Source of the DNA: a bacterium | GTDB lineage: Bacteria; UBA10199; 2-02-FULL-50-16; JAJFLM01 | Direction of reading: 5' to 3' | Length of the DNA: 64,000 nucleotides | Assembly: GCA_965216315.1 (NCBI GenBank) | Contig: CBDCFN010000016.1 | Location: 1,440,001-1,504,000, forward strand | Shown here: positions 1 through 64,000 of the stretch, piece by piece | Position numbering within the stretch: position 1 is the stretch's first letter | How the letters are laid out: each line of letters opens with the position of its first letter | The notes under the pieces: model-generated | What the model was told of the DNA's origin: nothing | Database searches by the model: none | Seen by the model: only the letters and a program-made list of their open reading frames with translations | Program-made: the position numbers and the translations under genes

Positions 1-180
1 AGGTTCCCATGAGAATTGAAAAGGATCCTGGGTCGCCCCTAATTCCCCTCCCAGAAAAAGAAGCAATAGCAATACAAAATGGCGTCGTTTTATGCGCATC
101 AATCTCATTAGATCCATTTTTGACCGAAGAGTCCCTTCAATCTTGTTGACAAAAGCCTCTCTCAGTACGATTTTTAAACC

Positions 181-1086
181 ATGCGTAGTCTTAACAAAGC
201 CATTTTTCAATCGGCAGCACGGCTCGCCAAGAAAGCAAAGGCATCTGCCATGCTATATAGCCTCGACTGCCTTGACAAGCTTCCTAATGACGAACTGCCC
301 AAAACCACTCAGGATCTGACCCTTATTCCTGTCACGCAGCGAACGCCTGAGGAATTCGACAGTATGTTTAATGACCATGCCAAACACATACAATCTGGCG
401 TTGTCCATTTGCCGGCAGTTAATATGTCACGGATGAGTCATATAAAGATCTCTGTCGTCCATGCCATCTCCAAAGGACTTATTAACATGGGCGACAAAAT
501 TGTTTTCGTGACCGGGCTTCAAGGCTCCAAGGAACTAGACAGCATGGTCCTGATTGACACGAGTAAAGAATCTGAAGTCATGACTGCCCACGGCGTCGAC
601 AGAATCGTTCAATCAGTCACACAAGAAGTCTTTCAGGCCGTACTCAACCTAGCGTTGGAACTCGCCCATCGGGGGCGGGAAGGTAAACCCATCGGAACGA
701 TATTTGTTCTGGGTGATGAAGAGCGAGTCATGCAACTCTCCAAACAAATGGTTATCAACCCATTCAAGGGGTACACCGAAGAAGAGAGCAATATTCTCAA
801 CCTCGACCTCAAAGAAACGATTCGCGAATTTTCCGCCATTGATGGAGCTTTCATAATCGGTGCGAACGGCCACGTGCTCGCCGCCGGACGCTATCTCAAT
901 GCAGCCAGCGAAGAAGAAAGCGTACCACGGGGCTTGGGATCGCGACATATGGCTGCCGGGGGAATCACTGCCTTGACAAATGCGGTTGCAATTGTCATAG
1001 CCGAGTCCTCTGGAGACGTCCGAATCTTCAAGAATGGCCGGATCATTATGGAGATTGAGAAGTCACAGAGCCCGAAGTCAATATAG
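181..1086 (+). CDS. Diadenylate cyclase (DisA_N/DAC domain) with N-terminal pyruvate-kinase-C-like domain, DacZ-like
   Basis: GTIFVLGD, EFSAIDGAF (DGA motif) and GLGSRHMAA (RH motif) of DAC domains; the N-terminal GLINMGDKIVFVTG resembles PK_C. Confidence 0.85.
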   Translation: MRSLNKAIFQSAARLAKKAKASAMLYSLDCLDKLPNDELPKTTQDLTLIPVTQRTPEEFDSMFNDHAKHIQSGVVHLPAVNMSRMSHIKISVVHAISKGLINMGDKIVFVTGLQGSKELDSMVLIDTSKESEVMTAHGVDRIVQSVTQEVFQAVLNLALELAHRGREGKPIGTIFVLGDEERVMQLSKQMVINPFKGYTEEESNILNLDLKETIREFSAIDGAFIIGANGHVLAAGRYLNAASEEESVPRGLGSRHMAAGGITALTNAVAIVIAESSGDVRIFKNGRIIMEIEKSQSPKSI

Positions 1087-1107
1087 GTATTTAAGGAGTT
1101 TGTTACC

Positions 1108-1338
1108 ATGGCTGAACTTGAAAAAAACCGCCTCGACTATCGCGTCCGAACGCTTAACATCAAGCGCGGACGCATCACACGTGAAGACATTGATCAGCAC
1201 ATTGCTGAACTGCCGGATGACAGTGAATGGGCGGTCGAACATGCCGTCTATGAAGAAGAAACCGAAGTCACCCTCGATGAGTTGGCGCTAGGAGAAGTGA
1301 GCAGCGACCCTTTCTCTACCGAATCCGAAAACACCTGA
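1108..1338 (+). CDS. Small acidic hypothetical protein
   Basis: Strong RBS AAGGAG, follows the DAC gene directly; the LDYRVRTLNIKRGRITRED...LPD pattern is protein-like. Confidence 0.7.
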   Translation: MAELEKNRLDYRVRTLNIKRGRITREDIDQHIAELPDDSEWAVEHAVYEEETEVTLDELALGEVSSDPFSTESENT

Positions 1339-1985
1339 TCAAACGCATTCAGCATGACAGCTAGGATCTCTTGGGTCTCGATGACTTTCCCCATTTCCTG
1401 ATAAATAGAACTAACAGGCAGTTTTGCACCACAGGGAATGATCCAATCGTAATACTCCAGCTGTGGATTGACATTTATAGAAAAACCATGTCGTGAAATT
1501 CCGCGGCTAATATGAAAACCCAGCGACGCAAGCTTAGACCCGTTAACCCAGAGCCCGGGCCTACCTTCCAATCGTTCCGAGTCAATTCCTATGCGACGCA
1601 AACCTATTCGCATCGATTCCTCGACATGCCATACAAATTCGGGGACTGATAAGTGCCGCGCCTTGAGATCAAAGATCATATACCCAACCAACTGACCTGG
1701 ACCATGATAAGTAATCTGGCCACCTCTATCACACGAGCAGATCTTAATCGATCTCTCGAGGCATTGAGCTGAACTGATCAAAATATCTTTTTGAGAAGCC
1801 GAACGTCCCAGAGTATAGGTATGCGGATGCTCAAGCAGTAATAGCGTATCGCTTACTTCTCCTTGCAACCGCTGCGCTTCGATTTCTCGTTGCAACGTGT
1901 CCGCAGCCTCATAATCGAGACACCCGAGCCAGGAGAAACGAAACGATGAATCATTAGGCTGTTCGAATATCACGTGTTGTTTCAT
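1248..1985 (-). CDS. lipB: Lipoyl(octanoyl) transferase
   Basis: LLLEHPHTYTLGR, DRGGQITYHGPGQLVGY, KLASLG, HGFSINV, IIPCG; start moved to MKQHV. Confidence 0.93.
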   Translation of the reverse strand: MKQHVIFEQPNDSSFRFSWLGCLDYEAADTLQREIEAQRLQGEVSDTLLLLEHPHTYTLGRSASQKDILISSAQCLERSIKICSCDRGGQITYHGPGQLVGYMIFDLKARHLSVPEFVWHVEESMRIGLRRIGIDSERLEGRPGLWVNGSKLASLGFHISRGISRHGFSINVNPQLEYYDWIIPCGAKLPVSSIYQEMGKVIETQEILAVMLNAFDQVFSDSVEKGSLLTSPSANSSRVTSVSSS

Positions 1986-3051
1986 GCGGTCCAATCCATT
2001 CCTTGAGATACCCTTCAGCATGACCCTCATCGTCAATGTCCAGTAATACGTAGGTCAGCCGAATAATGCGGCCCAGATGAGCCGGATCAAGGCTTAAGCG
2101 CTCTGTCCAGGTACCGCAATTGAGATAAAGCTTGTCAGGCCCATAATAAGAGCGGCGATAACCATGCGAGTGGCCGAACACAAGGATCCTCAAACCCGGG
2201 TTCGTCAGGAGGATTTTCTTGGCAGCGCGATCTAAGTTGGAGTCAATCGCCACTTCCTTGAGTAACTGCAGTGTCCTCCAGAAGGATGAATGACGTCTTT
2301 TTGAATGAACGAATCGAAGTGAGACAAAATAATAAAGTATTTTAGCGAAACTTTTTAACGCAAAAAAAGTTTCATGAATAAATGCCCATCGAAAAAAATA
2401 TCTCATTGGATAGATTCGAGAAAAATAAGGGCGATCTTTACGGACCTTATTCACGTAATGAATCACAAAATAACAACCCCATGGCATATTTACTATAGGC
2501 TCTGAAAGACCTTTCGTCAGAAAATAGCGCTTCTCATTAAACGCACTATCCGCTTGATAACGATGACCGTGCTCTACACGAACTCCATTAAACTCGTAAG
2601 GTTCCAAACGAACATGAACCTCACCTCCAATAGCTTCTTGCAAGACTTTATGAACGCCGGGCCAGAGCAAACCCGCATCATGATTTCCAAGCATGAAACT
2701 GATGCGATGATTAGGCAACTGATTAAAGCACTTAAAAGCCTCGAACATCTCCGAATGCCCAGCAATAATTTTTTTTTGCCGCTCAACAGCAACCCGCTCG
2801 GTCATCATGTCGGGATTCGCTTGTCCGGGTACAACCTCTAGATGTTCAAAAAAATCCCCATTAAGAATGATTTCAAAATCCTTCTCCGCCCACTCACCTG
2901 TCGAATAATGGGTAATAAGCTCTATGAAAGCGTCATCATAGAAAAAGTTTTCAAGATAATTCGTCGTTCCATCAGGAAACCGGCGCCCCCCTCCTACATG
3001 AAAATCACTGACAACCAGTTTATAACTCTTGTTCGCCTTCTTGTTTCTCAA
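1954..3051 (-). CDS. Calcineurin-like metallophosphoesterase
   Basis: VSDFH, LNGDFF, GNHD, EHGH and FGHSH motifs; likely TTG start after GGAG. Confidence 0.85.
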   Translation of the reverse strand: MRNKKANKSYKLVVSDFHVGGGRRFPDGTTNYLENFFYDDAFIELITHYSTGEWAEKDFEIILNGDFFEHLEVVPGQANPDMMTERVAVERQKKIIAGHSEMFEAFKCFNQLPNHRISFMLGNHDAGLLWPGVHKVLQEAIGGEVHVRLEPYEFNGVRVEHGHRYQADSAFNEKRYFLTKGLSEPIVNMPWGCYFVIHYVNKVRKDRPYFSRIYPMRYFFRWAFIHETFFALKSFAKILYYFVSLRFVHSKRRHSSFWRTLQLLKEVAIDSNLDRAAKKILLTNPGLRILVFGHSHGYRRSYYGPDKLYLNCGTWTERLSLDPAHLGRIIRLTYVLLDIDDEGHAEGYLKEWIGPHETTRDIRTA

Positions 3052-3619
3052 CTTGACTCCGTAGTACGCGTAGGCCAATGGCCGTATAATGAAAACCTGA
3101 CGCAACCGTTAAAACACTTGCTGCTATTATGGCCCATGGAAGCGCATCTGCAAAAAACAAAATCCACTCCGGCAGCTGAAATCCGGCATTTCGCGTGGCG
3201 ACGGCAAAACCAAAAGAAATCGTGAGAATCTGCGATAAAGTCGTCAACTTGGATAAGATCGACGGACGCAATCGTGCATTGGCCGACCGCGACCATAAAT
3301 AGAAAAGCCCTAATACGATATAGAGATCCCGCCCGACGATAATCGCCATAAGCCACCATGGCAGTATCTCTTGGATCGTCAGCAGGCTGACACCCGCGAG
3401 CATCATCAATTTATCTGCCGCGGGGTCGATGATAGCGCCAAAACGGCTTTTTTGATTCAAGAGCCGTGCGATTGTTCCATCAATCATATCTGTGACCGCC
3501 GCGGCGACAAAGAGCGTTAACGCCCAGGGCCAATCATTTTGGAGCCCGGCTGAGAAAAAGAAAACCGTCAATACCATCCGGCCAAACGTTAAAATATTGG
3601 GGATTGTGAGTGCGTGCAT
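3020..3619 (-). CDS. CDP-alcohol phosphatidyltransferase (PgsA/cardiolipin-synthase-like)
   Basis: TIPNILTFGR and the DMIDGTIAR...GAIIDPAADK signature; multiple TM helices. Confidence 0.9.
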   Translation of the reverse strand: MHALTIPNILTFGRMVLTVFFFSAGLQNDWPWALTLFVAAAVTDMIDGTIARLLNQKSRFGAIIDPAADKLMMLAGVSLLTIQEILPWWLMAIIVGRDLYIVLGLFYLWSRSANARLRPSILSKLTTLSQILTISFGFAVATRNAGFQLPEWILFFADALPWAIIAASVLTVASGFHYTAIGLRVLRSQVEKQEGEQEL

Positions 3620-3623
3620 TTTT

Positions 3624-4880
3624 CTATGGGGACTCGATGTAATCAGCAAATTTCCCTAAAAATTTGGGTCCTAACTCCGCCGTCAGGCGTATACACTGGC
3701 CGCTGTCTTCCTGACTAAGCACTCGACAGGACCGATAGATTTCATGAAGCACCCCGCCGGCGGCATACGGCAACGACAACGTCACTTTAGTCGCCTCTCC
3801 TGCCAGAAAAGCATCAACACTTTCAAGTAAATCTTCAATTCCCATGCCCGTATGAGCAGAAACCTTCAGAGATAAACCTTCATTGTGGAGCGCAAGCGGT
3901 ATCTCAGGGCTACAGTCCATTTTATTAAACACACGTATGATCGGTGTTTCGTGAAACCCTAGTTCATCGAGAACACTTTCTACCGTCTGCACCTGTTCCT
4001 CAACATTTGGTTCCGGTGTATCAATAACATGCAACAATAAACGCGCTCCGCCAATTTCTCTCAGCGTCGCCTTGAATGCCTCAATAAGCTGATGAGGCAA
4101 CTTTCGGACAAAACCGACCGTATCTGCAAGCAAACACTGGCGACCACTGGGAAGCCGAACACGACGCACCGTCGGGTCTAGAGTTGCAAACAGAGCATCC
4201 TCAACAAGTACGTCAGCAGCGGTTAAGCGATTGAGTAATGATGATTTACCGGCATTCGTATACCCTACAAGCGAGATCAATGGAATAGGAACTTTCTGGC
4301 GCCGCTTGCGTTGTAAGTCTCTTTGTCTTTCTACTTTGCGCAACTCACGCTTGAGTCGTGTCATCCTCTCACGCAGGCGTCGCCGCTCCATCTCTAACAG
4401 GGTTTCACCAGGACCTAAAGTACCGATGCCACCAGCCAACCGACTCCAGTGACTCACCTGCCCGACTAAGCGAGGCAACAAGTAGCTCAACTGCGCCAAT
4501 TCAACTTGGAGCTTCCCTTCCCGGGTCGTTGCATGGCGCGCAAAAATATCCAAAATCAGCCCCGTACGGTCCAAGACTTTAACATTCAGTCTGCTTTCAA
4601 GATTTCTATTCTGGGAGGGTGAAAGTTCATGGTCAAAAATGACCGCCTGCACTTGCTCTGTTTTGACACGCTCGGCGATTTCAGCAACCTTACCGGCGCC
4701 CAGATAGGTTGCCGAGTCAATGCCATCACGCTTTTGAACGACTTCAGCGACAACGTTTCCACCGGCAGTCGCGACTAATCTTTCCAGCTCGCGCATCGAC
4801 GCTCCCAAGCCATTGCCGGATTCAGGAACACGTGCGGCAAGCAGGATACGTTCACTTATCTTTTTTTCATTATTTATCAA
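3624..4880 (-). CDS. hflX: Ribosome rescue GTPase HflX
   Basis: LILDIFARHA, EGKLQVELAQL, GYTNAGKSS, LFATLDPT, DTVGF, NKMD. Confidence 0.96.
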   Translation of the reverse strand: MINNEKKISERILLAARVPESGNGLGASMRELERLVATAGGNVVAEVVQKRDGIDSATYLGAGKVAEIAERVKTEQVQAVIFDHELSPSQNRNLESRLNVKVLDRTGLILDIFARHATTREGKLQVELAQLSYLLPRLVGQVSHWSRLAGGIGTLGPGETLLEMERRRLRERMTRLKRELRKVERQRDLQRKRRQKVPIPLISLVGYTNAGKSSLLNRLTAADVLVEDALFATLDPTVRRVRLPSGRQCLLADTVGFVRKLPHQLIEAFKATLREIGGARLLLHVIDTPEPNVEEQVQTVESVLDELGFHETPIIRVFNKMDCSPEIPLALHNEGLSLKVSAHTGMGIEDLLESVDAFLAGEATKVTLSLPYAAGGVLHEIYRSCRVLSQEDSGQCIRLTAELGPKFLGKFADYIESP

Positions 4881-4951
4881 TGACTTAGAGAAGCCTCCTT
4901 TAGTACTTCATTATATCTACTCTAATTATAAGAACGCGCCTCCCGCTTTGT

Positions 4952-7900
4952 CTAGTGCAGCTGCGTCACAGGGGTCCCGAAAAGTCGGTCGACTGCACTC
5001 ACCAAGTCATCCGAGGGTTGGGCATTGAGCTCTTCCGGCAGGGTTAGAACCGTCTCGCCACGTCGTGGATCGCTCAAATGAATATAAGTCGGCGTAAAAC
5101 CGCGATGAGATTCGAGTATTTTGCGTAAATGCTCTAATTGTTGCTTCGAGACACTAGGTACGCGTAGCTGAATATGCACGCCGCTCACACTCGCACCTTG
5201 TTTCGCATCCGTTAAGAGACATATATCCCGCCCAATAATCTTGCAGGTCTCCTCCCCTACATCCAAGTTGCCGGTGACAAAAATAGGATCATCCTGTTTT
5301 AGCAAGGACCCCCGCTTTTTAAACAATTCCGGAAACACAACGACCTCTACGGTCCCTTTTAGATCTTCCAGGGTCATAAAGGCCATTCGATCGCCCTTTT
5401 TCGTCACAATTTCACGCATCGCCGCAACGACACCACCCAACCTTACCGAGGCTTTATCGCCCATTTCTCTCATGCTGATCGTGTCCGTGTTACCGGCACC
5501 GGACAACTCTTTCTGGAATTCCTTGAGAGGGTGTCCACTGAGATAAAAGCCCAGGGCCTCTTTTTCATAGGATAGCATTTCACGAAGCGGCCACTCTTCA
5601 ATCGCCTTGCGTTGAGAGGTATGCAGTTCAAGTCCACCCCCATCCAACATCTGATCAAACAGAGATGACTGGCCACTGGCTCTTTCCTTCTGGTAACGAG
5701 CCGCCTCTTCCAAACAATCGTCTAATTCACTGATATGCTGTGCCCTCGAGATACCCATTGAGTCAAAGGCCCCGCTTTTGATTAAACTCTCAATCACCTT
5801 GCGGTTCACTCGCCGGGTATCAACTTCATTACAAAAATGGCTTAATGATTCAAAACGGCCGAGATTATTTCTTACCTCAATGAAGGACTCAATGGCCGCT
5901 TCACCAACGTTTTTGACGGCATTAAGTCCATAACGAATATTTTTAGCATCAACGACACCAAAACCAATATAACTTTCGTTAATATCAGGTGGGAGTACAT
6001 TGACACCCAAACCACGGCACTCATTAATGTAGTAGAGTATCTTATCCGTATTTCCCATTTCATGAGACAAGACCGCCGCCATATATTCCACCGGATAATG
6101 GGCGCGCAAATAAGCTGTCTGATAGGAAATTAATGCATAAGCCGCACTATGAGACTTATTAAATCCATACTCGGCAAACTTAGCCATTAAATCGAAAACC
6201 TCGGCGGCCTTCTTTCTATCGAGCTCGTTCTGCTTGGCGCCCTCAAGAAAGCGTTTTCGTTGCCGAGACATTTCTTCTTTCTTCTTCTTACCCATCGCGC
6301 GACGAAGAATATCGGCTTCGCCGAGCGAATAATTCGCCAGACGAGAGGCAATCTTCATGACTTGCTCTTGGTAAACAATGACTCCATAAGTATCCGCCAA
6401 GATATCCGTCAGCTCTTTCATGATATGTTTGACTTTGATCTGGCCATGCTTTCGTTTAATGAAATCATCAACCATCCCCGACCCAAGTGGGCCAGGACGA
6501 TAGAGGGCTACCAACGCAATCAGATCCTCAAAACAAGATGGTTTCAACTTAACGATAAGATCACGCATTCCGGATGATTCTAACTGGAAAACACCGCCGG
6601 TTTCGCCTGCACTCAGCTTCTTATAAACTTCCTCGTCATCCATCGGTAGGCGCTGAATATCTATCTGCTTTTCATGGGTTCTATTGATAATCTTAAGGGC
6701 CTGATCAATGACTGAAAGTGTTTTCAAGCCAAGAAAGTCGAACTTAATGAGACCAACTTTCTCGACGTTCACCATGTCATACTGAGTCACAATATCTTCA
6801 TTGTTACCCTTATAAAGAGGAAGATAGTTGTCGAGATTGGTATCTGAAATAACGATACCTGCAGCGTGCGTCGAAGCATGCCGGACAAGCCCTTCTAAAC
6901 GACCCGCAATCTTCATGAGCTCAGCGACCTGGGGATCACTTTTTTCCATCTCTCCGAGGCGTGGTTCTTGTTTATGCGCCAACTCCAGTGTCATCCCCAA
7001 CGTGTTCGGAATAAGTTTGGCTATCTTATCAACATCACCATACGGCAACCCCATGACGCGACCAACATCGCGAATAACCGCCTTGGCCTTCATGGTTCCG
7101 AAAGTAATAATCTGAGAGACATGGCCATACTTATCACGAACATACTGGATGACCTCATCGCGGCGGTGCATGCAAAAATCAATATCCACATCGGGCATGC
7201 TTACCCGTTCTGGATTAAGAAACCGCTCAAAGAGGAGATCATAAGGAATCGGGTCAATATCGGTGATCTTAATCGCGTAAGCCACCAAACTGCCCGCGGC
7301 AGAACCCCGCCCCGGCCCGACGGGAATACCTTGCTGCTTGGCGAACTGAATGAAATCCGCAACAATCAAGAAATAACCGGCAAAGCCCATCTGCTCGATA
7401 ATCTTAAGCTCGGTTTCTAGTCGTTCTTTATACTCCTGCGCTTTAACCTCCCTGTCCGCCTCGGGAAGAGCTGATAAAATGACATCGAGGCGTTCTGCCA
7501 GGCCCTCTCTCGATTGCTCGGCCAAACACTGTTCCAGAGTTTTTTTCGGGGGAGCCTCATACTTTGGGAAATACCGCTTTGAAAAGTCCATATCGAAGTC
7601 ACAGCGTTCCGCCACTTCAAGCGTCCTATCCAATACATCCGGCCTTCCAGCGAATTCCTGTGAGATTTCGTCTACCGATTTGAGATAGAAATCATCACTC
7701 CCAAAGCGCATCCGGCTTTCATCTTGTAAAGTTTTACCCGTCTGAATACAGAGGAGAGCTTCATGTGCACGGTTATCTTCTTTATGAAGATAATGGCAGT
7801 CATTCGTGGCGACTACCGGAAGATCATGTTGCGACGCGAGCTCTAAGAGTATTTTGTTAACACTTAGTTGATGGTCTAACGAATTGGCCTGCACTTCGAT

Positions 7901-8431
7901 ATAATAGCGATCATCAAAAATTTCCCGGAATTCTTGGATACATTTAACAGCGTCTTCTGTTCTCCCACCTTGCAAGTAGCCGCATAGCTCACCGGACAAA
8001 CAACCCGATAGTGCAATCAAGCCCTTTGAATTTTCACGTAATAACTCTTTGTCAATACGGGGTTTGTAATAAAACCCTTCTAAGTAACCTGCCGTTACCA
8101 TCTTACACAGGTTCCGATAACCTTCCGATGACTGCACAATGAGAGTGAGGTGATTATAGGGGTCATAACCTTTTTTAACTTTCTTATCGAAACGGCTTCC
8201 CGTCGACTCGATATAGACTTCACAGCCAAGTATCGGCTTTATCCCCTGAGCCGTCATGGTCTGAAAGAATTCAACCGCCCCAAACATGTTGCCGTGATCC
8301 GTCATCGCCACGGCAGGCATATTAAATTTCTTCACTTGCTCGGCGAGCTGCTTGATACGAATCGCCCCGTCGAGCAGGCTATATTCGGTATGCAGATGTA
8401 AATGGACGAAATTCGCTGGCTTTTGAGTCAC
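4952..8431 (-). CDS. dnaE: DNA polymerase III alpha subunit
   Basis: FVHLHLHTEYSLLDGA PHP domain, GPGRGSAAGS, MPDVDIDF, YGFNKSH, C-terminal OB fold; likely GTG start. Confidence 0.98.
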   Translation of the reverse strand: MTQKPANFVHLHLHTEYSLLDGAIRIKQLAEQVKKFNMPAVAMTDHGNMFGAVEFFQTMTAQGIKPILGCEVYIESTGSRFDKKVKKGYDPYNHLTLIVQSSEGYRNLCKMVTAGYLEGFYYKPRIDKELLRENSKGLIALSGCLSGELCGYLQGGRTEDAVKCIQEFREIFDDRYYIEVQANSLDHQLSVNKILLELASQHDLPVVATNDCHYLHKEDNRAHEALLCIQTGKTLQDESRMRFGSDDFYLKSVDEISQEFAGRPDVLDRTLEVAERCDFDMDFSKRYFPKYEAPPKKTLEQCLAEQSREGLAERLDVILSALPEADREVKAQEYKERLETELKIIEQMGFAGYFLIVADFIQFAKQQGIPVGPGRGSAAGSLVAYAIKITDIDPIPYDLLFERFLNPERVSMPDVDIDFCMHRRDEVIQYVRDKYGHVSQIITFGTMKAKAVIRDVGRVMGLPYGDVDKIAKLIPNTLGMTLELAHKQEPRLGEMEKSDPQVAELMKIAGRLEGLVRHASTHAAGIVISDTNLDNYLPLYKGNNEDIVTQYDMVNVEKVGLIKFDFLGLKTLSVIDQALKIINRTHEKQIDIQRLPMDDEEVYKKLSAGETGGVFQLESSGMRDLIVKLKPSCFEDLIALVALYRPGPLGSGMVDDFIKRKHGQIKVKHIMKELTDILADTYGVIVYQEQVMKIASRLANYSLGEADILRRAMGKKKKEEMSRQRKRFLEGAKQNELDRKKAAEVFDLMAKFAEYGFNKSHSAAYALISYQTAYLRAHYPVEYMAAVLSHEMGNTDKILYYINECRGLGVNVLPPDINESYIGFGVVDAKNIRYGLNAVKNVGEAAIESFIEVRNNLGRFESLSHFCNEVDTRRVNRKVIESLIKSGAFDSMGISRAQHISELDDCLEEAARYQKERASGQSSLFDQMLDGGGLELHTSQRKAIEEWPLREMLSYEKEALGFYLSGHPLKEFQKELSGAGNTDTISMREMGDKASVRLGGVVAAMREIVTKKGDRMAFMTLEDLKGTVEVVVFPELFKKRGSLLKQDDPIFVTGNLDVGEETCKIIGRDICLLTDAKQGASVSGVHIQLRVPSVSKQQLEHLRKILESHRGFTPTYIHLSDPRRGETVLTLPEELNAQPSDDLVSAVDRLFGTPVTQLH

Positions 8432-8631
8432 GTTGTTGGCTTTACAACAAGCGCCGCTCAAAAGAGCAATTCACTTCTAAGTCCCCCCTATTTTTCAATT
8501 AGTTACGGCCACTTTAGAAGCAAAAATATAGCTAAGGAAATTCCTTGATCAGCCGGAAAAATGCCCGTTCGCAAGTTTTCGCAAGACATTTGACACACCG
8601 AATCATGATTTCTGCCGATGAGGAGTACGCC

Positions 8632-10677
8632 ATGAATGCGCCTGCGACCAACATGACGTCAATACTCGCCCAGCTGGGCCAACTGGCCGGGGGAACCATT
8701 GCGCTCAATTCGAATCCCAATTTAAATCAGCACAACGCAGCGATACCGGGTCTCCCTCTGGACCGGCAAAGTGAAGTGGCAGACGCCGTTGAAGTCTTAG
8801 AAGTCGTCACCTTATCAATGAATGATGTCTTCACGGATGTCGCTAAAGATATAGCCAGTTTTGTGGATGTGACTGAGACGGGGACATCGCGCACGGCTTA
8901 CACAGCATCTGCTGACGTCAAGACTACCCCCGTACGGACCCAAGAATCCGACCAGAGTCCAGTCGCCCTCATCAGCAGTCAACTACGAAGGCTTCACTGG
9001 CAGGGCACCGTCACCCCTTCAACCTTTTCAACCTTTCTGGTCGGACAATCACTGTCATTCCCATCAGCACATTTATTAGCAAGGACACTACCCGCAACAA
9101 CAATAGCTGAACCCAATGCTACTCCAGTAGCAAACGAGAGCAACCAAGGTCATTCAACTCTTCCAGCGCCGACAATATCAACACCGACAACCGCAACAGT
9201 CTCAACTCCAAGAGTCGATGACTCACAAACGATTACAGATACTCCTTCCTTGCCGCCCGTTGCACCGAACGCATCACCTCACCATGAAGAAACGCGAACG
9301 GCACCAAGCCCACATAATAATATTCCACAGCTCTCTACCCCCTTTGGGCGTCACGTACTAACGGTCGCGCTAAATGATTATCAGAGCACGTTATTTTTGA
9401 GAGAGCTACAACATCGAGATCCTCACGGCACCACCGAACCCTCGGAAGCTGACACCGTCAGCACCCCCATTCCATCTATTCCGCATAGCGATTCAATTCC
9501 GGTCAGCCTCCAAGATGGAGCGATCATGTTGGGGGCGCGTGCCATTTTACCTAATGAAGCCCCTGAAGCTGCCAACGATAATGCCTATGCCATCCCTTAC
9601 TCGGGCGTTGCACATCGCCTCGCACCGATTATTCATCTCAGGCGCTTTCTTGAAACCAGGCAGCCCCTATCCGAAGCCATCAACACCGCCAGGGGAGCCG
9701 AAGGATTCGAACCAACTCAATCGGCGACTGTCGTTGCTTTACCTTCCAGCAGGTCAACCGCCGCGGCCATACCGGCCGAATTCCCGATGGCGCTTTATGA
9801 GCGTTATGGGGCACGGCCCTCTCAAGAGACTCTTTCTTTATATAATCTGGCGCGCTCTACCCGAGCTGATGCCCTGCAAATAGCCCTGGATACACCTTAT
9901 CACCCCACTGACTTAAATAATCATCGCTCTGCTGATTTTTCATCGGCCTTGGGCGTTCAAGCACAATCCCAGTTTCAGGAGTCCGAGACACCTTTAAGCG
10001 CCGAAGATGCCGAACTCAGGGCGACTATTATGAGCGCCCTTGATGAAGCAGGTTTTTTGAATGAAGATAATAGCATTCGCCCCCTGCGAGATGTCACCGA
10101 AGGCACGATCTTGATCGATTTATTAACGCGTCTGACTCCGGAAGATCATGATCTCTTCGACATACTCGAAAAGATCGAACTCAAATGGAATATGGGCTTT
10201 GGTGAATGGCTGGATGTAAAGGACATTAACGGAACGTTGAGAACCTACTCTTTTTGGGCCGAACGCGAAGGAAGCAAAGAGGCTTCATTGATCCATCCTG
10301 CCGGCGGTCGCGCCAATATTGTCATGCAAGTCAATGACCTATTCGATCACATGCCGGTTAATGAGATTCTCGATTTCCTCAGAATAAACCAAGAAGGCTT
10401 TACTGCCATGAGCAAGGCCCAAAGTGCGGAAGATCTGATTAAGGCCATTCCCCCGCAATCAATTCTCGCCAGGTTGTTAACAGAAATACACTACATGAAA
10501 ATCTTCTTAAAACGTCCGCGTTGGCTCGAACGTCTCTTTGGTGATCGCGGCCCCGAATACCGCCAAAACCACGAAGACCGACTCAGAAAGCTCAACGAAC
10601 TCACCGAATCCGCCGTCATTCGCTGTTTGAGATTACTTGTAGGAATGGGTCAAAAACAGAAAAGACGTTCCGCCTAG
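8632..10677 (+). CDS. Large orphan protein with Pro/Thr/Ser/Ala-rich low-complexity N-terminal half and globular C-terminal part
   Basis: ~680 open codons; AGGAG RBS before ATG 8632; no recognisable motif or signal peptide. Confidence 0.7.
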   Translation: MNAPATNMTSILAQLGQLAGGTIALNSNPNLNQHNAAIPGLPLDRQSEVADAVEVLEVVTLSMNDVFTDVAKDIASFVDVTETGTSRTAYTASADVKTTPVRTQESDQSPVALISSQLRRLHWQGTVTPSTFSTFLVGQSLSFPSAHLLARTLPATTIAEPNATPVANESNQGHSTLPAPTISTPTTATVSTPRVDDSQTITDTPSLPPVAPNASPHHEETRTAPSPHNNIPQLSTPFGRHVLTVALNDYQSTLFLRELQHRDPHGTTEPSEADTVSTPIPSIPHSDSIPVSLQDGAIMLGARAILPNEAPEAANDNAYAIPYSGVAHRLAPIIHLRRFLETRQPLSEAINTARGAEGFEPTQSATVVALPSSRSTAAAIPAEFPMALYERYGARPSQETLSLYNLARSTRADALQIALDTPYHPTDLNNHRSADFSSALGVQAQSQFQESETPLSAEDAELRATIMSALDEAGFLNEDNSIRPLRDVTEGTILIDLLTRLTPEDHDLFDILEKIELKWNMGFGEWLDVKDINGTLRTYSFWAEREGSKEASLIHPAGGRANIVMQVNDLFDHMPVNEILDFLRINQEGFTAMSKAQSAEDLIKAIPPQSILARLLTEIHYMKIFLKRPRWLERLFGDRGPEYRQNHEDRLRKLNELTESAVIRCLRLLVGMGQKQKRRSA

Positions 10678-11423
10678 CGCAGCTTTTTCATATCCATATC
10701 CCCACCCCACATACTAAAGACTGAATCATGGGCCTCATTAAAAGAAGCGGCCAGATCGGTCATGAACTTCTGTAGTGGGGCTTTAATGATTTGGGCTCGT
10801 GCCTGGCGGCGCAGAGCAAGGACTTGCGATTTAACAGCAGCTAAATCACCCGCATAGGCCCTATTCTGATCTGCCGGTATCTTACTGAGTATATCGATCG
10901 CCAGATCAAAAACGCCTACCGCTTCTTCATACTGCTTGTTCGACATATAATCAACACCATCAGCGACTCTTTGTTCAGCGACGATAAATTGGATGACCGG
11001 CTTCCGGTATAACATATCAACAATGCGATGGGCCCGGCTCAGATTCTGTTTTGCAGCTTTGGCATCACCGACAGCAAGCTTTGTTTCAGCCTGATTCAGA
11101 TACTTGATAATTTCCCCGACCGGGCGAGTGAAGTGCCGCAAATAGCTGCGGTCTTGTTTATGGCGCTCCAAATTCGTTTGCATCTTTTGGAACTGCCTGG
11201 TGATATTTTGAATCGAAGAGACCTGATCTGGCTCCAAAGCGCGTTCCTGCGCTAAGAGTAAATGCATGATACGGTGAGCGCTTTTGATTTTAGAGTGATA
11301 CGGGCCAACCTCTGGAGTCACTGAACTTTCGATAACGATACTTGGGTTATCTTGAGCCGTCAGTGGACTTGGACCCAGCACCACAAGAGCTCCCAATAAA
11401 CACAATGATAATATTTGCTTCAT
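10674..11423 (-). CDS. Exported alpha-helical hypothetical protein
   Basis: N-terminal signal peptide (MKQILSLCLLGALVVLG...TA-QD); directly downstream of guaA. Confidence 0.7.
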   Translation of the reverse strand: MKQILSLCLLGALVVLGPSPLTAQDNPSIVIESSVTPEVGPYHSKIKSAHRIMHLLLAQERALEPDQVSSIQNITRQFQKMQTNLERHKQDRSYLRHFTRPVGEIIKYLNQAETKLAVGDAKAAKQNLSRAHRIVDMLYRKPVIQFIVAEQRVADGVDYMSNKQYEEAVGVFDLAIDILSKIPADQNRAYAGDLAAVKSQVLALRRQARAQIIKAPLQKFMTDLAASFNEAHDSVFSMWGGDMDMKKLR

Positions 11424-11426
11424 AAC

Positions 11427-12968
11427 TTACTCCCACTCAATCGTCGCAGGGGGCTTTGACGATATGTCATAAACGACTCTATTGACGCCGCGTACTTCGT
11501 TGATCACGCGACTCGAAATTCGCTCAAGCAGCTCATATGGAACTTTCACCCAGTCCGCCGTCATTCCATCCCGACTTTCTACCGCCCGCAGAGCAATCAC
11601 ATTCTCATAGGTACGCGCATCGCCCATCACACCAACCGTTTTAACCGGCAACAGAACGCCAAAGGATTGCCACACCTCAGTATAAAGACCCGCTTTCTTA
11701 AACTCATTGACGATAATACTGTCCGCTTCCCTCAAAATAGAAAGACGCTCTGCTGTTACCTCGCCAAGAATACGAACCGCCAATCCCGGCCCTGGAAAAG
11801 GCTGTCGTTGTATCAATTCCTCCGGAACACCGAGTATCCTGCCCAATTCACGGACCTCATCCTTAAAAAGCTCTCTAAACGGTTCAATCAATTCCAGGTT
11901 CATCCGTTCAGGCAGCCCCCCCACATTATGATGGCTCTTGATTGTCACCGACGGACCCCTGAATGAAACGCTTTCGATCACATCCGGATATAAAGTCCCT
12001 TGCGCAAGAAATTTAATGCCTTTCAGCTTTTTTGCTTCTTTTTCAAAGACATCAATAAAGGTATAACCGATTTGCTTACGTTTTACTTCGGGATCCTCAA
12101 CTCCGGCGAGCTTTTCCAGAAACAATTGGACGGCATCTACTTTGGTAATGTCCATGTCGAGATGGTCTTTGAAAAGCTTGGGAACTCTCTCCCCTTCATT
12201 TTTTCGAAGGAAACAGTTATCAACGAATATCGCATCGAGCTGGTCTCCAATCGCCTTATGAATGAGTGCCGCCATCACCGTGGAGTCGACTCCGCCCGAC
12301 ACCGCACAAAGAACGCGATCCGGCCCCACCTGCTCACGGATCTCGGCGACCTTTTCATCGATAAAGGACTCCATCGTCCAATCACCGCTTAATTGAGCCA
12401 CTTTAAATAAAAAGTTTTTCAGGATCTGCGTACCATTCTCGGTATGAACGACCTCGGGGTGAAATTGGAGTCCGAAACAAGAGCGTTGTTTATCACCGAT
12501 CGCTGCCAGGATATCATTACCACTCTGTGCGTAAACCTCGAAACCGTCAGGAAGTCTCGTCACATGATCGCCATGACTCATCCAGACGGATTGAGTACGA
12601 TCGTTGAGGCCTTCAAAAAGAGCCTCTCCCTTTTCAACATGAATTTTAGCGGGACCATATTCGTGGACATCCCCTGTCTCAACGACGCCACCGAGTTGCT
12701 GCGTCAGCCACTGCATGCCATAGCATATGCCCAGGACCGGCCGCCCCATCGTAAGCACCTTTGGGTCCGCATGGGGAGCATCCTCGTCATAAACACTTGC
12801 CGGACCACCGGAGAGAACGAGGGCATCCGGCTGATGGTTTTCAATCTCGTCAAACGGCGCGTTGCATGGCAGGACTTCGCAGAAAACACCGCATTCACGA
12901 ATGCGACGCGCAATGAGCTGCGTGTACTGGCTACCAAAGTCTAAGATTAATACTGTTGAATGTTGCAT
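11427..12968 (-). CDS. guaA: GMP synthase (glutamine-hydrolysing)
   Basis: [42 protein letters not shown]. Confidence 0.98.
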
Positions 12969-12975
12969 TATTTAT

Positions 12976-13046
12976 AGGGGCTCGCGTCGCCCCCTCCACC
13001 GGCAGAGCCGTCGGAGCCTCCCCCTCTCGCTCACGTTGTTCGCTAA
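12976..13046. repeat. GC-rich stem-loop (REP-like) intergenic element
   Basis: Complementary segments (ggggctc...gagcctcccc, ggc-aga-gcc) between guaB and guaA. Confidence 0.4.
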
Positions 13047-13049
13047 GAA

Positions 13050-14519
<1,470 letters not shown>

Positions 14520-14634
14520 CTATACAAAAGCCCCTATATTGTCAATAGTTATGGAGATTCCGTGGGCAAGTCTGGAAGCTCGGCTCAGCGTCTCTGACGC
14601 CCCAGGTGCCGCAAGCTCTGCGCGCGGCGCGCTT

Positions 14635-15816
14635 TCAGTTCGCTGAATGAATACGAAATTGGTCCTTGAGCTGAAGGGCATAAACCCTTCCCCCACCCGA
14701 CATATAGACGAGCAGGTTACCCTGATCTCCTGTTAAAATGGGATCGCTGTGGACATTCTTGCGGGCAAAGCGCTGCATAACCTTGTTGCCGTTAAGGGCA
14801 TCGACGAAGATAATCGAATGCTTTGAGGAGCCAACAATCACCAAATCTTTGTAAACGAGAGGTCGGGTCAGGGCACCCTTTTGACTCACATATTTCCAGC
14901 GCTGCGCGCCATCGTTGGCGCTGAGAGCATAGAGGACACCATCCGATCCCGCAACGTAGAGGACGTCCTTATCAAGGGCGAAACGGACACCACTGCCAAT
15001 AGCAACCTGCCACAGCGTCGCACCCGACTTTCGGTTGAGACAATAAAGATCCCCCGCAAAAGTCGCGGCATAAATACGGTCGCCATCAATCAAAGGTTGC
15101 ATATCAATATCGACAAACTTCGGGCGGTTCCGAGAAAGATCCTTCGACCAGAGTTGGCGCCCGCTGCCGGCGTCAATTGAGAGAAGATGACCATCGCTGA
15201 AACCGATATAAAGTCGTCCGCCCCCCTCACTACTATAAGCAGGCCGACTCTGTCCCAATAGGGTCATCTCACGGTCGGCTACCGTATAGGGATAAGCCCA
15301 CAGACGGTTTCCCGACTCCGCGTCTAAGCCGTATACCGTCCCTCTCACTGTCACAATAAAAAGACGATTTCCTTGCAGCACGGGCGCCGTCGTGACAGCG
15401 GCACCAAAACGCTTCTTCCACGCGAGTTCACCCGTATCTAGGCTGAGTGCATAAAAGTTGCCGTCATCATCGCCAAAATAAACCTTGCCATTACCCGCAG
15501 CGGCACCTGAATTGATCGGGGCGTCGGCTTCAAAGCGCCATTGCTTGTCACCATCCTTTTCATCAAAGGCATAAAAATAGCCACTATCGGCCCCCACTAG
15601 GATCATTCCGTTTTCCGCGGCAGGCGCGGCTAATTCGCGCCTTTTATATTTAAAGAGTGCTCCTTTTTTGACACGTGAGACCCATTTGGGCCGAAAAGGA
15701 ATCTTGTATTTTTGACTCGTGCCAGCGCCCTTGCTCACCCAGGCGTCCGACGTCGGTACAGCTAAAAAAGGAGTGATCAAAAGTATCGTTAAGAAGATTT
15801 TCCAATATCGAGCCAT
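14635..15816 (-). CDS. PQQ-like beta-propeller protein, BamB-like
   Basis: Signal peptide; repeated YALxxxxGxxxW blades; next to a YfgM-like gene and near der. Confidence 0.8.
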   Translation of the reverse strand: MARYWKIFLTILLITPFLAVPTSDAWVSKGAGTSQKYKIPFRPKWVSRVKKGALFKYKRRELAAPAAENGMILVGADSGYFYAFDEKDGDKQWRFEADAPINSGAAAGNGKVYFGDDDGNFYALSLDTGELAWKKRFGAAVTTAPVLQGNRLFIVTVRGTVYGLDAESGNRLWAYPYTVADREMTLLGQSRPAYSSEGGGRLYIGFSDGHLLSIDAGSGRQLWSKDLSRNRPKFVDIDMQPLIDGDRIYAATFAGDLYCLNRKSGATLWQVAIGSGVRFALDKDVLYVAGSDGVLYALSANDGAQRWKYVSQKGALTRPLVYKDLVIVGSSKHSIIFVDALNGNKVMQRFARKNVHSDPILTGDQGNLLVYMSGGGRVYALQLKDQFRIHSAN

Positions 15817-16472
15817 AACATGCGTTCCTTAGCACGGTTAGCAACAGCAAGTCCGAGCCCTTTATCTATCGCCTCTTCATACCATTTACGAGCTTCATCT
15901 TTTTTACCCAGGGCCTCGGCCGCTCGACCCATATGATAGTACGTCAATGCAACGGTTTGGTTGGCCGGATCAGCAGCCGCCTTGCGATAGATCTCAAAGG
16001 CCTCCTGCCATTTTCCTTGCGTCTCCAAGACCACTCCCAAATTATGCTGCGCCATAATTCGAATCATTGCTTGCCGTTCCGGAAGTGACTGCAAGGCCTT
16101 ATAATGCCGCTCGGCACTTTCATAATCACCGGCTTCAAATGACTTGCGACCAAGAGAAAAATTGGCAAGCATGCCAGCCCCGGTCTCTGGATACTCATCG
16201 GCAATCGCCGTCAAGCCGATATCCCTGCCCTTAGGGTCGACCGGCAACTCGGCATAAAGTTTGAGCGCCGTTTGCTGCGTATGATATTGATACCAGCTAA
16301 TCCCCCCCCATATCGCCCCGATGACCAAAGCGCCCGCAACGATAGAGACCACCGTTTTAAAATTTCTATCCAGCCAAGCCACGGCAATACGCACCGGTCT
16401 CGGCTGATGTGATAGCCACTGTACCGTATGAACTGTTTCGGTCTTTGCTTCTTGTTTCAAGGTCAGTTTCAC
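15789..16472 (-). CDS. Membrane-anchored TPR protein, YfgM-like
   Basis: Single TM followed by YPET and TPR helices; conserved yfgM-bamB order. Confidence 0.75.
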   Translation of the reverse strand: MKLTLKQEAKTETVHTVQWLSHQPRPVRIAVAWLDRNFKTVVSIVAGALVIGAIWGGISWYQYHTQQTALKLYAELPVDPKGRDIGLTAIADEYPETGAGMLANFSLGRKSFEAGDYESAERHYKALQSLPERQAMIRIMAQHNLGVVLETQGKWQEAFEIYRKAAADPANQTVALTYYHMGRAAEALGKKDEARKWYEEAIDKGLGLAVANRAKERMLWLDIGKSS

Positions 16473-16556
16473 TCCATTTATCTATTGGCTTAGCGGTGCA
16501 GATGTCAAAAAAGGCTAGTCTTGTCAATAAGATGTAAAGACGTTACCATCGTGCCC

Positions 16557-17387
16557 ATGATTGGTCGCATCCGCGGAATCATCCGCCATCGACGTCGAGA
16601 TCTCAGTAATATGATTACCTACCTCAAGTTAACCCTTGAGGGCAACAAAGTTGAGCGTTTAACTGATTTTGAAACCTGTGAGCACCCAGTTCTCCTCCTC
16701 TACGGCTTTGGCGCGACACGACGCACCTTCGGCATCTTGGAAAATCGGCTGAGAAGAGACGGTTTTTGCGTCTTCAGCCTCAATTTGGGGGGCATATTCG
16801 ATACTTTCAACACCCACTGCATTGAGGAACTCGCGGAGCTTGTTGACGAAAAAGTTGAACGCCTCTGCCACCGCTATCGACTCAAAAAAATCAGTATCAT
16901 TGGTCATTCCAAGGGAGGTCTTATCGGCCGTTATTATGTGAAGCGCCTGGGGGGTGCCAAAAGGGTTCGGGCCCTCATCACGCTGGGAACACCCCACAAT
17001 GGCAATCCTTGGGCCCTCCTCGGATTAGTGTCGCCGCTCATGCTCATCGCCAAGAGTATTCGCCAGATGTTTCCCATGAGCCCCTTTATTCGCGCCCTTA
17101 AAGATGGCGCATTTCCCCGCTCGGTTCGCTTCGTTTCAATCTATTCCAAAGATGATCGGGTATGTTTCTATAAAAGTGCCATGCTCGATATCCCCGCCAA
17201 GGGGAATGACAATATCAAGAACGTTGAGATCAAAGGCATGGGTCATGCGGACCTTGTCATGCGCAAGGCCGCCTACAATATCATCAAACGCGAGTTATTG
17301 GCAGGAAGTCGCAATAGCCGCAAACAGGCTCCCAAAAGAAATAAGAAACCCAGCCCGCCGAAACTTCATCAGGTTATCGGCCACTAG
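16557..17387 (+). CDS. Alpha/beta hydrolase, lipase/esterase family
   Basis: PVLLLYGF, GHSKGG nucleophile elbow, LITLGTPHNG. Confidence 0.88.
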   Translation: MIGRIRGIIRHRRRDLSNMITYLKLTLEGNKVERLTDFETCEHPVLLLYGFGATRRTFGILENRLRRDGFCVFSLNLGGIFDTFNTHCIEELAELVDEKVERLCHRYRLKKISIIGHSKGGLIGRYYVKRLGGAKRVRALITLGTPHNGNPWALLGLVSPLMLIAKSIRQMFPMSPFIRALKDGAFPRSVRFVSIYSKDDRVCFYKSAMLDIPAKGNDNIKNVEIKGMGHADLVMRKAAYNIIKRELLAGSRNSRKQAPKRNKKPSPPKLHQVIGH

Positions 17388-18204
17388 AAAGTTTCTTTTC
17401 CTGCAAGCGCGCCACAAGCTCCGCTGACAAAAGAAAGATATTCGCCAAATAGTAAACCCACACCATCAACACAATCATGACAGTTAACGAACCATAAATA
17501 ACGTCATACCGGTCCCAGCTGGCGACGATGTATTCCCGAAAAATTAAACGTGCCACTCCCGTTAATACCGTGAAAACAATGGCTCCAATAAAGGAATAGC
17601 GCATATACACTTTGCGGTTGGGTATCACCGTTGTCCCAAAAAAGAAGGCTCCAAAGGCAACAAAGAAAAAGAAAAGATCTCCCGACATTGAAAAGACTGC
17701 GGCAGGAGCCAGCAACTTGGCTTTGACTAAGGTAATCTGAAAAAGATGAAGGATACCGGGCGTCGCAAACAATAGGATAAAAACAAATAAGAAACCCACC
17801 GCAAGAATCTTAGAGTGAAAAAAGTTCCGCTTCTTTTCAGTTCGAAACACGCGATCCAAGGCCCTTTCGAGCGCGCTCACCATGAATGACGCTATGACAA
17901 TCAAAATACCGGCACTAATAAGACTGACACGTTGCTTTTTTGCCAGCGCCGCATGCATAACTTGAAAAAGATCGCCAGCGGCGGTCGGAATGACACTCTG
18001 AATAAGCGCCTCAAAACGGGCCACCAAGTCTCCTGAATAACCGACGAGATAAGCCAGAATCGCCACCGTAATCATGGCCAGCGGCAGCATCGAAAATATC
18101 GCATAAAAGGAAATGACCGAAGCCGATTGATTGCAGTCATCATCGCGGTATCCCTTGAGAACCGCTTTAAGCAAAGACCACGCTTTACCCGCAACTGCTT
18201 TCAT
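17374..18204 (-). CDS. YihY/virulence factor BrkB family membrane protein
   Basis: ASVISFYAIFSMLP, IYGSL...MVWVYY...SAEL; about six TM helices. Confidence 0.88.
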   Translation of the reverse strand: MKAVAGKAWSLLKAVLKGYRDDDCNQSASVISFYAIFSMLPLAMITVAILAYLVGYSGDLVARFEALIQSVIPTAAGDLFQVMHAALAKKQRVSLISAGILIVIASFMVSALERALDRVFRTEKKRNFFHSKILAVGFLFVFILLFATPGILHLFQITLVKAKLLAPAAVFSMSGDLFFFFVAFGAFFFGTTVIPNRKVYMRYSFIGAIVFTVLTGVARLIFREYIVASWDRYDVIYGSLTVMIVLMVWVYYLANIFLLSAELVARLQEKKLSSGR

Positions 18205-18208
18205 GTAA

Positions 18209-19510
18209 CTACTTCCTCTTGCGAAATACGACTCTTACCGGGATTCTCTCGAGACCAAAACGTCTTTGAAACCCATGAACCAGATAACGCCGATACGACT
18301 CGGGCACACCACTCGGCCAATTAGTAAAGACGATAATGATAGGCGGATGGGTTCCCACTTGGGTGGCATAATACAATTTCACCTCACGCCCTTTATACAT
18401 TGGAATGGAATGATGTTCTACTAGATCCGCCAAGGCATCGTTTAACTTAGATGTGCTGATCTCGGCACCGAGCTCGTCATAAAGCTCCATGAGTGCCGGG
18501 ATCACCTCCTCGACGCCTTTACCTGTCAATGCGGAAGAAAACAGCACGGGAAATTGCGGGAGAAAGCGTAACTCATCTCGAATTGTTTTCAACAATTTCT
18601 CACGGCTATCGGGACTCTTAAGATCCATCTTATTCCAGAGCATAATACAGCCTTGCCCCTGCTCTTCGATGTAGCCGGCAATATGCGCATCCTGCTTCAA
18701 CAATCCATCTTCGGCCGACAACACCAACAAGCAAACATCCGCTCGCTCAAGCGCGCGCGTCGCCTGAAGAACAGCAATTTTTTCGAGCTTCCCCCCTTTT
18801 TGCGAGCGACGCCTAATCCCCGCCGTGTCAATCAGGCGGAGGGGCCGGCCTTCGTAATGCAAAGGCGTATCAATACTATCACGCGTGGTCCCCGGCGTTG
18901 AATCAACGACGACGCGCGACTGACCCAGCAAGGCATTGACCAAAGAAGACTTCCCCACATTGGGGCGGCCCACAATCGCGATACGCAGCTCTTTGTCGTC
19001 AACCGCAGCCTTCTCGTCACGCGGCAATTCCTCGACAACGGCATCAAGCAACTCCGCAAGTTGATACCCATGCTCTCCCGATACCGGATATAATTTTTCA
19101 ACCCCTAACTTAAAGAAGTCATTTTGGCGCATCTCATGTGCCGGCACATCAATCTTGTTGACCGCATAAAACACCGGCTTGTTGATCTTACGCAGACGCT
19201 CGACAATCGCCTTTTCTTCCGGAATAAGCCCTGACTCCCCGTCAAAGACGCAAAGAATAATGTCACTTTCTTCAATAGCAAGATCGATCTGCACAGAGAC
19301 CTTGTCATCAATGGACTCTTCATCGAGAGGAAAACCGCCGGTATCGACACAGAGAAATTCGCGTCCACCCCACTCCGCGACGGCAAAATTTCGGTCTCGC
19401 GTGACCCCGGGATAATCATGAGTTAAGGCCTTACGTTGTCCGACAATACGGTTAAAGAGTGTGGATTTACCCACATTGGGACGGCCAATTATAGCGATGG
19501 TTGGTCTCAT
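18209..19510 (-). CDS. der: Ribosome biogenesis GTPase Der (EngA)
   Basis: Two GRPNVGKS P-loops, DTGG/DTAG, C-terminal KH-like domain. Confidence 0.97.
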   Translation of the reverse strand: MRPTIAIIGRPNVGKSTLFNRIVGQRKALTHDYPGVTRDRNFAVAEWGGREFLCVDTGGFPLDEESIDDKVSVQIDLAIEESDIILCVFDGESGLIPEEKAIVERLRKINKPVFYAVNKIDVPAHEMRQNDFFKLGVEKLYPVSGEHGYQLAELLDAVVEELPRDEKAAVDDKELRIAIVGRPNVGKSSLVNALLGQSRVVVDSTPGTTRDSIDTPLHYEGRPLRLIDTAGIRRRSQKGGKLEKIAVLQATRALERADVCLLVLSAEDGLLKQDAHIAGYIEEQGQGCIMLWNKMDLKSPDSREKLLKTIRDELRFLPQFPVLFSSALTGKGVEEVIPALMELYDELGAEISTSKLNDALADLVEHHSIPMYKGREVKLYYATQVGTHPPIIIVFTNWPSGVPESYRRYLVHGFQRRFGLERIPVRVVFRKRK

Positions 19511-19542
19511 GAGAGAATCTCTAGATATTCAGCTGCGCGCGC

Positions 19543-20634
19543 TTAATCTACCGGCAGCCGTAACTCATTGCGGTGTTCGTTTTTTAGGTACCAATCAACT
19601 AAAGTGTTCATATAGCTGCCGACCTCCGGACATTCGATCCCCTCTTGCTTCAGGACGGCTTGCGCCTGGGAACTATCATAATCGGCACCATGGTTCATAT
19701 ACACGACCGACTCTTGTGGAAAGCCCAGGAGTTTTCGCACCGGCTTGACCTTGGCTAACATCGAAAGAAGACCTGCCGGTATCAAGCCACGCGGCCGCGG
19801 ACAACCCAAAGCCTTCGCTAAGCCGCGGTAGACCTCTCCTGAAGTCCAGGGCCGTGGATCCGTGATGTGATACGTCTTTCCAACCGTATCGTCACGGGCC
19901 GCTATCGCCGCTGAAGCTTCAACGACATAGCTGACCGGAACCATATTAAACTTTGATTTCATCGGGCCCACATGCGGAACCGGAACCTTGCCCCAGCGTT
20001 TGAGAAAGTTGAGTAAAAAATAGGGGCCGTCAAATTTGGCCGTCTCTCCCGTGCGATGATCGCCGACGACGACACCATAGCGATAAATCGTTACCGGCAA
20101 CTCCGGCATCGCCTCACGGACCAGGACCTCTGCATCATGCTTGGTGGATTCATAAAAATTCTTGAACCCCTGGCTGTCGCCATTCAACAACTCCTCTTCC
20201 TTAACGACACCCAAGCGGTCTCCCGAGACATACGCCGTACTCACATACTGCAAGCGCCGCAACTGCTTACACTGCTTCGCCAAGTCAAGGACATGACGTG
20301 TCCCTTCGACATTCACCTGCTCCGCAACCTTGGGTCCGACATCCAGGCGATACACCGCGGCCAGATGCCACCACTCACCTGGATCGTTTTTCATCGTCTC
20401 CAAGACTTTGCTATCTTCGATACCCAAATTGGGCTGAGTGATATCCCCTTCAATCAGTTCGACGGGAAGGTCCGCAAGATCGTTGGCAACCGATTCCTGG
20501 GCCATTTTCAGAAAGCGCTGATCCGGGGTGCGGAGGACAATCAACCAGATCTTGTCGAACTTTTGGCGCTTCACGAGTTCACGTAACAAGCGTGTCGCAA
20601 TGAAACCCGGATAGCCGGTCATGAATAGATACAT
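19543..20634 (-). CDS. Extended SDR oxidoreductase (thioester-reductase/male-sterility-like)
   Basis: TGYPGFIA, HLAAVY, YVSTAYVSG, YESTK. Confidence 0.85.
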   Translation of the reverse strand: MYLFMTGYPGFIATRLLRELVKRQKFDKIWLIVLRTPDQRFLKMAQESVANDLADLPVELIEGDITQPNLGIEDSKVLETMKNDPGEWWHLAAVYRLDVGPKVAEQVNVEGTRHVLDLAKQCKQLRRLQYVSTAYVSGDRLGVVKEEELLNGDSQGFKNFYESTKHDAEVLVREAMPELPVTIYRYGVVVGDHRTGETAKFDGPYFLLNFLKRWGKVPVPHVGPMKSKFNMVPVSYVVEASAAIAARDDTVGKTYHITDPRPWTSGEVYRGLAKALGCPRPRGLIPAGLLSMLAKVKPVRKLLGFPQESVVYMNHGADYDSSQAQAVLKQEGIECPEVGSYMNTLVDWYLKNEHRNELRLPVD

Positions 20635-20646
20635 AACAACCCTCTG

Positions 20647-20722
20647 GGCGGGTCCTGCCGCTTTCGCAATCCTTTGGCTGCGTCTGAAGTGACGTTCCCA
20701 AGGATCGCTCGCGTCACCCGCC
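20647..20722 (+). repeat. ~75-bp palindromic dispersed repeat, copy 1
   Basis: 66/74 identical by manual alignment to the reverse complement of 23511-23584; terminal IR ggcgggt...acccgcc. Confidence 0.85.
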
Positions 20723-20767
20723 TCATTTGCAGTCTATTAACAATGCGACGCAAGCCCCTTTTGAATG

Positions 20768-20841
20768 TGGCGGTGGAGGGATTCGAACCCCCGACACAAC
20801 GGATATGAGCCGTTTGCTCTAACCGACTGAGCTACACCGCC
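20768..20841 (-). tRNA. tRNA-Met (CAT), probably elongator; CCA not encoded
   Basis: GGCGGTGTAGCTCAGTCGGTTAGAGCAAACGGCTCATATCCGTTGTGTCGGGGGTTCGAATCCCCTCCACCGCCA folds into a cloverleaf; G1-C72 is paired, so it is not initiator. Ile2 is not fully excluded. Confidence 0.9.
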
Positions 20842-20944
20842 CGACTACGCTTCAATTTTCGCTAAAGCTTCGTCGGACAAGCTAAGTTCCATTCAATCTC
20901 AACCTGTCCACCGAAGCTCGTTCTTTAATACGAGCGAAGGTGGA
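20842..20944. repeat. Double-hairpin REP/MITE-like insertion flanked by a 12-bp direct repeat
   Basis: AGCTACACCGCC at 20830-20841 and 20945-20956; hairpins ccgac..gtcgg and tccacc..ggtgga. Confidence 0.65.
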
Positions 20945-20962
20945 AGCTACACCGCCTAATAC

Positions 20963-22516
20963 CTACTGCGCTTTCAACTTACGGCTCCTCGCAATCATCT
21001 TCATCAAGCCCTTAATGCGCTTCACGATCCCTTTTGCAAAAAAAGCATCGGCCATGGCCAGAAAAAAATTAATGCGCGCTTGATCGTAGGTATACCACCA
21101 CAGATCCTTCATAAAGGCCATTTTATTAATATGAACATGTTTCGGCTCAACCATCTCAAGAAAACCCGTCTTGCCATGAGTTCGACCGATGCCACTCCAC
21201 TTGGGCCCGCCCCATGGCGTCTGCGGCAAGGCATAGGTGTAGACGTTTTCGTTAATCGTAACCGTCCCGGCCTCCAATTGCCGCGCCAGCTTTTCCCCGC
21301 GACGGCGGCTCTTGGTCCATACCGAAGCCGTCAAGCCATAGGGCGTATCATTCGCCTTGGCAATGGCCTCCGCTTCGTCCTTGAACGTCATGATCGGCAA
21401 AACGGGCCCAAAGGTTTCTTCACTCACGACGTCCATCGAATCCGTGACATTTTTAAGCAAGGTCGGTGGGTAAAAATAGCCGGACTTATCCTGGAGTCGC
21501 TTACCGCCGGTTAATGCGACGGCACCCGCTTGTAGCGCCGCCTTCACTTGCGCTTCCACTTTATTGAGCTGCATCTCGTTATTGAGCACCGTGACATCGG
21601 CTTCCGGATTCGTTCCTATGCTCTGCTTGAGTTGCTGCGTCTTCGCAACCAGCTGCTGCTCAAACGGCTCCGCAATATCTTCATGAACGTACAAACGCTC
21701 TACGGAGGCACAGATCTGTCCATTATTCGAAAAAGCCCCCCACACCGCGGCACTCGAAGCCACATCCAAATTGGCGTCTTTGCAAACAATCATCGGATCC
21801 TTGCCACCTAACTCTAAGCAAATTGGCTTTAAGTGTTCCGCGGCAGCGGCCATAATTTTCTTACCCGTTCCTACGCTCCCGGTGAAAAATATTTTATCGA
21901 CCTCCGAGTTGATCAATGCCGCGCCGGTCATCCCGTCACCGGTTACAACTTCGATAACTCCCGCCGGAAAACCCGCCGCGCGCGCAAGCTCCCCTATCTT
22001 TTCACCGATCAACGGTGTGTACTCGGAAGGCTTCAACACAACCGTGTTGCCCGCCATCACCGTCATCATGACCTGACCCGCAGGGATCGAGAACGGATAA
22101 TTCCACGGCGCAATCACGCCGACAGTCCCGAGCGGCACATATTCGATGTAACTGGAACGACCCATCAAATCCCATTTGCCCAACCAGATACGCTGCCGTT
22201 TCAAGATCTTGGCCGCATTTTTGGCAAAGTACGTACAAAGGTCCATCACCGGCACGAGATCCGAACTGAAGGCTTCGGCAAGGGGCTTGCCGTTCTCCAG
22301 TGCAATGAGTTCTGCAAGCACTCTTAATTGGCAACGGATCTGTTCCCGAAACTCGAGGACCAACTGACCACGCTCGCGAAAGCTTAAGGCCTGCCACCCT
22401 TCGGCGGCCTTCTGCCCCCGCTCGACCGCCGCTTGCACGGCCGCCGCATCAGCGACGGGGAGTTCCGCAATTGTTTCCAGGGTCGCAGGGTTGATCGATT
22501 TAATGGTTCGAGTCAT
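20963..22516 (-). CDS. Aldehyde dehydrogenase family protein
   Basis: APWNYP, KPSE, FTGSVGTG, LELGGKDP, GQICAS, EETFGP. Confidence 0.95.
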   Translation of the reverse strand: MTRTIKSINPATLETIAELPVADAAAVQAAVERGQKAAEGWQALSFRERGQLVLEFREQIRCQLRVLAELIALENGKPLAEAFSSDLVPVMDLCTYFAKNAAKILKRQRIWLGKWDLMGRSSYIEYVPLGTVGVIAPWNYPFSIPAGQVMMTVMAGNTVVLKPSEYTPLIGEKIGELARAAGFPAGVIEVVTGDGMTGAALINSEVDKIFFTGSVGTGKKIMAAAAEHLKPICLELGGKDPMIVCKDANLDVASSAAVWGAFSNNGQICASVERLYVHEDIAEPFEQQLVAKTQQLKQSIGTNPEADVTVLNNEMQLNKVEAQVKAALQAGAVALTGGKRLQDKSGYFYPPTLLKNVTDSMDVVSEETFGPVLPIMTFKDEAEAIAKANDTPYGLTASVWTKSRRRGEKLARQLEAGTVTINENVYTYALPQTPWGGPKWSGIGRTHGKTGFLEMVEPKHVHINKMAFMKDLWWYTYDQARINFFLAMADAFFAKGIVKRIKGLMKMIARSRKLKAQ

Positions 22517-22517
22517 T

Positions 22518-23447
22518 TTACAATTTGATTTTATCTAATATCTTTTGGGCCGACTCATAGGGATTCGTTCCATTTCCCTGAATAAGTTTTGATTCGGAAA
22601 CTTTTTTACTGACTTCTTCTAAGATAATTTCATGCGTTTCTTGAGTCGCCAACTGCTTGCGGCGCTCATCACTCAAGCCCTGTTGACGAAGGAATCGCCT
22701 GTGTTCATCGATGGCTTCGATAAGTTTATCGACGCCGACATCATCGCGCGCCTGCACCAAAAGCACGGGGACCTTCCATGTGGAATTTGTTTCCGAATTC
22801 CCTCGGCTACTCTGACTGATATCGATCATCGCCATCAGTTCTTGGGCCATTTGATCCGCCCCGGCGCGATCCGCTTTATTCACGACGAAAATGTCCGCGA
22901 TTTCCAGTATGCCCGCCTTCATAGTTTGGATTGTATCGCCTGATTCGGGGGTCAAAACGACGATCGTCGTTTCCGCAATCCCCATGATATTCAGTTCGGT
23001 CTGGCCCACTCCAACAGTCTCAACAATCGCCTCATCAAAACCGAAGGCATCGATCAATTTGACCATCTCACGGGTCGCGCGCGACACGCCACCCAGACTA
23101 CCCCGTGTTCCGAGGCTGCGAATAAATACCTGGTCGTCGCCGGCATGCTCCTGCATCCGGATACGGTCCCCCATCACGGCCCCACCGCTGAACGGACTGG
23201 AGGGATCAATCGCGACGACCCCGACGCTCTTACGGGCGGCCCGCAAATGGGCAATCAGTCGGTCGACCAGTGTACTCTTGCCGGCGCCCGGAGGTCCGGT
23301 CACGCCAATGGTATGGACGTGTCCACAACGCTCTTGGATCTCCTGCATAATGGAAAACACACCCTCGGCGCGGTTTTCTACGAGGGTCATCAGTCGCGAG
23401 AGTGCCAGGGGGTCTTTTTGAAGTAACTTTTCAACGAGTGGATGCAT
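22518..23447 (-). CDS. meaB: Methylmalonyl-CoA mutase-associated GTPase MeaB/ArgK
   Basis: GVTGPPGAGKST, DPSSPFSGGA..GDRIRM, ETVGVGQ, VVNKAD. Confidence 0.92.
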   Translation of the reverse strand: MHPLVEKLLQKDPLALSRLMTLVENRAEGVFSIMQEIQERCGHVHTIGVTGPPGAGKSTLVDRLIAHLRAARKSVGVVAIDPSSPFSGGAVMGDRIRMQEHAGDDQVFIRSLGTRGSLGGVSRATREMVKLIDAFGFDEAIVETVGVGQTELNIMGIAETTIVVLTPESGDTIQTMKAGILEIADIFVVNKADRAGADQMAQELMAMIDISQSSRGNSETNSTWKVPVLLVQARDDVGVDKLIEAIDEHRRFLRQQGLSDERRKQLATQETHEIILEEVSKKVSESKLIQGNGTNPYESAQKILDKIKL

Positions 23448-23510
23448 GGGTTTATTGAAACTATCGGAGTAAGTAGTTGAAATCAATTGAAATACCGTGA
23501 GAACCTGCAA

Positions 23511-23584
23511 CGGGTGGCGCGAGTAATCCTTGGGAACGTCTCTTCAGACGCAGCCCAAGGATTGCGACGGCGACAGGACCCGCC
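23511..23584 (-). repeat. ~75-bp palindromic dispersed repeat, copy 2
   Basis: Inverted copy of 20647-20720. Confidence 0.85.
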
Positions 23585-23656
23585 AACTTCTACTATAAAC
23601 TGTGGTTTTAGGCCCCCATCTGGGGTGTAAAACCCCCTATTTCCGGATCAGCTGAG

Positions 23657-23683
23657 CAACGTGATCAGCGCGACTGTCGATTA
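23657..23683 (+). promoter_or_regulatory. sigma28-like promoter
   Basis: CAAC-N15-GTCGATTA; the same motif precedes several other orphan genes. Confidence 0.5.
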
Positions 23684-23729
23684 TATAAATAATTACATGG
23701 ACTTATAATGTCCTCCCATGTCGGCGCGT

Positions 23730-23745
23730 TGGCACGGGACTTGCT
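23730..23745 (+). promoter_or_regulatory. sigma54 (-24/-12) promoter
   Basis: TGGCACGGGACTTGCT, an exact match to TGGCAC-N5-TTGCW, 45 nt upstream of ATG 23790. Confidence 0.82.
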
Positions 23746-23789
23746 ATATACTACGGTGAAGGATCAGTTCCTTCAGGAGAAAGAATAAT

Positions 23790-24824
23790 ATGTCAGATCC
23801 AGTAGGACAATACGAAGGCGTCAGCGAAATGATCGCCGAGATGATGGAGCAGATGCAGGAGTCTACGAATCAGCAGATTCGTCAGTCCAAGCGTACCATG
23901 ATCACGGAGATGGTCACGGCCCGCCAGCGGCGTGCCACGCAGTCCGTTTTCAATCAACTGGCTGACAACCTGATGGACATTCAATCGGCCCGTAATCTCC
24001 GCAAAGAACTCAAGATGGGGGCGCTTGAAACCGCTTCCGTCCCGGAGTGGAAATCCGCTGAAGAGGTCCGCGCCGAGGCGCCCGAAGTGAGCAAAGGCGG
24101 CGGCGATCCGCTCATCGCCAAATACCAAGGTCTCGCCGACAACTTAGGCGCGATTGTCGCTCACCTTGAAGGCGGTGGTAGCGTTGATGATAAAATGAGC
24201 GAGGCCGGACTCGAAGGCTTTGGGACCATGACGATTCGTCAGTTTCTCGAGGCCCAGAATATCAATCCCAACGACCTCAACGAAATCAAAGAAGCTCAGC
24301 AGGATGCCCAAGCCGTTGCCGATAAAATTGATGAATGGATGTCCAGTGCCACGGATCAATCAGTCGAGGAATTCATGGATGCCCTGTGGGACCGTGCCGA
24401 TAACCTCGATCCGGATACAGTCCAGGAGATCATGGATGCCGTTGAGCACTATAGTGAGATGAAGCGGATCCAAGGTGTCATTGATGAGGCCATTGCCGAT
24501 GGCGCGACCAGCGGGTTTGAAATCATCCTCTATATGACCGATACGTCAAAGGTTGCCGGCGGGGAAGAAATGCTTGAATATCTCGCCGCGCATGGCATTT
24601 TCCTTGAAGGCTCGGCCGATGAGGTCAAAAATGCCATCCAGGCCGAAGTCGACTCCGCCAAGGCCCACATGGATGCCGTAATCGAAGCGAACATGGATGA
24701 CAGCTATGTCGGCGAATCCAGCGTGAGCACGCAAAGTGCGATGCAGACCGCTAGCGACGAACTCAGCGCTCCGGACAGCTCAGAAGAGGACGAAGAGCTG
24801 GATGAGATCTTAAACGACCTCTAG
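23790..24824 (+). CDS. Acidic, Met/Gln/Glu-rich all-alpha hypothetical protein
   Basis: RBS AGGAGA; 344 aa; no signal peptide or catalytic motif. Confidence 0.85.
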   Translation: MSDPVGQYEGVSEMIAEMMEQMQESTNQQIRQSKRTMITEMVTARQRRATQSVFNQLADNLMDIQSARNLRKELKMGALETASVPEWKSAEEVRAEAPEVSKGGGDPLIAKYQGLADNLGAIVAHLEGGGSVDDKMSEAGLEGFGTMTIRQFLEAQNINPNDLNEIKEAQQDAQAVADKIDEWMSSATDQSVEEFMDALWDRADNLDPDTVQEIMDAVEHYSEMKRIQGVIDEAIADGATSGFEIILYMTDTSKVAGGEEMLEYLAAHGIFLEGSADEVKNAIQAEVDSAKAHMDAVIEANMDDSYVGESSVSTQSAMQTASDELSAPDSSEEDEELDEILNDL

Positions 24825-24855
24825 TCTCTCCCGGCGCCCCAATTACTTGAAAATA

Positions 24856-24884
24856 TTGAAAATTTGGCCTGTCTGCATTAGTAT
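24856..24884 (+). promoter_or_regulatory. sigma70-like promoter
   Basis: TTGAAA-N17-TAGTAT. Confidence 0.55.
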
Positions 24885-24901
24885 GGCAGCTGCGGAGTGC
24901 T

Positions 24902-25600
24902 ATGGCCGATTTAAAGCGCGCAAAAGAGATCATGGATTGGCTTTGGAAGCAGATGCACCGAGGCAATCTCAAAATGCCCGCCGATCAACTCATCTTTGAG
25001 GGCGAGCACGACCTCGTCTATCTGTACAACACCGGCTTTGTCGATACGGATAAGTTCTCGCTAGATAAGTGGATCCAGGCCTTCCGCGAAAGCCGGCAAC
25101 GGGACGGCAGTTACAGCCTGACCCATGAACAATGGCTGGATAAAGTCACCTATCGCTACAATGAAAAAGTGGAAGCCCCCTTTGATATAATGGCCATCAG
25201 GGAAGGAGAATGGACTGAATCGGAGTGGAAAGACTTTGTCAAAGAAAAGATCATGCCAGAGACAATTTTTACCTATGATCAGTTCTTAAAAGGCTTTGAA
25301 GAAGGCAAGAAGGCCGGCAAGCTTAAAAATGGCATGGTCATTGTAACGCAGGAACTCAAACAAACTTGGCTGCAGGCAATTAACAAAAACCCTTCACCTC
25401 AACGTCACCGCGCTCTCGCAGTCCACCGTATTCGTCAGCATGAAAACTTTGAATCTCCGTCTGGGATGCAAAAATCAAAAGGGGCTGCGAAACGACCTGT
25501 AGTTACTGAACAGGAAAAGACTAAATATGATAAAAGTCCTGACCGACAGAAACAAATGACAGGTAAACTCAGTGATCTGCTTTCGGGATCTAAAAAGTAG
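24902..25600 (+). CDS. Unknown family X, paralog 1
   Basis: Shares DLVxxYxxGFVD...W..AF..S.Q.DG.Y...PF...KNG...PSP with the genes at 31065 and 31781. Confidence 0.88.
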   Translation: MADLKRAKEIMDWLWKQMHRGNLKMPADQLIFEGEHDLVYLYNTGFVDTDKFSLDKWIQAFRESRQRDGSYSLTHEQWLDKVTYRYNEKVEAPFDIMAIREGEWTESEWKDFVKEKIMPETIFTYDQFLKGFEEGKKAGKLKNGMVIVTQELKQTWLQAINKNPSPQRHRALAVHRIRQHENFESPSGMQKSKGAAKRPVVTEQEKTKYDKSPDRQKQMTGKLSDLLSGSKK

Positions 25601-25609
25601 TATTGACCC

Positions 25610-26974
25610 ATGTTTAAGGTCGCACTCATTACCGCTAAAAAAAGAAGCCCCGAGTATCTTTTTCAAACTTCTGGCATTGATCTTGGTACCATGTCGCTCG
25701 AGGCCTATATATCAGCACAAACCGATGATGTTGATGTCTTGGTCACTGAAGAAATAGAAGATATCATTAAATACAGCCCCGACCTGCTAGGCATTTCAAC
25801 AACTTCAGAAAACTACTTTCTTGCAACAAAGATCGCGAAAGAAGTCCGAACTAAAATTGATTGCCGGGTTGTCGTTGGGGGTGCCCACATAACTGGATGT
25901 CCCGAATCGCTCACGCACGATTTCGAACTCGGAGTCCGCGGCGAAGGCGAAGAAACTTTTTTAGAAGTCATCGAAACTTTTAAACGCGGCGAAAATAATC
26001 CCAACAATTACAAAGATATTCAAGGCATCGCATATCACGGAGAAAATGGCCCGATACTAACACCACTACGACCGCCCATAAAAGACCTGGGAGCTCTCCC
26101 CGTTCCGAACCGGAGAAAATGGGTCGAGAAGATAGGCCTCCCCTTTTTGATGACAGTAAGAGGCTGTCCGTTTCACTGTTGGTTCTGCGCGGCTCGTGAA
26201 ACCTATACGGGACTCCGCTACTTTCCAGTTGATCACGCTATCGCCGAAATAAAAGATATCATCGACAATTTTCATCCCCAATGCATCCGTATTTTTGATG
26301 ATGTTTTCAATCTCAGCAAGGATCGCGTCAAAGAATTTACTTCGCGCATGATCTCAGAGGGGCTTACAAAAGACGTCTCCTATATCTGCTGGGTACGAGC
26401 AGAGCTACTCGACCAAGAATACGTAGACTTATTGAGCAAAGCCAATTTTGTTCATGTTTCATTTGGGGTGGAGTCAGCAGACGAGGCGCTGATGAAAAAA
26501 ATGAAAGGTGGGCGTATTGACTTGCAATCGGTTCAATCAGCTATCGATATGCTGCATGCTGCGGGAATCAATATCGCTTGCACCTTTATCATTGGGACAC
26601 CTGGTGAAACGACGAAGGAACTCGATGAAACCTACGAATTCATTGAGAAAAATTTTGACAAACTGTTGGATGTCGAAATTAACCCTTTGATTCCCATGCC
26701 TGCCACGCCATTGTGGACTCATGCAGAAAAACGCGGACTCGTCAGCAAGGACATGAATTGGGATATATTATCCGACACCGGAGTCCTGCTCGCCTTTAAT
26801 AGTGATGACTATATATACTTGAATGATGCGATGCCTAAAGAAGTTTTCCTCTCTTATGTCGAAAAATTTAAGGCGCTCTATAAAAGAATCATAGAAAAAC
26901 CGCAAATAGCTGAATTTGCCGAAAAAACTTTTCCAATGTCCGTATTTCCTGCAAGGCTTAAGCGCCTGAGTTAA
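25610..26974 (+). CDS. Cobalamin-binding radical SAM enzyme (class B methyltransferase-like)
   Basis: PDLLGIS, VVGGAH and GEGE B12-binding domain; RGCPFHCWFC (CX3CX2C); FGVES. Confidence 0.92.
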   Translation: MFKVALITAKKRSPEYLFQTSGIDLGTMSLEAYISAQTDDVDVLVTEEIEDIIKYSPDLLGISTTSENYFLATKIAKEVRTKIDCRVVVGGAHITGCPESLTHDFELGVRGEGEETFLEVIETFKRGENNPNNYKDIQGIAYHGENGPILTPLRPPIKDLGALPVPNRRKWVEKIGLPFLMTVRGCPFHCWFCAARETYTGLRYFPVDHAIAEIKDIIDNFHPQCIRIFDDVFNLSKDRVKEFTSRMISEGLTKDVSYICWVRAELLDQEYVDLLSKANFVHVSFGVESADEALMKKMKGGRIDLQSVQSAIDMLHAAGINIACTFIIGTPGETTKELDETYEFIEKNFDKLLDVEINPLIPMPATPLWTHAEKRGLVSKDMNWDILSDTGVLLAFNSDDYIYLNDAMPKEVFLSYVEKFKALYKRIIEKPQIAEFAEKTFPMSVFPARLKRLS

Positions 26975-27995
26975 GGTGATACTTATCAAAAATCTTGGCG
27001 GGGTCGCCACCCAAGATCCGGATTAATGCTCTTAAGTCATCGAGGGTATACTCAACCACATCCGGCATTCCTGCGTAGGCATCAATCACCTCAAAGGGAG
27101 TTTTATCACATTCCTCGGCCAAGATATCGATAAGCTGTAGTGGATAAAGGTCGCGGCGATAGGAAGCGAGATAGTAAGTATACCAATGAGGACGCGTCTG
27201 ATTCGCAAAAATGGGACGCACAAATTCGCCAGCCTCGATCAGCTTATTCAGATTAATCGAACATTTTAATTTAAGCTGTTGCATGACAATCACTAAGGCC
27301 TCTAAAAAAACATTACCTGCATCCTTACCCATTCCTAAGAGACTTGCATCGACAATCGTACAGCCAGCATCCATGGCTTCAAGTGTATTGGCCAGGGCGA
27401 GCTGCAAGGTATTATGCGCATGAAACCCCAGAGGCTGCTGGCTCACTTTCCGGATCGCTTCGACATAGCGTGTCACTTCACCCGGTAACATACATCCGGT
27501 CGTATCGACGAGATAGACATAATCTACCCCCCAATCCGAAAGCTTTTTGACCGACTCAGCAATTTGTTCAGGTTTCACGGCATAGGATCGCGTCAGTTGA
27601 GCACACACTTCGAGTTTTTCTTGTTGGCAATGCTCGATGAATGGCTTCAAGGGCTCCGGTTGGATAGGAGAAGAAATGAGCCGCACAAAATCATAATACT
27701 CAGCGACCGCACTGATTTCATCTTGGGACGCACAGCGCGGATCCGCGAGGGCTCCAAGCTTGGCCTTTTTCTGTCCGCGTGCCGCCGCCTGGGCATAAGC
27801 GAGATCATCCGCTCCATGAGGATAGCCTTGCTTTTGGGCTCCAACTCCAGCACCGTGACTGGCCTCAATATAGGCCACGCCGGCCGCATCAAGCCGCGCG
27901 ACAATTCCCTCAATCTGCTCTGGAGTATAGGCGAAATCGAGCAGGAAACTCCCGTCACGTATCGTGACATCCATAATTTGAGCGGTACTTGGCAT
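26958..27995 (-). CDS. HMGL-like (DRE-TIM) aldolase, 4-hydroxy-2-oxovalerate aldolase-like
   Basis: DVTIRDG, YIEASHG.G, YLVDTTG, GFHAHN, DASLLGMG..AGN. Confidence 0.85.
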   Translation of the reverse strand: MPSTAQIMDVTIRDGSFLLDFAYTPEQIEGIVARLDAAGVAYIEASHGAGVGAQKQGYPHGADDLAYAQAAARGQKKAKLGALADPRCASQDEISAVAEYYDFVRLISSPIQPEPLKPFIEHCQQEKLEVCAQLTRSYAVKPEQIAESVKKLSDWGVDYVYLVDTTGCMLPGEVTRYVEAIRKVSQQPLGFHAHNTLQLALANTLEAMDAGCTIVDASLLGMGKDAGNVFLEALVIVMQQLKLKCSINLNKLIEAGEFVRPIFANQTRPHWYTYYLASYRRDLYPLQLIDILAEECDKTPFEVIDAYAGMPDVVEYTLDDLRALIRILGGDPAKIFDKYHLNSGA

Positions 27996-28081
27996 AATCC
28001 CTTGAAATTGTTAGAATAATATATCAGCAACTGAGGCGGAAAACAATAAAAAATATAGCAATTTCAGATAGTTACACTACG

Positions 28082-28109
28082 CAACTCGAACACGCCTCAG
28101 GGTCGATAA
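28082..28109 (+). promoter_or_regulatory. sigma28-like promoter
   Basis: CAAC-N16-GTCGATAA. Confidence 0.55.
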
Positions 28110-28132
28110 TTAAGGCGTAGGAAATTATTACA

Positions 28133-28525
28133 ATGGATTTATACCTTTTTGATAATGATCCCAAGATAGTCCGCCTGAAACCAGGAAAGTTTTTTGGCGT
28201 CGCAGCGGCTGTCGGTGTGGCAGGAGCCGTCGCGGCAGTTGCCGGAGCGGCCATTACCGCTGGAACGACTGCGAGTGAAGGGGCCAAAAACCGGGCTGCT
28301 AGCCAACAGGCGATGTCGATGCAACAGGCCAACGAGAGCGCCCATGCCCAGGACGAAATGGCCGCTCATATGATGCAAGTCTTTCAGGATGACGGCATCG
28401 CGGCAGCGGCCGGTGGAATGGCGCAGAACAACGCGATTGGCCTGATGGGCGTCGGTGGCATGATGGGCCAAGGCGGCGAAGGTGGTCAGGGGGGCCAAGG
28501 CGGCCCGATGGGAATGCCCGTATAA
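28133..28525 (+). CDS. Small Gly/Ala/Gln/Met-rich protein with hydrophobic helix
   Basis: FFGVAAAVGVAGAVAAVAGAAITAG followed by a Gln-rich helix; paralogous to the gene at 28546. Confidence 0.75.
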   Translation: MDLYLFDNDPKIVRLKPGKFFGVAAAVGVAGAVAAVAGAAITAGTTASEGAKNRAASQQAMSMQQANESAHAQDEMAAHMMQVFQDDGIAAAAGGMAQNNAIGLMGVGGMMGQGGEGGQGGQGGPMGMPV

Positions 28526-28545
28526 ACTTTTTTTGAGGAGACCAA

Positions 28546-28974
28546 ATGGCAGGCGATACAACCGTACAGAATCAGACTCCGGTAGCACCGCCACCCGCGG
28601 ACACCCTTTCCGGCGGCGGAGCCGGTGCAACCGGATCCGAAGGCGCGCAGGCCGCCGGTGGCATCGCTGGGGCTGTAGCCGCACTTGGCGGATCCATTGC
28701 CGGCGGAGTCATCACTGCCAACAATGGCGCCAACCAACGCGCCGCCCTCATTGAAGGGACCCGCGCACAAATTCATGCGCAACAGACCGAGCGATCAATG
28801 GCCATGGCCGTCATGTCACAGCAACTCGGTGAACTTGAAAGTAGACAAATGATTGCCGCGTCATTGGGAGTCGGCGGAGCGGGCCAAGGCACGACCACCG
28901 ATACGACGCAAACGGATCCCAATCTCAGTCCAGATCGTCCAACCGGGACGCCTCAAAATCGCAACTTCGCCTAA
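28546..28974 (+). CDS. Small Gly/Ala/Gln-rich protein with Pro-rich N-terminus and hydrophobic helix
   Basis: RBS GAGGAG; 14/28 ungapped identity to the 28133 protein across AGAVAA...GAxxRAA. Confidence 0.8.
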   Translation: MAGDTTVQNQTPVAPPPADTLSGGGAGATGSEGAQAAGGIAGAVAALGGSIAGGVITANNGANQRAALIEGTRAQIHAQQTERSMAMAVMSQQLGELESRQMIAASLGVGGAGQGTTTDTTQTDPNLSPDRPTGTPQNRNFA

Positions 28975-29654
28975 TCTAACCGTTCTTGCGGAACCAAAAC
29001 TTCATGAGCCCGCAACCACTTGGTCGCGGTCCACTTCTCACCGATTTCTACCGGGCAAGACGCATGCAGCGAATTCTCATCGATCTGCTCACCGACCGAA
29101 CAATTCTTGAAGTAAAGCGCGGCCCCTTGCTTCGGCCGCACCCCCAGCTTCAGCTTGGGGAAGGTTGTTTCGCCGCCCCGCTCCACATCCGATAAATAAA
29201 GGAGCACGGTGCCGACCCGCTGGCCGCCTCCCGCCAGCAACGAATGACTGCCCGCATATTGGGGATCAAAATAGTCATGATGCGCCTTATATTCTTTGCC
29301 GATTTGGTAGTGCAGCACGTGAAACGGTTCGCCTTTGTTGACCGGATGCTGCACCCACGCCGCAATGCGCGCCTCCAGACAACTCACGCGCATGTTTTGT
29401 TGCCGCTTCAAGAAGACTCCCTGACTCGTCCGCATGCCGACAAATTGTTCATCCGGCAAGCCAGCAATATTGGTTAATCCGGACGGCTTTAAATCAGGCT
29501 GTGCCAGTTCGATTAAATACGCGCATTCCTCCGGACTGAGAAACTCCGGCCAGATTTCAATATAGGGGCTCACGCTCAGGACTTCTCGTCGCTGCGGTGT
29601 CACATAGCGCCACCGTTTCCAAAAACGGAAATCGATACTAGGAAATAGTCGCAT
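28971..29654 (-). CDS. 2OG-Fe(II) oxygenase, prolyl 4-hydroxylase-like
   Basis: EYKAHHDYF (HxD), GGQRVGTVLLYLSDVERGGETTFP, LHASCPV..GEKW..TKW. Confidence 0.92.
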   Translation of the reverse strand: MRLFPSIDFRFWKRWRYVTPQRREVLSVSPYIEIWPEFLSPEECAYLIELAQPDLKPSGLTNIAGLPDEQFVGMRTSQGVFLKRQQNMRVSCLEARIAAWVQHPVNKGEPFHVLHYQIGKEYKAHHDYFDPQYAGSHSLLAGGGQRVGTVLLYLSDVERGGETTFPKLKLGVRPKQGAALYFKNCSVGEQIDENSLHASCPVEIGEKWTATKWLRAHEVLVPQERLD

Positions 29655-29783
29655 CCCTTAACCATCTCATCGCGCTAGGCTAATAAGCGATATTGCCATA
29701 AACTATTGAAATTGTTAAGGTAATCAAGAGCGCTCACGCAAAAAAACGTGAAATACTCAATGATTACATGACGTTACAGCTAA

Positions 29784-29810
29784 CAACCCGAGCGGCGCAT
29801 CCGCCGATAA
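29784..29810 (+). promoter_or_regulatory. sigma28-like promoter
   Basis: CAAC-N15-GCCGATAA, with an exact FliA -10 consensus. Confidence 0.65.
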
Positions 29811-29817
29811 TAAGGGG

Positions 29818-30474
29818 ATGACGATGCAAGCGCAGCAGCGGCGGGTCCCGCCGCATATTCAGCATCCTGACGGCCATACGGTCTATCTAATCGATGACGC
29901 CGAGATGGATGAATTGCTCCCTCCGCCCACGGAGCTTCCAATCCCTTGTAGTGGCTTTATGGACCATGAGGGCCACATCCACTACGAGCTCTGCCATTTT
30001 AGCTGGTACCCGCCGCGAGGCTTCTGGAACAAGCTCAAGATCAGCTTTAACATGAAAGACTATTACCTCTCCACCCCGCGCCATCTCTGCGAAGGAGGCC
30101 TCCATCGAGACCCCAATGAGCTTGTCGGCGCCGGCGTTGCGACCTATTACCCCCAGGATCACCATGCCGAACTCGTCCACCTCGGGCTCCGCCCCCGGAG
30201 CGAGATACCCGAATTTGACGTAAGTCTTCGAAAAGACGCGATTTTTCGCTTTCAGCGCAGCTACAATCGCTTCATTCAGTGGTTGGGCGGGACCCGCCTG
30301 ACGACCTATACCGCCATTATTCCGGATGACAAGATGCAGGCCCTCGGCTGGAAACCGTTTAAGTTCTCCAGCATGAGAGAGCGCTTAAAATATTTTTGGT
30401 ACTGTTTACCCCCGAGCTTATTTGGTAAGCTACGTGCATACGAAATAAATTTGCCCGTAGACGAAACTGGATGA
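29818..30474 (+). CDS. Hypothetical protein, possible GNAT-like fold
   Basis: ELVGAGVATY...AELVHLGLRP and MQALGWKP resemble GNAT beta3-beta4 and the C-terminal motif; fold call is weak. Confidence 0.6.
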   Translation: MTMQAQQRRVPPHIQHPDGHTVYLIDDAEMDELLPPPTELPIPCSGFMDHEGHIHYELCHFSWYPPRGFWNKLKISFNMKDYYLSTPRHLCEGGLHRDPNELVGAGVATYYPQDHHAELVHLGLRPRSEIPEFDVSLRKDAIFRFQRSYNRFIQWLGGTRLTTYTAIIPDDKMQALGWKPFKFSSMRERLKYFWYCLPPSLFGKLRAYEINLPVDETG

Positions 30475-30491
30475 GCCTAAGAGCCCGATAA
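30464..30491 (+). promoter_or_regulatory. sigma28-like promoter
   Basis: AAAC-N16-CCCGATAA. Confidence 0.5.
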
Positions 30492-30556
30492 TAATCATGT
30501 AGGCGGCTCTATCGAGTCGCCTCGCCTAACAAGCTTTTTAGCGAAGGAGTTTTTAT

Positions 30557-30943
30557 ATGTCTTCAGGATCCCCACCGCCGGCGCCACCGCCAGTCGATTA
30601 TAATCCCGCCATGAGCGTTCAGGCCATGGCCAGTGCTGACAAGATGGCCATGTTCGTCGGAGGCCAGGTTCAGCAAACCATGTTGCAGACCAACATGATG
30701 AACCTCATGGGCATGCGCATGCAGATGATGCAGGAAGACAAGCTCGATGCCAAACTCGAGATTGCCTCCATGAATTACGAAGCGCGCATGCAAGAGGCCC
30801 AGTGGCGTCATGAAGAAAGAACCCAGGAACTGGCCAATAACCACGTCGAAGCCTTAGTCGACAAGGGCATGATGGATCAGGAACAGTTCTCCGACATCCG
30901 CTACCCTTATCAATGGGGCGGTTCGGGAGATGCAGGCGCCTAA
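30557..30943 (+). CDS. Small Met/Gln-rich helical protein with N-terminal polyproline
   Basis: RBS AAGGAG; MSSGSPPPAPPPVDY; followed by a terminator. Confidence 0.85.
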   Translation: MSSGSPPPAPPPVDYNPAMSVQAMASADKMAMFVGGQVQQTMLQTNMMNLMGMRMQMMQEDKLDAKLEIASMNYEARMQEAQWRHEERTQELANNHVEALVDKGMMDQEQFSDIRYPYQWGGSGDAGA

Positions 30944-30976
30944 GTAAAGAATATTATATGCTGCAGCTCGTTCAGC

Positions 30977-31015
30977 AAACCCACTTAGAGCGATTGCTTT
31001 AAGTGGGTTTTTTTT
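30977..31015 (+). terminator. Rho-independent terminator
   Basis: AAACCCACTTAGAGC-GATT-GCTTTAAGTGGGTTT hairpin plus T run. Confidence 0.85.
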
Positions 31016-31024
31016 CGGCTCATC

Positions 31025-31053
31025 TTGACGCGATTCCATGATACAGATACCCT
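31025..31053 (+). promoter_or_regulatory. sigma70-like promoter
   Basis: TTGACG-N17-TACCCT. Confidence 0.5.
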
Positions 31054-31064
31054 ACTCTCCACTC

Positions 31065-31601
31065 ATGTCTTTCTTCACGGATATCTGGGACAAGATTGCC
31101 AAGGACGATGGAACCGGAACACGCGTCATTAGGTATGGCTCCCTTGATGACTTGGTCTTTCTCTACGCCTCGGGTTTTGTCGACGCCGAAAAATACGATC
31201 TTAAAGCCTGGCTTGAAGCCTTCGATTCAAGCAAACAGAGTGATGGTTCTTACGTCATCAACAAGGGGCACTGGCTTGAAAAGGAAAAGTTCCATTATCA
31301 TGGCCCGATCCGCGATCCGTTTGAAGCCCACCTCATCCCGGAAAAAGAATTCACCGAAGCCGAACTGATTGAGCTCTTTAATCAGTGTATTGTCCCCTCG
31401 TCACAGGCGACCAAAGAATCCATTCCTAATTTCATCCGCCTGTATGAGAATCGAAACCTGCTTAAGAACGGCAAAATGATGATGACCAAAGAGATCAAGC
31501 AGGAATTACATGACTTCATCGAAGCCTTTCCATCCCCCTTGCGCGTGTTGGAAACCCATCTACACGAAATGCTCCCTTCCGCGGAGAAGAAGCCAGAATA
31601 A
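31065..31601 (+). CDS. Unknown family X, paralog 2 (no C-terminal tail)
   Basis: Collinear and highly similar to the 31781 protein; start set by alignment (MSFFTDIW vs MALFDEIW). Confidence 0.88.
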   Translation: MSFFTDIWDKIAKDDGTGTRVIRYGSLDDLVFLYASGFVDAEKYDLKAWLEAFDSSKQSDGSYVINKGHWLEKEKFHYHGPIRDPFEAHLIPEKEFTEAELIELFNQCIVPSSQATKESIPNFIRLYENRNLLKNGKMMMTKEIKQELHDFIEAFPSPLRVLETHLHEMLPSAEKKPE

Positions 31602-31714
31602 CCCTTGCAGCGCTAGACGCAACGCAGCATTATCAGTTTGAGAATCCCAATTAGCCGAACAATTAAGGCCTCTTCCAACCTCACGTTTTTCCAAGACTTT
31701 TTCAGCTCGCCTGC

Positions 31715-31743
31715 TTGACGTCACCTTTTAAAAGAGATAATCT
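31715..31743 (+). promoter_or_regulatory. sigma70-like promoter
   Basis: TTGACG-N17-TAATCT. Confidence 0.6.
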
Positions 31744-31780
31744 GAGATCGTGAGTAATCTCAGGGGGTTAGTGTAAGCTC

Positions 31781-32488
31781 ATGGCGCTGTTTGATGAAAT
31801 TTGGAAAAAGGTTTCCGAAGACGATGGCACGGGCACGCGGGTCATCAAATACGGGTCCAATGAGGACCTCGTCTTCATCTATGCCTCGGGCTTTGTGGAC
31901 TCCGCCAAATACGACCTCAAATCCTGGCTGGATGCCTTCGAGCCGAGCAAACAAGAAGATGGTACCTACAAGGTTTCGCAGGCGCAATGGGCGGAAAAAG
32001 AAAAATTTTATTACACGGGTTCCGTGCGCGACCCTTTTAACGCCCTCTTGATCCCGGAACAGAATTTTACCGAGGCGGAGTTGCTGGATCTATTTAATAC
32101 CTGCATTGTTCCTTCGTCCCAAGCCACGCCCAAGACGGTCCCCAACTTTATCAGAGATTATAAAGCACGCGGGCTCTTTAAAAACGGGAAAATTATGATG
32201 GATAAGAAGCTGAAGGAAGAGCTTCATGCCTTCATCACAGCCTTCCCTTCTCCACTGCGCGTCCTGGAAACAAACGTGCAAAAACTGCTTCGAGGTGAAA
32301 AGCCCCTGGCGGCCGGCGGCAGTACCAAGACCGGCTATTCACCCGGAGAAAGCAAGGTCAAGACGACGCAGGCGCAACTTGAGGCCATCCTCGGTGGAAG
32401 CGGACGGGCAGCCCCGGCCCCCAAACCTCAGGAAGATCAAATGTCCGTGAAAGATTTGCAAAAGCAAATCAAGAAAAGGCCCGTCTAA
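31781..32488 (+). CDS. Unknown family X, paralog 3
   Basis: DDGTGTRVI.YGS..DLVF.YASGFVD..KYDLK.WL shared with the 31065 protein. Confidence 0.9.
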   Translation: MALFDEIWKKVSEDDGTGTRVIKYGSNEDLVFIYASGFVDSAKYDLKSWLDAFEPSKQEDGTYKVSQAQWAEKEKFYYTGSVRDPFNALLIPEQNFTEAELLDLFNTCIVPSSQATPKTVPNFIRDYKARGLFKNGKIMMDKKLKEELHAFITAFPSPLRVLETNVQKLLRGEKPLAAGGSTKTGYSPGESKVKTTQAQLEAILGGSGRAAPAPKPQEDQMSVKDLQKQIKKRPV

Positions 32489-32494
32489 GCCCAC

Positions 32495-32836
32495 TCAGTG
32501 ACCGGAATCTGCAGTCGATTGCGCGTGTAAGGCCAGCTCTCGCTCCAACTCTTTTTCCAGTTCCTTGATACGTTTTGCCTGCTCTTTACTGGCTTGACGC
32601 CTAAAGATCGCCGGCAGTGCCTGCAAAAACGCCAACAAGAGAATCCCACCCGAAAAAGCAATGATCAGGACAAACCCCAATGGCATTTCGACCGAGCGGA
32701 GCGTTAACAGGCCGGGGATCTTAAACCGAAATACCATCGGATAACCGAGGATTTCAGGGCTCATGTTACTGTAGAGAAAATTTAGCAGGACAAACAAAAT
32801 AAGCGCCAGTACGACGGCATTGATAATTTTTTTCAT
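32495..32836 (-). CDS. LapA-family (LPS assembly protein A) membrane protein
   Basis: Two TM helices, MPLGFVLIIAF.GG, coiled tail; typical position after ihfB. Confidence 0.7.
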   Translation of the reverse strand: MKKIINAVVLALILFVLLNFLYSNMSPEILGYPMVFRFKIPGLLTLRSVEMPLGFVLIIAFSGGILLLAFLQALPAIFRRQASKEQAKRIKELEKELERELALHAQSTADSGH

Positions 32837-33315
32837 CGTTGCTCCCAGGCCTTAACTAAGGCCTCATAAGTCTCATCCATTGCTTGCGGCATAACCTTGG
32901 TATCACTAAAAACCGGCATAAAATTCGTATCTCCAACCCAGCGAGGGACGAGATGAAAATGGATATGATCGGGTATCCCCGCCCCGGCCGCCTTACCCAG
33001 ATTGAGCCCGACATTAAAACCTTCGGCCTTCAAGGTCGTCGTCAGGATTTCCGACCAGGTCGCCAGGGACGCCATCATTTCAGCCGAGGTCTCCGCATCC
33101 AGGCCGGCCATCGTCTCCGTATGTCGGTATGGGACTACCATCAGATGACCATTACTATAAGGGAATTTATTGAGAATGACGAATGATTGCTGACCGCGGG
33201 CCAAAATCAGGTCTTCGCGGTCTGTGCCGCGCTCCACCCGATTGCAAAAGATACAGCCTGTTTCCTTTTCGCCCAAAATGAACTCCATGCGCCAGGGGGC
33301 CCATAGTTGTTTCAT
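32833..33315 (-). CDS. HIT-domain nucleotide hydrolase (Ap4A phosphorylase/FHIT-like)
   Basis: LWAPWR, CIFC, NKFPYSNGHLMVVP, HIHFHLVPRW. Confidence 0.92.
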   Translation of the reverse strand: MKQLWAPWRMEFILGEKETGCIFCNRVERGTDREDLILARGQQSFVILNKFPYSNGHLMVVPYRHTETMAGLDAETSAEMMASLATWSEILTTTLKAEGFNVGLNLGKAAGAGIPDHIHFHLVPRWVGDTNFMPVFSDTKVMPQAMDETYEALVKAWEQR

Positions 33316-33633
33316 TTACGAATTTTCGGCCTTTTGGAGGATGATACCGCCATGATTGTTATTGATGCGCTCACGAAGCTCTTTACCCACTTTGAAGAAT
33401 GGAACTTTACGCTCACCGACGTGGACTTTTTCGCCGGATTTCGGGTTGCGTCCGATGCGGGGTTTTCTTGCGCGGACCTCAAAGCTGCCAAAGCCACGGA
33501 TTTCGATCCGTTCCCCGCGCTTCAGTGAATCCGTCATACTGCTAAAGATCTCATTGACGATGACTTCCATGTCCTTAAGCGAAATATGCTTTGCACGTGC
33601 AGCCAAAGTGTTAATCAAGTCCGATTTATTCAT
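33316..33633 (-). CDS. ihfB: Integration host factor beta subunit
   Basis: MNKSDLI, RIEIRGFGSF, GRNPKSG, PFFKVGKELRERIN. Confidence 0.92.
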   Translation of the reverse strand: MNKSDLINTLAARAKHISLKDMEVIVNEIFSSMTDSLKRGERIEIRGFGSFEVRARKPRIGRNPKSGEKVHVGERKVPFFKVGKELRERINNNHGGIILQKAENS

Positions 33634-33644
33634 TCCATCATCTC

Positions 33645-34523
33645 CTATATACGCCACAAGGCCATTGGTTCGCGTTGGGCCGACAGATTGAGCGTCTGAA
33701 TCACTGCAAACATTTCTTCAGCAAAATACCGCATCCAGTGGTCCCCTTTTTTCTTCGGAAAAACCACCTCGGGCTTCCCCTCGACACCACCTAATTTTGC
33801 CGCCTCATCTACCGCGTCTTGCATCGAACCCAATGCATCAACGAGACCCAACTTGAGCGCTTCTTCCCCCGTATAAACGCGCCCATCAGCAATTTTATCT
33901 ACTTCAGCAGCCGGTAATTTCCTTTGTTCGGCTACAACCCTCTTAAATTGAGCAAACATTTGAAAGATCATATCTTTAAAAAGCTTTTTATCATTGTCGC
34001 TCAGCGGTCTAAAGGGGGAGCCCATATCCTTGTTAGGACCTGTGGCCAAAACTTCCGGTTTGAGTTTGGCCAAACCCAGCAATTCGCCGACACTGACATG
34101 ATTAATTTTCACTCCAATGCTACCGGTAATCGTCCCTTCATTCGCCAGAATTTTGTCAGCGGCAATCGCCACATAGTAAGCGCCGGAAGCGGCCAAGGTT
34201 CCCATCGAGGCGACAACCGGCTTTTCTTCGCGGAGCCGTTTTATGGCGCGATACATCTCTTGAGACGGACTGACCAAGCCTCCCGGCGAATCAATGCGGA
34301 CGACAACGGCCTTTATATCCTCGCGTTCGGCGACATCTTCAAGCTGTTGAATAAAACCGAGTGAATCAACAATCTCGCCTTCCAACTTGATGACGGCGAC
34401 ATCACCCCTCTTCTGAAAGTCACCGCCCGCAACGATCATAATGAGGCCCAGAAAAAACAGGCCCACCGAAATGGTAAAGAACACAACTCCAAACAGAATC
34501 AGGACAGTATTGCTTTTTTTCAT
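33645..34523 (-). CDS. sppA: Signal peptide peptidase SppA (36K type)
   Basis: RIDSPGG, AASGAYYVA, TGSIGV, ADGRVYTG. Confidence 0.93.
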   Translation of the reverse strand: MKKSNTVLILFGVVFFTISVGLFFLGLIMIVAGGDFQKRGDVAVIKLEGEIVDSLGFIQQLEDVAEREDIKAVVVRIDSPGGLVSPSQEMYRAIKRLREEKPVVASMGTLAASGAYYVAIAADKILANEGTITGSIGVKINHVSVGELLGLAKLKPEVLATGPNKDMGSPFRPLSDNDKKLFKDMIFQMFAQFKRVVAEQRKLPAAEVDKIADGRVYTGEEALKLGLVDALGSMQDAVDEAAKLGGVEGKPEVVFPKKKGDHWMRYFAEEMFAVIQTLNLSAQREPMALWRI

Positions 34524-36124
34524 TCGCCCGCTGAATCGGATTCTAATAGACCGAAGGCAATCCGACGTTCCCTCTCGTCAATCGAGTGCAGAATGACGTT
34601 GATCTTTTGACCACGATCAAAATTGTGCTTGAATTGAGCGCCCGCTTCCTCTTCTTCTTCCGTCAAGGCCGACTTGGGGACTACCCCTTCAACTCCCGGC
34701 TCAACTTCGATCTCGAGACCTCGATCGGTGATTCCCAATACGGTGCCTTCAAACTTCTTGCCGATTTCGTAGTCGTCACGAAGCCGCGGCCAGGGATCTT
34801 CTACTAATTGCTTAATTCCCAGTGAAAACCGTTCATTGTCCGTATCGATGGCCAGCACGACCGCTTTTACCTTGTCACCCTTGCGATACAAATCTTGAGG
34901 GTGACGCACTTTGCGGGTCCAAGAGATATCCGAAACATGAACCAAGCCATCAATATCAACATCCTCAAGGCCGATGAAGACACCAAAGTCGGTTACATTG
35001 CGCACAGTTCCCGTCACTTCCATGCCTTCTTGATATTTGTCCTGTAAGATTTGCCAGGGATTATCGAGCAACTGTTTCATGCCGAGTGAAATGCGGCGAT
35101 TGCCCCGATCAATGTCCAAGATCACGACCTCAACCTCTTGCCCCACATCAACGATCTTTGACGGCGGCTTGGTCTTCTTGGTCCAGGTCATTTCGGAGAT
35201 ATGCGCCAGGCCTTCAACGCCCTCTTCAAGTTCCAAGAAGGCGCCATAATCCATAATATTCACAACCTTAGCGACGAGTCGCTTACCGATCGGGTAACGT
35301 TCTTCAATGCCCTTCCACGGATCCGATGAAAGTTGCTTTAAGCCCAGCGACACCTTGCCGGTTGATTGATCCACGTTAAGGATCTGAACATTGATATCGT
35401 CGCCAACCTGACAAATTTCCGAAGGATGATTGAGACGTCCCCAACTCATATCTTTGATATGAAGCAGACCATCGACTCCACCGAGATCCACAAAGGCCCC
35501 GTAGTCGGTGATATTCTTGACTGTTCCATGCATCGAATTGCCTTCAACGATATTTTGCAGGGTCTCTTTACGGACTTGATCTCTATCCTTCTCCAGCAAC
35601 ACACGGCGCGACAAGATGATGTTCCCCTTGCGCTTATTAAGCTTGAGGATCTTGAAATTGAACTTCTTGCCGACAAAATTTTCCAGGGAAGAAACGGGCC
35701 GGATATCGACCTGCGACGCGGGCAGAAAGGCTTTGACTCCAATGTCGACTGAAAGCCCACCCTTCACTTTTGCAATCACCATTCCTTCAATGGCCTCATC
35801 ATTGTCAGCCGCAGACTGTAACTTGTCCCACGCCTTAAAGGCTACGGCCTTCTCCTTAGAAAGCACCGCAAAACCATCTTCGGTATCAAACTGCTCCAAA
35901 TAAACTTCGACGCTGTCGCCTTCCTCGACCAACAGATCACCGCTGACCGGATCAATAAATTCGGAACGTGGAACTAAGCCCTCACTCTTATGTCCAAAAT
36001 CGACGATGACACTGTCGGGAATAATCTGAACAACCTCTCCGTTGACGATATCGCCCTCTTGGGCCAGGTCACTGCCTGTCGTCGCCTCTAGTAACTTTTC
36101 GAACTCACTCATTGTCTCTGGCAT
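34520..36124 (-). CDS. rpsA: 30S ribosomal protein S1
   Basis: Six S1 repeats; DYGAFVDLGGVDGLLH, RISLGMKQ. Confidence 0.96.
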   Translation of the reverse strand: MPETMSEFEKLLEATTGSDLAQEGDIVNGEVVQIIPDSVIVDFGHKSEGLVPRSEFIDPVSGDLLVEEGDSVEVYLEQFDTEDGFAVLSKEKAVAFKAWDKLQSAADNDEAIEGMVIAKVKGGLSVDIGVKAFLPASQVDIRPVSSLENFVGKKFNFKILKLNKRKGNIILSRRVLLEKDRDQVRKETLQNIVEGNSMHGTVKNITDYGAFVDLGGVDGLLHIKDMSWGRLNHPSEICQVGDDINVQILNVDQSTGKVSLGLKQLSSDPWKGIEERYPIGKRLVAKVVNIMDYGAFLELEEGVEGLAHISEMTWTKKTKPPSKIVDVGQEVEVVILDIDRGNRRISLGMKQLLDNPWQILQDKYQEGMEVTGTVRNVTDFGVFIGLEDVDIDGLVHVSDISWTRKVRHPQDLYRKGDKVKAVVLAIDTDNERFSLGIKQLVEDPWPRLRDDYEIGKKFEGTVLGITDRGLEIEVEPGVEGVVPKSALTEEEEEAGAQFKHNFDRGQKINVILHSIDERERRIAFGLLESDSAGE

Positions 36125-36202
36125 AACTATGTCAATCTCCTCTCAAAAAGATGCAGCCGGGTCGTTGTGCTATTACGAAAGTGCCCGATTGTCAAAGGGA
36201 TT

Positions 36203-37498
36203 TTAGGATTGTGGCCTCGACAAGGCAAGCCAATCCTCGATAAAACCGGGATAGGAGATCGCTGTGCACGCGTAATCAGCTATTCTCACCGGACCGGAGG
36301 CCACCGCGGCCGCCACCGTCAAGGCCATCGCCATGCGATGATCTCCATGACTCTTCACCTCTCCGGCCTTTATCTGACGGCCTCCTTCAATAATCAAACC
36401 GTCAGGCTTTTCTTCGACCAAAACCCCTAATGTCGCTAATTCGGAGGCTACAGCCTTTAAACGGTCGGTTTCTTTGACCCGCAGTTCCTCCGCCCCCCAT
36501 ATTCTCGTCGACCCCTCAGCGCACGCCGCGGCCACGGCCAGGATGGGAATTTCGTCGATCAGACTCGGAATCAAGGCCGGTGGACACTCCACCCCTCGGA
36601 GTGACGATGATTCGACATACACATCAGCCACCGTTTCCCCGCCGACTTTTCGTTCATTCTCCACGCGAATACGCCCCCCCATTTCCTGCAAGAGCCCGAG
36701 CAAACCGGATCGCGTTGGGTTCAACAGAACCGCCTCCAAACAAATAGAACTATTGGGCACAATCAAGGCTGCTACCATGAAAAAAGCGGCTGAAGAAAAA
36801 TCACTTGGGACTTGAATGTCTTGTGCCTGGAGAGATTGACCGGGTTCCAGTTCGACCCAGCCGGATCCAAAGCGAATCGACGCCCCCATGCTCTCCAACA
36901 TACGCTCCGTATGATCGCGGCTCGCCAACGGTTCGTCAATACGCGTCATTGAATCCGCGTAAAGGCCGGCAAGTAACAAAGCGGACTTCACCTGCGCCGA
37001 GGCCACGGGTGAGGCGTATTGAATCCCCTTCAAAGGCGAACCCGACACGACAATAATGCGACGCCCGGATTCATGTGTTTCTGCAAGCGTCGCCCCCATT
37101 TCCTGAAGCGGCTCGATGACACGTCCCATGGGCCGTTGATCGAGGGACTCATCTCCGGTCAAACGCGACGCAAAAACTTGTCCCGCCAGTAGTCCGCTTA
37201 TCAAACGGAGTGTCGTTCCACTATTGCCACAGTATAAAGGAGCGTTTGACTCTTTCAGCCCATGCAAACCTACGCCCGTAATCGTCAGCCCGTTGTCGTC
37301 ACGTTGGATCGGAACCCCTAAAGCCTCCATGATCGCGGCCGTGCGCCCGACATCCTCCGAATCAAGCAATCCCTGCACACGCGCCTGCCCATCGCTAATT
37401 CCCGAGAGGATAAGCGCGCGATGCGAAATCGATTTGTCACCAGGAACACGGAGAGTGCCGCGGAGTTGTTTGACTGGATGGATGGTTTGCGATGACAT
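36203..37498 (-). CDS. aroA: EPSP synthase
   Basis: PGDKSISHR, GNSGTT, ASAQVKSA, RDHTE, ELRVKETDR, DHRMAM. Confidence 0.97.
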   Translation of the reverse strand: MSSQTIHPVKQLRGTLRVPGDKSISHRALILSGISDGQARVQGLLDSEDVGRTAAIMEALGVPIQRDDNGLTITGVGLHGLKESNAPLYCGNSGTTLRLISGLLAGQVFASRLTGDESLDQRPMGRVIEPLQEMGATLAETHESGRRIIVVSGSPLKGIQYASPVASAQVKSALLLAGLYADSMTRIDEPLASRDHTERMLESMGASIRFGSGWVELEPGQSLQAQDIQVPSDFSSAAFFMVAALIVPNSSICLEAVLLNPTRSGLLGLLQEMGGRIRVENERKVGGETVADVYVESSSLRGVECPPALIPSLIDEIPILAVAAACAEGSTRIWGAEELRVKETDRLKAVASELATLGVLVEEKPDGLIIEGGRQIKAGEVKSHGDHRMAMALTVAAAVASGPVRIADYACTAISYPGFIEDWLALSRPQS

Positions 37499-37507
37499 GA
37501 TGTACGT

Positions 37508-38401
37508 TTACATGAATTTATCTCGTTTACGTTTGGCACGCTCAAACAATTGCATCAATCGTTTACTATCACCCCGCTTCAGCGCTTTTTTTAATTCATT
37601 CCACTCTTTTTCAAATTTTCCCATCGCTTTAAGGAGAGCCGCTCGGTTATCCAAACTGATATCACGCCACATAACCGGATCGGAACCGGCGATGCGGGTC
37701 GTATCCCGAAAACCGCTGCCGGCAAATTTCACAAGTTCCTTCGCGTCACCGATGCCATTGATGAGACTATAGGCTGCCAGCTGGGGTAAATGACTGATGT
37801 GTGCCAGTAGCTGGTCATGCTTGGCCGCCGTCATGATCGTTACCCGGGCCCCTTGCACTTCCCAGAGGCGTTTGACCTTGCGTAGCACGGCTGGCGCCGC
37901 TTTGGTCGGTGTCAGGATGACCGCTCGGTCCTTAAAGAGATCACGCAACGCGGCCTTAGCACCCGTCACGGAACGTCCGGCAATCGGATGTCCGCCGATA
38001 AAGGTCACCGGCCCTTTAATCCGTCGTGCCGCCGCCTTGACGATCGATTGTTTGGTGCTCCCCACATCTGTAATGACAGCCCCCGGCTGCAACGAAGCGA
38101 TCAATTCCTTAGGAATCGCCTCCACAAATTCGAGTGCCGTCTGCACGGGTGTCGCCAACAGAATGAGGTCTGCTTCGCGTAGGGCCTGCGCTCCTTTCCC
38201 CTTAAAGAGATCGCTTGTCCTGCGAATGGTAAGGCCCTTATGAACTGCCTTGCGCTGCCGTGCGGTCTTCAGGTTAGCCGCACTCCGGCCCACCCCAATG
38301 ACTTGGGAAGCCATGCGGCGCGTCACGAGATTGAGTCCCACGGATGCACCGATCAGGCCGGTTCCAATGATAACGACTTTATCAACGAGTTTATTTGCCA
38401 C
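37508..38401 (-). CDS. tyrA: Prephenate/arogenate dehydrogenase
   Basis: GTGLIG, TDVGSTK, GGHPIAG, HD...SHLP, GFRDTTRIA; GTG start. Confidence 0.93.
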   Translation of the reverse strand: MANKLVDKVVIIGTGLIGASVGLNLVTRRMASQVIGVGRSAANLKTARQRKAVHKGLTIRRTSDLFKGKGAQALREADLILLATPVQTALEFVEAIPKELIASLQPGAVITDVGSTKQSIVKAAARRIKGPVTFIGGHPIAGRSVTGAKAALRDLFKDRAVILTPTKAAPAVLRKVKRLWEVQGARVTIMTAAKHDQLLAHISHLPQLAAYSLINGIGDAKELVKFAGSGFRDTTRIAGSDPVMWRDISLDNRAALLKAMGKFEKEWNELKKALKRGDSKRLMQLFERAKRKRDKFM

Positions 38402-39494
38402 GAGGATACGATCCGAGCACTTTGAGGAACTGACACTTAGCTTCCACTTCTTTGACGGCTTTTTTGACGCGAGGGGACAGAATGTGACCATCCAGATCGA
38501 TGAAGAACGCGTACTCCCAACGGTCTTTTTTACCCTGACTCTTCACTTTAGACGCATGCAGACGCATCATGGGCCGCGATTCAATCTTCGACAGATTGAT
38601 CCCCGCTTTATAAAAAGGCTTGAGCATCTCAAAGAGCACACCCATCTCATCCTTAACCGCAAATACCAATGACGTCTTATCTTCACCGCTGCGTTTCGGC
38701 GATTGCGAACCCAAGACCAAGAAACGCGTGACGTTATGATGATGGTCTTCGATATTTTTCTGTAACACTTTCAGATTATAATGGGCTGCCGCCAGTTCAC
38801 TGCCAATCGCGTAAGACTTAGGATCCCCGGCCGCAAGTTGTGCCGCTTGGGCTGTCGACGCAACGTGCTTCATGCCTACATTCGGGTAATGACGATCCAG
38901 CCAGTTGCGGCACTGGGCTGTCGCCTGCGGATGCGTATAGATCTGCAACGGATCGATGCCCTTGCGCAGCCCTAAAAGACAATGATGAATTTCCAGCAAA
39001 ACCTCGCCGCATATTTGCAAGGGCGACTCCATCAGACGATCCATCGTATGCGTCACGACGCCCTCGGTTGAATTTTCAATGGGCACGACGCCATATTTGA
39101 CTTCCCCGGACTCAACCGCATCAAAAACGCCACTGATCGAGGACTGAGGCAGCATCTGCGTCGAATGCCCAAAATGCTTGAGCGCGGCTCCCTGCGTGAA
39201 CGTGGCTTCAGGACCTAAATAAGCGACTTGAATCGGCGACTGCAAAGAGCGACAGGCCGAAAGAACTTCACGATAGACATTACGCAGCGCCGCCGTCGGA
39301 AAAGGCCCCTCATTGGCGCGAACAATCTTGCCCAACACCTTTTGTTCGCGATCCGGTGCATAGGTCTGTTTTTTGCCCTTCTGCTTGGCCTTGCCGATCT
39401 GGACCGCCGTCTTTGCCCTTTGATTAAGCAGACGGATGATCTTTTGATCGACCGCATCGATTTGCTGTCTCAATTCGGATAACGTTTTTGCCAT
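38391..39494 (-). CDS. pheA: Chorismate mutase/prephenate dehydratase
   Basis: LRQQIDAVD, YLGPEATF, VPIENSTEG, TRF, INLSKIESRP, LGSYP. Confidence 0.96.
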   Translation of the reverse strand: MAKTLSELRQQIDAVDQKIIRLLNQRAKTAVQIGKAKQKGKKQTYAPDREQKVLGKIVRANEGPFPTAALRNVYREVLSACRSLQSPIQVAYLGPEATFTQGAALKHFGHSTQMLPQSSISGVFDAVESGEVKYGVVPIENSTEGVVTHTMDRLMESPLQICGEVLLEIHHCLLGLRKGIDPLQIYTHPQATAQCRNWLDRHYPNVGMKHVASTAQAAQLAAGDPKSYAIGSELAAAHYNLKVLQKNIEDHHHNVTRFLVLGSQSPKRSGEDKTSLVFAVKDEMGVLFEMLKPFYKAGINLSKIESRPMMRLHASKVKSQGKKDRWEYAFFIDLDGHILSPRVKKAVKEVEAKCQFLKVLGSYPRGK

Positions 39495-39570
39495 TCACTC
39501 TCTCTACTGTACACGCGGTCTCTCTTCAACATTTTCTTGTAATATTCTCCCTTCGGGATACAAAGCGGCT

Positions 39571-40296
39571 ATGCCTCATTCCCCTCGATCTTATCGGCTG
39601 TTACAGCAAGTCGTGGAAGGCCGCCGGACTTCTTACGTCACGCAGGCCTTGATGATCATCAATGTCGTCTGGTTCATTTATATGACGGCGGCGGGAGTCA
39701 GCCTGTCACGCCCGGATCCCCTGCTACTGGTCCGCTTTGGAGCGCTCTATTCCCCACTGGTTTATCAAGGCGAGCTATGGCGCCTGCTGAGCTGCCAATT
39801 TGTCCACATTGGCCTGCTCCATATCGGCTTCAATACCTATGTCCTCTACGCCATCGGCAAGGACCTCGAGATTCTCTACGGCCGGGTCGCCTTTTTGACC
39901 GTTTACCTGTTCTCCGGGACCTGCGGCGCCTTGGCCAGCCTCTGGGCCCACCCGGTCGGCCTCTCCGCGGGGGCCTCGGGCGCCATTTTCGGTCTCGCCG
40001 GGGCCGCGCTCTCTTTTTATTTACGCCTGCACGAGCCCATGCTCAAACAGGTCTTTCAACGCTGGCGGAATAGCCTGTTGGCGTTCGTCGGCTACAACGC
40101 CATCTTTGGCTTCATCGTCCCGGGCATCGATAATTTCGCCCACTTCGGCGGGCTGCTGGCGGGTTTTGCAATGGGCTATATCGTTTCGGCACCGGAAGGG
40201 ACTGAAACGGAGAGCTATATAAGGATAGGCGCGGGGATCATCGGCGGGCTAGGATTTCTCTACGCCGTCGCTAAATTACTCTCATTGCCGATCTAG
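39571..40296 (+). CDS. Rhomboid family intramembrane serine protease
   Basis: WRLL, HIGLLHIGFN, GASGAIFG, AHFGG. Confidence 0.93.
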   Translation: MPHSPRSYRLLQQVVEGRRTSYVTQALMIINVVWFIYMTAAGVSLSRPDPLLLVRFGALYSPLVYQGELWRLLSCQFVHIGLLHIGFNTYVLYAIGKDLEILYGRVAFLTVYLFSGTCGALASLWAHPVGLSAGASGAIFGLAGAALSFYLRLHEPMLKQVFQRWRNSLLAFVGYNAIFGFIVPGIDNFAHFGGLLAGFAMGYIVSAPEGTETESYIRIGAGIIGGLGFLYAVAKLLSLPI

Positions 40297-40358
40297 TGAC
40301 GCGATTGACATGTCCTCCGCATTTCGAGTACATGAAGCGCTCTGTAGATTTCTACCAA

Positions 40359-40431
40359 GCGGGAGTAGCTCAGTTGGTAGAGCATCACGTTGCCAACGTG
40401 AATGTCGCGGGTTCGAGTCCCGTCTCCCGCT
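40359..40431 (+). tRNA. tRNA-Gly (GCC); CCA not encoded
   Basis: Cloverleaf GCGGGAG...CTCCCGC-T; anticodon arm TCACG-TTGCCAA-CGTGA; GGTTCGAGTCC. Confidence 0.95.
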
Positions 40432-40442
40432 CATTGTTTTTC

Positions 40443-40480
40443 AAGGACTTAGCGCTCAGGCGTTAAGTCCTTTTTTCTTT
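40443..40480 (+). terminator. tRNA-Gly rho-independent terminator, overlapping the integrase stop codon
   Basis: AAGGACTTAGCGC-TCAG-GCGTTAAGTCCTT plus T run. Confidence 0.8.
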
Positions 40481-41571
40481 TGTGGGTGAAATGTGGGTGC
40501 AAGCACTTTCGCCCGACCCCCATCAATGGCCACTAACTCCGTCTTGCTCGCCACGTGCTCCGGCATCAGGTGCGCGTAGCGTTCCGTCGTTCTCAGGTCG
40601 CGATGCCCGAGCAGTTTCTGCAGATCGTAGAGGCTGCCCCCGCGCATCACGAATTGACTCGCGAAGGTATGGCGCAGATCGTGCCAGCGGATGCGCTGCA
40701 CTTCCGCTTCTTTCATGTCCCGCTCAAAGTGGTCGCGCTTGAAGTTGTACAGATTCAGTGGCCGGTCATTGAAGCCAACGACCAGGCGGCCGTTAGAATC
40801 ATACTTCTGCGCCACGAGAGCGGGCTTGAGAGACGAGTTGATGCCGACGTGACGGATCCGTCGCCCCTTGGTCGTTTCGCGGATCTCGCCGGTCTTCTGG
40901 CTGACGGTCCGTGAGACGATGATCAGGTTCTTGTTTAGATCCACCCGATCCCACTGCAGCGCTGCCAACTCACCCCAACGCAGCCCGGTGTTCAGGGCCA
41001 AGAGGTAGAGCCGGTAGACCCAGTTCTTACGCCGCGCATACTTTTCTCGACAATAGCTGAGAAAAGCATCTGCTTCTTCCACCGACCAATACGTGACGTG
41101 CACTTCATCCAGTGGCAGTTTGCCCGCCAAGGTAACCGGGTTGCGGTCGATGTAGCCAAGTCGCATGTCGTAGGTGAAGATCGGCGAGAGCGTCTCCAAG
41201 ATCCGATTAACCGTGGCCTTGGCACGCCCCTCACAGAGCTTCGAGCGGAGCCGGATGACATCCTCAACGCGGATCCGATCCAAGGGAGTCTCACCAAAGA
41301 ATGGTCTTAAGTGTTTCTCAACAATTCTCTGGTCCCCATGGAAAGAGTCCGGGCTCTTCGTCGGCCGAGAATGCTCGGCCAGCCATCGATCAGCCGCCTC
41401 GGCGAAGTGAATCGCCTGACGCAGCCCTTGGCTCGCCTTGCGGTGCTGCTCGACCAACCAGGTCTGCGCATCCAGCTTACGCGTAAAGCTTTGACTGGAC
41501 CGCTTACCACCATGGCAAAAGACCGCGCGATAGATGGTTCCTTTGTTTCGTTTAATCACCTCGATCGACAT
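40456..41571 (-). CDS. int: Tyrosine recombinase/phage integrase
   Basis: TGLRWGEL, HDLRHTFAS, LLGH, TTERYAH (R-H-R-H-Y intact); RBS AAGGAG before MSIEV. Confidence 0.96.
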   Translation of the reverse strand: MSIEVIKRNKGTIYRAVFCHGGKRSSQSFTRKLDAQTWLVEQHRKASQGLRQAIHFAEAADRWLAEHSRPTKSPDSFHGDQRIVEKHLRPFFGETPLDRIRVEDVIRLRSKLCEGRAKATVNRILETLSPIFTYDMRLGYIDRNPVTLAGKLPLDEVHVTYWSVEEADAFLSYCREKYARRKNWVYRLYLLALNTGLRWGELAALQWDRVDLNKNLIIVSRTVSQKTGEIRETTKGRRIRHVGINSSLKPALVAQKYDSNGRLVVGFNDRPLNLYNFKRDHFERDMKEAEVQRIRWHDLRHTFASQFVMRGGSLYDLQKLLGHRDLRTTERYAHLMPEHVASKTELVAIDGGRAKVLAPTFHPQKKKGLNA

Positions 41572-41782
41572 AAATGCTCCTTTCGTCAATCCAGGAGCGA
41601 ACTTCACGAGGATCAAACCGAATCAGGTTTCCAAGTTTCTTGAATGGAATGCGCCGCTTATACACCCAGTCCCGGAGGGTTCCTTCCGGTACGGAGAGCA
41701 TAAGGGACGCGGTTTTGATGTCCCATAGTCGATTGTCAAAGAGCTGCTGAGCTCCTTGCTCCGTATTATATTCGGGGTTCAT
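41552..41782 (-). CDS. Excisionase-like helix-turn-helix protein
   Basis: LWDIKTASLMLSVPEGTLRDWVYKRRIPFKKLGNLIRFD; overlaps the int start. Confidence 0.88.
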   Translation of the reverse strand: MNPEYNTEQGAQQLFDNRLWDIKTASLMLSVPEGTLRDWVYKRRIPFKKLGNLIRFDPREVRSWIDERSIYVDRGD

Positions 41783-42030
41783 ATGGCAATCGTCCTCTTT
41801 CAGGGACCAGCAATGCGCCTTCAAATTATGGAGCAGGATTTGTGCCAAAATGGGGCGTGAGTTTCTGATGTAATTTCAGAGACTTAAAATTAGTGCTTCT
41901 TGGGGTGGTGGTAAAGTTACCGGTAACTAATGGTGACTTTTGCATAAGTTACCACTTGCTATGCGCTCGAGTGAGACTTCATTGCCTAGGATTCCAGCCA
42001 CTAAATCGGTAAACTCAACAACACCGAAGC

Positions 42031-43044
42031 ATGGAACGCACAACTATAATAATTGCCAATGGACTCGGTATGGCGCTGGATCCTCAATTCTTCGCCATGC
42101 AAAGCGCTTTGGACGCCGTGTGGAATGGCACTCTTATGGACTTACCGGCCAAACAGCTGGTGAGCCAATGTCTCAGCCATGGCAACCCGCATCAAGCTCC
42201 TGCAGGTGAACACGAATTGGGCTTGTTGCATTTCGCCGTACAATCTTGCAATTTTCTTAGAAGTTTAGGCTCCCAATGGTTAACTCCAGATGCTGCCAGG
42301 TTACCGGAAAAGGTTAAGCAGTACATCGACTCAGTTGCGATATATTATCATCAATACGCGCAAAGCTTACCGGGGGAGTTCATAGATAGCCTTTGCGGCT
42401 TTATTCGAGACAATCCGGTTCATATAGGGACTCTTAATTATGACAATTTGCTCTATAACGCGCTTATCACGAAGGGAACCGTAGGGAGATATGATCAGGC
42501 AAGGCTCGTCGATGGTTTCTGGATGCATAGCGGAGGCTTCAAGCCCGATAATCTAGAGCGCCAGTTTGGTAATGATTTTGGTTGGTATATGCACCTCCAT
42601 GGGTCACCTCTTTTCTATGACCACAATTCCTCAATTAATAAGTTTGCCCAGGGAGACACACGGACGGGAGATCTAACATACCCTCGGCATGTGGTTCTAA
42701 CTCATATCGATCACAAGCAATCTGTGATCTTGAATAGCGAGCTATTGAAAACATATTGGTATTATTTGGTGCGTGCTTTATCGGAATCTAAAAGACTGAT
42801 ACTATTTGGCTACTCAGGGCAAGATAAGCATCTAAACCTGACGCTTTCAGGATGGTTCCGTTTCCTCATAGAAAACTTATCTGAGACAGACCTACAAGAT
42901 AAGCTAACTATTGTTGAATGGGATAATGGCGAGGAGAGAGCAGCTGCTGCAAGGGAGGTTTTTTGGCGCCAGAGACTCGAGCTGCCAGGTAATTTTCCGG
43001 TAGATATCCAATTGATGAGCAATATCCTGGCATATCGTTTCTAG
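42031..43044 (+). CDS. SIR2-like domain protein (putative anti-phage NADase)
   Basis: IIIANGL, TLNYDNLL, LVDGF, HLHGS, LFGYSGQD.H. Confidence 0.82.
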   Translation: MERTTIIIANGLGMALDPQFFAMQSALDAVWNGTLMDLPAKQLVSQCLSHGNPHQAPAGEHELGLLHFAVQSCNFLRSLGSQWLTPDAARLPEKVKQYIDSVAIYYHQYAQSLPGEFIDSLCGFIRDNPVHIGTLNYDNLLYNALITKGTVGRYDQARLVDGFWMHSGGFKPDNLERQFGNDFGWYMHLHGSPLFYDHNSSINKFAQGDTRTGDLTYPRHVVLTHIDHKQSVILNSELLKTYWYYLVRALSESKRLILFGYSGQDKHLNLTLSGWFRFLIENLSETDLQDKLTIVEWDNGEERAAAAREVFWRQRLELPGNFPVDIQLMSNILAYRF

Positions 43045-43252
43045 CACCCTAATATCCTATTGCATTCTTACCGACTTAATCGGACTTCCCACTGTTCGAT
43101 CTACTGACTGTCTACTCATTTCAAATTCCCGCCGCTCCCGCAGGCATGACCTTCTTATTCTCCAGCTGCATTCCCCATCCCTCTTCATGCCCATCCCTGC
43201 ACATCTTTATCTCTATATTTCAATTTCACTATCTATCACCACTACCACCGGC

Positions 43253-43471
43253 CCGAAATAGCACCCTCCAGCACCCGCAGCGTCCACTGACCCCAGTCTC
43301 TCTCATACTACCGACAGGTACGTAGAGAGAGTGGGGTCAGAGGTTTCCGGTATTAACCGGAAAAGCGAAGGGTACGATATTATGAGGCTATTTCAGACAC
43401 CGAGTTTCCGGTAACTTTCCGAAACCCGGAAACTTTACCGGAATGTTTGAGAGAACTTTTCGGCCGGAAAT
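43253..43471. repeat. Origin-like module, copy 1 (hairpin plus TTTCCGG iterons)
   Basis: Hairpin TGACCCC..GGGGTCA at 43288-43339; multiple TTTCCGG/CCGGAAA; homologous to 43679-43884. Confidence 0.75.
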
Positions 43472-43678
43472 TATGATCGGTCCTTCTTGTCTCTCATCTG
43501 ACCTGGATTTAATTGCCCAGCCCACTCATCTACCACCTTTGATTCGGCCCCTTGCTACTAACTGTGATCATCATCACAATCACCGCCAGCACCGCCACCA
43601 CCATCACCACAGAATCATCATTTTCTCTTCTTTCTATTTCTTAGTTTTTTAATTCTCTTAACACCACGCACCACCCAT

Positions 43679-43884
43679 CCGAAATTGCACTCCCAGCACC
43701 CGTAGTGTCTCGTGACCCCTATCTCTTGAAGTACTTACAGTACGTAGAGAGAGAGGGGTCAGGAGTGTCCGGCCCCAAGCCGGATAAACGAAGGGTGCGA
43801 TATCATGATGCAATTTCGGATTCCTTAATGTCCGGTACTACTAAGAACCGGACACATGACCGGACATTTTATGAATTGTCCGGT
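43679..43884. repeat. Origin-like module, copy 2 (hairpin plus TGTCCGG iterons)
   Basis: Hairpin at 43713-43761; TGTCCGG at 43766, 43829, 43877; CCGGA(C/T)A at 43780, 43848, 43860. Confidence 0.75.
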
Positions 43885-44223
43885 TTGAGTGCATTCTATT
43901 TCGCGTAAATTGCGCCAGAGGCAATTATCGGAAAATATCATGCAACCTAGCTAGGTAGGCTCACACTGTGCCCATGCACTCCATTTCACGCTAATCCCTT
44001 CTAAGGGGATTAATGGAAAATAGGATACAATACGTGAGTCAGTGATGGACAGTGCTTAAGCGCCTAACGAGATTATCATGCCCGGGATATTTCACAAATT
44101 TCACATTTTTTGTGAAATTGCTGATCTCCTTAGAATCGCTATAGAGCGCAAATCTAGCCCTATTAGACAGCAAATCTGCTCCCCTAAGATAAATCCTCAA
44201 TGATTACAGTAAGATATAACTAG

Positions 44224-44282
44224 CAACTTATCAGCATGTAAACCCGATAAGTATACTTGATACGTAAATCTAATTGGTTTAC
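44224..44282 (+). promoter_or_regulatory. TA promoter region: sigma28-like promoter and palindromic operator
   Basis: CAAC-N15-CCCGATAA (44224-44250); inverted repeat GTAAATCTAATTGGTTTAC (44264-44282). Confidence 0.5.
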
Positions 44283-44293
44283 AGTATAACATA

Positions 44294-44620
44294 ATGATCA
44301 CGGAGATCCGGTTCTCAGCGAAGGCCCAGCGGCAGCTCAAAAAATATAAGCGAAAACGCCAAATTCCGGATCATGCAATCGATAAATTGGACGTCTGGAT
44401 TGAGACCGTTGAGGAGTTCGGAATCAGCCATGCGCAGAAAGTGCCTAAATTTCACGATCACGCTCTCAAAGGAGATTGGCAAGGTTTCCGATCTATTTAC
44501 CTAGATATGACGACGTGGCGCGCAATTTATCAGATTAAGGTTACGACTAACCAGGATGGTGATGAAACCGTCGAAATAGAGTTTGTAGAAGTTGAGGAGG
44601 TGAACCCCCATGAGTACTAA
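44294..44620 (+). CDS. RelE-superfamily toxin (HigB/YafQ-like)
   Basis: FHDHALKGDWQGFRSIYL...WRAIY; toxin-first order with an HTH gene. Confidence 0.85.
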   Translation: MITEIRFSAKAQRQLKKYKRKRQIPDHAIDKLDVWIETVEEFGISHAQKVPKFHDHALKGDWQGFRSIYLDMTTWRAIYQIKVTTNQDGDETVEIEFVEVEEVNPHEY

Positions 44621-45101
44621 GAAAAAAAGCAAAGCTAGAAAGTTCCTAGAAGAACTTCGTGGTCATCCCTTGACCTTTGGCAAGATGATTGAGTCACTTC
44701 GCCTCAGCGATGGACTGACCCAACAAGAACTCGGCAAGCGAATGGGAGTTTCTAGGCAATTCGTCAATAACGTTGAAAAAGGTAAACCTATACGGCCAGC
44801 CCTGGCCGCTAAATTTGCGGTTGTCATGGGCTACTCGATCCCGATGTTCATCACTAAGGCTATCGAAGAAGAGCTAAGTCGAGAAGGAATTCCTCTTGAT
44901 GTGAAACTACCCCCTATTTCTCCCAGTGATGAACGTGAACTGATCACCAGTCTGATTAAATCAGGTGAATTTGAGAAGGCACAGCGGGATATTATTGTAG
45001 AAGCTCTAACCAAATTAAAAGCACCAGCGACCGAGGCAAAACGCTTAGTCCGACGCTATGTCAGTGACGTAAATAGCATTGAGGAGAGTGCGGTTGCTTG
45101 A
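44610..45101 (+). CDS. XRE-family HTH antitoxin (HigA-like) with C-terminal extension
   Basis: LTQQELGKRMGVSRQFVNNVEKG; overlaps the toxin stop. Confidence 0.85.
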   Translation: MSTKKKSKARKFLEELRGHPLTFGKMIESLRLSDGLTQQELGKRMGVSRQFVNNVEKGKPIRPALAAKFAVVMGYSIPMFITKAIEEELSREGIPLDVKLPPISPSDERELITSLIKSGEFEKAQRDIIVEALTKLKAPATEAKRLVRRYVSDVNSIEESAVA

Positions 45102-45121
45102 TAGCAAATAGCTCTCATTCT

Positions 45122-45139
45122 CACCCCATTTTGTGGGTG
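45122..45139 (+). repeat. 18-bp island module-boundary repeat, copy 1
   Basis: CACCCCATTTTGTGGGTG, identical at 47841 and 52077. Confidence 0.9.
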
Positions 45140-45156
45140 CAACTCAACTAACATCT

Positions 45157-45675
45157 TTAAATTTTCCGAGCATCATACGCCCAATGCAGCACGGCCTGTC
45201 GCTGCCGTTTACGACAACTTAGATCGCCGGCGCGACAGTTCTTGCGAATCTGCGTGATGTGGCGCCGGATTGCCTTCCAACGCTTGATCTGCCGCTGATC
45301 TTCTGTCGGTATCCGCCGTCCCATATAGTAGCGACAGTACCACTGAAACCAACCACGCGGATCCTCTGGATAGATCCATCCCTTTTTTCGCCACACGGAG
45401 AGAGGCTGACTTGCGTTGACACCGAAACAGTTAAGCTTGGCATTGCGCTTCTCTGGTGACAGCTTGGCGGTTTTAAACCATTCTTTGGGAAATTCCTGCT
45501 GACAATCGGTCATGTACTTGCCACCAAAGACTCCTAGTTGAAGCATCTGTTTGGGGCTGAGCTCTGGTTTAAATTCCGGATCAAAGTTTTTGCCGATAGG
45601 TTCCGTGAGATAGTAGCGATAGTCCTGCTGCATTTTGTCTCGAACAATCACAAGTTTTTTTCGGGTTCGCGTCAT
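45157..45675 (-). CDS. Conserved basic hypothetical protein
   Basis: Distinctive LGVFGGKY and DPRGWFQWYCRYYMGRR motifs; function unknown to me. Confidence 0.8.
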   Translation of the reverse strand: MTRTRKKLVIVRDKMQQDYRYYLTEPIGKNFDPEFKPELSPKQMLQLGVFGGKYMTDCQQEFPKEWFKTAKLSPEKRNAKLNCFGVNASQPLSVWRKKGWIYPEDPRGWFQWYCRYYMGRRIPTEDQRQIKRWKAIRRHITQIRKNCRAGDLSCRKRQRQAVLHWAYDARKI

Positions 45676-45688
45676 AAGAATAAAGAAA

Positions 45689-46591
45689 TTATTGGATCAA
45701 GGCGAGTTGCAGCGCTTCTTTGTAAGATAGTGGGTGGATAGGAAAGACTTGCAGCGCGCTCGTGTCCTCACAGATAACATCGTTTCTCAGTCCCTCCACC
45801 AAAGGACGTGTGATAGCAGCGGGGATCGGCGTCACGAGGTCAATCCAATAAGACGATAAGCGCGGCGTTAACACCGGTACATGAATCAGTTTGCGTTTCA
45901 GGCCGCGGGCTGCCGCATATTCTTGTATCATCTCTCCATACGTTAAGATTGTGGTGCCCCCGATTTCGAAGGTTTCTCCCGCACTTGCGGGAACATTGAG
46001 AGCCTGCACCAGATAGGCCAGAACATCACGCACTGCGATCGGCTGGACACGCGAGTCCAGCCAACGGGGGCAGATCATCACGGGAAGACGTTCAGTCAGG
46101 TACCGGATAATCTCAAAGGACACACTGCCCGAGCCGACAATAATCGCGGCACGAAATTCGGTCACCGGAATGCCGCTGGCTCGGAGCCAGTCGCCCACCT
46201 CGTGTCGACTGCTTAAATGGGCGGAAAGATCCTGCTGCTTCGAACCCAGTCCTCCCAGATAAATAATACGCTTGACCCCAGCCGCGGCGGCAACTTCGCC
46301 AAAATTTTGAGCTGCCTGACGATCCCGCTCTTCAAATGACGTGCCGCTTGTTGCCAAGGAGTGTATCAAATAATAGGCAACATCGATCCCGCAAAGGGCT
46401 CTTTTCAGTGTCTCTTTATCTAGGGCATCACCCGCCACTATCTCGACATCGGGCCAGTCGAACCCCACTAGCCGCTCAGGCTGCCGGGCCATACAGCGCA
46501 CGTGATGACCCTCTTTGAGTAGGAGGGGAACTAAGCGGCCACCGATATAGCCGGTGGCCCCGGTTACTAAGATCTGCTTCGCTTCAGTCAT
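45689..46591 (-). CDS. Atypical SDR NAD(P)-binding protein, YbjT-like (no C-terminal DUF2867)
   Basis: TGATGYIGG, YYLIHS, HLSSRHEVG, IIVGSGSVSFE, QPIAVRDV. Confidence 0.85.
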   Translation of the reverse strand: MTEAKQILVTGATGYIGGRLVPLLLKEGHHVRCMARQPERLVGFDWPDVEIVAGDALDKETLKRALCGIDVAYYLIHSLATSGTSFEERDRQAAQNFGEVAAAAGVKRIIYLGGLGSKQQDLSAHLSSRHEVGDWLRASGIPVTEFRAAIIVGSGSVSFEIIRYLTERLPVMICPRWLDSRVQPIAVRDVLAYLVQALNVPASAGETFEIGGTTILTYGEMIQEYAAARGLKRKLIHVPVLTPRLSSYWIDLVTPIPAAITRPLVEGLRNDVICEDTSALQVFPIHPLSYKEALQLALIQ

Positions 46592-47583
46592 GAGCGCTCT
46601 GCTCCCCGCCCTTTGCCTGAATCGGTAATCTCCACTAAGTCCAGCGGATAAGGATCAAAGTAAGCCTGCTGGGCGAGGTAGGCCTCCTCAAAACGCTGGA
46701 TCCAAGATTGCAAGATACCGATTGGCTGACTAAGCGGGACCTTGGCCGTTCGGTAGGCTTCAAGTGTCGTTAGAAAGTGCGCACGTTCTCGTGCAGTCAA
46801 CTGTTTGGAGAAATAGCCAAGGCCATGCATCAAGACGTTAATGTGGCTGCTAAAACGGGCCATTTTCACAAAGGCTCGCGCAAGCGCTTCCGCATAGGAT
46901 TCCAGCAAAGCCGTCAGTGGTCTCTGCTCGCTATTGGCAACAATTCGGCCTAAACAACGTAATTCTTTTTGTGAGTAGGCCATAAAGAGCAGCTTATGTT
47001 CTGTATGAAAGTTGACCAATGCCTTCATGCTCGGTCGTTTTTGGAGCTGCCGAAACCGAGCCCTCATATATAGCTTCGTCAAGAAATGTTCGCGGATACG
47101 AAAATTATTTAGACGACCTTCATCTTCCACCGCCAAATGTGAAAAGTGCTTAAGAACTGCCTCCCCAAAGAACCCGGCACTCTTGCCGAGCGATTGCGGT
47201 TCAGTTTCATTACTATATTGCTTCACATCTTTTATACCGCAACTAGGCGAGCGACCTTTCAAAACAAAACCATCGACCTTCTGCAGTGAGTGCAGATAGT
47301 CCGCACTAAACTGCTTCATTAGCTTCGTCAGATCGCGAGACGTGTTAGGTTGCTTCAAGTAGCGTCGCCCCGTCTTGCCGACGACAATTCGGACTGGGTC
47401 GCGAGGAATACCCAAACCGATCTCGACCTCCGGACAAACGGTGATAACATCAATCCGCTCAGCCAACTTGGCGACAAACTGGTCCTGAATACTCTGTGCA
47501 TTATAGCGGCAGGCCTCAAAATTGAGACAACGGCTGACAACAACACGCGGCCTTGGCTGCGATAACGCTTTAGGGGAATCCAT
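46588..47583 (-). CDS. DUF523+DUF1722 protein (YbgA / 2-thiouracil desulfurase family)
   Basis: SRCL...CRYN, VCPEVEIGLGIPR, KGRSPSCG, EDEGRL, FH..HKL. Confidence 0.88.
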   Translation of the reverse strand: MDSPKALSQPRPRVVVSRCLNFEACRYNAQSIQDQFVAKLAERIDVITVCPEVEIGLGIPRDPVRIVVGKTGRRYLKQPNTSRDLTKLMKQFSADYLHSLQKVDGFVLKGRSPSCGIKDVKQYSNETEPQSLGKSAGFFGEAVLKHFSHLAVEDEGRLNNFRIREHFLTKLYMRARFRQLQKRPSMKALVNFHTEHKLLFMAYSQKELRCLGRIVANSEQRPLTALLESYAEALARAFVKMARFSSHINVLMHGLGYFSKQLTARERAHFLTTLEAYRTAKVPLSQPIGILQSWIQRFEEAYLAQQAYFDPYPLDLVEITDSGKGRGAERS

Positions 47584-47746
47584 GTCGATGCAAATATATT
47601 CCAGACACGAGTCGTGAGGCAAACTAAAACGTGGTCTCAAATTGGGCTCGAATCCTCTTGTCGAAGGGTTAACACCCGTGACGGGCTCATGTTGATAGAA
47701 TTCTGTTCTCCACTGTGACTGCCGTTTGAAATGATTGATTTGGTGC

Positions 47747-47820
47747 GCGACTGAAGCAAAAGGATTCGTTCGGCGTTATGTCAGTGAAGAAAATGGCATG
47801 CAGGAACGTGCGATCGCATG
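47747..47820 (+). pseudogene. Remnant 3' end of a second HigA-like antitoxin gene
   Basis: Translates ATEAKGFVRRYVSEENGMQERAIA*, versus ATEAKRLVRRYVSDVNSIEESAVA* in the 44610 protein. Confidence 0.8.
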
Positions 47821-47840
47821 ATAGGAAATGGCTCTCATCC

Positions 47841-47858
47841 CACCCCATTTTGTGGGTG
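47841..47858 (+). repeat. 18-bp island module-boundary repeat, copy 2
   Basis: CACCCCATTTTGTGGGTG. Confidence 0.9.
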
Positions 47859-48146
47859 AACTGAGGGTGACTTATGCTACTACTTTTTTAATTCCAGCAA
47901 CTTTCCATAAAAACAATCGATATTATTAAGGCATATTGCTTGCTTTCTGAGAGAATCACTTGTATTGGAAGGCCAGCTAGTAACGATAATCTCATTCCCC
48001 AAGCGCTATTTTAGAGTGTCCCTTCCGCTGTCTTCGGTTACACCTCAAAAAATGAACACTTGTGAAATAGGCCTCAGCTTTCAAGGTCCGGGGGCAGTTT
48101 ACCGACGGCCCTGAATTCGTGAGGCACCGAAATAGAAGGAATAGAC

Positions 48147-49418
48147 ATGAAAAAGATATCTTTTGGCGAGCTCCAGCTCGTCGAACCCATTACACGTGCC
48201 CTAAGTGCCGATAATTACGTAAATCCTACCCCGATTCAAGCCAAGGCGATCCCTGCCTTGCTGGAAGGCAGGGACCTGATCGGCTGCGCTCAAACCGGCA
48301 CCGGTAAAACCGCAGCCTTTGCATTGCCTATTTTGCAAACAATTAGCATGAACCGTAGCAAGATCGGCGCCCGAAAAACGCGAGTTCTGGTCTTAACACC
48401 AACGCGGGAGCTGGCCGCCCAAGTAGGAGCTAGTTTTAAACGTTACGGGCGGCACCTTAAATTCAAGCACGCACTCGTCTTCGGAGGCGTCGGTCAGAAT
48501 CCGCAGGTCAGAAACCTGAGACGAGGCGTTGATATTCTGGTGGCAACACCGGGCCGACTCCTCGACTTGATGAACCAGGGACATCTCTCATTGAATGAGG
48601 TCGACACCTTTGTTTTAGACGAAGCTGACCGCATGCTGGACATGGGTTTTCTTCCCGATATTAAGAAAGTGATTGCCGAACTACCCCGCCAACGTCAAAC
48701 CGTATTCTTCTCGGCGACCATGGGAAAAGAAATCCTCCGGCTTGCCAACAGCATCCTAATCAATCCTGTCAAGGTGGAGGTAACGCCGCCGGCATCGACA
48801 CCCCAGCGTATTGACGAGCGTGTCCTGTTCGTGGATGACGGAAACAAGCGGGCATTACTCATGGAAATTCTTGATGGCCCGGACGTGGCGCGCACCCTAA
48901 TTTTCACGAGAACCAAACATGGTGCCAACCGCTTAGTCACTCAGTTGGGGAAAAAGGCCGTCAAAGCCCGCGCCCTTCACGGCAATAAATCGCAGTCCGC
49001 GCGGATGGCGGCCTTAAAGGATTTCCATCAAGGTCGTTGCAAAGTTCTAGTTGCCACGGATATTGCGGCCCGGGGAATCGATGTCGCCGGCATCAGTCAT
49101 GTGATCAATTACGACCTTCCAATGGATCCGGAAAACTACGTCCATCGCATCGGCCGTACCGCCCGCTCGGGTGCTACTGGCATCGCAATTTCTTTTTGCG
49201 GTGCGGCTGAACGGAAGTATCTGAAGGACATTCAGCGACTGCTTAACCGCTTAGTACCCGTCGACAAGAATCATTCCTTTCACTCAGTACAAGCCGCCGC
49301 TGCAGATCGCTGGCGTCACGCTACAAGCCAAAATGGTAAGTCAGGGAAAGCTTCTGCAAGTCAAAGGAGAAGGAGACATCAAAGGCATAAGCAGTCACGA
49401 GGGGCCAGGAATCCATAA
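48147..49418 (+). CDS. DEAD-box RNA helicase, RhlE-like
   Basis: PTPIQ, AQTGTGKT, PTRELA, DEAD, SAT, HGNKSQ, ARGID, HRIGRT. Confidence 0.95.
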   Translation: MKKISFGELQLVEPITRALSADNYVNPTPIQAKAIPALLEGRDLIGCAQTGTGKTAAFALPILQTISMNRSKIGARKTRVLVLTPTRELAAQVGASFKRYGRHLKFKHALVFGGVGQNPQVRNLRRGVDILVATPGRLLDLMNQGHLSLNEVDTFVLDEADRMLDMGFLPDIKKVIAELPRQRQTVFFSATMGKEILRLANSILINPVKVEVTPPASTPQRIDERVLFVDDGNKRALLMEILDGPDVARTLIFTRTKHGANRLVTQLGKKAVKARALHGNKSQSARMAALKDFHQGRCKVLVATDIAARGIDVAGISHVINYDLPMDPENYVHRIGRTARSGATGIAISFCGAAERKYLKDIQRLLNRLVPVDKNHSFHSVQAAAADRWRHATSQNGKSGKASASQRRRRHQRHKQSRGARNP

Positions 49419-49585
49419 GTATCTTGCGTCACAAACAACGACCCAGGTAGAGAGTCAAGCTCGTGGTATTGCTCATCAATAGGTCTTTTCCACTCTAGGA
49501 CCGGATCTACTCTGTCGGATATATAGCTTCTGCTATATCTATGAGTACATTTTCATGCTATCTTGATGTTAACGAAAAAATAAAT

Positions 49586-50083
49586 ATGACAAAATATTTT
49601 ACGACATTATCTCCCTCTGGTCTGCTGGGCTTACTTATCGGAATCGAAGCTTCAAATGCATTTCGGTATCGGGAGTGGGCTGATCGATTTCGTCCCTTTA
49701 ATGAAAAGGTCAGCGCATTATTTGATGAAATGGCAGATTGTGACGACGCTCATTATGATGATTTGTTCGCATTATATACTGAACAGTTCGGCAGTCTGAT
49801 TGCGTCAGATAATTCTCAAGAGATTGATAAGCATACTCAGGACGCAAAAGATGTAGAGGCGCATTTCTTTGTTGTCGATAATACGATGGCCAAGAATATT
49901 CTAACGGCGGCGCTCCACACATTGGCTAAGGCGCGTCATATCTATCAAGCAATCTTATCTAGGTCCCAAAGTACTGTACTGCGTAAGGCATACAAACCAC
50001 ATACTATTTCTGACTCGGGCCATACCCGAAGACTGAAGGATTATTTGCTGGAATTTCAACCGCTCCAACTCAAAGGCACTTAG
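49586..50083 (+). CDS. Degenerate rubrerythrin/ferritin-like protein (MbfA N-domain-like)
   Basis: IEASNAFRY, FDEMADCDDAH and HFFVVD; several di-iron Glu ligands appear lost. Confidence 0.6.
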   Translation: MTKYFTTLSPSGLLGLLIGIEASNAFRYREWADRFRPFNEKVSALFDEMADCDDAHYDDLFALYTEQFGSLIASDNSQEIDKHTQDAKDVEAHFFVVDNTMAKNILTAALHTLAKARHIYQAILSRSQSTVLRKAYKPHTISDSGHTRRLKDYLLEFQPLQLKGT

Positions 50084-50092
50084 ACAGCGTTA

Positions 50093-51277
50093 TCAACCAG
50101 CAAAATGCGGGAGCGAAAACCCTCTCATGGGATTGCGGGGCAACGATAGTTTGAGAAAGCGCTTAACGGTGGTCCGCAGTGTCTGCCCCCAACGACCGCG
50201 TTGATAACGAATGCCGTAACGTTTGCAAATAGCCTCTACCTTAGGCTGTATCTCACGGAGTCGATTGGGAGGTAATTTCGGAAACAAGTGGTGCTCAATC
50301 TGTATGTCCAAGGCGCCGCAGAGAATACTGATGGGGAGAGGCACGTCATAATTATGAGCCGCCTCAACTTGCGCCTTATACCATTCTCCTCGGCCGTGGG
50401 GCTTAAAATCTTTGTCATAATACTTCAAATCATCACCGAAATGACCCGCATAAATAGTCGCTGTGGAATAAATGTTCCGCATCATGTCCGCAGTTAGATT
50501 GCCGGCGAGGACTTTCCACCAAAAAGGACCCGCCAGCACCGGCCAGAGGACAAAGTTGTAGGCCGAATAGGGGATCATTTTTTTTAAGGTTGTTTGGAGG
50601 GCACGGGCCAAGGTTTTAGGTTTTCGGTCCGGCAATATCTTTGCGTAGGATCCGCCCTCACCGGAATGGAATAAGTCAGTGAGTCCCGTGGCATATGTGG
50701 CAATAATCCAGAGAAAGAAGGGGCCTGTCCAGAACAGCTGCGCCACCTGGAGTAAGTGATAAGGAATCCATGGAACTTGCGGAGCGGCCCGCATGATACC
50801 ATAGCTTAAGTCCGGATCCCTTCCCACAATGTTGGTATACTGATGATGCAGAATGTTGTGTTCGTGCTTCCAACTCCCTTCGTCGACCGGGGTCTTCCAT
50901 CTAAAGGAAGCGGAATAAAAGAGTTCGGCACCGGCTAATCCGTCCCAACAGCCATGCAAGGCCGAATGACCGATTTCGGTGGCGTGGAGTTGATTGTGCA
51001 GGGATAACGCAAAGACACCCGCCGACCAGGTCATGGGATCCAGGCTGAAGTGGATGAGGAAGCGACCCACGATTTCGGAGAACCGCGCCACCTGCTCGAT
51101 TTTCTTGATATAGGCCACATCTTCCTCGCCCAGCTTAGCATTGATGTCAGCATGAACCTCATCGAGATCGGCAGCAAAAGCGGCGTATTTTTCCTGTGTC
51201 CACGGAGAATCTGCAGAAATGGCAGCAGGCTTCCTGTGACGGACTTTCTTATGGCGATGGGTCTTGCGCTTATTCAT
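50093..51277 (-). CDS. Acyl-CoA fatty acid desaturase (DesB/DesA3-like)
   Basis: His boxes EIGHSALHG, HNILHH and QIEHHLFP. Confidence 0.92.
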   Translation of the reverse strand: MNKRKTHRHKKVRHRKPAAISADSPWTQEKYAAFAADLDEVHADINAKLGEEDVAYIKKIEQVARFSEIVGRFLIHFSLDPMTWSAGVFALSLHNQLHATEIGHSALHGCWDGLAGAELFYSASFRWKTPVDEGSWKHEHNILHHQYTNIVGRDPDLSYGIMRAAPQVPWIPYHLLQVAQLFWTGPFFLWIIATYATGLTDLFHSGEGGSYAKILPDRKPKTLARALQTTLKKMIPYSAYNFVLWPVLAGPFWWKVLAGNLTADMMRNIYSTATIYAGHFGDDLKYYDKDFKPHGRGEWYKAQVEAAHNYDVPLPISILCGALDIQIEHHLFPKLPPNRLREIQPKVEAICKRYGIRYQRGRWGQTLRTTVKRFLKLSLPRNPMRGFSLPHFAG

Positions 51278-51291
51278 GAGGGCTCCTATTT

Positions 51292-51309
51292 AGTAAACAC
51301 TTGTTTATA
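51292..51309. promoter_or_regulatory. FabR/DesT-type operator
   Basis: Palindrome TAAACA-CT-TGTTTA between the desaturase and the TetR gene; a second AACA-TC-TGTT near 51406. Confidence 0.65.
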
Positions 51310-51446
51310 AAATTGTGGTCTCTCTGACACATAGAGTCAAGGAAATAAGTGAAAAATAGTTTCTAGACAAGGCATTAACCAATATATAGCATGACTCCAT
51401 GGAGCGAACATCTGTTATAATAATGACACCAGGAAAGGAGAAGGCG

Positions 51447-52064
51447 GTGAAGCTGACCCGGACGGAGAAAAGGTCGAAAACACGTCGCGACCTCATTGAA
51501 GCCGCGCTCAGACTGATCGAAAAAGTTGGATTTGCCGGTCTCAGTCTCCGGGAAGTCACGCGCGAGGCGGGTGTCGCTCCGGCAACCTTTTATCGTCATT
51601 TCCATAACATGGATGATTTGGGCTTGGCACTAATTGATGAAGTGGGAATCTCGCTCCGGCAGCTGATGCGGCGTGCACGCAGGCGCGTCGGCGAAACAGG
51701 ACGCATGACGAGTACATCCGTCGACGTGTTCATGGAATTTATCGAGAACAATGGAAATCTGTTCCGTCTGCTCGTGGGAGAGCGTTCCGGGAGCACACCC
51801 GCATTTCGCTCCGCCCTTCGCTCCGAAATGAACCGTTTTATCAGTGAACTGAGAGAGGACTTAAAGCAACAATCTATTAAGTTGAACGCACCCCTAGATG
51901 ATGTGGCGATCGCCGCTCAAGCCATTGTAGCCGTCGTTTTTGCAACCGGCGTTGAGGCACTGGATGCGTCGGCCCAGCAAAATCATCAACTTGCAGAAGA
52001 ACTGATCCGACAGATTCGCATGATCCTTCGCGGTGCTGAACTTATGAGCCTGGATGGATCATAA
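51447..52064 (+). CDS. fabR: TetR-family repressor FabR/DesT
   Basis: LSLREVTREAGVAPATFYRHF..MDDLGLAL...LRQLMR.AR, ERSG; AGGAG then GTG start; divergent from the desaturase. Confidence 0.85.
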   Translation: MKLTRTEKRSKTRRDLIEAALRLIEKVGFAGLSLREVTREAGVAPATFYRHFHNMDDLGLALIDEVGISLRQLMRRARRRVGETGRMTSTSVDVFMEFIENNGNLFRLLVGERSGSTPAFRSALRSEMNRFISELREDLKQQSIKLNAPLDDVAIAAQAIVAVVFATGVEALDASAQQNHQLAEELIRQIRMILRGAELMSLDGS

Positions 52065-52076
52065 GGCAAATTCTCC

Positions 52077-52171
52077 CACCCCATTTTGTGGGTGAAATGT
52101 GGGTGCGCCACTCAAGAATGCTCGGAAACGCTCGGTAGTCCTCGGAATTCCGCCCCTGTAAGTTATTGTTT
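52077..52171 (+). promoter_or_regulatory. attR arm: 18-bp repeat copy 3, tandem TGTGGGTG arm-type sites, CTCGG x3 at 10-bp period (Xis-like), IHF-like site
   Basis: TGTGGGTGAAATGTGGGTG also at 40481-40499; CTCGG at 52121, 52131, 52141; TAAGTTATTGTTT near 52159. Confidence 0.65.
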
Positions 52172-52230
52172 TTAAAGCGAACGTAATTTCATGTTCTAAC
52201 TCGTAAATTGATCAATTCGAACAGATCGAA

Positions 52231-52352
52231 TTGCCAACGTGAATGTCGCGGGTTGGCCCAACATATAAAATAAGATATCGGGTCTCCCGTCTCCCGCTCA
52301 TTAGATTTCAAGGGCTTAGCGCTCAGGCGTTAAGTCCTTTTTTTTCTTTTTG
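52231..52352 (+). repeat. attR: displaced tRNA-Gly 3' half and terminator, with a 30-nt insertion in the T-loop
   Basis: Matches 40390-40482 except that CGAG is replaced by 52255-52284, plus a few changes downstream. Confidence 0.92.
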
Positions 52353-52443
52353 CAAATGAGATAATTAGCAGATAATTTAAGAAGGCTCGCGCACCCCCTT
52401 TACTTGACAAAACGATAAAGCGCGTACATTCAACGGTAAGCAC

Positions 52444-52821
52444 ATGACAAAAATCAACATTACATGGACACAAATCACTTTGGCATTGCTGCTTTTGTCT
52501 CCGGCTCTGACGATACAAGCCGTATTCAGCCCTGGCCATGAATATGAAACAAGCTCAAGAGTCGATACTCAGAAGCATCACCACGAAATTCAAAACAATT
52601 TATATTCTTTTGCAAATACCACCCAATCAACTAAAAACGTTTTCCGTCGTAACCGACCACATCGCCGCGTCACTCAGCGCATCACTAGCTTTCTGTATCT
52701 AAGCGCACCCCCGCCCCCTAAGCTCGTCCAGCTTGATACTTTTAGACCCGGGGAGACTCCAGGCAGTCTCATCAGTCGAGCTAATCTTATTTCGCCTCCT
52801 CAAACAGCCCCTCCCGCATAA
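52444..52821 (+). CDS. Hypothetical protein with signal-peptide-like N-terminus
   Basis: Hydrophobic N-terminus, ends in APPA; sigma70-like TTGACA upstream. Confidence 0.45.
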   Translation: MTKINITWTQITLALLLLSPALTIQAVFSPGHEYETSSRVDTQKHHHEIQNNLYSFANTTQSTKNVFRRNRPHRRVTQRITSFLYLSAPPPPKLVQLDTFRPGETPGSLISRANLISPPQTAPPA

Positions 52822-53012
52822 GCGCAATACGGGAAGCTATCCGATTATGTATAGCTGTTTTGTATAGGTAATTGCGGCAGTTAAATTCTGCGCCATCGCT
52901 CAATTTGCATGAATCTGATCCAAGTTATTAAAGCAGTTTTCCGGATAAGATTTAGCAATCATTGAAACCAATAAGCGGAAGCCTAAATCACTGCCACTAC
53001 TAGGAGATTTCA

Positions 53013-53444
53013 ATGGATAAAATTAGACGAATTATGGTCTGCGTTACACAACAAAAATCATGTGAGCGATTGATTCAAAGAGGATCCGAATTAGCTCATG
53101 ACAAGCACGATAAAGTATATGCCATTCATATAGTTAAGGAGAATTGGCAATACTTCGGGCAACTAAGCGAACCGGATGCCATGGAGTATTTGTATCAGAA
53201 AGCTAAAACCTATGGAGCAGAATTATATGTTTTTAAGGCAAGCGATATTGAGAACACCTTAAGCAACTTTGCAAAGGAATCTCGAATTGACACTATAGTT
53301 ATGGGTGAATCACTGGAATCAAACGCTCAGCAGAGCATGATTCGCAGATTGCAAAAGAAGACCCCCAAAGAAATAGGCTTTGATATTGTGCCATTTGAGG
53401 AGCTGCATCCTAAGCCGACAGGCTCTACTGGTGAGTCATCATGA
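53013..53444 (+). CDS. Universal-stress-protein-like domain protein (KdpD-USP-like)
   Basis: RIMVCV...RLIQRG, YAIHI, FAKESRIDTIVMGES. Confidence 0.8.
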   Translation: MDKIRRIMVCVTQQKSCERLIQRGSELAHDKHDKVYAIHIVKENWQYFGQLSEPDAMEYLYQKAKTYGAELYVFKASDIENTLSNFAKESRIDTIVMGESLESNAQQSMIRRLQKKTPKEIGFDIVPFEELHPKPTGSTGESS

Positions 53445-53477
53445 AATTATTTATTAAAAGAAAGGATCAACCGAAGC

Positions 53478-53768
53478 ATGACTGAGTTTTTTCGAAAAAT
53501 AGGATACTTGGAAGGCATTTCTCTGCTCATTCTTTTGGGAATTGCCATGCCACTAAAGTATGCGTTGGATATGCCTGAAGCTGTTAAGGTCATCGGATGG
53601 ATTCACGGTATTTTGTTCATTGGGTATGTCATACTCTTGGCTATAGTCTCAATAGAGCAAAAGTGGCCGGTAAAAAGAACTGCAGCCGCATTGTTAGCAT
53701 CCGTTCTGCCTTTTGGAACTTTCGTTTTCGACCGGTCATTCACACGCGAAATTTTATACCGATCGTAA
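53478..53768 (+). CDS. DUF3817 family membrane protein
   Basis: LEGISLLILLGIAMPLKY, GWIHGILF, ASVLPFGTF. Confidence 0.88.
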   Translation: MTEFFRKIGYLEGISLLILLGIAMPLKYALDMPEAVKVIGWIHGILFIGYVILLAIVSIEQKWPVKRTAAALLASVLPFGTFVFDRSFTREILYRS

Positions 53769-53770
53769 GG

Positions 53771-53911
<141 letters not shown>

Positions 53912-54047
53912 TCATGGTGGACCTGGGCCAGCTTGAGTACGCTGAACATTCCGCCGGCATGGGCAGTGTGGCTCCACCTAAAGCGACCTAATGCCCAATA
54001 TAAAATGCTATGCTTGCAGTAACCTCAGCGAAAGCTCTTGTTCATCA

Positions 54048-54845
54048 TCAATCTACATGAGTCACGATGTGCGCCGGGGCGTCAAATTCAACAGAGCCAT
54101 CCTGCTGCACAAATTGGGACAATCGTTTAGACGCTTCCCGTTTTAGTTTCTCATACCCCTCGCCATCGATGACATCCGCAAGTGTCCATCCCTTAATGTC
54201 CGTATAAACCCACGAGTCGATCGAATCGAAGCGGGCCTTTCCCATTACCGTTTGCACCGTGACATTAGGAGCGCCGGCTTCGGCAAACAAAGTTTTCAGT
54301 GTGTTCGTATCTCCCAAGGAATAAGGAAATTGAATTGATTGAGCGACTTTTGGACCGAACAACTCGGCCAACATCTCACTCACGGCGGCATAACCGGGCG
54401 TGTCGCCCAATGAAGCCCAAACAGCCACACATAATTTTCCACCTGGGCGCAAGACCCTCAACATCTCCCTGACCGATTGAACGCGATCATTAAAAAACAT
54501 CAAACCGAATTGACTGACGACTCGGTCAAAAGAGTCATCTTCGAACGGCAATGACTCAGCGGCACTGTTTTGCCAGTTAATTTGATTCGACGCGGAACGC
54601 GCGACAGCGAGCATCTCTTCATTAATATCGACCCCCGTCACCACGCCGCTGTCGCCGACAACACGTTGGGCCTCACGAGCTAAAATACCGGTGCCGCAGG
54701 CGACATCTAATACGCTGTGACCCGATTGCACATCGGCTACTTTTAAAATTTGTGGCGGCCAGTCCGCAAATAGCGCCGGTACAAAAAAATTCTCGTAAAT
54801 TTCCGCGGCGCTCTCTGCAACTTGCCCGGTTTCATGTTTGTTCAT
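54048..54845 (-). CDS. Class I SAM-dependent methyltransferase
   Basis: VLDVACGTG, LPFEDDSFD, QFGLMFF, RVLRPGG. Confidence 0.92.
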   Translation of the reverse strand: MNKHETGQVAESAAEIYENFFVPALFADWPPQILKVADVQSGHSVLDVACGTGILAREAQRVVGDSGVVTGVDINEEMLAVARSASNQINWQNSAAESLPFEDDSFDRVVSQFGLMFFNDRVQSVREMLRVLRPGGKLCVAVWASLGDTPGYAAVSEMLAELFGPKVAQSIQFPYSLGDTNTLKTLFAEAGAPNVTVQTVMGKARFDSIDSWVYTDIKGWTLADVIDGEGYEKLKREASKRLSQFVQQDGSVEFDAPAHIVTHVD

Positions 54846-54884
54846 AGCCCCTCCCTGAGAGAGAGATTTATCTCCGTTTACGTC

Positions 54885-55697
54885 CTAATCTTCAACTTCA
54901 AACCCCCATCCCGTCTCCATAAGTGTATCAATGAGAAAATAATCGTGCTGATCCGGCAGTGTATGGCTCCCTCGGGGCGTATAACTGACCATTCTCTCTT
55001 TTGAGATGAGCATTCTTCCCGCGCCGACCAACATCCGCAAAGAAAACGTGCGCTGATTGTCATCCCGCATCTCTTGTTGCCACTTCCACCACAAAGAAGT
55101 TGAAGCAAGTATTCCCGGCACCAGCCAAAGAGGCGGAATAAATTTGCGGGTAAGATATTGATACTGCCCCTGCATCAAGATCTCCGCCGGCGCCCCATCC
55201 GGATCCACGCCCAAGCGTGCTAAGGCATTCGTCCAGTCCGCATAGCTCACGTCACTAATAAATCGATAGTGCGGTATGGCTTCGGTCGTAAACTGCACTG
55301 CATCTCTCAAATAGTCATATTCCTCTCCGTTCGCCACTTCTCCTGCCTGGATATCAACTGATCCATGATCTTCCGGCCCTGTGTCACCGACACCCGAACT
55401 CGCGGAGACTTCAACATATTGACCGTCAAAGTCGCCATTTAAGAGTGCATCGCGAAAACGAAATATGTCTCGCTCCGAATACGGCGTCTCCGTCGCGGCA
55501 CTCAAAGTCTTGAATGAAGTTAATTGTTCTGCCGGACTGAGCTCACTCAGCCGAAAGATTCTCCCCTCTTGAACATAAATATCTTCACCCACTGCGTCGG
55601 CCAATAGTGAGAGAAAATGACTTAGATTAGGCTGAGAGTTCGATCCCGCGGCCAACAAAAAAGGGACCGATGTTGCACAATACACTGCTGTAACCAT
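54885..55697 (-). CDS. Orphan hypothetical protein
   Basis: RBS GGGAG before ATG 55697; preceded by CAAC-N14-GTCGATTT (55761-55736). Confidence 0.65.
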   Translation of the reverse strand: MVTAVYCATSVPFLLAAGSNSQPNLSHFLSLLADAVGEDIYVQEGRIFRLSELSPAEQLTSFKTLSAATETPYSERDIFRFRDALLNGDFDGQYVEVSASSGVGDTGPEDHGSVDIQAGEVANGEEYDYLRDAVQFTTEAIPHYRFISDVSYADWTNALARLGVDPDGAPAEILMQGQYQYLTRKFIPPLWLVPGILASTSLWWKWQQEMRDDNQRTFSLRMLVGAGRMLISKERMVSYTPRGSHTLPDQHDYFLIDTLMETGWGFEVED

Positions 55698-55794
55698 ATG
55701 ATCTCCCGATAGAGCCAATAAAAATTGAATTGGTAAAATCGACCTGATGTCAATAAAGTTGCTACTTTTCAATGCTTAGGAAATACAAAATTGG

Positions 55795-57111
55795 TCAGGC
55801 TGGTGAAGATAACTCTCTCATGTAGAGTTCATAATCAAAGAGCGCCATAATAGTCTGCACGAAAAAATAGCATTCTTGTTCTGGAGACATTCCTAAATCA
55901 ACATTTAATCGAAACCGGACGCGATAGCTGTACAGCATAATATAGGAATCATATCTGTTCGCCAGAAAGGCGGCTATAATACTTGCCGGCGAAGTAATTT
56001 CCATAAAGGGCACTTTATCCCCTGGTTCAGATTCGCTCAAAGTCATCGTTTCCGTCTCAATAAAGTAGGTTTTTTCCGAATGTTTACCCAGGATGCGTAA
56101 CGCAATGACTTGGTCCCTAACATTAAAAGGTAACTGCGCCCGCTTCTTAAAATATTCATATAGTTTCGGCTCCAGGAGCTCCACCTCACCGAAATCAAAC
56201 TTTTTGTTGCGAAGCCCTTTTTGGGTCAGGTGATTTTTATAATGGGTCATAAAGTCCGATAAATTATTCCCCCAAAGATTCTCTTGATGATAAGGCGAGA
56301 CCTTTCCGCTCGCGGAGTGAATGACGTCTCCCGGTTGCATGATCCAACAGACACACTCCGGAAGGCTTTCCTCCAAATATCGCTTAAATTCAGGGGGTGT
56401 CGTCCGACTATATTGATTCAGCTCAAGCTGGTCCTCATTAAAGTAGGAGATTGTATACGAATAAGGGATCACAACTTTAGGCTTTAATATGTTCAAATAG
56501 CCAATGTATCCTTGAACGTGTTCCTTTTCTCTCGCTTGCCTTAAGTCTTGAAGTACCTCCTTGGGGCGAGTGAGAAGCAACGGATATATTTCTTGAATTC
56601 CGGTGTGAGGAAAGAAAGCGTAGTCAATTTGAAAGCGCTCTGCCATCTTCGTAAAAATATCGGAATTAAGCTGGCAGTCATTTTCATGTAATACGGTGAC
56701 ATCTTCCGCCTGAATCACCAAGGCATTATCCACCCCGTTCGGATCCGCATAATTTGTGAGTTGGATACCCTCCGGCAAAGTCACCGTTGATTGATCGGGC
56801 AAGAAAAGCAAGCTCTCAAAACCGTAACTGCGGATCTTATCGGCAAGTCCAGGCTGGTTGCCTGGGAGGATGATCGTGCCGACCTGATCCTTCAAGGCAA
56901 GCATGGTTTCTTTATGACAGTGATCGTCATGAACGTGCGAACAATACAGATAATCAATGCGGCCAAAGTGCTTCTTATCAAGGGAGCGATCGGGGTAATG
57001 GCAGAGGAACTGAGCAGTCAACTCATCAAAAAAATAGAAAGGGTCCGTCAGCAAGGTCGTTCCCCTACTCTTGATAAAGAGAGATGCATGGGTGACGTAC
57101 TCAATATCCAT
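55795..57111 (-). CDS. MBL-fold metallo-hydrolase (UlaG/CMP-NeuAc-hydroxylase-like)
   Basis: THASL, LLTDPY, SHVHDDH, HENDC, LKPKVVIPY. Confidence 0.82.
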   Translation of the reverse strand: MDIEYVTHASLFIKSRGTTLLTDPFYFFDELTAQFLCHYPDRSLDKKHFGRIDYLYCSHVHDDHCHKETMLALKDQVGTIILPGNQPGLADKIRSYGFESLLFLPDQSTVTLPEGIQLTNYADPNGVDNALVIQAEDVTVLHENDCQLNSDIFTKMAERFQIDYAFFPHTGIQEIYPLLLTRPKEVLQDLRQAREKEHVQGYIGYLNILKPKVVIPYSYTISYFNEDQLELNQYSRTTPPEFKRYLEESLPECVCWIMQPGDVIHSASGKVSPYHQENLWGNNLSDFMTHYKNHLTQKGLRNKKFDFGEVELLEPKLYEYFKKRAQLPFNVRDQVIALRILGKHSEKTYFIETETMTLSESEPGDKVPFMEITSPASIIAAFLANRYDSYIMLYSYRVRFRLNVDLGMSPEQECYFFVQTIMALFDYELYMRELSSPA

Positions 57112-57276
57112 AGCGAGCAATGGTTATCTGAGAGGCTCCAACTGTCAACTCTCCTCCCCTTACTGACTCATTGCGTCAGGAAGGGCGCAACAAAACAGCT
57201 TTCTCGAACCCTTCATATCAGTTACCATATACAATAATGTAATCGATACTGCGATTACCAAGTCAAGGAGGATAAA

Positions 57277-57744
57277 ATGTTCCGCACTAGCTTAATTCTT
57301 TCTGCTGTACTTGTCGTTCCAATAATACTCTTTACGGTTAATTCGGCCGAAGCTGAGCTTAGAGTCACTCCTGATCGTGCTCAAAACTGCTTATCACCGG
57401 CACAAGTCAACTCTCTACTTCGGAAATCGGGCCTTCCAGCCGTAAATATTCGCGGTTTTGATCGCGACAATTCGTCCTCCGCCCTATCAAGTTGTAGTTG
57501 CTCTGACCCTTATATCAAAGAGCACTGCAGTATGTGTGGAGCCTGCTCGCAAAGCGGCAACAAATGCGCCTGCACCTGTTTTGGTGGCATAAAAAACCCG
57601 GATGGCGATAGTGGGACTGAGGGAAAAGCAGGCTGCAAGACGAATAGCGATTGCCCTAAAGGACAAAAATGCCGTGATGGTAAATGCGGAGAAGACATCA
57701 TACTCAAGCCCTGTGATGATCCATTGTGTAACATCGACGATTAA
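57277..57744 (+). CDS. Secreted cysteine-rich protein
   Basis: RBS AAGGAGG; signal peptide ending AEA; 15 Cys including CKTNSDCPKGQKCRDGKC. Confidence 0.8.
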   Translation: MFRTSLILSAVLVVPIILFTVNSAEAELRVTPDRAQNCLSPAQVNSLLRKSGLPAVNIRGFDRDNSSSALSSCSCSDPYIKEHCSMCGACSQSGNKCACTCFGGIKNPDGDSGTEGKAGCKTNSDCPKGQKCRDGKCGEDIILKPCDDPLCNIDD

Positions 57745-57759
57745 TCTTCGCAGCACAGT

Positions 57760-60129
57760 ATGAAATTTCTGACGCCAGGAATCGCAGGTCTCGTCCTGCT
57801 GTTTGGATTATCTTCGTCAGTTAGAGTCAGTGCAGATGCAGGGAATGTAGAGGAACCTGTCTATATTGATGTGCGGTCCTATGGGGAGCGCCGAATGGGC
57901 TATATCCCCTCTTCTCTCCATATACCGCTTGATCAACTATACCGAAACCACTCCAGCCTTTCCATTTACAAGAACCGCCAATTGGTAATGATTTGTGAGT
58001 CCGGCGTTCGTTCCGGCAAAGCAAGAGATCTACTGGAAAAGAACGGCTTTACAAAAGTCAGTAACTTAAAGGGGGGGATGAGAGCCTGGCGTGAGGCGGG
58101 CAAAGCCGTCAACGGATCTTTACTGCGAATCTCTGATCATGCCGATGATGTTTTTGACGATAAAAAAATAGGAGTGTTGGTCCGTGTCATTTCTGTCGCG
58201 GACAAGACCAATACCGTTGTCGGCTTGCAAGTCTTTACCGTTTTTCCGGATAGCCCTGCCGAAAAAGCAGGCATACAATTTAAGGATACCATCACCCATA
58301 TTAATGGACGCAAACTGTCCCGGAAGGAACTCGAAAGCAAAAAATCGTATTTTGAGTACTTCAAAACGGATAAAGGCCAAAATGATATTGAGCTCACCAT
58401 CAATCGGAATAATAAAGCGTTCCAGGTAAAACTAACACTGGAATCAACCGATTACCGTACATTCGTCAAATCCCCTTTTGAAAGTCCTTTTTCTCAAATC
58501 GCTCATTCAAAGCATTACCTTCCATTAAGCCGCAGCTTTCAAGCCCTGTTAACAACGTGGGGAAGCATCACGCTCCCGGTCGTTACGAGTTTCTTCACGC
58601 AGCCCCAATATACTCCGGTCATTGCAAGCGCTTCGCTTCCGAAACAAATCACCGCTCACGACGCAGGTAGCATGCTCGCAAAAGGTCTCAAAGCAGCCGC
58701 TAAGCAATTTTCGAATCGCCCCCTACTCGTCGTGGAAAGAAAAAGGCCAGAAACACTCACGGAATTATTAGACTATATAGAAGACACTCTGGACCGGGCG
58801 GAACAGACCTCAAGCAAGCTTCGACAACGATTTACAGCTGAGGAGTTAACCGTCATCCAGAACAACGGACCAGCCGCCTTAGAGCAATTTTCCCAATCCC
58901 TAATCATGCAAGACACTCCGGACAACGAATCAATTCTTAACATGTTTGAGCTACGGCGAGTGGGTACCAAGGTAAATATCACAGAACTCATCAAGACCGC
59001 CGGTCTCTTGACGGCTTTCAGCTCCCCGGAGTTGACGAACCTCATCAAAAAACTAGCCCTGACGCATTCAGGCAATGTGACAAGAGAGACACGTTGGGGA
59101 AAAATTATTATCGGTCAGAGCGGAAACAGTGTCTACCGCGAAACGGCGGCAGTAATAATCGATTTTGGTGGCAATGATTTGTACGAATTCGAGGTGGATA
59201 ATTATCCTCAAATTGTGATCGATGTAGCAGGCGACGACATATATAAAACCATTGCTTCCAATCGAAAACGACTTAGTCCCTTTGCAACTAAACTTTTGTA
59301 TGATATCTCCGGAAACGACGTCTACTCGGGCGATACAGGGAACATAGCCACCGGAGTTTTCGGTATTTCACTGCACGTGGACGCAGCAGGTAATGACCAC
59401 TACACGGGCAAAAACTTCTCTCTGGGCGCAGGTTTCTTTGGCGTCGGCATTCTTGTCGATCACAGTGGTAATGATCACTATGAATCAAACTTATTTTCAC
59501 AAGGCTTTGGCGGCGTATTAGGCGTTGGGCTACTCATTGATGCTTCGGGTAATGATCATTATACAAATACCGGATCACCTGCAGCAGCATGCCCTACTTG
59601 CAGTTTCGCTCAAGGTGCGGGGATCGGCGTACCCATCTGGGCCTACGGTGGCATGGGAGCCCTTCTTGACCTGAGTGGAGCCGATCATTATTCCGCGTTA
59701 AACTACGCTCAAGGAGTCGGTTATTATGGAGGATTCGGTATCCTGCATGACTTATCGGGCAACGACCAATTTATAGGAGGAAAATTCACCCAAGGCGCAG
59801 GCGTCCATGGCGCAATAGGAATTCTCAAGGATGAGAGTGGAGATGATCGCTATGAATCAACTGATATTAGATCTCAGGGCGCAGCCTGGGACCGTGGCAT
59901 CGGTTATCTTCATGACAGCGCCGGCAATGATGCCTATCGATCTCGCGCCCAAGCCCAATCCTTCGGTGCAAAAAACAGCATAGCCGTCTTGATCGACTCC
60001 GGCGGACAAAACGAATTTTCCTGTGATCAACATGATTTCTGCCAAGGAAAAACAGACATGAATCAATTTAGCCCAGCGAGACAAGCGGAGAGTATCGCCA
60101 TCTTCCGCACAGACGACGGAAATCCGTAA
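57760..60129 (+). CDS. Exported rhodanese-PDZ-DxxGxDxY repeat protein
   Basis: Signal peptide; IDVR...ICESGVRS...LKGGMRAW; DSPAEKAG...INGR; many D..GND.Y repeats. Confidence 0.85.
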   Translation: MKFLTPGIAGLVLLFGLSSSVRVSADAGNVEEPVYIDVRSYGERRMGYIPSSLHIPLDQLYRNHSSLSIYKNRQLVMICESGVRSGKARDLLEKNGFTKVSNLKGGMRAWREAGKAVNGSLLRISDHADDVFDDKKIGVLVRVISVADKTNTVVGLQVFTVFPDSPAEKAGIQFKDTITHINGRKLSRKELESKKSYFEYFKTDKGQNDIELTINRNNKAFQVKLTLESTDYRTFVKSPFESPFSQIAHSKHYLPLSRSFQALLTTWGSITLPVVTSFFTQPQYTPVIASASLPKQITAHDAGSMLAKGLKAAAKQFSNRPLLVVERKRPETLTELLDYIEDTLDRAEQTSSKLRQRFTAEELTVIQNNGPAALEQFSQSLIMQDTPDNESILNMFELRRVGTKVNITELIKTAGLLTAFSSPELTNLIKKLALTHSGNVTRETRWGKIIIGQSGNSVYRETAAVIIDFGGNDLYEFEVDNYPQIVIDVAGDDIYKTIASNRKRLSPFATKLLYDISGNDVYSGDTGNIATGVFGISLHVDAAGNDHYTGKNFSLGAGFFGVGILVDHSGNDHYESNLFSQGFGGVLGVGLLIDASGNDHYTNTGSPAAACPTCSFAQGAGIGVPIWAYGGMGALLDLSGADHYSALNYAQGVGYYGGFGILHDLSGNDQFIGGKFTQGAGVHGAIGILKDESGDDRYESTDIRSQGAAWDRGIGYLHDSAGNDAYRSRAQAQSFGAKNSIAVLIDSGGQNEFSCDQHDFCQGKTDMNQFSPARQAESIAIFRTDDGNP

Positions 60130-60603
60130 ACAACCTCATCACCCTCGTTCTTATCGGCTGCATCGCGTCTGAAGATTCTCTACGCAGCGCAGCATTGCAA
60201 AAAAAATTCTTCGATCTGGTTTCTATCAAAATGCATGCCAAGACGCTGAGGAAATTAGTCCAATGAAATCATTGTGTTCAACTTGCTGTATGCTGTCGAT
60301 TTTTTCAAACGTGTACAAACGGAATTATTTAATTTTTTTTCGTTTTAGCTGTTGTTTCACCCACACGTCGCTGGTACCATCCAATTAAGCGTTGGGGAAC
60401 GTACATCGGGCGAGTGTCGCGAATAATTGTGGGGGGAGGTTCAGCTGTTATGCGCGACGCGACGATGAGACCCCGAAAAATTCCAGCCATTGGGTCAGTC
60501 CCATCTCAATACATACAGCCATCTCCTCTTAAACTGTGGCGTGACGTTTAGTTTGCACTGACGAGTGTGGGCTAGGAGTCGAGTGTGTAGCGAGGGAAGT
60601 CCA

Positions 60604-63600
60604 ATGCGTAGGAAACAGCTGGCGCCAAAAGCGCGAATTCCTTTTATTCCATTAACCGATACCATACGCAGAACAGGTCGCATCCGCGCGCAACGAGCGC
60701 GTTTTTTTGTACCTGCACTGGTCGCGTTCGTCCTGACCTGGCTGGCCCCCCCGCTGCTCAGTCCGAGCCACGCCTTCAGTCTTATTGAGGTTGGCGAATA
60801 CGTGGTCCAGGCCGTACAAACCGGGGAAGACGGCGCTGTATCGCAGATGTCAGGGAATAAGTACGTCGATATCGTCCTGGAAAACCCGCATGGCGACGTC
60901 GTCTGGACAAGTGATTGTAAGGAAGAAAAATTCACAACCGGCGTCTTTCCCTTCAATGACCAGCTCCCTACCGATGTTCTGGACAACAATCCCATCATGT
61001 ACATGAAGATCCGCGAATATGCAGACATCTTTTGCGACCTCCCTGTGGAGAAATGCGAAGGCAAAGGAAGTTCCAAGGTTTGTACAAATTCCGAATCCGA
61101 TCCCATAAAAGTCAGTAATGCCTTTCGCTCCGCGTCAGCCCATCGCGCGGATATTGCCTGGGGACTCAATGAAGTTTTCACTATCTTTGATCCCGACCGC
61201 AATAAACTCCTTGAAGTCGGCTTACCGCGGTCCGCCACTGAAGACGACTTAGGCAAACACTTGGCAATTATCGACTACATGCCGGGTTCCACGGAGGACG
61301 ATCCGGCGATGGTGACATTAGGCTGGGTGCCCGGTGGCGGCGGTTCGGGCGGCGCTGATGTCGCCGCGGGACGCGGTATCACGGTCACGGTTGATCCCGT
61401 AACGGGCGAACAAATTATCTCCATCGATACGCAGGCCGACTTGGTGGGGCCAGACGCCCTGGCCGGCCGTGTCTCCGTTACCGGAGAATTTCAGGCCCCT
61501 ATCTATGACACTTTCAATGACCTGCCCTCCGGTACGCTCGACGGCGCTTTAGCGACGACACGCTACGACGATCAGGGCAATCATAAACTGCAATTATGGC
61601 ACTACGATCTTATCAATCAGGGCTGGACTAATGCCGGCACCGTGGGACCACAAGGCCCGCAGGGTGAAACCGGTCCTCAAGGCCCCATCGGTTTAACCGG
61701 CCCCGAAGGGCCCCAAGGCCCACAAGGTCCGCAAGGCATTCAAGGTGAACAAGGCATCGCCGGACCAGCCGGCCCTGAAGGGCCTCAAGGTCCGCAAGGC
61801 ATTCAAGGAGAGCAAGGCCTCCAAGGGGAACCCGGCGAACCCGGCGTTTTCACCCTCGCGGGAACGGGACTTAAAAGCACCGTCATCTCCCCGACCGAGA
61901 GCGAACTCTCCATTGATCTCGCTTTTGATTTCGCGGACGACGTACAGAATGGTATCCTCAATGCCTTCACCGGCAACGTCGCCTTCAATAAAACCCTCAA
62001 GGTCCCCGTCTATGACACGATCGCCAATGCCTCCGCAGTCGAAGCGGGTATCGCCTATGCCCAGGATACCAAAGAGCTCTATTATAATGATGGACTCGCC
62101 TGGAAATCCGTCAAAGACGACGGCAGCGGCGGCAACAACATCAACAGCATTACCGCCCTCGCTCCCCTGGCCGCAACGGGTGACCGTGACATCACGCTCT
62201 CCCTTGAATTCGCGAGTGGTCTCTCCCTCGATGCGACCGGAAAACTCATCGTCGACACGAATCTCGTCGCCCTCAAGGCCGACGTGACGGCCGCCATTGA
62301 TGCCGCCCGCACGGAATGGCAGGCCGCGGATGCAACGACTCTGGCCACCGCCCGGACGGAACTCGCCGCCGGTGACGCCGCCACCTTAGCCACCGCGCGC
62401 ACGGAGATCGCCGCAGGCGATGCCGCCGTTCAAGCTGCGGCTGATGCCAACGCATCCGCTATTGCAGTCAACGTTATCAATATCAACTCCAATGCAACGG
62501 GTATAGCTAACAACCGAATCGACATCGACTTGAATAAGGCTAGCATCACGTACTTGGAGCAAAACGCTCTCACCCTCAACACGCCCGCCGGTGGTGATAT
62601 GTCGGGAACAATGAGTGATCTCCAGATCAATGCCGGCGCGGTGGGCGCCGATGAAATCGATTCGACAGGTGATTACACGATGGGCAGTCTCGAAACAACC
62701 GGGGACATCACGGCCAACCGCGTTGATGCGGCCGGTGGTGAAATGGTCATGCAGAGCGTTGACTTTGATTTATTTCTCAACGCCGGTGACACCCATGCCG
62801 TCTATGGACCCCCGACCGTTCCGAATGACATTGTTATCATTAAAAAAGAGAAATCGACCGGCGCCTTCACGCCGGCCAATATCGTAGTTGCCGACGGCAC
62901 CGATGACCGGCATGCCGCCACCGTCGGTCAGTTGAAGGCCATCGAGCAAAGTGCCGTCAGCCAAGCCGACCTGGATGCGGCCATTCAACTCGAGGCCCAG
63001 GCCCGCATCGACGCAGACCTGTCCATTCGTCAGGACTTCGCTGCCGGTGATGCGGCCGCACTTGATGCCGCAAAAACGTATACGGATGGTGAAGTCTCCG
63101 CCGCACGCACCGCACTCGAGGCGGCTGATGCGGCCGAAATAGCAGCCCGGGAAGCGGCCGACCTACAGTTTGCTACCGAGCTCTCGGCTGAAACGCAACT
63201 GCGCGAACAAGCCGACTTGCAATTCGCCACTGAACTTTCGGCCGAAGTGCAGGCGCGCCAAACAGCCGACCTGCAGTTTGCCACTGATCTCTCCGCCGAA
63301 GCCAGCACGCGCGCAGCCGCCGACCTTCAGTTCGCTACTGACCTCTCCGCCGAGGCCGACACCAGGGCTAGCGCCGACGCCTCGCATGACGCCACCCTCG
63401 CCGATCACGAAACCCGCATTTCGGCCAATGAGAGCGCCACCAGTGGAGCTATTAGAGAAGCCAGCAACGGCCTGAGTACGGAAATCGACGCCAACAATAC
63501 CAGAACAGTTATTCTCGGCGGGACACTCGACCGCGCCACCGCAATCGAGATGGGCGGTAATGAGATCACGCTAGAAGCAACGAGTCCGACCGACTCCACC

Positions 63601-64000
63601 TTTAAATTGATCGCCCCGGACGGCAATGGCGGCACACTGGCCGCACTCGCCCTGCCCGCGTATCAAAATTACATCTCGACAGATGCTGACGGCGCGCAGA
63701 CTGAAATCGCCCGCATCGGTCACGGCGGGCTTCAAGTTTGGGACCGTAATGGCAATAGTATTTTCCAGGTCCATCCGGATACCGGTATCGTCACGGTTCC
63801 CGCACCCACAAGCGATTTTACCCCTGCGACCAAAAAATACGTCGACGATAGCGTCGCGGGTGCGGGTGGCGGTGATATCACCGGGGTAACCGCAATCGCC
63901 CCTTGGATCACTGGCGGTGGTGACGTCGGCGATGTCTCCATCGGTTTCAATGAGCAGGCCTTAGATACCCGTATTAATACTATTGTGGGGATTGAAAAAG
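60604..64000 (+). CDS. Large fibre/adhesin (collagen, coiled-coil and tail-fibre/YadA-like motifs), truncated by the window end
   Basis: Frame appears open from ATG 60604 to the end (~1132 codons; much of it translated by hand, and the ORF track lists no stop-terminated ORF here); long signal peptide; [32 protein letters not shown]. Confidence 0.88.
61645..61842 (+). repeat. Collagen-like (Gly-X-Y)22 coding repeat
   Basis: [15 protein letters not shown] ... GEP GEP. Confidence 0.92.
63157..63372 (+). repeat. Four 54-bp (18-aa) coiled-coil coding repeats
   Basis: ADLQFAT(E/D)LSAExxxRxx four times. Confidence 0.9.

Follow-up and report, generated by a model that had tools for sequence, protein, structure and literature searches.

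A conserved protein family paired with fast-evolving small helical proteins at a fixed chromosomal site, and its possible link to type III secretion

The locus between meaB and lapA and family X

Do the eleven genes that lie between meaB and lapA in this bacterial chromosome form one system, and what might their products do? A preliminary description of the window (the whole stretch of 64,000 nucleotides that was analysed) had interpreted them as a domesticated set of exported proteins with dedicated partners and modifying enzymes, a view that our results partly support. All eleven open reading frames (ORFs), with the paralog triplet and the enzymes among them, were confirmed at 23.7-32.5 kb of the window (Table 1). 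They encode three paralogs of a family termed X, four helical or low-complexity orphans, and four enzyme-type proteins: a B12-binding radical SAM enzyme, an HMGL-type aldolase, a P4H-type 2OG oxygenase, and a GNAT-fold protein, D218. For the eight proteins other than the first three enzymes, searches of Pfam, NCBIfam and PHROGs gave no match above curated cut-offs.

Table 1. Features of the locus, in window coordinates
Feature	Position	Strand	Description
Sigma-54 promoter-like box TGGCACGGGACTTGCT	23730..23745	+	exact TGGCAC-N5-TTGCW match
A344	23790..24824	+	acidic helical orphan directly upstream of X1; no family match above cut-off
X1	24902..25600	+	short-tailed family X paralog; HMM E 5e-115
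B12-binding radical SAM enzyme	25610..26974	+	Pfam Radical_SAM 5.8e-24, B12-binding 2.7e-11
HMGL-like (DmpG-type) aldolase	26958..27995	-	Pfam HMGL-like 5.7e-38
Sigma-28-like promoter GCAACT-N17-CGATAA	28081..28109	+	genome-wide motif scan (C16:1468081-1468109); upstream of 28133
B130	28133..28525	+	orphan; Met1-anchored N-terminal motif common to two T3SS-cluster proteins
C142	28546..28974	+	Gly/Ala- and Gln-rich orphan; no family match
P4H-type 2OG-Fe(II) oxygenase	28971..29654	-	Pfam PF13640 (2OG-FeII_Oxy_3) 9.6e-15
D218	29818..30474	+	divergent GNAT-fold protein; GCCGATAA box at 29803-29810
Sigma-28-like promoter GAAACT-N17-CGATAA	30463..30491	+	genome-wide motif scan (C16:1470463-1470491); upstream of 30557
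E128	30557..30943	+	S family small helical protein, predicted X ligand
Intrinsic terminator-like hairpin after E128	30977..31010	+	15-pair stem, then T-run
X2	31065..31601	+	tail-less paralog of X3; HMM E 4e-99
X3	31781..32488	+	long-tailed family X protein, convergent with lapA

One earlier suggestion was that the orphans derive from phage pilot or ejection proteins that became domesticated, and their low-complexity Gly/Ala- and Gln-rich architecture is the sole point in its favor. We consider this hardly credible: PHROGs returned no match for any of the eight orphans, base composition of the region is ordinary, no capsid, terminase, integrase or phage structural gene was found by PHROGs searches and ORF inspection of the window, and synteny of the locus is held across 24 families. 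The region also has no transporter gene, as had been claimed.

The three X proteins are true paralogs by alignment and profile search. X2 and X3 are 63% identical, X1 shares about 29-30% identity with either, and the 2.96-Mb genome encodes no further copy (HMM E 5e-115 to 4e-99 for the three). For X2, the start at 31065 chosen in the preliminary description is more likely than one at 31038. By inspection, X2 and X3 have sigma-70-like TTGACG -35 elements. No family in Pfam, NCBIfam or PHROGs fits X, which matched only 141 clusters among 1.84 billion representatives. The comparison sets were 61 genomes of relatives, 93 genomes of the whole lineage and 63 high-quality genomes within it, with 54-56 X loci; X is carried by 55, 81 and 59 of these genomes, respectively, and the genes co-occur in related genomes. 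In nearly every case the site is framed by meaB on one side and lapA-HIT-IHF-sppA-rpsA on the other, with lapA/HIT within about 2.5 kb of X in 34 of 54 loci and meaB within 6 kb in 25 of 54; the neighborhood is one of housekeeping genes (der, meaB, lapA, ihf, sppA, rpsA). A short form of X in relatives adjoins HMGL, radical SAM or meaB genes.

X proteins are about 180-290 residues long. The AlphaFold2 (AF2) model of X3 has a pLDDT of 84.5, with the core (residues 1-170) above 90, followed by a disordered tail with short conserved motifs. The modeled fold weakly suggests two EF-hand-pair-like lobes; a Foldseek search of the PDB gave nothing below E 0.047, and VIA gave Z scores no higher than 4.6, a range in which chance resemblance is possible.

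Small proteins paired with X and the enzymes around them

E128 belongs to a family, S, that was delineated with an iterated profile and comprises 46 ORFs in 30 of 56 loci. Drift of the profile into generic coiled coils can be excluded because it converged at 46 ORFs, with only five in the present genome: E128 and four paralogs elsewhere that lack an X gene. X is usually preceded by a gene for a small helical protein, which in 27 of 54 loci is an S-family ORF on the strand of X. S proteins are 110-210 residues long, diverge very fast and occur in one to five copies per locus, with tandem sets of five in L017 and three each in L021, L022, L023 and L047. By inspection, many of them (chiefly those of families f4, f7 and f11) open with a hydrophobic Gly/Ala stretch of 25-30 residues ahead of a charged coiled coil, and this stretch is more suggestive of a membrane anchor than of a T3SS signal.

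Structure prediction of X3 with E128, which the preliminary description had proposed as a check, yielded an interface with an ipSAE of 0.82-0.84 (0.83 overall), compared with 0.00 for the best of three controls; in calibration, 116 of 157 solved complexes attained the mark set for this score, as did 2 of 215 mismatched pairs. The partner had a low pLDDT, 52-56, and the runs had at least 40% of contacts in common. The interface comprises residues 63-82 of E128, including the invariant L63, K66, I69 and A70, and on X the conserved L33, G37 and F38, so the predicted contact falls on the conserved part of S and not its variable parts. The model supports binding of X3 to the conserved helix of E128. 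The dedicated partners proposed earlier are supported to the extent that family X is predicted to bind the small protein whose gene precedes its own; a chaperone role for X would be one way to account for this.

The other orphans have narrower distributions. A344 has homologs within its own taxonomic family only (L016 and L041), with an X gene next in each. B130 consists of an N-terminal motif, a Gly/Ala hydrophobic stretch, a Gln/Met-rich helix and a Gly-rich tail; from inspection, residues 21-45 may form a membrane anchor and not, as supposed earlier, a soluble helix. Sequence searches of 60 relatives found no B130 homolog except one weak match, and L016 has a look-alike ORF in the same place and on the same strand, as well as a compositional look-alike of C142 with a similar C-terminal ending. 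An antisense ORF at 28139-28684 is open and not conserved. The GNAT-like assignment made earlier for D218 holds by fold (AF2 pLDDT 82.3; best Foldseek matches GCN5 and other GNATs, probability 1.0, E 4e-4) but not by any family match above cut-off. Members of the D218 family are present in 10 of 61 genomes, and in families f1, f2 and f9 the D218 gene precedes S-X.

The enzymes had been described as part of the system, and their distribution argues against a fixed role. The P4H gene was found in this genome and in none of 55 related loci; HMGL and B12 radical SAM genes lie within 3 kb of X in 15 and 14 of 54 loci, and S-X pairs with neither gene nearby are common. Other lineages have different enzymes beside X, namely a second radical SAM type, a TylF O-methyltransferase, an HpcH aldolase or a GNAT. 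The best NCBIfam matches of the radical SAM enzyme (ApyD, PhpK and BchE) are all far below their cut-offs, with 114 bits for ApyD against a cut-off of 750, and the aldolase scored 201 bits against PRK08195 (cut-off 229). Any of these enzyme types (GNAT-fold, radical SAM, P4H, aldolase) may modify the small proteins.

In a RiPP-like or protein-tailoring pathway, S proteins would serve as large precursors recognized through their conserved helix, and X as a non-enzymatic recognition partner presenting them to the B12 radical SAM, GNAT-fold, P4H, TylF methyltransferase and aldolase enzymes. Direct flanking of X by differing enzymes in differing lineages, the tandem S copies, predicted binding of X to the conserved part of S, and a best NCBIfam match to the RiPP enzyme ApyD, albeit far below cut-off, are all consistent with such a pathway. 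We regard it as distinctly unlikely, given that within 3 kb of X an HMGL gene is missing in 39 of 54 loci and a B12 radical SAM gene in 40 of 54, that the P4H gene is confined to this genome, that the window region has no peptidase, transporter or PqqD-like recognition domain, and that precursors of 110-210 residues would be unusually long.

It is similarly improbable that only S and X form a functional unit among unrelated neighbors, with the enzymes, meaB and an aldehyde dehydrogenase constituting a metabolic pathway and the orphans being rapidly evolving filler. The lineage-dependent enzyme content, with P4H found only here, fits this reading, as do B130 and C142, which have no detectable homologs beyond the closest genus, and the use of both strands with separate promoters and a terminator. 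It is opposed by L017, L028, L031 and L033, in which the X and aldolase genes adjoin or overlap each other on a single strand, by the HpcH aldolase gene directly after X in L016, and by recurrence of the D218-S-X order in three families.

Links to a non-flagellar type III secretion system

The preliminary description had raised co-occurrence with type III secretion system (T3SS) or flagellar export genes and fliA. FHIPEP was found in 60 of 61 genomes and flagellin in 7 of 61 relatives; the present genome has no flagellin and no rod/hook C-terminal domain. A non-flagellar T3SS cluster at C16:339-376 kb encodes SctV, SctJ, SctL, SctN, YscO, HpaP-like, FliM/N-like and FliP/Bac_export_1 proteins, YscD-type FHA proteins, three LcrH/SycD- or SctY/CdsG-like TPR proteins, a FliA/WhiG-like sigma factor and an FHA-domain sigma-54 activator. 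The two secretin matches of the genome lie outside the cluster. A 183-residue protein of the cluster has a C-terminus that we take to be needle-like, a resemblance that Pfam and PDB sequence searches did not confirm, and the gene next after it encodes a CdsG/SctY-like TPR protein. X is more than 1 Mb from the cluster, and its co-occurrence with the T3SS does not discriminate between readings because both are near-universal in the lineage.

A more specific connection comes from B130, which over roughly its first 23 residues matches the N-termini of two T3SS-cluster proteins, 601 and 611 residues long (blastp E 0.002 against 13 subjects). Both are encoded just upstream of a gene for an LcrH/SycD-like chaperone, and this common start motif lends support to the translocator-like reading given earlier. 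A loose regular expression for the motif matched five ORFs genome-wide, including these three. A second family behaves likewise: in G017, a variant of the motif peculiar to that lineage is common to three tandem S proteins of the X locus and two T3SS-cluster proteins. A motif profile found no extra matches in G000 or G017, and its two new matches below E 1e-5 in G024 lie 23.6 and 28.4 kb downstream of SctV. Detection of the motif is limited to 8 of 61 genomes, and E128 lacks it.

Alternative-sigma promoters had also been claimed, and the boxes are present at the genes named. TGGCACGGGACTTGCT lies 44 nt upstream of 23790 and is the sole match in the window, compared with 0.02 expected. Sigma-28-like motifs stand upstream of B130, E128 and five T3SS-cluster genes, and sigma-54 boxes upstream of A344, three E128 paralogs and two T3SS-cluster genes. 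With about 100 sites genome-wide for either type (99 and 101, versus 8 and 6 in the reversed genome), alternative-sigma control does not set the locus apart, and the presence of these boxes at both the X locus and the T3SS cluster is weak evidence.

Collectively, these clues lead us to propose, tentatively, that S-type proteins are T3SS substrates and X is a new kind of chaperone. The core would be a lineage-specific two-gene module of a fast-evolving small helical S protein (30557) and a conserved cytosolic X, duplicated in this genome to give X1, X2 and X3 and set among Gly/Ala- or Gln-rich orphans (28133, 28546, 23790) and variable modifying enzymes. As a dedicated chaperone or adaptor, X would clamp the conserved amphipathic helix of S in the cytoplasm, and the non-flagellar T3SS would then export S-type proteins, with expression driven by the FliA-like sigma factor and the sigma-54 activator. 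The housekeeping setting of X and its tight packing with an aldolase gene in several families are left unexplained by export.

S and X may instead make up a structural or regulatory complex that stays at the membrane, is not secreted at all and serves lineage-specific cell biology (envelope, division or polarity), a possibility that we judge somewhat unlikely. The Gly/Ala stretch, or an N-terminus that is acylated or otherwise hydrophobic, would anchor S in the inner membrane, and X would act as an adaptor in the cytosol whose tail motifs dock further partners. The hydrophobic openings of many S proteins ahead of a charged coiled coil, the fixed place among housekeeping genes across families, the conserved motifs in the disordered tail of X, and the TTGACG elements, which suggest steady expression, all agree with a resident complex. 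Fast divergence and a variable copy number of S would be unusual for a core structural protein, the four S paralogs elsewhere have no X, and the motif in common with T3SS-cluster proteins is left unexplained. This uncultured lineage thus maintains pairs of a fast-evolving helical protein and a conserved, unnamed partner at a constant site, and several clues link the pairs to the T3SS.

Comparison with known systems

Calmodulin-like proteins clamp amphipathic helices. The halves of X (residues 1-81 and 86-157) weakly superpose on EF-hand pairs (calmodulin, troponin C, sorcin), with Foldseek E values of at least 0.047 and VIA Z scores of 3.2-4.6, which fall in the possible-chance range. Unlike EF-hand pairs, X has no Pfam EF-hand match and, by inspection, no canonical calcium loop. 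With RiPP clusters that contain a B12 radical SAM enzyme (proteusin/ApyD), the locus has in common tandem variable small proteins, a radical SAM enzyme whose nearest NCBIfam model is ApyD, and a non-enzymatic binder; it differs in the low ApyD score, in having no peptidase, exporter or PqqD-like domain here, and in that most X loci are without these enzymes.

The "needleless" T3SS* of Myxococcus xanthus (mxan_2434-2464), a member of the former "Deltaproteobacteria", is non-flagellar, has no secretin in its cluster and unknown effectors, and works with the Kil Tad-like pilus in prey lysis (PMC12075869). It resembles the present T3SS in being non-flagellar and in having no secretin match inside the cluster, a likeness of gene content. 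A possible difference is the 183-residue protein of the cluster here, with its putatively needle-like C-terminus. X is unlikely to occur in Myxococcus because of its narrow distribution.

The closest comparison is with T3SS substrate-chaperone pairs, that is, class II LcrH/SycD chaperones with translocators, the needle co-chaperones YscG/CdsG, and flagellar FliS/FlgN/FliT. Unlike these chaperones, X is outside the TPR class and fits no chaperone family (no TPR, CesT or FliS/FlgN family in Pfam), having instead two EF-hand-pair-like lobes, as weakly suggested by the model, and a disordered motif-bearing tail in a protein of about 180-290 residues. Its distance from the T3SS cluster, the putative N-terminal membrane anchor of some S members and the interleaved enzyme genes also set the locus apart. 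As in such pairs, the S and X genes are side by side, S proteins are small, helical and mostly without Sec signals, X is predicted to grip an amphipathic helix, FliA-type promoters are present, and the T3SS of the genome has canonical LcrH-like and CdsG/SctY-like TPR chaperones.

Gene content and promoters of the region

The region comprises 11 ORFs of ordinary base composition, and eight of the encoded proteins have no match above the curated cut-offs of Pfam, NCBIfam or PHROGs. Rfam and tRNA scans found it empty, and neither phage nor transporter genes were detected in it by PHROGs and the ORF inventory. The phage pilot/ejection origin suggested in the preliminary description is unsupported and was rejected, since no orphan matches a PHROG and there are no phage genes nearby.

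Features of the region and its surroundings, in window positions (a single number is the position by which a gene is named)
Feature	Position	Strand	Remark
tRNA-Met gene	20767-20841	minus	between fatty-acyl-reductase-like gene and aldehyde dehydrogenase-meaB operon
meaB	22518-23510	minus	one flank of the region
Region	23657-32488		11 ORFs, flanked by meaB and LapA-domain gene
A344	23790		
X1	24902		family X
B12-binding radical SAM enzyme	25610-26974		Pfam family
HMGL-like aldolase	26958-27995	minus	Pfam family
B130	28133		
Antisense ORF	28139-28684	minus	181 codons, open across 28133 and 28546
C142	28546		
P4H-type 2OG-Fe(II) oxygenase	28971-29654	minus	clear family
D218	29818		
E128	30557		S family
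X2	31065 (alternative start 31038)		family X
X3	31781		family X
LapA-domain gene	32495-32836	minus	other flank of the region

The preliminary description had the small proteins transcribed from sigma-28-like or sigma-54 promoters, and the promoters it noted were confirmed. A perfect sigma-54 box precedes 23790 by 44 nt and is the sole one in the window, where 0.02 would be expected. Motifs of the form ..AACT-N17-CGATAA were found upstream of 28133 and 30557, a GCCGATAA box upstream of 29818, and a strong terminator-like hairpin 3' of 30557. Neither promoter type is special to the region, as there are approximately 100 sites of each in the genome. Using the reversed genome as a control for motif counts, we found 99 sigma-28-like sites (composition predicts about 12, and the reversed genome has 8) and 101 sigma-54 sites (6 in the reversed genome). 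In this genome-wide scan, sites of both motifs were mostly located a short way 5' of ORF starts. Lipoprotein-like or orphan genes follow many of them, and alternative sigma factors therefore seem to control a large part of the lineage-specific genes. The antisense ORF across 28133 and 28546, of a kind also seen in two related loci (L022, L023), is probably a by-product of G+C-rich low-complexity coding sequence.

Family X and the small proteins encoded before it

X1, X2 and X3 are true paralogs, as had been claimed: X2 and X3 are 63% identical, X1 is approximately 29-30% identical to either, and the 2.96-Mb source genome of the window encodes no other copies. With a profile of the three paralogs, 55 of the 61 related genomes were positive for X (46 of the 49 of high quality). 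With a 30-sequence profile, 81 of the 93 genomes sampled across the 'phylum' were positive (59/63 of high quality), all of them in one class with 24 families. Among 1.84 billion representative proteins, the X profile matched only 141 clusters. A word-indexed homolog search with X3 returned 17 proteins with no name but 'hypothetical', a related-locus search with the three-sequence X alignment returned one locus only, an ESM Atlas look-up of X3 gave no usable match, and a PDB sequence search with the X profile gave nothing meaningful. None of X, S (the family of small helical proteins usually encoded before X) and the 29818 family corresponds to a curated entry of the Pfam, NCBIfam or PHROGs databases.

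The AlphaFold2 model built from the X alignment has a pLDDT of 84.5, with most of residues 1-170 exceeding 90, followed by a disordered tail. Foldseek against the PDB yielded no match at E <=0.001, the best being EF-hand proteins at E >=0.047. In an all-against-all structural search (VIA wide), the halves 1-81 and 86-157 aligned to EF-hand pair domains with Z <=4.6, values that carry a VIA warning of being within chance range. There was no Pfam EF-hand match in X, and EF-hand fold matches were weak only. Due to the weak Foldseek and VIA scores, the EF-hand likeness is a lead only, and 'two EF-hand-pair-like lobes' may describe X without assigning it to that family. We also considered X as a class II chaperone of the LcrH/SycD type, which was rejected because X has no TPR match in Pfam or NCBIfam and the model is not a TPR solenoid. 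For the CesT/SycE and FliS/FlgN/FliT families, to which X may still belong, X had no Pfam or NCBIfam match and none was among the listed Foldseek or VIA matches.

To follow the gene neighbourhood, the window proteins were mapped onto 55 loci from relatives plus the window itself (56 sources). X matched in 54 of these, while L064 and L074 carry divergent copies missed by tblastn. The synteny anticipated across relatives held for the flanks, with lapA or HIT within approximately 2.5 kb of X in 34/54 loci and meaB within 6 kb in 25/54, but not for the enzymes, which vary. HMGL and B12 radical SAM genes were within 3 kb of X in 15 and 14 of the 54 loci, respectively, a 29818 homolog in 8, and the P4H gene was in none of the related loci; since contig ends cut many loci, the counts are lower bounds. 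Other loci have an HpcH aldolase and a canonical GNAT beside X (L016), a TylF O-methyltransferase directly upstream of it (L022, L023, L053), or a different radical SAM enzyme beside it (L034, L062). In L017, L028, L031 and L033, X has the HMGL gene next to it on the same strand. A conserved exported FG-GAP-like protein of approximately 400 residues is encoded a few genes from S-X in several families (L024, L025, L027 and L034). In L018 (G057:C1, a one-contig genome), the 29818 and aldehyde dehydrogenase homologs are each broken into two ORFs, and in-frame stops interrupt several X matches; gene decay or indel errors of long-read sequencing could account for this.

In most loci, the ORF immediately before X encodes a 110-210-residue protein in three parts: a variable N-terminus (Pro-rich, an MG... 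start, or a Gly/Ala hydrophobic stretch of 25-30 residues), a helical core, and often an aromatic-Gly C-terminal tail. Seven 30557 orthologs (alignment A4) seeded a profile that was iterated over every ORF in the 56 sources and, on convergence, comprised 46 ORFs from 30 of them. In 27/54 loci, X is preceded on its own strand by an S gene. S copy number is one to five per locus. The final profile matched only five ORFs in the whole source genome, 30557 and four paralogs on the same contig, C16 (at 1.825 Mb and 2.143-2.145 Mb), and so has not drifted to generic coiled coils. These four paralogs (C16:2143152-2145043 and C16:1824811-1825224; L036, L037) have long Gly-rich N-termini, with no X gene near any of them; three are in tandem, each with a sigma-54 box before it, beside genes for LemA-/DUF2207-like membrane proteins. 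As regards Sec signal peptides, inspection showed polar N-termini in A344, C142 and E128, and a hydrophobic stretch in B130 and in many relatives of S.

Binding between X and 30557, a pairing that had been proposed for multimer prediction, was predicted. X3 with E128 produced ipSAE values of 0.82, 0.83 and 0.84, compared to 0.00 for the best of three controls, passing a calibration mark reached by 116/157 solved complexes and 2/215 mismatched pairs, which is approximate here as we supplied our own alignments. The partner pLDDT was 52-56, and at least 40% of contacts were common to the runs. The predicted interface places X3 residues 3-38, 82 and 162-170 against E128 residues 63-82, spanning the invariant E128 columns of A4 (L63, K66, I69, A70) and the conserved X columns L33, G37 and F38. 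Together with adjacency in 27/54 loci, this predicted binding suggests that X could be a cognate binder encoded next to its substrate.

A non-flagellar T3SS and a shared N-terminal motif

FHIPEP (FlhA/SctV) was detected in 60 of the 61 genomes, while flagellin was found in 7/61 and not in the source genome (0/1); the seven flagellin-bearing genomes are those with an extra, higher-scoring FHIPEP copy. The source genome has no flagellar rod/hook C-terminal domain and encodes SctV, J, L, N, O, Q-like, R and T, a T3SS export apparatus. Downstream of its single SctV gene (C16:339170) is a cluster of approximately 35 kb (C16:339000-376500; L076, L077, L078), outside the window. Its products include two YscD-type FHA proteins, SctJ, SctL, SctN, YscO-like, HpaP/FliK-like and FliM-like proteins, FliN, FliO (a weak FliO-like match), FliP, Bac_export_1, a weakly matching FliG_C-like protein, five large orphans, a PEGA Ser/Thr kinase, and a sigma-54 activator with an FHA domain. 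Also encoded are three TPR proteins, closest in NCBIfam to the T3SS chaperones LcrH/SycD or SctY/CdsG (E 2.9e-21, 2.5e-19 and 1.5e-10), and a sigma factor of FliA/WhiG-like type, for which the lowest NCBIfam E-value is 1.3e-38; all four score below the cut-offs. The cluster is a non-flagellar T3SS, and the co-occurrence of the region with type III export and a FliA-type sigma factor that had been looked for is present.

The T3SS cluster contains no secretin, and both secretin matches of the source genome lie outside it. The Pfam needle family had one sub-threshold match in this genome (E 0.14). A PDB sequence search with a 183-residue cluster protein yielded no meaningful match; this protein may be 'needle-like', judging from a C-terminal pattern and the neighbouring CdsG/SctY-like gene.

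The first 23 or so residues of B130 resemble the starts of two T3SS-cluster proteins (601 and 611 aa) encoded just upstream of an LcrH-like gene, with blastp E-values of 0.002 and 0.076 among 13 subjects. A loose six-residue regular expression at ORF starts matched five ORFs genome-wide: these three, RpoC, and one internal match. In G017, a genome from another family, a related motif opens three S-family proteins encoded in tandem at the X locus. The same lineage-specific form of it stands at the start of two G017 T3SS-cluster proteins (403 and 1081 aa), which are positioned relative to LcrH-like genes as in the source genome. A 25-position profile of eight such starts (A5), searched over the 61 whole genomes, matched eight of them. 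Matches in G000 and G017 were training sequences only, while G024 had two new matches below E 1e-5, 23.6 and 28.4 kb downstream of its SctV on the same contig; weaker matches occurred in G001, G010, G026, G031 and G051, with one G031 match 122 kb from an SctV gene.

Searching 60 relatives with B130 gave one weak match, and blastp of A344, C142, E128, D218, X1 and X3 against 13 T3SS-cluster orphans gave nothing significant, the B130 N-terminus being the one match to this set. The sigma-28-like motif precedes five T3SS-cluster genes, and sigma-54 boxes precede two, as well as 23790 and three 30557 paralogs. Because both regulons are large (approximately 100 sites each), this sharing is weak support and was rejected as discriminating evidence. 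A C-terminal 'R-x-F-A' ending common to C142 and two T3SS-cluster proteins was also set aside as too short and post hoc, being shared by 11 of 11,442 ORFs.

We tentatively prefer a model in which S- and B130-type proteins are secreted, at somewhat less than even confidence, since it alone accounts for a start-anchored motif that recurs on T3SS-cluster proteins and co-varies with theirs. It is also in keeping with X and S pairing as binder and ligand, with polar N-termini in most of the orphans, with the rapid divergence and changing copy number of S, and with a T3SS that is nearly universal. Several observations weaken the secretion model: many S proteins have Gly/Ala anchors at the N-terminus, X has no recognised fold class, the module sits among housekeeping genes, X is tightly packed with aldolase and radical SAM genes in eight families, and 30557 itself lacks the Met1 motif (the start-anchored motif of B130). 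Alternatively, S and X could form a membrane complex that is not secreted, a reading that leaves the shared motif unexplained and that we consider rather unlikely.

Putative tailoring enzymes and comparison with known systems

Besides the P4H-type oxygenase, two enzymes of the region could be assigned by profile. The radical SAM enzyme matches PF02310 (2.7e-11) and PF04055 (5.8e-24), both above cut-offs, identifying it as B12-binding, and the aldolase matches PF00682 (HMGL-like) above cut-off at 5.7e-38. Since the aldolase scored 201 bits against PRK08195, below the 229-bit cut-off, no substrate was assigned. Profile and structure searches had been proposed for each orphan, and these matched 29818 to a known fold and X only weakly to EF-hand proteins. 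The 29818 protein has no Pfam or NCBIfam sequence match; its model (pLDDT 82.3) matches GCN5, PCAF, NAT and SpeG with a Foldseek probability of 1.0 and E 4.3e-4 to 2e-3, and its predicted fold is that of a GNAT. Its family, found in 10/61 genomes, has a conserved L/M-G-G/A stretch, a candidate for motif A. The gene order 29818-homolog, S, X occurs in families f1, f2 and f9, and acyl transfer onto S by the 29818 protein is a reasonable guess.

These enzymes could also belong to a protein-tailoring or RiPP-like pathway; among the 11 region proteins, Pfam and NCBIfam revealed no PqqD-like, peptidase or transporter family, and we regard this pathway as improbable. In an extended form of the secretion model, unlikely as a whole, S, B130 and related proteins would be substrates of an ancient non-flagellar T3SS, their Met1 motif co-varying by lineage with that of the system's translocator-like proteins, X would represent a new class of T3SS chaperone with two EF-hand-like lobes, and the GNAT-fold protein, B12 radical SAM enzyme, P4H and methyltransferase would tailor the substrates before export. 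The finding may be described as a putative substrate with its dedicated binder in a T3SS-bearing genome.

Classical T3SS signals are not known to share a conserved sequence; a motif for export conserved at the N-terminus would therefore be out of the ordinary. No substrates are known for the non-flagellar T3SS of the former 'Deltaproteobacteria', and the locus yields concrete candidates open to testing: a binder and ligand that are both conserved and have a predicted interface, and a start-anchored motif shared with T3SS-cluster proteins. Even without a link to secretion, X and S would remain a module characteristic of an entire uncultured lineage, and the fold of X, which has no relatives with an annotation, is predicted with high confidence. 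The T3SS cluster recalls the secretin-less system of Myxococcales (compare PMC3459982). The 'needleless' T3SS* of Myxococcus is treated in PMC12075869, which describes the machine as needed for prey lysis.

Follow-up and report, generated by a model that had tools for sequence, protein, structure and literature searches.

The window, i.e., the whole 64,000-nucleotide stretch of DNA analyzed here, contains a tandem pair of homologous non-coding units. With a probability of about 85%, these units are conjugative origins (oriTs) of the MOB_C (CloDF13/pAD1/ICEKp1) kind, located on a relaxase-less integrase island and moved by helper elements. Since no relaxase is present on the island, the most likely interpretation of the units is that they are conjugative origins of the borrowed type (iOriT, as in GIE492). 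An earlier reading made from the letters only had offered three options for this region, namely a multi-specificity ori/oriT adapter hijacking several helpers, a decoy array, and a structured RNA pair. The first option is favored here and narrowed to a MOB_C oriT; its further component, the use of different helpers by the two units, is plausible.

Organization of the Two Units

The region 43045-44293 is non-coding, with the longest stop-free frame being 88 codons. The two homologous units proposed in the sequence-only reading are real (Table 1). They are located approximately 425 bp apart and their cores are 74-77% identical; the leader CCGAAAT, the TGACCCC...ACGTAGAGAG...GGGGTCA hairpin, and the arrangement of heptamers are common to both. 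The plan of a unit includes a pyrimidine tract, the leader, the GACC...GGTC inverted repeat, a heptamer pair, CGAAGG, the outer arm, and further heptamers. Counting from the right arm, the inverted heptamer pair is found at +9/+22, CGAAGG at +31, and the other heptamers at approximately +70, +91, +103, and +120-129. Inverted repeats TGACC..GGTCA of such quality were found only five times in the 2.96-Mb genome, and all five belong to these modules. In addition to the two units, the source genome (G000) contains three further modules, one each in a tRNA-Asn island with an integrase, in an integrase-carrying element of contig C3, and on contig C8.

The concerted heptamer switch noticed earlier was also confirmed. 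TTTCCGG has five exact copies in unit 1 and none in unit 2, and TGTCCGG has none and five, respectively; the genome-wide expectations per 230 bp are 0.05 for TTTCCGG and 0.04 for TGTCCGG. The Fisher value for this segregation, with one imperfect site counted, is 0.002, which overstates the significance because sites within a unit are not independent.

Table 1. Features of the island and of the two predicted oriT units (positions in the window).
Feature	Position	Strand	Comment
tRNA-Gly(GCC) gene (40359-40432) and left attachment site	40359..40481	+	3' part duplicated at 52231-52350
Tyrosine integrase	40456..41616	-	Pfam Phage_integrase, E 4.5e-24
Excisionase-like HTH_17 protein	41552..41848	-	Domain scan of ORFs
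SIR2-like domain protein	42031..43044	+	Cargo, possible defense; Pfam SIR2_2, E 1.1e-8; weak PADLOC PDC-S21
Pyrimidine-rich tract before unit 1	43045..43250	+	70% C+T
Unit 1, predicted MOB_C-type oriT	43253..43470	+	TTTCCGG class; leader at 43253, CGCAG at 43276, core inverted repeat, CGAAGG at 43366, outer repeat arm at 43387
Unit 1 core inverted repeat	43284..43343	+	Nick predicted between 43335 and 43336 (GAGTGGG|GTCAG)
Unit 1 heptamers	43344..43470		Inverted pair 43344/43357; predicted relaxase-binding specificity sites
Unit 1 distal heptamers	43405, 43416, 43426, 43438, 43464		1 mismatch each at 43416 and 43438
Pyrimidine-rich tract before unit 2	43480..43675	+	68% C+T
Unit 2, predicted MOB_C-type oriT	43679..43883	+	TGTCCGG class; leader at 43679, CGTAG at 43701, CGAAGG at 43789, perfect 13-bp outer repeat 43677-43689/43809-43821
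Unit 2 core inverted repeat	43709..43765	+	Nick predicted between 43757 and 43758 (GAGAGGG|GTCAG)
Unit 2 heptamers	43766..43883		43766/43780 (second with 1 mismatch), 43829, 43848, 43860, 43877
TTTCACA (two copies) + inverted TGTGAAA cluster	44086..44121		No third oriT core
RelE-family toxin + HTH antitoxin pair	44294..45101	+	Side predicted to enter the recipient first
RhlE-like DEAD-box RNA helicase	48147-49418		Cargo, no replication protein
Right attachment site, tRNA-Gly 3'-end copy	52231..52350	+	About 30 extra bases at 52255-52284

A strong pyrimidine skew had been ascribed to the spacers in general. It holds for the tracts preceding the two units, being of a strength found in 0.04% of 200-bp segments of the genome, but not for 43983-44118, where the pyrimidine fraction is 0.50. 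The tract before unit 1 is conserved from 43145 on in the tRNA-Asn-island and C3 copies. Unit 2 and its tract travel together, as 43513-43885 is 83% identical to a segment in G001:C225, a contig from another genome of the same family. A hydrophobic frame of 24-26 codons is also present on the minus strand of the unit 2 spacer (43530-43620) and in the copy at L013:7620-7700; it is probably a low-complexity product of GTG repeats.

A third hairpin had been placed at 43983-44118, but this stretch is not a third module, as the covariance model, run with filters off, found only the two units in 40300-52400. It consists of a weak 16-nt hairpin and a TTTCAC(A) cluster. Conservation elsewhere is limited to 44086-44121: 34 of these 36 nt are common to G001:C225 (L013:7253-7288), where they lie downstream of a unit-2-type module. 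The repeats of the cluster are spaced like the distal ones of the modules, and the step from TTTCACA to the TGTCACA of another genome (G083, see below) is the same T/G change as that between units 1 and 2. This cluster may be an operator or a coreless third key.

The Island and Its Cargo

The units belong to an att-bounded island of the tyrosine-integrase type (40359-52350), which starts at a tRNA-Gly gene and ends at a duplicated tRNA 3' end. Its integrase is 87% identical to that of a sister island (G001:C176) and 36-38% identical to the integrases of G083 and G018. Neither relaxase, coupling protein, nor mating genes were found on the island by six-frame HMM, tblastn, and ORF scans; six-frame HMM and tblastn also gave no relaxase remnant, and no primase or Rep was found among the island ORFs scanned. 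Thus, the earlier statement that the island encodes no primase, helicase, or relaxase stands for primase and relaxase, but a helicase is present, namely the RhlE-like cargo protein. The right attachment site is interrupted by approximately 30 nt, so the island may no longer excise, and this copy is perhaps now fixed. No excision joint was found among the assembled contigs matched to the island, although contigs cannot exclude excision.

The cargo block 47961-51209 includes genes for the DEAD-box RNA helicase, a rubrerythrin-like protein, and a fatty-acid desaturase. This block is shared with the tRNA-Asn island (L001:16155-19381, 73-81% identity) and partly with G001:C56 (L012:2311-2999, 68%). 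These islands share the oriT family of the window, although their integrase is unrelated to that of the window, and the cargo appears to travel among these hitchers. The integrase-arm-like motif CCCCATTTTGTGGGTG was found three times inside the island, at 45125, 47845, and 52080 (also at 40478-40500), suggesting successive right ends and a stepwise accretion of the island. The tRNA-Asn island likewise has two copies of the tRNA end.

Modules Upstream of Relaxase Genes

In the source genome, the module on the 4-kb contig C8 is located approximately 150-190 bp upstream of a gene for a 265-aa protein. This gene is followed by a gene for a TraD/VirD4-like coupling protein, and a TrbI/VirB10 gene is located on the other side of the module. 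Homologs of the 265-aa protein, identified below as a relaxase, were found in 10 of the 93 genomes of the phylum, and nine of these matches are strong. An HMM built from units 1 and 2 only had matches in seven of the eight relaxase loci then available (E 1.2e-24 to 0.019). In each of these seven loci, the best match is intergenic, is located upstream of the relaxase gene, and has the same orientation. A model built from seven relaxase-less copies scored 6.8-91 bits at the loci, compared with a best score of 6.4 in 20 block shuffles; the match in L028, at 6.8 bits, is marginal. In the missed locus (L030) and in one added later (L048), the inverted repeat was seen directly. In total, the GACC...GGTC inverted repeat is present in all nine strong relaxase loci; the module is absent at the weak tenth relaxase match (G001:C134). 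One relaxase was also found in 120 genomes of a sister phylum, with a diverged repeat upstream (E 0.007).

A coupling-protein-like gene follows the relaxase gene in all nine loci. In four genomes (G057, G030, G063, and G062), a full VirB4-containing type IV secretion operon is followed by the module, the relaxase, and the coupling protein; mating-pair genes are located on the other side of the module in these loci and, in part, on C8. Such a position, between mating-pair genes and relaxase, is that given for MOB_C oriTs (bioRxiv 10.64898/2026.01.13.699239). No tblastn matches for VirB4, B6, B8, or B9 were found in the source genome. Because the homologs in the loci read adjoin relaxase and coupling-protein genes, and not primase or RepA genes, the heptamers are predicted to be relaxase-binding sites and not the Rep iterons that had been suggested. 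Nor do the units look like decayed 3' ends of rep genes, since sister islands have conserved the module and no coding remnant was found.

Several other features of these loci were observed. In G018:C5 (L034:15288-19485), the module is followed by genes for a MOB_C relaxase, a coupling protein, an excisionase, and an integrase at tRNA-Lys; this integrase is 38% identical to that of the window, and no mating genes were found in the stretch read. This element is an intermediate between an ICE and an oriT-only island. The same module and gene pair were found at a contig end in G039:C148 (L085). A protein of 73-83 aa adjoins the module in four ICE loci (L003:2559-2786, L031:18872-19090, L033:7455-7703, and L035:1997-2239). 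Its C8 copy has no match in Pfam, NCBIfam, or PHROG, and it is a candidate accessory or single-strand-binding factor. In all four full ICE loci, an ORF whose translation is Ser/Thr-kinase-like is found at the start of the secretion operon or close to it (L035:10330-11985, L033:15773-17467, L036:13994-15724, and L031:9247-10896).

The Partner Relaxases

The C8 protein falls among the Replic_Relax clusters of the Atlas (0.97). Alone, it scores below the PF13814 cut-off (15.2 vs. 25.3 bits), and 27 of its 41 aligned homologs match this family. The homolog set comes from an exhaustive search that yielded 47 proteins, of which fragments and two repetitive proteins were dropped before alignment; a word-index search returned the query only. 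Comparison of the family profile with the TraX-type relaxase of pTEF1 by hhalign gave 95% and E 2e-8. Residues D151, E164, K170, and R174 are invariant in the nine local relaxases and in the relaxases of pTEF1 and pMET1. The partner relaxases have a D..ExE..K..R motif and, according to the model, an N-terminal winged helix. The predicted structure (pLDDT 89.5) consists of the winged helix followed by a nuclease-like domain; a fold search with this model gave weak matches only (best E 8e-5, TM 0.28).

MOB_C relaxases are restriction-enzyme-like, and TraX has an N-terminal winged helix and binds five repeats located 70-120 bp from nic (PMC12857230). No covalent intermediate is reported for MOB_C relaxases in the same source, and their binding is far from the nick. 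Judged by sequence and predicted structure, the partner proteins are Replic_Relax/MOB_C relaxases.

Comparison with Known Mobilization Systems

Inverted repeats of the same kind were found in three known systems. CloDF13 has CTGACCACCC...GGGTGGTC upstream of the mob genes, and the oriT region of pMET1 has GACCAACC...GGTTGGTC. In the pAD1-like pTEF1, the inverted repeat upstream of the relaxase is CCTGACCA...TGGTCAGG; its left arm is preceded by CGTAG and, in the same place as in the units, by a pyrimidine tract. Five direct repeats follow at +77 to +125, compared with +70 to +129 for the distal heptamers of the units. Two nic sites were placed in the repeat of pMET1 (PMC2262945). The ICEKp1 nick is GGTTG|GTCGCG (PMC7755788), and its alignment to the right arm predicts the nicks listed in Table 1. 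For unit 1, a mirror-image nick on the opposite strand, within the left arm of the core repeat, is possible. Five relaxase-linked modules carry GGGTGGTCA, whereas the units of the window carry GGGGTCA instead. The arms of the units have GGGG/GTCA compared with GG(G/T)TG/GTC in known nicks, and the G|GTC core and the inverted repeat are common. Neither the HMM nor the covariance model of units 1 and 2 detected the oriT regions of CloDF13, pMET1, or pTEF1, so the likeness to known oriTs is one of short core and layout only.

The units share with MOB_C oriTs the GACC...GGTC core, the nick-like motif in its arm, and, in their homologs, the position beside relaxase and coupling genes. They differ in the fixed CGHAG motifs at approximately -57, -14, and +31, in the mixture of direct and inverted heptamers, two of which follow the core immediately as a pair, and in the helper gene order, with the relaxase preceding the coupling protein.

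The island as a whole resembles GIE492 and other iOriT islands, which are tRNA-targeted tyrosine-integrase islands without relaxase or mating genes, carrying an oriT of a MOB_C conjugative family with defense or toxin-antitoxin cargo beside it (PMC4891358; PMC5704250). In contrast to the iOriT islands, the oriT family found here is apparently different, its environmental lineage is outside the six species surveyed (bioRxiv 10.64898/2026.01.13.699239), the oriT is present in two tandem copies with different repeat codes, and mobility is predicted. A second parallel is provided by the pWBG749-family mimics of Staphylococcus aureus plasmids, in which a relaxase-less element carries several oriT variants with a conserved core and variant specificity repeats (PMC4652767). 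Those elements are plasmids served by another relaxase family, with specificity set by the accessory SmpO and distinct specificity shown (PMC4652767), whereas the element studied here is an integrative island and the predicted reader of the repeats is the winged helix of the relaxase itself. In the literature searched, which covered few subscription journals, no report was found on this oriT family, on tandem MOB_C oriTs with distinct repeats on islands, or on a multi-oriT strategy of integrative islands.

Relaxase-less Copies and Repeat Specificity

DNA of unit 1 was matched in 2 of the 101 genomes searched. The covariance-model search matched 13 of the 93 genomes of the phylum and added relaxase-less copies. 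Four such copies were found in the source genome and three in G001. Relaxase-less copies are located in integrase-excisionase islands: in the window, the tRNA-Asn island, C3, G001:C176, G001:C56, G083, and G045:C4. A half module (G045:C1) and a repeat-only locus (G070:C302) were left out of the counts of full modules, and a match in G071 (E 0.004), lying between housekeeping genes, was dropped as chance.

Blastn of the units against a plasmid collection gave three short unrelated matches. The C8 relaxase had no match there, and the G018 module had six AT-rich chance matches. Among the matches listed in a pattern scan of a genome collection, two of four were true copies, without any new locus, and two were due to chance; all four metagenome matches were due to chance. 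In viral contigs, neither the module pattern nor the relaxase was found.

At the same offsets, the relaxase-linked modules carry different repeat classes: GCAGGC/GTCAGG (C8), TGTCAG (G057), ATTGGC (G063), TGTTACA (G062), and GACTGCA (G070). The relaxases with differing repeat classes share 23-42% pairwise identity. For the hitcher G045:C4, located beside an integrase, the closest module is that of the G057 ICE, from the same genus; the two are 70% identical and both have three TGTCAG repeats.

A second tandem pair was found in G083:C78 (L080:11305-11840 = 23304-23839), in a relaxase-less tRNA-Ala integrase-excisionase island from another family. Its two modules are 410 bp apart and 75% identical, and they precede genes for a helicase and a type IIG restriction-modification protein. 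Here again the repeats are segregated, TGTCAC being distributed 10:0 and TGTTAA 0:8. The relaxase has no match in the G083 genome, which is 83% complete. Taken together, the pairs of the window and of G083 mean that tandem modules with segregated repeats occur in two families and in different sub-lineages of the module.

The two units of the window are not each other's sisters: G001:C176 forms a group with unit 1, and G001:C225 and C8 fall together with unit 2. Resolution of the module tree is poor, with support for 3 of 17 branches, and only these two starred groups were used. Unit 2 with its spacer stands alone in G001:C225, which makes its addition as a cassette likely; the sister island in G001:C176 has unit 1 alone.

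These data allow two readings. According to the first, the units, coming from different sub-lineages, answer to two related helpers; we give this about even odds. In its general form, which we hold at odds just short of even, this reading says that relaxase-less islands of the lineage repeatedly built tandem "two-key" MOB_C oriTs approximately 410-425 bp apart. In each oriT, a change of one or two bases across all repeats would provide the fit to a different helper relaxase. The set of modules (TTTCCGG, TGTCCGG, TGTCAG/GTCAGG, TGTCACA, TGTTAAA, TGTTACA, and others, perhaps with TTTCACA at 44090-44117 as a third key lacking a core) would in that case amount to a natural code for the specificity of MOB_C relaxases and would record hitcher-helper escape. 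Neither TTTCCGG nor TGTCCGG repeats were found in a helper among the nine relaxase-linked modules of the 93 phylum genomes. The co-resident C8 module, with a core 75-77% identical to that of unit 2, contains neither heptamer. The interrupted right attachment site also weighs against two helpers.

The second reading, a realistic possibility at somewhat below even odds, is that one helper class serves both units, the T/G difference being tolerated drift and the pair arising by cassette accretion or co-integration. The heptamers differ at only one of seven bases, and three sister units (the tRNA-Asn island, C3, and G001:C56) mix them, with four to six TGTCCGG and two TTTCCGG each. Each unit occurs alone in G001, and the arm-like motifs inside the island point to accretion. 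Double oriTs are read as dimers or co-integrates in a survey in which 85% of islands carry one oriT (bioRxiv 10.64898/2026.01.13.699239). Against a single helper class, segregation is complete in both tandem pairs, and the repeat class varies among relaxase-linked modules at the same offsets. In addition, multi-oriT plasmids of S. aureus mostly keep different subfamilies (58 of 67; PMC4652767).

Alternatives to an oriT

The units could instead be decoys that soak up the helper relaxase and thereby curb the transfer of the helper or its autoregulation, which is quite improbable. Such a role would fit the several copies per genome, the interrupted right attachment site, and a repeats-only fragment of the tRNA-Asn-island module, which was observed at G000:C16:1051567-1051623, approximately 9.4 kb from the full copy. 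However, titration needs repeats only, whereas the core with the predicted nick is kept in six of the seven relaxase-less copies of the sub-family (G001:C176 has GGCC). The copies are located in integrase islands, and the same layout in GIE492 was read as mobilization (PMC4891358).

It is very improbable that the units are replication origins of the excised circle on which a Rep or the replication-relaxation protein acts in trans. The hairpin with iteron-like repeats, the family name replication-relaxation, and a weak match of the C8 protein to a phage 'replication initiation protein' profile (E 2e-4) agree with such a function. Nevertheless, the gene after the relaxase is coupling-protein-like in all nine loci and no primase or RepA gene lies beside a module in the loci read; rolling-circle replication started by the relaxase would represent a secondary function of this oriT.

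That the two units are structured non-coding RNAs is extremely improbable. Covariation is strong, both partners being changed in 16 of the 21 pairs (score 0.50 vs. 0.17 shuffled and at most 0.17 slid), but DNA inverted repeats also covary, and the five invariant pairs form the nick-like motif. A scan of 40000-48500 gave no Rfam family other than tRNA, promoter-like sites number four against 2.7 expected, no terminator was found, and the stem mismatches, nine G-T and ten A-C, are about equal and thus have no wobble bias on either strand.

Proposed Mobilization and Its Significance

Under the preferred oriT reading, the integrase and excisionase of the island would circularize it, and a helper relaxase would bind the heptamers through its N-terminal winged helix and nick the core inverted repeat at G|GTC. 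Export of the strand would then rely on the coupling protein and type IV system of the helper. The toxin-antitoxin side would go first, as deduced from the orientation of the module relative to the relaxase in helper loci. In the recipient, the integrase would re-insert the island at tRNA-Gly.

This finding offers a mechanism for the spread of small islands with defense and toxin-antitoxin genes in an uncultured lineage and defines the oriT family of this lineage. MOB_C relaxases are poorly understood; their specificity becomes testable with nine relaxase-module pairs in which the core is fixed and the repeats are exchangeable. Should the members of a tandem pair serve different helpers, the multi-oriT strategy shown on staphylococcal plasmids would also be one of integrative islands.
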